Assembly (NCBI GenBank): GCA_048884965.1
Contig: JBHLQH010000056.1
Location: 1-15,705, forward strand
Direction of reading: 5' to 3'
Source of the DNA: Candidatus Thorarchaeota archaeon
GTDB lineage: Archaea > Asgardarchaeota > Thorarchaeia > Thorarchaeales > Thorarchaeaceae
DNA: 15,705 bases
The position numbers and the translations under genes are program-made. The notes beneath the pieces are model-generated. The model was not told the DNA's origin and searched no databases. It saw only the letters and a program-made list of their open reading frames with translations. Numbering within the stretch: position 1 is the first letter of the stretch; each line of letters starts with the position of its first letter. Shown here piece by piece: positions 1 to 15,705 of the stretch.

Positions 1-111
1 CTAGAGGAAGCAGTTTCGTCATAGACATTGTAAGGGGAACTTGGTAGTGGTTCAGACATCAAATCCATTACGTCGTTATACTAATTAGCATCCTTTGTCC
101 CTATTCTAACT

Positions 112-888
112 ATGGGGGTATCATGGACTCGTGTAAAAGAGGTCACTTTATGGACCTATGAAGAAATACTTGCCAAGCTAAATTCAACGTTGAGCTATGA
201 TTTTGTATCCAAGCATTATGACTTGAAACTTCGAAAGGTCCAAACGTTTCTTATGGACCTTCTGAAACGAGAGGATAAGAAATACGATACCTATCGTGAC
301 AACGTCGTGGATACCCTTAGACAGGCAGAAGTCTTTGGCGTAGGGAATCTCTCAGGATTACTTCGGTCAATACCCAATAGAGAACAATGTGAGTACTTCA
401 TACAAACAACTAACATCGAATTCGAGAAGCTGATTCAACTTCTCAATTGCATGCTAAGGTGGATTTTGCCATTCTCCAGACCTATTAGAGAGTTCATCGA
501 TAAGGGACACACAGAACAAGAAGCGCATCTTTCAAAGACAAGACCGTTGGGGATTCGCTACAACCTAGATGTCCTAGATAGATTCAGGACGAGATTCGCT
601 CGCGTAGACTTTGCGAGTGAAGCAGATATTCCAATGAACTTCATGACAAATCTTCTGCATAGATGTGACCTTTCTCGCCTTCCATACGTTAGCGGAAGCA
701 CTGTCAGCATCCTATTTCACTCAGGATTCACAACATTGGACGCAGTCGCAAACACCTCACTCGAACGACTTGAGAGGAAAGTCCAAGAATACCTGGAAGG
801 TATCGGAAAGAGGTACAGTCGATCCTTCATCGAGCTGGAGAGCGCGATTGTGCAGGCGACAGTACTCCCCAAGATTATTGAGGCCTGA
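112..888 (+). CDS. DUF4332-like helix-hairpin-helix protein with an N-terminal helical extension
   Basis: 258-aa ORF. The C-terminal half (LGIRYNLDVL...RVDFASEADIP...CDLSRLPYVSGSTVSILFHSGFTTLDAVA) follows the DUF4332 pattern (GI..T..DLL...R..LA...I......ADL.RI.G.......L...G..T...LA). The exact start is uncertain. Confidence 0.65.
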   Translation: MGVSWTRVKEVTLWTYEEILAKLNSTLSYDFVSKHYDLKLRKVQTFLMDLLKREDKKYDTYRDNVVDTLRQAEVFGVGNLSGLLRSIPNREQCEYFIQTTNIEFEKLIQLLNCMLRWILPFSRPIREFIDKGHTEQEAHLSKTRPLGIRYNLDVLDRFRTRFARVDFASEADIPMNFMTNLLHRCDLSRLPYVSGSTVSILFHSGFTTLDAVANTSLERLERKVQEYLEGIGKRYSRSFIELESAIVQATVLPKIIEA

Positions 889-894
889 ATATCT

Positions 895-1962
895 CTAGGT
901 ATTGAATACATCTAGAAGCTCTTTGTGTTTCTCAAAGTATTCACGCACGGGATCTAATAGCTCATTCAAAGCAACAGCAACACCGATCTTCAAATCCAAA
1001 GGATGGATGCCCTTTGGTCCATCAGGTTTCAGGTAAGCAGCTTCAAGTTCCTCATAGCTCTCGTATTGTACATCCCCGCCGAATTTGGGTTTTCGTGAGA
1101 TCTCAAAGACATCCATTCTCTTGAAAATGATGTACTTTGCAATCTCCAATACAGGATTTCCTTCCACCTCACCAGCAGGACAGAAAGCCTTCTTCATCTT
1201 CCTTGTAACATCCTCTGCTGAATCATGGATGAAGATAGCTGAATCCGCTTTGCTCTTAGACATCTTTGCATCAAATTCGTCGTCTTGTCCTACGACATCC
1301 ATTCTGGAAGGTCCCTGAAGACCTGGCATGATGTGATGGTGAACTGCGGTCGGTTTCCACCATCCTAATTTCTCGCCTACCTCTCGAGCAAGCATGTTCG
1401 CTTTTCGTTGATCCATTCCCAGTTGTGCTACATTTACTTCGAGATGAAAAATGTCCGCAACTTGCATCATCGGGTAGAAGAGCTGGGCGGTATCTTGTGA
1501 GGCTGTTTCCTTTCGACCCATGATTTGCAGACATCGATTGGTTCTAGCAACCGTGGTGTTCTTCGCAATCCGGATTACTTTCTCCCAGTAATCCGAGTTT
1601 TCGACCATATCGCTTGCCCAAACGTACTCTATCTTGTCAACTGGGACTCCACATGCTTCCCACGCTTTGATCAAGTACTTGCCGACTGCCTTTATCTTGT
1701 CGAGGTCTCCACCCATCTTATCATTGATCCATGCATGCCAATCTGCAACTAGGATCTTGAAGTGGACGCCTGCATCAATCATATCCTTGAGCTTGATGGC
1801 TCGTAGAAGTCCCGTGGCGATATGCGCCATCCCGGATGGCTCGAAGCCATCATAAGCAATCAATGGTACACCTGTTTCAATGAGATTCCTTAATTCTTCT
1901 GGAGTTACGATCTCCTCAGTGGGAGGGGCTGCTATCAATTCGAATCTTCGTTCAGTGTCCAT
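895..1962 (-). CDS. tyrS: Tyrosyl-tRNA synthetase, archaeal type (class Ic)
   Basis: Contains AYDGFEPSG..HIATG (HIGH-equivalent), ADWHAWINDK, YPMMQVADI, LGMDQRK and KMSKS motifs, and has no bacterial S4 domain. The ATG at 1962 (MDTERR) is preferred over the TTG at 1983. Confidence 0.96.
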   Translation of the reverse strand: MDTERRFELIAAPPTEEIVTPEELRNLIETGVPLIAYDGFEPSGMAHIATGLLRAIKLKDMIDAGVHFKILVADWHAWINDKMGGDLDKIKAVGKYLIKAWEACGVPVDKIEYVWASDMVENSDYWEKVIRIAKNTTVARTNRCLQIMGRKETASQDTAQLFYPMMQVADIFHLEVNVAQLGMDQRKANMLAREVGEKLGWWKPTAVHHHIMPGLQGPSRMDVVGQDDEFDAKMSKSKADSAIFIHDSAEDVTRKMKKAFCPAGEVEGNPVLEIAKYIIFKRMDVFEISRKPKFGGDVQYESYEELEAAYLKPDGPKGIHPLDLKIGVAVALNELLDPVREYFEKHKELLDVFNT

Positions 1963-2095
1963 TGATATCACTATCATTTTCAATTAGGATTCAGTGAAAA
2001 CATTATCGTTTTCTGATTATCACATGATGAACAGGAAGTCTGTGTTCATGTGTAGTTCATATATGTGAGTGCGAATCAAGATATGAGGTCTATTC

Positions 2096-3193
2096 GTGCA
2101 GGATGAAAAAGTCTACTTGAGATACTATACACAATCAGGGCTACAAGAAACTGTGCGAATTAGTCCGAAGACAAGTGAAGTGATTCTAAAAAGAAGAGGA
2201 ATTGTATCCATCGACCTAACACCTTTGACCGAGTGTAAAAATCTGCAATTCATTGATCTCTCAGAGAATAATCTCGAGATGCTGGACTTGAATCCACTTT
2301 GTGCACTAGAAATTCTAGAAAGAATTGACCTTAGACATAATCAAATCAAAGCGCTTAATCTGACACCAATCGCATTTTGTGAGATACTATCTACTTTCTT
2401 GTTCGATAAGACTACAGTATTACGGATCGAACCCGCCGCATACTATGCAAAAGGAAACAACGCTCTGACTTCGATTTTGAAACAGATGAAACAGCTTGTG
2501 CGATATGAAGAAATCGTTGAGGTATTTGGATGGCGAACAGTGCTTTTGAATACACGAGAACTATTACGACTTCTTCCAGAAAGACAATGGTTTGCAGCTC
2601 AATTTGGGCTCCTCTCAGGATTGGGACTTCAAAATATAGCAGGATATGATGGTCCGCCTGATGACATACTGGAGAAGGTCAATGACCTCATGTCTTTTTC
2701 CAGAGCAGTCGATGTGATACAGGAACATGTACTAAAACTTCTTCACAGACAACTACGCGAAGGAGGATCCAGCCATTTCATCAACATCAACTCACTTATG
2801 GGAACCGAAGCTGCCATAATCGTCCCAGATCTTCTAGAGAATCGGAGAAAGGAGATGGAGGGTCTAAGATTGCGTCTCATGGACGACGAGGGTAGAGTTG
2901 ATGGGAGGGTACTGTGGTTTACACACTATGGACGAGAGATCTTGTCATCCATAAAATCAAGCTCATATCTGGTAGACAATGAAACCTTGCAACAAATCTT
3001 GCAGGTCCTTCGGTCTGTCGGTCTAGAGCCTGAGTTCGTGAGTTCTGAGTTTTTCGATAATGCATGGGACATCCATTCGATTGGACTTCGCACCTTCTTG
3101 GAGGGATTGAGCGAAGGGAGGACCTTCGTCATCGAGCGAATTCAAGCGAGCTCAGAAGGCCCAATTGTTGAAAGCCATGAGATTATATCCTGA
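2096..3193 (+). CDS. Leucine-rich repeat protein with an uncharacterised helical C-terminal region
   Basis: About 3 N-terminal LRRs of ~22 aa: IVSIDLTPLTECKNLQFIDLSENNLEMLDLNPLCALEILERIDLRHNQIKALNLTPI. GTG start preceded by GAGGT. Confidence 0.8.
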   Translation: MQDEKVYLRYYTQSGLQETVRISPKTSEVILKRRGIVSIDLTPLTECKNLQFIDLSENNLEMLDLNPLCALEILERIDLRHNQIKALNLTPIAFCEILSTFLFDKTTVLRIEPAAYYAKGNNALTSILKQMKQLVRYEEIVEVFGWRTVLLNTRELLRLLPERQWFAAQFGLLSGLGLQNIAGYDGPPDDILEKVNDLMSFSRAVDVIQEHVLKLLHRQLREGGSSHFININSLMGTEAAIIVPDLLENRRKEMEGLRLRLMDDEGRVDGRVLWFTHYGREILSSIKSSSYLVDNETLQQILQVLRSVGLEPEFVSSEFFDNAWDIHSIGLRTFLEGLSEGRTFVIERIQASSEGPIVESHEIIS

Positions 3194-3245
3194 TGTGCAT
3201 TAATTAGCACAAGCTCGGATAAATCGATACGAGTGAAATGTAGAA

Positions 3246-3680
3246 GTGGTGATTCGTGAGTTGTTGGAGGGAAAGAAAAAGAGACTAGGTCTTCTTATGA
3301 TACTAATTGTGGTGGTTGGAACACTCGGAGGTATCCTTCTCATCCAAAGAATGGTGCCATCTCAAAACAGCCTGTTCTGGAATATCTCTGAATCCTATGA
3401 TACGAACGGGAATGAAACTTATTCGGTAATCTTCAATGACATTAACTTCACATTCCTCTACACGGAGGAAACTCCTTTAGATGTGCCAATCCCGGTCCAT
3501 TTCAGAGTGGACTTTCCTGATGGCACAACTGAATACATTGCGAATACAATTGGAGGATTGATGATGCAGCCGCCACGTATTGTCATGAGTGTACATCTCA
3601 AGCCCCAAGTGGCAATTGTCTGCTCCTTTGGAGATTCGCATGAAGATTGGTATAGCTGGTACTATGCAGTTTCAAAGTGA
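3246..3680 (+). CDS. Hypothetical single-pass membrane or secreted protein
   Basis: KKKR followed by the hydrophobic LGLLMILIVVVGTLGGILLI. The C-terminal domain carries N-x-S/T sequons (NIS, NET, NFT). Confidence 0.65.
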   Translation: MVIRELLEGKKKRLGLLMILIVVVGTLGGILLIQRMVPSQNSLFWNISESYDTNGNETYSVIFNDINFTFLYTEETPLDVPIPVHFRVDFPDGTTEYIANTIGGLMMQPPRIVMSVHLKPQVAIVCSFGDSHEDWYSWYYAVSK

Positions 3681-3763
3681 TGAGTGAAAATGGTTTCAGT
3701 GGAGAGTCTCTATTCAATACTAATAAGAAGGTGGTATACGAAGTGACAAGGATAGATTCGATA

Positions 3764-4318
3764 TTAGACCCGTAGTAGGCCACGAAACCCCCTAACACCA
3801 TAGTATGAAGATGCACCATTGTGATACACGAAGACATGACCGTAGCGGCGGTCGCAAAAGAGCGCTCCACCAAGTTCTCTTATCTCAGAAGGCGTCTTTA
3901 CCCAGCTTGATGTCTTCGTGTCGAAATCTCCAAGTTTCTGTAGCTCTCTGTATTCTGCCTCTGTCAGAATCTCAATAGCCATGGCAGCCGCCATATCAAT
4001 AGCGTTGTTCTCGGGCTTTGCTGATTTCCTTGCTTCCAATGCTTCACGGTCATAACAGACATTTCTGCGACCTACAGGGCTTTCTGCAGCACAATCGTAG
4101 AAGGTGTACTCACCTGTTTTCCTATCAAAACCAACAATGTCCGGTTCACCACCCGTTCTTTCCATCTCATAGAGTGACCACAGTTTCTCAGGATTAGACT
4201 CCAGCTTTGCTAGTAATTGGGGCCATTCAAGTCCCTTATGGCGCCTCATGTTTTTCGTAAAACGGGCTTTCAACACGCCGAGCAATTCTTCACGTTGATC
4301 TTTGCTAAGCTTGTACAT
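3764..4318 (-). CDS. DUF4256 family protein
   Basis: Recognisable family motifs: LKARF..NM.RH.GL.W, MERTGGEPD, DC..ESP.GRR..CYD..AL, LQKLG.FD.KTSSW, GGALFCDRRY..VFVYHNGA.SYY..RGFRG.L.V. Start is ATG 4318 or 4333. The ORF-track extension to 4393 is unlikely. Confidence 0.88.
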   Translation of the reverse strand: MYKLSKDQREELLGVLKARFTKNMRRHKGLEWPQLLAKLESNPEKLWSLYEMERTGGEPDIVGFDRKTGEYTFYDCAAESPVGRRNVCYDREALEARKSAKPENNAIDMAAAMAIEILTEAEYRELQKLGDFDTKTSSWVKTPSEIRELGGALFCDRRYGHVFVYHNGASSYYGVRGFRGLLRV

Positions 4319-4413
4319 AGTATAAGTTCTCATTCTGAGTAAATAATTGCATCTATATAGTTCAAGTGAACCAGAGTGATTTGATGAAAGCAAGGGAATT
4401 AGTCTTGAAGTTA

Positions 4414-7083
4414 CTATAATCTAGTGCTTTGGATGAATGATCTATCTCGTTTCTGTTCCAATTCCCATCTCTTGCGCTCCGCTCTTAGTTGAAAGAGATC
4501 CACTTCCTTACATAGGAGTCCTTCTTCCCCTTTTGGTAATGTCCTCTCAATTCGATCTTTCTCTGGAGAATATATCAATGAATCACCAAATTCTGCAACA
4601 TTTGCGAAGAAACAGTATGCATAGATGGACCTACGAGCATCAAAGTGGGCAGCTCTAAAATCGGCAGTTACAGGCGTGAAAGCAGGGTTGAATATAAGGT
4701 CGACAGGAGGATCAGAGTTCTTTAGCTCGACACGCAGGTCCATATCCAAAAAATCCCTACAGATGGCTATTGCTATTCTTCCATACTTTGTATTAGCAAC
4801 TATGATCTCTCGGGGTTGGCTCTCAATATCTATGCCTTCCTCAATCTTATTCCCTTCAAAATGAATGACAGCTGGAATATGCTTTTTCTGCTCCCATAGC
4901 ACTCCATCAGGTCCGATTACTCTGCAGACATTGCTCCTCGATATTGAACTGTGGAATGAACCAGGTACTAAGACCATCCCATAGCAATTAGCCAATTCAC
5001 TAAGAGTAGTGAGAATCGAATCGTGATTGAAATCAATGGTGAGCTCAGGGAAGAACAAGATATGCACTCCCGCTTTATTCGCCTCTTCCATCATGGTATG
5101 TACTAGTTGTTTGATTGCTTCTACTTTATCATCCCTTATCTTGAAGAGACCAGATTCCATTTCCTCATAGAACTCACTCAGTATATCACCATTAGTTGAG
5201 AGACCAATTTGAGCGAGACCTACCCGAAAACTGCTCACTTCATGTTGCTGATTCTCCTTGAGTAGGTCCAAATGCACGATTTTGTATTTTCTCAACACTT
5301 CTTTCTCAGTTGCCAAAGATGATACCGATCTTTTAATCATCCGATCAATATAGCTCGTTAGGTTAGTAAAATCAATCATCTCTCTTTTAGAAGGATGTAG
5401 ATCAAGTATGGATTCCCACTTTTGTAATTGGATGGCAAGATGATTCTCTTCGTACTCCACTGCACGTGCAAGAGAGTGTAGTCCTTTTTCAATTGTGATA
5501 CGTTTTGCTTTCCCAAGTAGTTCTCTTGCACTTTCAACATCAAAATCAACAAGAGCGACTTTTGATTGCATCAAATAGGTCTTTGCCAATAGCGAATAGG
5601 AGGATTGTTCCAATCCTATATCAAGCAATCTTGCTGTCAATTCTTTGACCTTCTGAAATGTTTCCTCATCTCCGGTCATTCTTAGTTCAGCAATCAAAAG
5701 GTCACAGAGATGAATCATAGCACTGACTGCTAATGAATGATCTTGGATTTCACCCTCAAGGAAGTCCTCAAGCATCTCGCTTGCTCGTAATTGATCTCTG
5801 GCTCGCTTGCTAGCTTTCAATATTCGCGCTGTTGCAACATGATACTTCTGAGTAATCAAGGGATTCTCAGAGCTCTCTGAAATCTTCTTCAGGTGCTCAA
5901 TATGATGTTTTGCGGATTCAATATTACCGATATCAGTAAGAAAATCGACTAGCTCGAATAGGGAGGCAGCTATGAGACCCTCATCACCAACTTCCATGGA
6001 TATCTTAAGACATCTTTCAAAATAATCTGCTGCTCTTTGAGAAAGATCTTGCTTCCTGAATATCCACCCGAGATTTCCCAGAATTCTGGCAATCTCTGGT
6101 TTAGCTGCCATTTCCTCAAAAATCTCAAGTGCACGTTGATAATAGGTTTCTGCTTCATCTAAGTCCCCTCGTAATCCATAGATTTCTGCAAGATTGCCGT
6201 TTGCTAGGGCCAGATCATATTTCAAACCAGACTCAGTACTCAGATTGAGACATTTCTGATAGATTTCTAGGGCTTTATCGAGTTCTCCTCTCAGTTGAAA
6301 AACCACACCGATATTCAAGAGAGTCGTAGCAACTTCGTGCTTGTTCTCAAGTGGTTCCTTTACCTCCAAACTTCGATGGAGATACTCCAATGCTTTATCA
6401 AATTCACCTAGTTTGCTGTATAGGTTACCGAGATTGTTCAGGATGTTTCCCTTCACTACTAGATAGCCCATTGCTTCGCTTATCTCTAGGCTCTGATTAT
6501 AGTAGTCCATTGCGACCTTCAGATTCCCTTTGGACCAGTTCACCAATCCAAGATTGTTGAAAGAAGCTATCAAATCGGATTTACTATCTATCTGTTTGCG
6601 AATCGTGAGACTCTCTAGTAGAACCTCTAAAGCCTTTTCATACTCCCCTTGATACCAATAGAGGACTCCTTGATTCTGAAGCAAATCACCTCTCTTCTTT
6701 TTGAGCCACTTCTCTTCTTCATCGTTCTGCGGCTTTAACTGCTCAAGATGTGTCTTAAGCTCCGCTGCAAGTCGTGTACTATCATCTAATTTTCCAATTC
6801 GCCACGCCAGCTCAATTTTTGAAATAAGGACTTCTGCAATGAGAAATGGATTGGCAATATCTTTCGCTGATTCGTGGATGAGATTTGCTATCTCCAGTGC
6901 TATTTCATGCTCGCCCATCCGTATTCTAAGACGCGTCTCGAATATACCACAGGCAATTCTGTCTTCATCAGATACATCATGCCTAGATTTCGCACTCTCA
7001 AGAAATGAAAGAGCTATCTTGAATTCACCTTTTGCTAGCGATTCCTCTGCATCTGCAATCAGTGCCTGAACAGACTGATCCAA
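4414..7083 (-). CDS. TPR-array protein fused to a C-terminal carbon-nitrogen hydrolase (nitrilase-superfamily) domain
   Basis: Six clear ~40-aa TPRs (for example IASFNNLGLVNWSKGNLKVAMDYYNQSLEISEAM) plus degenerate ones. The C-terminal domain starts at RVGLAQI and has FFPEL (Glu), QKKHIP (Lys) and AICRDFL (Cys), the nitrilase E-K-C triad. TTG start. Confidence 0.85.
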   Translation of the reverse strand: MDQSVQALIADAEESLAKGEFKIALSFLESAKSRHDVSDEDRIACGIFETRLRIRMGEHEIALEIANLIHESAKDIANPFLIAEVLISKIELAWRIGKLDDSTRLAAELKTHLEQLKPQNDEEEKWLKKKRGDLLQNQGVLYWYQGEYEKALEVLLESLTIRKQIDSKSDLIASFNNLGLVNWSKGNLKVAMDYYNQSLEISEAMGYLVVKGNILNNLGNLYSKLGEFDKALEYLHRSLEVKEPLENKHEVATTLLNIGVVFQLRGELDKALEIYQKCLNLSTESGLKYDLALANGNLAEIYGLRGDLDEAETYYQRALEIFEEMAAKPEIARILGNLGWIFRKQDLSQRAADYFERCLKISMEVGDEGLIAASLFELVDFLTDIGNIESAKHHIEHLKKISESSENPLITQKYHVATARILKASKRARDQLRASEMLEDFLEGEIQDHSLAVSAMIHLCDLLIAELRMTGDEETFQKVKELTARLLDIGLEQSSYSLLAKTYLMQSKVALVDFDVESARELLGKAKRITIEKGLHSLARAVEYEENHLAIQLQKWESILDLHPSKREMIDFTNLTSYIDRMIKRSVSSLATEKEVLRKYKIVHLDLLKENQQHEVSSFRVGLAQIGLSTNGDILSEFYEEMESGLFKIRDDKVEAIKQLVHTMMEEANKAGVHILFFPELTIDFNHDSILTTLSELANCYGMVLVPGSFHSSISRSNVCRVIGPDGVLWEQKKHIPAVIHFEGNKIEEGIDIESQPREIIVANTKYGRIAIAICRDFLDMDLRVELKNSDPPVDLIFNPAFTPVTADFRAAHFDARRSIYAYCFFANVAEFGDSLIYSPEKDRIERTLPKGEEGLLCKEVDLFQLRAERKRWELEQKRDRSFIQSTRL

Positions 7084-7254
7084 ATCTCAGACATCCTACA
7101 CATTCATTCTCTAATAGAATACCTTCCCAAGTCGTGTATTAAATGTTCACAACCCATTCAATCAATAATGTGGATCAATTGATCCAAGAGGTGGTAGCGA
7201 ATCTGAATAGAAGTGAGGGAGTATAGAATAACGAATATTGAATATGATTCAGTT

Positions 7255-8484
7255 TCAAACAAACCAGCGATATTTTGCAGGTATCGCATTTGGATTGTAA
7301 TCTTCGAAAGCTTTCCTGTAACTCTCATTTGTGAAGTTGAATTGCAGCAAGGGGAAACCCTCCCCAAAAGGCAGTACATTAACACCAATCTGTGAGCTTA
7401 TTGACTTCTTTGCATCTTGACATGGGTTACAGAGATAGCCTGTTATTTCAAAGGATAAATCCACTCCACTAATCATGGGAGCCGATTCTCCAGCTTTAGG
7501 AACACCTGAAAATCCGGTTCCTGAATCAATTGGTGTCATTATTGGCGAGACCAAATTGATTGCAAGTTGCGCGGCAATCAGGACCTCCTTTAATCCCAAT
7601 GAGAAGGATTCTCGAGCAAATTCCAGATCTTTTGGTCTTTCAATCTTTATCCGTTGGCTCCATTTACTGACGTTTTTACTAAGAGGTGTTTGCCCATACT
7701 CTCCACATGCACAACACACCTTAGGCCATCTTGCGTCCCAAGGATCACGTGGTACAGGAACATAGACGAGTTGGGACGTTTTCCTTGAGGTATCGGTGCT
7801 GATGTCATTTATTCGAGGAATTATTCCATCTTCAAATTCCACTATCACGGATGTACCAGGTTCGGGTACCTTATTTTCTCTTGCAGGACCATATCTCATC
7901 CGGACTATCTCATTATCCAAATTAATCATAACATCGCCAAGAAACCACCCACCTTTGTTCTGCAGTTTATAATTCGTGACTACACCTCTATAGGTTCTAA
8001 ACATACCCTGAATCACATCTACTTCCATATCGACAGGTGGTTTTGCCCATAACTTGGGACCTGAATCAATCTCAGCTGCAGCCGCTTCTACTTGATCCTT
8101 CATTTCAGCAGGAGTAGGAATGATAGGTTTGGGATAGCCTTCTTTCTTTGACTCCTTTATTCTATCTTTCAATTCCTTGTCAAGTTTCTGAGCCTTCTTG
8201 AATGCGTCATCTGCTTTGTTGAAATCCTTGATTCGCAGGTATGCAATCCCTATATTGAACCAGATAATCGCATCGTCCACAGCATACTCCTCTGCTTTCT
8301 GCAGGGATTTCTTCAACTCACTTGCTTGACTCATGCATCCATATATGTAACCAATAAATGACCAAGCAAGTCCATCATTCGCATACGATTTCAAGTATCC
8401 ATCCAAAGCCCGTTCAGCATCTGCAAGTCTGCCTTTTGCTAGATAAATCGTAATTTGTGCAAATAGTTCATCCTTTGTGCTCAT
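7255..8484 (-). CDS. TPR protein with a central beta-rich domain and a C-terminal putative Cys4 zinc-binding domain
   Basis: About 3 TPRs (AWSFIGYIY..., IWFNIGIAYLRIKDFNKADDAFKKAQKLD), then WPKVCCACG ... YLCNPC. The ATG at 8484 (MSTKDE) is preceded by the SD-like GAGGGTGTGAT and is preferred over 8601. Confidence 0.75.
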   Translation of the reverse strand: MSTKDELFAQITIYLAKGRLADAERALDGYLKSYANDGLAWSFIGYIYGCMSQASELKKSLQKAEEYAVDDAIIWFNIGIAYLRIKDFNKADDAFKKAQKLDKELKDRIKESKKEGYPKPIIPTPAEMKDQVEAAAAEIDSGPKLWAKPPVDMEVDVIQGMFRTYRGVVTNYKLQNKGGWFLGDVMINLDNEIVRMRYGPARENKVPEPGTSVIVEFEDGIIPRINDISTDTSRKTSQLVYVPVPRDPWDARWPKVCCACGEYGQTPLSKNVSKWSQRIKIERPKDLEFARESFSLGLKEVLIAAQLAINLVSPIMTPIDSGTGFSGVPKAGESAPMISGVDLSFEITGYLCNPCQDAKKSISSQIGVNVLPFGEGFPLLQFNFTNESYRKAFEDYNPNAIPAKYRWFV

Positions 8485-8779
8485 ACCCACGATCACACCC
8501 TCATTGGCAATATGGAGTTCACTGTACCTTCGCTCTATCTTGCTATTATTCCTTTCTGATAGCAAGTGTTTTGGACAAAGAATAGCATGAAAATCATACA
8601 CAAGAAATCGATTGAAAAAGAATCTGAGATTTCAGACCGCGGGAAGAATAAAGGATGGGCATGATAACGAGAGTACTATATATTTGCATCAGGAATCTAG
8701 ATTCTGAGCCAATCCTAATATATGAAGAGGATTAGTAGAAACTTGAGTCATGGTTTCAAGCATCATCGATTCACTCAAA

Positions 8780-8968
8780 TCATTTGACGCGTATCATGAA
8801 CTCATATGTAGGTCTTGATGAGTCTTCTTTTGATAGTCGGTCCGCTTCAGCTCTCATCTTCTTCAGTGCATCATCGGCATCTGTTCCTCTTGTTTCAAGA
8901 CCAAGCTCCTCAGATGTTGCAACATAATGACCTTCCTCCTCACGTAGGATAACCTCAACTATTCTCAT
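8780..8968 (-). CDS. Small HicB-like (UPF0150-type N-terminal fold) protein, about 62 aa, with no evident DNA-binding domain
   Basis: VEVILREEEGHYVATSEELGLETRGTDADDALKKMRAEA resembles the HicB consensus (viie.dedg.yva.vpdlpg..t.G.t.eeA...l.ea). Start is ATG 8968, alternatively 9013. Confidence 0.6.
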   Translation of the reverse strand: MRIVEVILREEEGHYVATSEELGLETRGTDADDALKKMRAEADRLSKEDSSRPTYEFMIRVK

Positions 8969-9068
8969 TCGCTCATTCGCGTCACACTCGAACAGTAAGT
9001 AATAAGACTTCATTGAATGTGCCTCAATTATACCGATTATTGGTTGGTCCTTTATCTCAGAATGATTG

Positions 9069-9080
9069 CAGAGAAAAGAA
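9069..9080 (-). terminator. Pyrimidine/U-rich tract, putative archaeal terminator of the candidate ncRNA
   Basis: The minus strand reads UUCUUUUCUCUG a few nt after the 3' arm of the 18-bp closing helix. Confidence 0.45.
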
Positions 9081-9370
9081 GGTGGGCACAATAACGTGGG
9101 TAACACTCGGCTGCCGCGCCACCACCTTTAACATTTTTCGCCGAGCGTTCCAGACAACCTATTTTGAGGTTGGTGCAAGATACATCACCGCACGCCATAG
9201 TAACGTATCGACCCACATTTGTTACTGCGCCCTTAGTCCACAATTATTGCAAGGGACCTAGACCAAGATATAACTTACGGTCTACGGTTTTTTCCCCTCT
9301 TAGTGGCAAGAATTGAGGTGGACGTGCATGACTTGTTCGTGCGAAGCAAGTCCTACGTCTATACAACCCC
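9070..9370 (-). ncRNA. Candidate large structured non-coding RNA of unknown family; the 5' end may extend to ~9410
   Basis: Hand-identified nested helices: 9232-9221/9095-9084 (12 bp) plus 9216-9211/9101-9096 (6 bp); 9209-9199/9189-9179 (11 bp); 9172-9167/9160-9155 (6 bp); 9149-9140/9111-9102 (10 bp); 9315-9306/9250-9241 (9 of 10 bp); 9284-9279/9264-9259; 9352-9347/9335-9330; 9359-9355/9325-9321. Six G-U pairs in the 3' domain would be A-C mismatches on the plus strand. Ends in a U-rich tail. Confidence 0.7.
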
Positions 9371-9410
9371 ATCTTTGCTTAAAAAGAATACTTGTGTGGC
9401 GCGAAGTGGG

Positions 9411-9438
9411 AATAAATAGCGTTGAAGGCATCAACGCT
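9411..9438 (-). terminator. Hairpin plus T-rich tract at the stop of the 9431-10264 gene
   Basis: Perfect 8-bp inverted repeat AGCGTTGA-N5-TCAACGCT (9418-9438) containing the TGA stop, followed on the minus strand by ATTTATT. Confidence 0.45.
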
Positions 9439-10264
9439 TGTCTCTCATCCTTTCAGCCCATTGCCGGTTCTTGGTTCTTCTTCGATCTGCTCGCCAGTAC
9501 GAGTAGTTCCTCTCGCCCCGTTTCTTGCGCTCATACCTCTCGCGCTCCACCTCATTATCCTCTGTATGATCAGTGAGATAGATTCCTATGAAGAGAAGTG
9601 AAAGACCTGAGAAGATGAGGAAGAGGATACATTGGTCCCATAGAATGGATTCATCTACCCATTGGAGGTTTTGCACCTGCTCAAAGATGAGGTGTACATA
9701 GCGATGTCGAAGAGTAGGGTATCCATCAAGATTCAGAACAGTCTGGCTAAAACGAAGAGTATAGTTCCCGTAGGGTAATTCGAATGTGGAATGAACAGTC
9801 TCGAGCTGATACTCCGAGGTCCTGTACATATTGGTAGTTATATTGGCCACTACTGTCGTACCTTGGTACACTAATACATTGAACCGAATGATCTCATCAA
9901 TCTCCATCTGATATGTATAGGTCACTCTCGCCCTAGCAAGGTATGGTTCGATATCATAGAGACTGAAGTCGGTGGAGTACGAAGTCGCAAAATCATGCGT
10001 GACATAGTTGAACAGCATGTCAGGAGGAGGTCCAATTCGTTCTCTAGGGACCATCACAACCGCTAGGAGAAAGATGAGAGCAGGGACAATAAGCGGCTTT
10101 CTTCTAACGACACGTAGAGTTGGAGAAGTATCGACCCTCTTTATTACAAAGACGAGAGCTAGGGAAACGAGAAAGAAGATGATAGCACCGATGCCAACTG
10201 AGTAAAGGTTCTCAATTGCAGTAACCAAGGTATCGACTCCCCTTGTGGCATCATAAGTTTTCAA
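9431..10264 (-). CDS. Hypothetical membrane protein: 2 N-terminal TM helices, a beta-rich soluble domain, a C-terminal TM and an Arg-rich tail
   Basis: Hydrophobic segments VGIGAIIFFLVSLALVFVI, LIVPALIFLLAVVMV and ILFLIFSGLSLLFIGIYL. Tail is RERYERKKRGER...RADRRRTKNRQWAERMRDKR. TTG start. Confidence 0.7.
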   Translation of the reverse strand: MKTYDATRGVDTLVTAIENLYSVGIGAIIFFLVSLALVFVIKRVDTSPTLRVVRRKPLIVPALIFLLAVVMVPRERIGPPPDMLFNYVTHDFATSYSTDFSLYDIEPYLARARVTYTYQMEIDEIIRFNVLVYQGTTVVANITTNMYRTSEYQLETVHSTFELPYGNYTLRFSQTVLNLDGYPTLRHRYVHLIFEQVQNLQWVDESILWDQCILFLIFSGLSLLFIGIYLTDHTEDNEVERERYERKKRGERNYSYWRADRRRTKNRQWAERMRDKR

Positions 10265-10297
10265 AGTTATTCTTTTCTAATGCAGCATACAATGGGG

Positions 10298-11065
10298 TCA
10301 AGTTGTCTCCAATGAACGGATGAAGTCAGAGATTCTCTCAACAACGAGCTGCACAGCTTTCTCACCCTTTTCCATAGTGGCGCGCGTAGAATAGCCAACG
10401 ACGCCAGAGTTCGTGAATTCCTTCATTGAAGTCGCAACTGAAACTTTCGGGGGTGGTGATAGCATATCAGGCAGAACATAACCAGGGTAGGGTGATCGTC
10501 CATGTTCATCAACTCGTTTCTCCTCAAGCACTCTCTGATCAAGTGCCCAGGCAACAGAGGTTTCCATATCACATGCATGGAACACAGGTCTTGAGAACAT
10601 ATCAGGTATCTCTCCCATGATGAATCCCCACCAGTCAGCAGAGAACACTCTTTGAACCCCTTCATTGTGTAGTATGGTCAATGCACTGCTAATTGCTGTC
10701 TTGTTGCCTCCATGTCCATTTAGAAGGAGGATGTTCTTGAACCCATGTTTGCGAAGAGAAAGACAGACATCAACGATTACGTTAGTCAGAGTGGTCTCTT
10801 TCAGGGAGATCGTTCCTTTGAAGTCCATATGGTGAGGTGAGTGTCCAAACGCAATAGTAGGTGCCAAGGTGAGTTTGAAACCCGGCCATAGGTGCTCACA
10901 GATAAGTTCTGAGATTCGTGTCGCGATGAAATGGTCATTATCGAGAGGTAGCGCAGGACCATGCTGCTCGACGGATCCGATTGGCACAATGATGCTTCCA
11001 CACAGCGGGATTCTTTCTTCAATTTCTTGCCATGTCATCTTTGTCAGTCTATAAGGAAACTCCAT
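10298..11065 (-). CDS. Creatininase-family metal-dependent amidohydrolase (creatininase/ArfB/MftE family)
   Basis: Motifs MTWQE, PIGSVEQHGPALPLDND, SPHHMDFKGTISL, LNGHGGN, HACDMETS, SGVVG and ATMEKG. Confidence 0.92.
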   Translation of the reverse strand: MEFPYRLTKMTWQEIEERIPLCGSIIVPIGSVEQHGPALPLDNDHFIATRISELICEHLWPGFKLTLAPTIAFGHSPHHMDFKGTISLKETTLTNVIVDVCLSLRKHGFKNILLLNGHGGNKTAISSALTILHNEGVQRVFSADWWGFIMGEIPDMFSRPVFHACDMETSVAWALDQRVLEEKRVDEHGRSPYPGYVLPDMLSPPPKVSVATSMKEFTNSGVVGYSTRATMEKGEKAVQLVVERISDFIRSLETT

Positions 11066-11191
11066 ATCATATCACATAGTTGAGGTACCAATTCACCCAT
11101 TAATGTCAATCGTTTTGTTAGAAAGATATTTAGCAAACCTCGTATTGTATTTATTATTACTTCATCTAATTGATTAAGGAGTTGATATAAG

Positions 11192-11572
11192 GTGGAAGAG
11201 ATCCCAAAGGTAGTAAGATACGGCTTCTTGATAAGCCTGATATCGCATATCGTCTATGGTGCATGGTTCTTCCTTGCACCTGAGCTTTGGAATTCACTGA
11301 CTGGTTGGCCAAGTGAGCTTGCGGCAGGTAGAACAGCTGGTGCTGCGATTCTTGCCATAGGCATAGCCACGATATTTGCCTTTCGAGCAAAGACATGGAA
11401 AGAAGTGGAAATCTTCGTACTCTTCATGATATTCTGGTGTCTACTTGGTCCAATCGCTGCGATCTGGGCATTCTTCACTATGACATTGCCTGTGGTCGTA
11501 TGGATAAACATCGTCATACTGCTACTCCTACTCGTCATGTTCGGGTATGGGTATATGTTGTCAAGGAAATAG
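11192..11572 (+). CDS. Hypothetical 4-TM membrane protein
   Basis: 126 aa with four hydrophobic helices. GTG start preceded by AAGGAG. Confidence 0.75.
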   Translation: MEEIPKVVRYGFLISLISHIVYGAWFFLAPELWNSLTGWPSELAAGRTAGAAILAIGIATIFAFRAKTWKEVEIFVLFMIFWCLLGPIAAIWAFFTMTLPVVVWINIVILLLLLVMFGYGYMLSRK

Positions 11573-11631
11573 CAGAAAGCAAACGTGAAGCTGCCCTAGG
11601 TATTTGGGCAGTTCTTTTTTCCATGCATTAT

Positions 11632-14600
11632 TCATGTGGGACTCATGCTCTCCTTTGAGCGAGATTGGCGTATTGCGATACTGAAGATGACTATGATGCC
11701 AACAGATGTACCAGTGATGATGAATGATAATAGTAGTGGGATATCAAATAGATCATCATCAGGCAATAATGTATCAGTTCTTGTCGGATTACTGGTTGTA
11801 GTAGTTGAGGATGTAGGTCCTCCTATATGAACGGTCCCAGCGGGAATAGGATCTGATTCAATTTGATCATATAGTCCAGGCCATAGATATCCGCTTTCGA
11901 TACCATTTGGATTAGCTAGAGGATCATTATCGAATGCAGTTATCCTGAAGATATAATCCCTTATCGAATATCCAGTGCTATCCCAGACATATGAAGTGGT
12001 TAGCAATCTAGCAGCAACTAACATGAAGGTGTCCCCTCCATCGCTGGAAATATGAAAATCATAGACATGCTGGTCATTCACATTGCGGTCGCTACATGTC
12101 CACACGATCGTCTTGACTGCTCCAGTCCCAGTCACGATTATTTCACCAAGTACTGGGGAGAAGTAAATGTTCACATTGATTCGTATCGATCGCGTGTATT
12201 CCAGATTCGTAGATGTAAATGCAGTTGCAGAAATCGTGAATGTGCTATTCTTTCCGAAGAGGCTGAGAGGAATTTCAACCTCTGTATTTTCTGATGAATC
12301 GCCAATGATGAGCCGGGCATCCACCGTCAATGTCCAGCTTCCAGGCATCTTATCATAATCAAAGCATCCGACAGCAATGGCACCAGAGCGCTCTGCAATG
12401 AAAGAGAAAACCTCAGGACGGGCACCGGTTGCCATCCCGTCCTCCAAGATATTGTTACCATAACTCCAAGTTGTATTATCAGTATCTGCCCACCATGCCA
12501 TGAAATCGCAATCTCCATTCGTGAAGTCACATACCATGTGAACAAGATCGCCTTCTTCGATACCCTCAACCATTAGCCAAGAGTATTGTGATAAGTCGAT
12601 AGGTCCTCCAAAAGTATCATAGGATGCAGTTGGTATGACTAGATCTTTGGTTTCCTGGAAATAGATACCAGTACTGACATGTATCTCTATTCCATCAATA
12701 GCTGCTTCGGGAAGATTGGGAAGATTGAGATAATCCATTGCAGTCGCATGAATGACTACTTGATCCTCATTGATGATTGCATCTGACTCCAAAGGTGCAG
12801 GATAAAGGGTTTGTGAACTTGTGTAGGAAAAGTTGATGATACTAGACAATGATTCTGAGTACCACATCACATGAAGTGAGAATCTTTGAGGCAAGTAATT
12901 TGAACTACACTGAGAAAGTCTAACTTCCAAATAATATCTACCTAGTTGTAGAAGTTCAAGAATGAATCCAATCCCAGTTGCATCCTCAGAGGTTGAGAGG
13001 TCAATTAGATTCCCATTATCGGAGTACAATCTCAATTCTATGGAGATTGCTGAAGTATCCCAAAATGCTCTAAATCCAAGTAGAGTAGCGGATGGATTCG
13101 TTGTTTCAATGGGATAGATATTGCTGGCATTGACACTTCCTAAGGGACCACTATAGGGAGTGAGCACTTGGTCAGAAGAACTACAAAGCTCGTTGATATC
13201 CCCATCTGCCGCAATAAGTTCTTGAACTACAGTGTAGGTCCAAGGGATAGATGTTGAAACAGTTCCATCATCAATGATGAAGAACCCAAGATGAACTCCT
13301 GCATTGGCGTCCGAAGGAACGACCAGAGTATGATTGAGCGTGTAGTCATCTGAATCCTCTACAAAATCTAATTCGGATGATGCAATACGCTCCCAGAAGA
13401 CAATACTGCATCGAAAAGGTACACCACTTGGTCCGCTTATGGCTAGTGTTAGATTGCCGCTTAGGATTGTTGATAGAGAGCTGCTCGATGATGCATAATG
13501 CATGATATAGGAATTTGATGATCTCGAACCACTAGCTAGGTGAATGAGTTCCTTACCCAAGTCAATAGAGGAATTCCAGTGATTCGGGATTCCATCCAAA
13601 GGATCAGAATCATTCCAATCAAATAGAAGTACTTCTCGCGGGATATCACCAGGGGATGCTTCGAATGATAAATACAATGAAACAGACCCGTAGGTAGCAA
13701 TTGCATTATCATATTCGGAGGAGTCAATAAGGGTACTCAATACAAAGTATCCGGGAAGATCAGTATGATTTGTGACACTGTCATTATACAAATATGTCAT
13801 TCCTTGAAACTGGTATTCATCTCCTTTCTCCACAGTTGAGTAATCAATCGTCCACCCTGATAGGTCAGTCACCATTGTTCCATGTACGTCATCATATATC
13901 CTGCTAGGAAGTACAATTGAATCACCTTTGTATACATCACCAAAATATAGGACAGATGCTACACTCCCAGCTGTGTATGGAGGAATGTTTGTTAGCGACT
14001 CCACTTGAAAACCTTCGCCGCTAGTCACAAAAGCACATGCTCTCTCTGCATCAACTCTCCCAAAACCTTGCATTGAAACATCATATCCAATGTCTACTGC
14101 AGTGCATTCCAGAATCATCTTCACTTTCTGCGAATCAATGGCAATGCCTTCCTCAACTAGAGCATCAAGAGTAAGGGCAGCACAACCAGCTACGACTGAG
14201 CTTGATATGCGTCTGTTATGGGAGGTGGAATAATTCGTCATCATCGGAAAAGAGTAAACTCCTCCGCTCCACGATTGGACCATGTACTGATAGAAAAGGC
14301 TAGTACATCCGATGACTCCTACTCCTGGTGCTACAAGTTCAGGTTTAGTGTACCCATAGAAATTAGGACCATGAATCTTTGGCTCAATGATTGATTCCAT
14401 GGGTTGGTCTAATCCATATAGAGGCTCTAGGTATTCGTTTAGCTCTAGAGTGCCTACTGTCAAGATAGAAGGACATCCATGCAAGTCACTAGCTGGAGAA
14501 CCATCAAGATAATAATCTTCAACTGAGGAGATTTGCAAAATTCCAGGAAATCCTGCAACTATAGAATAGGGAGATGAGAACATCTTCTTGATGGTGAGGA

Positions 14601-15705
14601 GAAGAGGAATATCCTCGACCGATGCAACTTGGGAGGACCAAGAATCATCAATGACTAATGAACGAGGACTTCCTGTGTATACGAAGGTTTCTCCCACGAG
14701 CTCATAGCCAGCAGCCCAATAGTGAGCGATAAGAATATCCTGAAAAGTATGAGTTCTCATCGAGAGAATCTTAGTTTTTGGAGCGATTCCTTGAATCGAA
14801 AAAGTAGATTGATTATTTACATCAAAATAGGAGAAATTCCCAGAAGCTGCAATGATCGATGCCTGTGATGTGCCAAAATTCGATCTATCAAAAAGAAGTG
14901 CGAATGCTTGGTTATCAGATCTAAAGCCGCAGAACATTGGCTCATCGTCGAACCATGAATATTTGTCGAACACCCAACTAAGCGCACCGAGACTAAAATC
15001 ATTCAGACCATCACCAGAGTAGTCGTGTGCCACAATCGGATGCTCCAAATCAAAAATCTCTGAGTCATCAAATTCATCTGTGAAATCCCAATCGAATTCT
15101 GCGAGAATCTCAGATACGTCATCTTCATCGACCAATGAATAGGACTGATAGTAGAATCCTCCCGTCCAGAGCTTGTTCCACCCCATTGTATCTTCCCAAT
15201 TTATGAGGAGGTGGGACTCTCCATCCAATCCAGAGTAGACAAGAGATGGAGAGAATATCTTTGCGTAGGGATCAGTGTGCTGCTGGAATGAATATCCAAT
15301 ATGATAATCCCCGAGGATTTCTGTTGGTGATGGCAATTTCCAGTCCTGTCGCAGCTCATTCAGCATAGTTGCATTAATGCTAATCCCCCAAGCCATCGAA
15401 TATAGCCCGATATATCCTTCATAGAGGTAGCGACCATAGTACTCAGCATTCAAGAGGGGATCCCACCCAGTAAGATTCACAAAGGTGTTTCCTTCTTTAG
15501 AATACGTTAGTAGGTGATTCGGATCTACTAGCCATATATCAGGGTCCACAATAGTGGAGTTCCCGGTGTACCAAGTCAAAGCCAATCCAGACCCTGATGC
15601 ATCCAATGAATCAGGATGGTAGCTATGCTGGATATCAGGTACCCCGAAGTCACACCCTGAACCAATTTGCGCTATTGTTATGCCCTCACCATCAAAGTTG
15701 GATGC
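11632..15705 (-). CDS. Large membrane-anchored subtilisin-like (S8, pyrolysin-like) surface protein, apparently catalytically inactive; 5'-truncated by the window edge
   Basis: The frame stays open to the window end (ASNFDGEGITIAQIGSGCDFGVPDI...). S8 scaffold motifs GIAPKTKI, SWS, ILTVG, GP...G..KPELVAPG, VVAGCAAL, KMILECTAVDIG and QGFGRVDA are present. C-terminal Thr-rich linker, TM helix and basic tail. Confidence 0.85.
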   Translation of the reverse strand, partial: ASNFDGEGITIAQIGSGCDFGVPDIQHSYHPDSLDASGSGLALTWYTGNSTIVDPDIWLVDPNHLLTYSKEGNTFVNLTGWDPLLNAEYYGRYLYEGYIGLYSMAWGISINATMLNELRQDWKLPSPTEILGDYHIGYSFQQHTDPYAKIFSPSLVYSGLDGESHLLINWEDTMGWNKLWTGGFYYQSYSLVDEDDVSEILAEFDWDFTDEFDDSEIFDLEHPIVAHDYSGDGLNDFSLGALSWVFDKYSWFDDEPMFCGFRSDNQAFALLFDRSNFGTSQASIIAASGNFSYFDVNNQSTFSIQGIAPKTKILSMRTHTFQDILIAHYWAAGYELVGETFVYTGSPRSLVIDDSWSSQVASVEDIPLLLTIKKMFSSPYSIVAGFPGILQISSVEDYYLDGSPASDLHGCPSILTVGTLELNEYLEPLYGLDQPMESIIEPKIHGPNFYGYTKPELVAPGVGVIGCTSLFYQYMVQSWSGGVYSFPMMTNYSTSHNRRISSSVVAGCAALTLDALVEEGIAIDSQKVKMILECTAVDIGYDVSMQGFGRVDAERACAFVTSGEGFQVESLTNIPPYTAGSVASVLYFGDVYKGDSIVLPSRIYDDVHGTMVTDLSGWTIDYSTVEKGDEYQFQGMTYLYNDSVTNHTDLPGYFVLSTLIDSSEYDNAIATYGSVSLYLSFEASPGDIPREVLLFDWNDSDPLDGIPNHWNSSIDLGKELIHLASGSRSSNSYIMHYASSSSSLSTILSGNLTLAISGPSGVPFRCSIVFWERIASSELDFVEDSDDYTLNHTLVVPSDANAGVHLGFFIIDDGTVSTSIPWTYTVVQELIAADGDINELCSSSDQVLTPYSGPLGSVNASNIYPIETTNPSATLLGFRAFWDTSAISIELRLYSDNGNLIDLSTSEDATGIGFILELLQLGRYYLEVRLSQCSSNYLPQRFSLHVMWYSESLSSIINFSYTSSQTLYPAPLESDAIINEDQVVIHATAMDYLNLPNLPEAAIDGIEIHVSTGIYFQETKDLVIPTASYDTFGGPIDLSQYSWLMVEGIEEGDLVHMVCDFTNGDCDFMAWWADTDNTTWSYGNNILEDGMATGARPEVFSFIAERSGAIAVGCFDYDKMPGSWTLTVDARLIIGDSSENTEVEIPLSLFGKNSTFTISATAFTSTNLEYTRSIRINVNIYFSPVLGEIIVTGTGAVKTIVWTCSDRNVNDQHVYDFHISSDGGDTFMLVAARLLTTSYVWDSTGYSIRDYIFRITAFDNDPLANPNGIESGYLWPGLYDQIESDPIPAGTVHIGGPTSSTTTTSNPTRTDTLLPDDDLFDIPLLLSFIITGTSVGIIVIFSIAIRQSRSKESMSPT

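Follow-up and report, generated by a model that had tools for sequence, protein, structure and literature searches.

A stretch of Candidatus Thorarchaeota DNA of 15,705 nt (hereafter the window, whose numbering is used throughout) carries, on the minus strand at 9232-9081, a probable stand-alone gene, specific to Thorarchaeia, whose product would be a small and stable structured RNA that acts in trans. The RNA has a covarying fold on a defined strand, occurs as a single copy per genome, is restricted to one family, Thorarchaeaceae, and is tied to no one neighbouring gene; it is a new family, well supported, without a counterpart in Rfam 15. Its predicted length is ~155-170 nt (conserved core ~152 nt), about half of the 300 nt given in a preliminary description, which had proposed a minus-strand noncoding RNA of two domains: the standalone, structured, minus-strand RNA stood, whereas the two-domain architecture fell, only its 3′ domain being conserved.

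The architecture consists of a closing helix divided by an internal loop into P1 and P2, a four-way junction, and hairpins P3 to P5 (Table 1). The sequence contains every helix listed in the preliminary description, and folding 9070-9410 on the minus strand to minimum free energy (-112.5 kcal/mol, with z = -2.96 as against z = -1.22 on the plus strand) recovered them. The minus strand folded better than shuffled sequences and the plus strand did not stand out: the 3′ domain (9074-9233, minus strand) reached z = -4.08, with none of 200 shuffles equal, against z = -1.45 for the same bases on the plus strand, while the 5′ part (9238-9372, minus strand) gave z = -2.05, with 9 of 200 shuffles equally good. 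The closing helix and three hairpins of the 3′ domain thus hold up as a strong fold that is conserved and covaries; the hand count of 83/160 GC over 9081-9240 was identical on recounting, and both boundaries named there, a hairpin at 9438-9418 and a pyrimidine/U tract at 9080-9071, exist. The minus strand was assigned because G-U pairs are frequent in the 66-sequence alignment, many pairs being G-U or U-G in a large share of the sequences, which agrees with the earlier argument from G-U pairs on the minus strand against A-C mismatches on the plus strand.

Table 1. Features of the RNA and its surroundings (window positions, 5′ region first), and 3′-end copies in four relatives
Feature	Position	Strand	Details
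Hairpin A of the preliminary description	9315..9370	-	outside the conserved RNA
BRE/TATA-like box	9267..9280	-	ccgtaagttatatc; loop and 5′ arm of the previously proposed hairpin B
A-rich 5′ leader, predicted	9233..9246	-	start inferred at ~9240-9246 from the usual archaeal TATA-to-start spacing
P1, 5′ strand	9221..9232	-	GGGCGCAGUAAC; partner 9095-9084
P2, 5′ strand	9211..9216	-	GUGGGU; partner 9101-9096
P3 hairpin	9179..9209	-	loop region holds conserved UGGCGUGCGG at 9197-9188
Junction strand J3/4	9175..9178	-	UUGC; highly conserved unpaired columns in both alignments (A1/A2)
P4 hairpin	9152..9174	-	conserved CAAAAU loop, 9166-9161
GG junction	9151-9150	-	conserved
P5 hairpin	stem 9149-9140 / 9111-9102; 28-nt loop 9139-9112	-	loop holds GGUGGUGGCGCGGCA (9126-9112)
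P2, 3′ strand	9096..9101	-	ACCCAC; partner 9216-9211
P1, 3′ strand	9084..9095	-	GUUAUUGUGCCC; partner 9232-9221
ACC tail	9081..9083	-	unpaired, invariant; GCCCACC invariant
Pyrimidine/U tract	9071..9080	-	likely archaeal terminator; T/C-only stretch after ACC in nearly all homologues examined
3′-end copy, L104 (same genus)	+493..+539 after RNA	same	insert: hicB/hicA-like pair (by eye)
3′-end copy, L121	+1912	same	insert: M3 peptidase
3′-end copy, L128	+1392	same	insert: other co-directional ORFs
3′-end copy, L146	+2171	same	insert: other co-directional ORFs

Covariation was assessed in two alignments, one of 23 copies built with MAFFT independently of the model (A1), the other of 66 sequences fitted to the covariance model and hence leaning towards the structure (A2), with which A1 agrees. 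Paired cells amounted to 93.9% in A1 (36-47% with partners slid) and 95.3% in A2 (36-45% with partners slid; 503 double-change cells), compensatory changes on both sides were found in 30 of the 37 modelled pairs, as the preliminary description had expected of homologues of a functional RNA, and none of 500 shuffles of A1 attained the observed covariation values. Every helix contributed: six of nine modelled pairs in P1 (97.6% of cells paired), two of three in P2 (99.5%), eight of ten stem pairs in P3, six of six in P4 and eight of nine in P5 (98.6%) showed changes on both sides. An all-against-all column scan returned no extra covarying pairs save an extension of P1 and the outer closing pair of P4 (9174-9152, A-U / G-C). 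Spurious ORFs run across the RNA at 9052-9243 and 9013-9261; no open reading frame is conserved among the homologues, whose core lengths (147-218 nt) fall into all three classes modulo 3, and the codon-level conservation of an overlapping frame that had been named as speaking against an RNA is absent.

The invariant set of the RNA comprises the ends GGGC and GCCC-ACC, UGGCGUGCGG in the P3 loop region (eight bases invariant, two ~90% conserved), the UUGC and GG junction strands, the CAAAAU loop of P4 and three elements of the 28-nt P5 loop: CAAAA, AGGUGGUGGCGCGGCA and the core GGUGGCGCGGC of GGUGGUGGCGCGGCA. The pentamer UGGCG is present twice, each time in a single-stranded context, in the loops that carry UGGCGUGCGG and UGGCGCGGC. 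Three homologous loci (L075, L076 and L077, from genomes G100, G063 and G016) have one or two extra hairpins (~25-65 nt) within the P5 loop, between AGG and UGGCGCGGC, which extend the RNA to 196-235 nt; because hairpins insert there, AGG and UGGCGCGGC are separate modules, with the intervening region facing away from the core.

To determine the distribution of the RNA, blastn and covariance-model searches were carried out. By blastn, the source genome (G000) holds one copy; 22 of the 36 family genomes searched gave a single match each and the 24 from other families gave none, with alignments spanning only window ~9071-9290. When the family was searched with covariance model R1, 68 of 86 Thorarchaeaceae genomes proved to have the RNA, always as one copy; they represent 16 of 16 genera and include 21 of the 23 high-quality genomes of the family; the RNA of the source genome is intact, scoring 148.5 bits. 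In a sample drawn from the whole phylum, matches were obtained for 33 of the 37 genomes of the family, as against 0 of 113 from other Asgard families (one chance match, E = 0.84); the class Thorarchaeia amounts approximately to Thorarchaeaceae plus one other genome, and the latter was without a match. When 185,579 species, each represented by one genome, were scanned with a pattern, 62 stretches came back, of which the archaeal ones all came, to judge from the titles, from Thorarchaeota-type MAGs (7/7 tested fitted the covariance model), while none of the 17 bacterial ones passed it. The search of Asgard genomes suggested in the preliminary description thus found homologues, in Thorarchaeaceae only. 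No copy of the RNA turned up in G014 (97% complete), G015 (93%) or the single-contig G030, all good genomes of the family, so it may be dispensable; a synteny search upstream of FtsX genes in G030 and in G037, from a sister family, likewise returned no homologue. In G014 and G015, an FtsX protein of G028 used as the single query found no match (E ≤ 1e-20), so that the entire locus may have been lost or may fall into a gap in the assembly. At another locus (L137, genome G011), +39..+61 after the RNA, a 23-nt near-copy of the P5-loop segment AAAACATTAGG.GGTGGCGCGGC followed by a T tract was observed, and it has the appearance of a leftover from a second copy that was cut short.

Comparison with known RNAs left no described family as a match. 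Against Rfam 15, the window gave no match at the gathering threshold and just sub-threshold partial snoRNA-type matches at E ≤ 10, and the 18 diverse homologous loci gave nothing relevant within the RNA, in keeping with the earlier claim that no described family applies. C/D or H/ACA guides were rejected, the partial matches scoring 12-19 bits (41-54 needed) and only one of them lying within the RNA, over 22 nt; none appeared in the 18 homologous loci. Archaeal RNase P RNA (RF00373), archaeal SRP RNA (RF01857) and 5S rRNA (RF00001) had no match in the window, and a divergent form of any of the three was rejected because each has its own gene elsewhere in the genome: RNase P RNA on contig C16 (157 bits), a full-length SRP RNA on C50 (84.5 bits), unlike this RNA in sequence, and 5S rRNA on C7 (63.7 bits). 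5S rRNA is moreover a three-way junction of ~120 nt; this RNA is a four-way junction. Y RNA or YrlA was likewise set aside, with no TROVE match in the 95.7%-complete genome and no Rfam Y RNA match. Among the full texts consulted and the 2026 preprints on intergenic elements searched by term, no description of the RNA was encountered.

How might such an RNA act? The invariant single strands, namely the loops with UGGCGUGCGG and UGGCGCGGC, the AGG/GGU element, the two CAAAA stretches and the junction, would form a working surface that binds one or more proteins, possibly a dimer seated on the two UGGCG loops, and the RNA would be the core of a lineage-specific ribonucleoprotein. Judged from its invariant loops and repeated motif, this protein-binding role is the most likely one; it is favoured because the motif is repeated, both loops are G-rich and cannot pair with each other, and no conserved complementary site was found. 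An unlikely alternative is a base-pairing regulatory RNA, whose G-rich loops would serve as seeds for C-rich sites in mRNAs or in a second small RNA, or in which AGGUGGU would mimic a Shine-Dalgarno sequence and the CCACCU tail the 16S 3′ end. The loops would suit such a role, being 9-15 nt long, single-stranded and nearly invariant, and AGGUGG in L5 is perfectly complementary to CCACCU at the 3′ end in the manner of Shine-Dalgarno and anti-Shine-Dalgarno; however, the 14-nt core of L5 has no complementary site in the genome at ≤1 mismatch, complements of 9-mers from the loops are scattered in coding DNA with no pattern, and the invariance of the loops leaves no covariation. Other pairings within the RNA were also considered. 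Kissing between L3 and L5 was rejected, at most 4 bp being found by eye between two G-rich loops, and a two-tier G-quadruplex in GGUGGUGGCGCGG was weakened by the hairpins inserted inside it in three genomes and by one genome without a GGU repeat. A pseudoknot of 5-6 bp, GGU(GG)-(CC)ACC, between L5 and the 3′ tail is possible, both of its sides being invariant.

The upstream end of the RNA was predicted from its putative promoter. TTATAT (9273-9268), taken in the preliminary description as the apical loop of a hairpin B within the RNA, falls within the ccgtaagttatatc box, and a purine-rich box with a TATA-like element (e.g. ACCGAAAGTTATAAC) recurs 36-50 nt before the first G of the RNA in most genera; a promoter-type box was present in 51 of 65 upstream regions, with eight near -85 (genus g3). 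In the source genome, boxes of this type stand at comparable distances before the genes for tRNAs, 5S rRNA and RNase P RNA, and because of this resemblance to the boxes of stable-RNA genes we read ccgtaagttatatc as the promoter, most likely lying upstream of the transcript. Transcription would proceed from this BRE/TATA box, with a predicted start ~10 nt before the first G (G9232), and would end in the U tract. In A1, the second base back from that G is an invariant A, and the adjacent base is mostly A. Hairpin A, the other part of the proposed 5′ domain, could be aligned to no relative, even one whose RNA is 81% identical, and blastn alignments to the closest relatives begin only at window ~9282-9290; the genus alignment shows no conservation, and the hairpin is specific to the source genome. 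With hairpin A unconserved and the loop of hairpin B a promoter box, the RNA is read as ~155-170 nt and not 300 nt.

That a ~300-nt transcript with hairpins A and B as its 5′ domain is nevertheless made, at least within the genus, is an improbable variant. The 5′ part does fold somewhat better than its shuffles; the arms that flank the TATA box show genus-level compensation (AGACC/GGUCU versus GAACC/GGUUC; GGUUCC/GGGACC); and a second promoter-like box, TTCTTTTTAAG at ~9388-9378, is spaced so as to put a start near the 5′ end of hairpin A. Against this, hairpin A is unalignable even to the closest relative, the box is retained beyond the genus without the flanking arms, these arms could just as well be a palindromic DNA site at which a regulator binds over the promoter, and the T-rich box may be the mere terminator of the upstream gene. 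The inverted-repeat arms themselves (window ~9255-9287, minus strand) have compensatory changes in the six genomes of the genus only and may be either an operator palindrome at the promoter or a genus-specific RNA hairpin. Further upstream (window ~9378-9403, minus strand), TTCGCGCCA...TTCTTTTTAAG is conserved in the genus just past the stop of an upstream gene for a 277-aa membrane protein and would be either the T-tract terminator of that gene or a second promoter.

The ends of the RNA resemble those of tRNAs. GGGC/GCCC followed by ACC is the commonest tRNA end of the source genome less the final A: in 64 of 64 homologues the base that follows is T (51) or C (13) and never A, though the tRNA genes of the genome encode CCA and terminate in ...GCCCACCA. 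In the proposed ribonucleoprotein, the long closing helix and the ACC overhang would form a tRNA-like end that shields the RNA from degradation, and RNase P could trim its 5′ side. The RNA is not itself a tRNA, since ARAGORN found no tRNA or tmRNA in the window, and the P4 loop is a 6-nt CAAAAU, not a 7-nt loop with U33. In a bolder version, which we consider improbable, the RNA copies the tRNA end (GGGC...GCCC-ACC) and its UGG/GGU loops grip NCCA, so that the particle would sense, hold or process tRNA 3′ ends or act as a decoy for tRNA-end enzymes, the same end serving as an anchor for the capture of cassettes that carry no integrase. T-box RNAs and RNase P (loop L15) use UGG-type loops to bind NCCA ends. 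A mimic at work in tRNA biology in general, whether its UGG loops bind NCCA ends or RNase P, the CCA-adding enzyme or a synthetase takes the RNA itself as a substrate or decoy, is quite improbable: the identity of its end with the commonest acceptor end, the 12-bp closing helix in the source genome, GGU/UGG within invariant loops and the use of the gene as an insertion site in the fashion of tRNA genes would fit, but T, D and anticodon arms are missing, the terminal A is never encoded, and neither G3-U70 nor any other known identity element is present. Elsewhere in the genome, tRNA genes that encode CCA are packed on contigs C4 and C9 into dense tandem arrays (~19 and ~5 genes), with only a few bases between neighbours; unlike the dispersed tRNA genes, these may stem from a mobile element, a virus or contamination.

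The neighbourhood of the RNA was compared across genomes. In many genera the RNA is followed, 20-190 nt away and on the same strand, by genes for a small membrane-anchored protein and an FtsX-type permease, the ancestral arrangement, in which the downstream gene carries its own CTAATTAAG box in the spacer; in the source genome this pair lies on another contig, without the RNA, and elsewhere the next gene encodes an M3 peptidase, a ferredoxin-domain protein, a TPR protein or a small HicB-like protein. Because the neighbouring genes vary, the RNA most likely acts in trans and is no dedicated leader for a single class of genes. The alternative that it works in cis as a riboswitch or attenuator, with P1 and the U tract controlling read-through into the downstream gene, could draw on the co-direction of that gene in 35 of 38 loci (upstream orientation 19:19), on short spacers (20-150 nt) and on a junction conserved like a ligand pocket; it is nonetheless very unlikely, as the downstream genes share no function, a promoter-like box stands between the RNA and the ancestral gene, the RNA of the source genome is intact yet apart from the ancestral pair, and the insertion of cassettes in a single orientation accounts for the co-orientation. 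Of the two options in the preliminary description, a standalone RNA or a large leader of an undescribed Asgard class, the former therefore held and the latter did not.

Evidence for such insertion came from four relatives, in which a direct copy of the last 23-42 nt of the RNA, including GCCCACC (GCCTACC in L121) and a T tract, was found 0.5-2.2 kb downstream on the same strand (Table 1), with the ancestral membrane-protein gene following the copy in L104, L121 and L128. No integrase was seen in the inserts examined. The 3′ end of the RNA gene is thus inferred to be an insertion point for gene cassettes, with duplication of the target, and site-specific insertion at this end would explain both the variable downstream content and the co-orientation. 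tRNA and tmRNA genes likewise serve as insertion sites for foreign genes. An integron attC-type site, that is, a folded single strand of DNA acting in recombination in place of an RNA, would account for cassettes at the 3′ end of the element, but is extremely improbable, with one full copy per genome, cassette ends that are partial copies of 23-42 nt, numerous G-U pairs on one strand only, and a stable-RNA-type promoter and terminator on either side. In the window itself, a 77-aa ORF lies directly behind the RNA (8780-9013, minus strand) and shows by eye a HicB-like N-terminal motif (GHYVATSEELG...DDALKKM); it had no Pfam match and no adjacent HicA-like partner ORF. Two further sites on the minus strand were recorded, neither of them significant: 8671-8642, after the first downstream gene, identical by eye to the 3′ end of the RNA at 20 of 28 positions, and 3734-3720, after the last co-directional downstream gene, the best non-self profile match (E = 5.2), in which the first ten bases of the site, CCACCTTCTT, are an exact match. 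Both may be decayed cassette boundaries.

Collectively, 30 covarying pairs, 68 genomes and clear invariant surfaces define a new RNA family. Of all known lineages, the Asgard archaea are most closely related to eukaryotes; to our knowledge, few of their noncoding RNAs have been described beyond the universal ones. Since the family is well supported and has invariant surfaces, it offers a concrete target for finding a ribonucleoprotein in an uncultured lineage, and annotation pipelines should include it, as the stretch is now read as empty or given spurious ORFs. Several known systems offer comparisons. CsrB and RsmZ are protein-sequestering RNAs with repeated loop motifs and, like the present RNA with its UGGCG, display a short G-rich motif repeatedly in single-stranded loops of a stable RNA; here there are two copies only and the motif is another one, so that the parallel is a mechanistic analogy, not homology. 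With tmRNA, YrlA/Y RNA and mascRNA the RNA shares 5′ and 3′ ends paired as an acceptor-like helix with a discriminator-like A and CC, and with tmRNA and tRNA the use of its gene as an insertion site for foreign genes, whereas it lacks a T arm and an elbow, its genome has no Ro/TROVE gene, and the final A is unencoded. The raiA-motif RNA of bacteria and HgcC to HgcG of hyperthermophilic archaea are orphan, lineage-specific noncoding RNAs found by comparative genomics, and they are alike in being free-standing, single-copy genes for RNAs of 150-200 nt with a covariation-proven multi-stem fold and invariant loops; the RNA described here differs from them in that it matches none of them in sequence or structure (Rfam 15), in its restriction to Thorarchaeaceae and in its tRNA-like ends.
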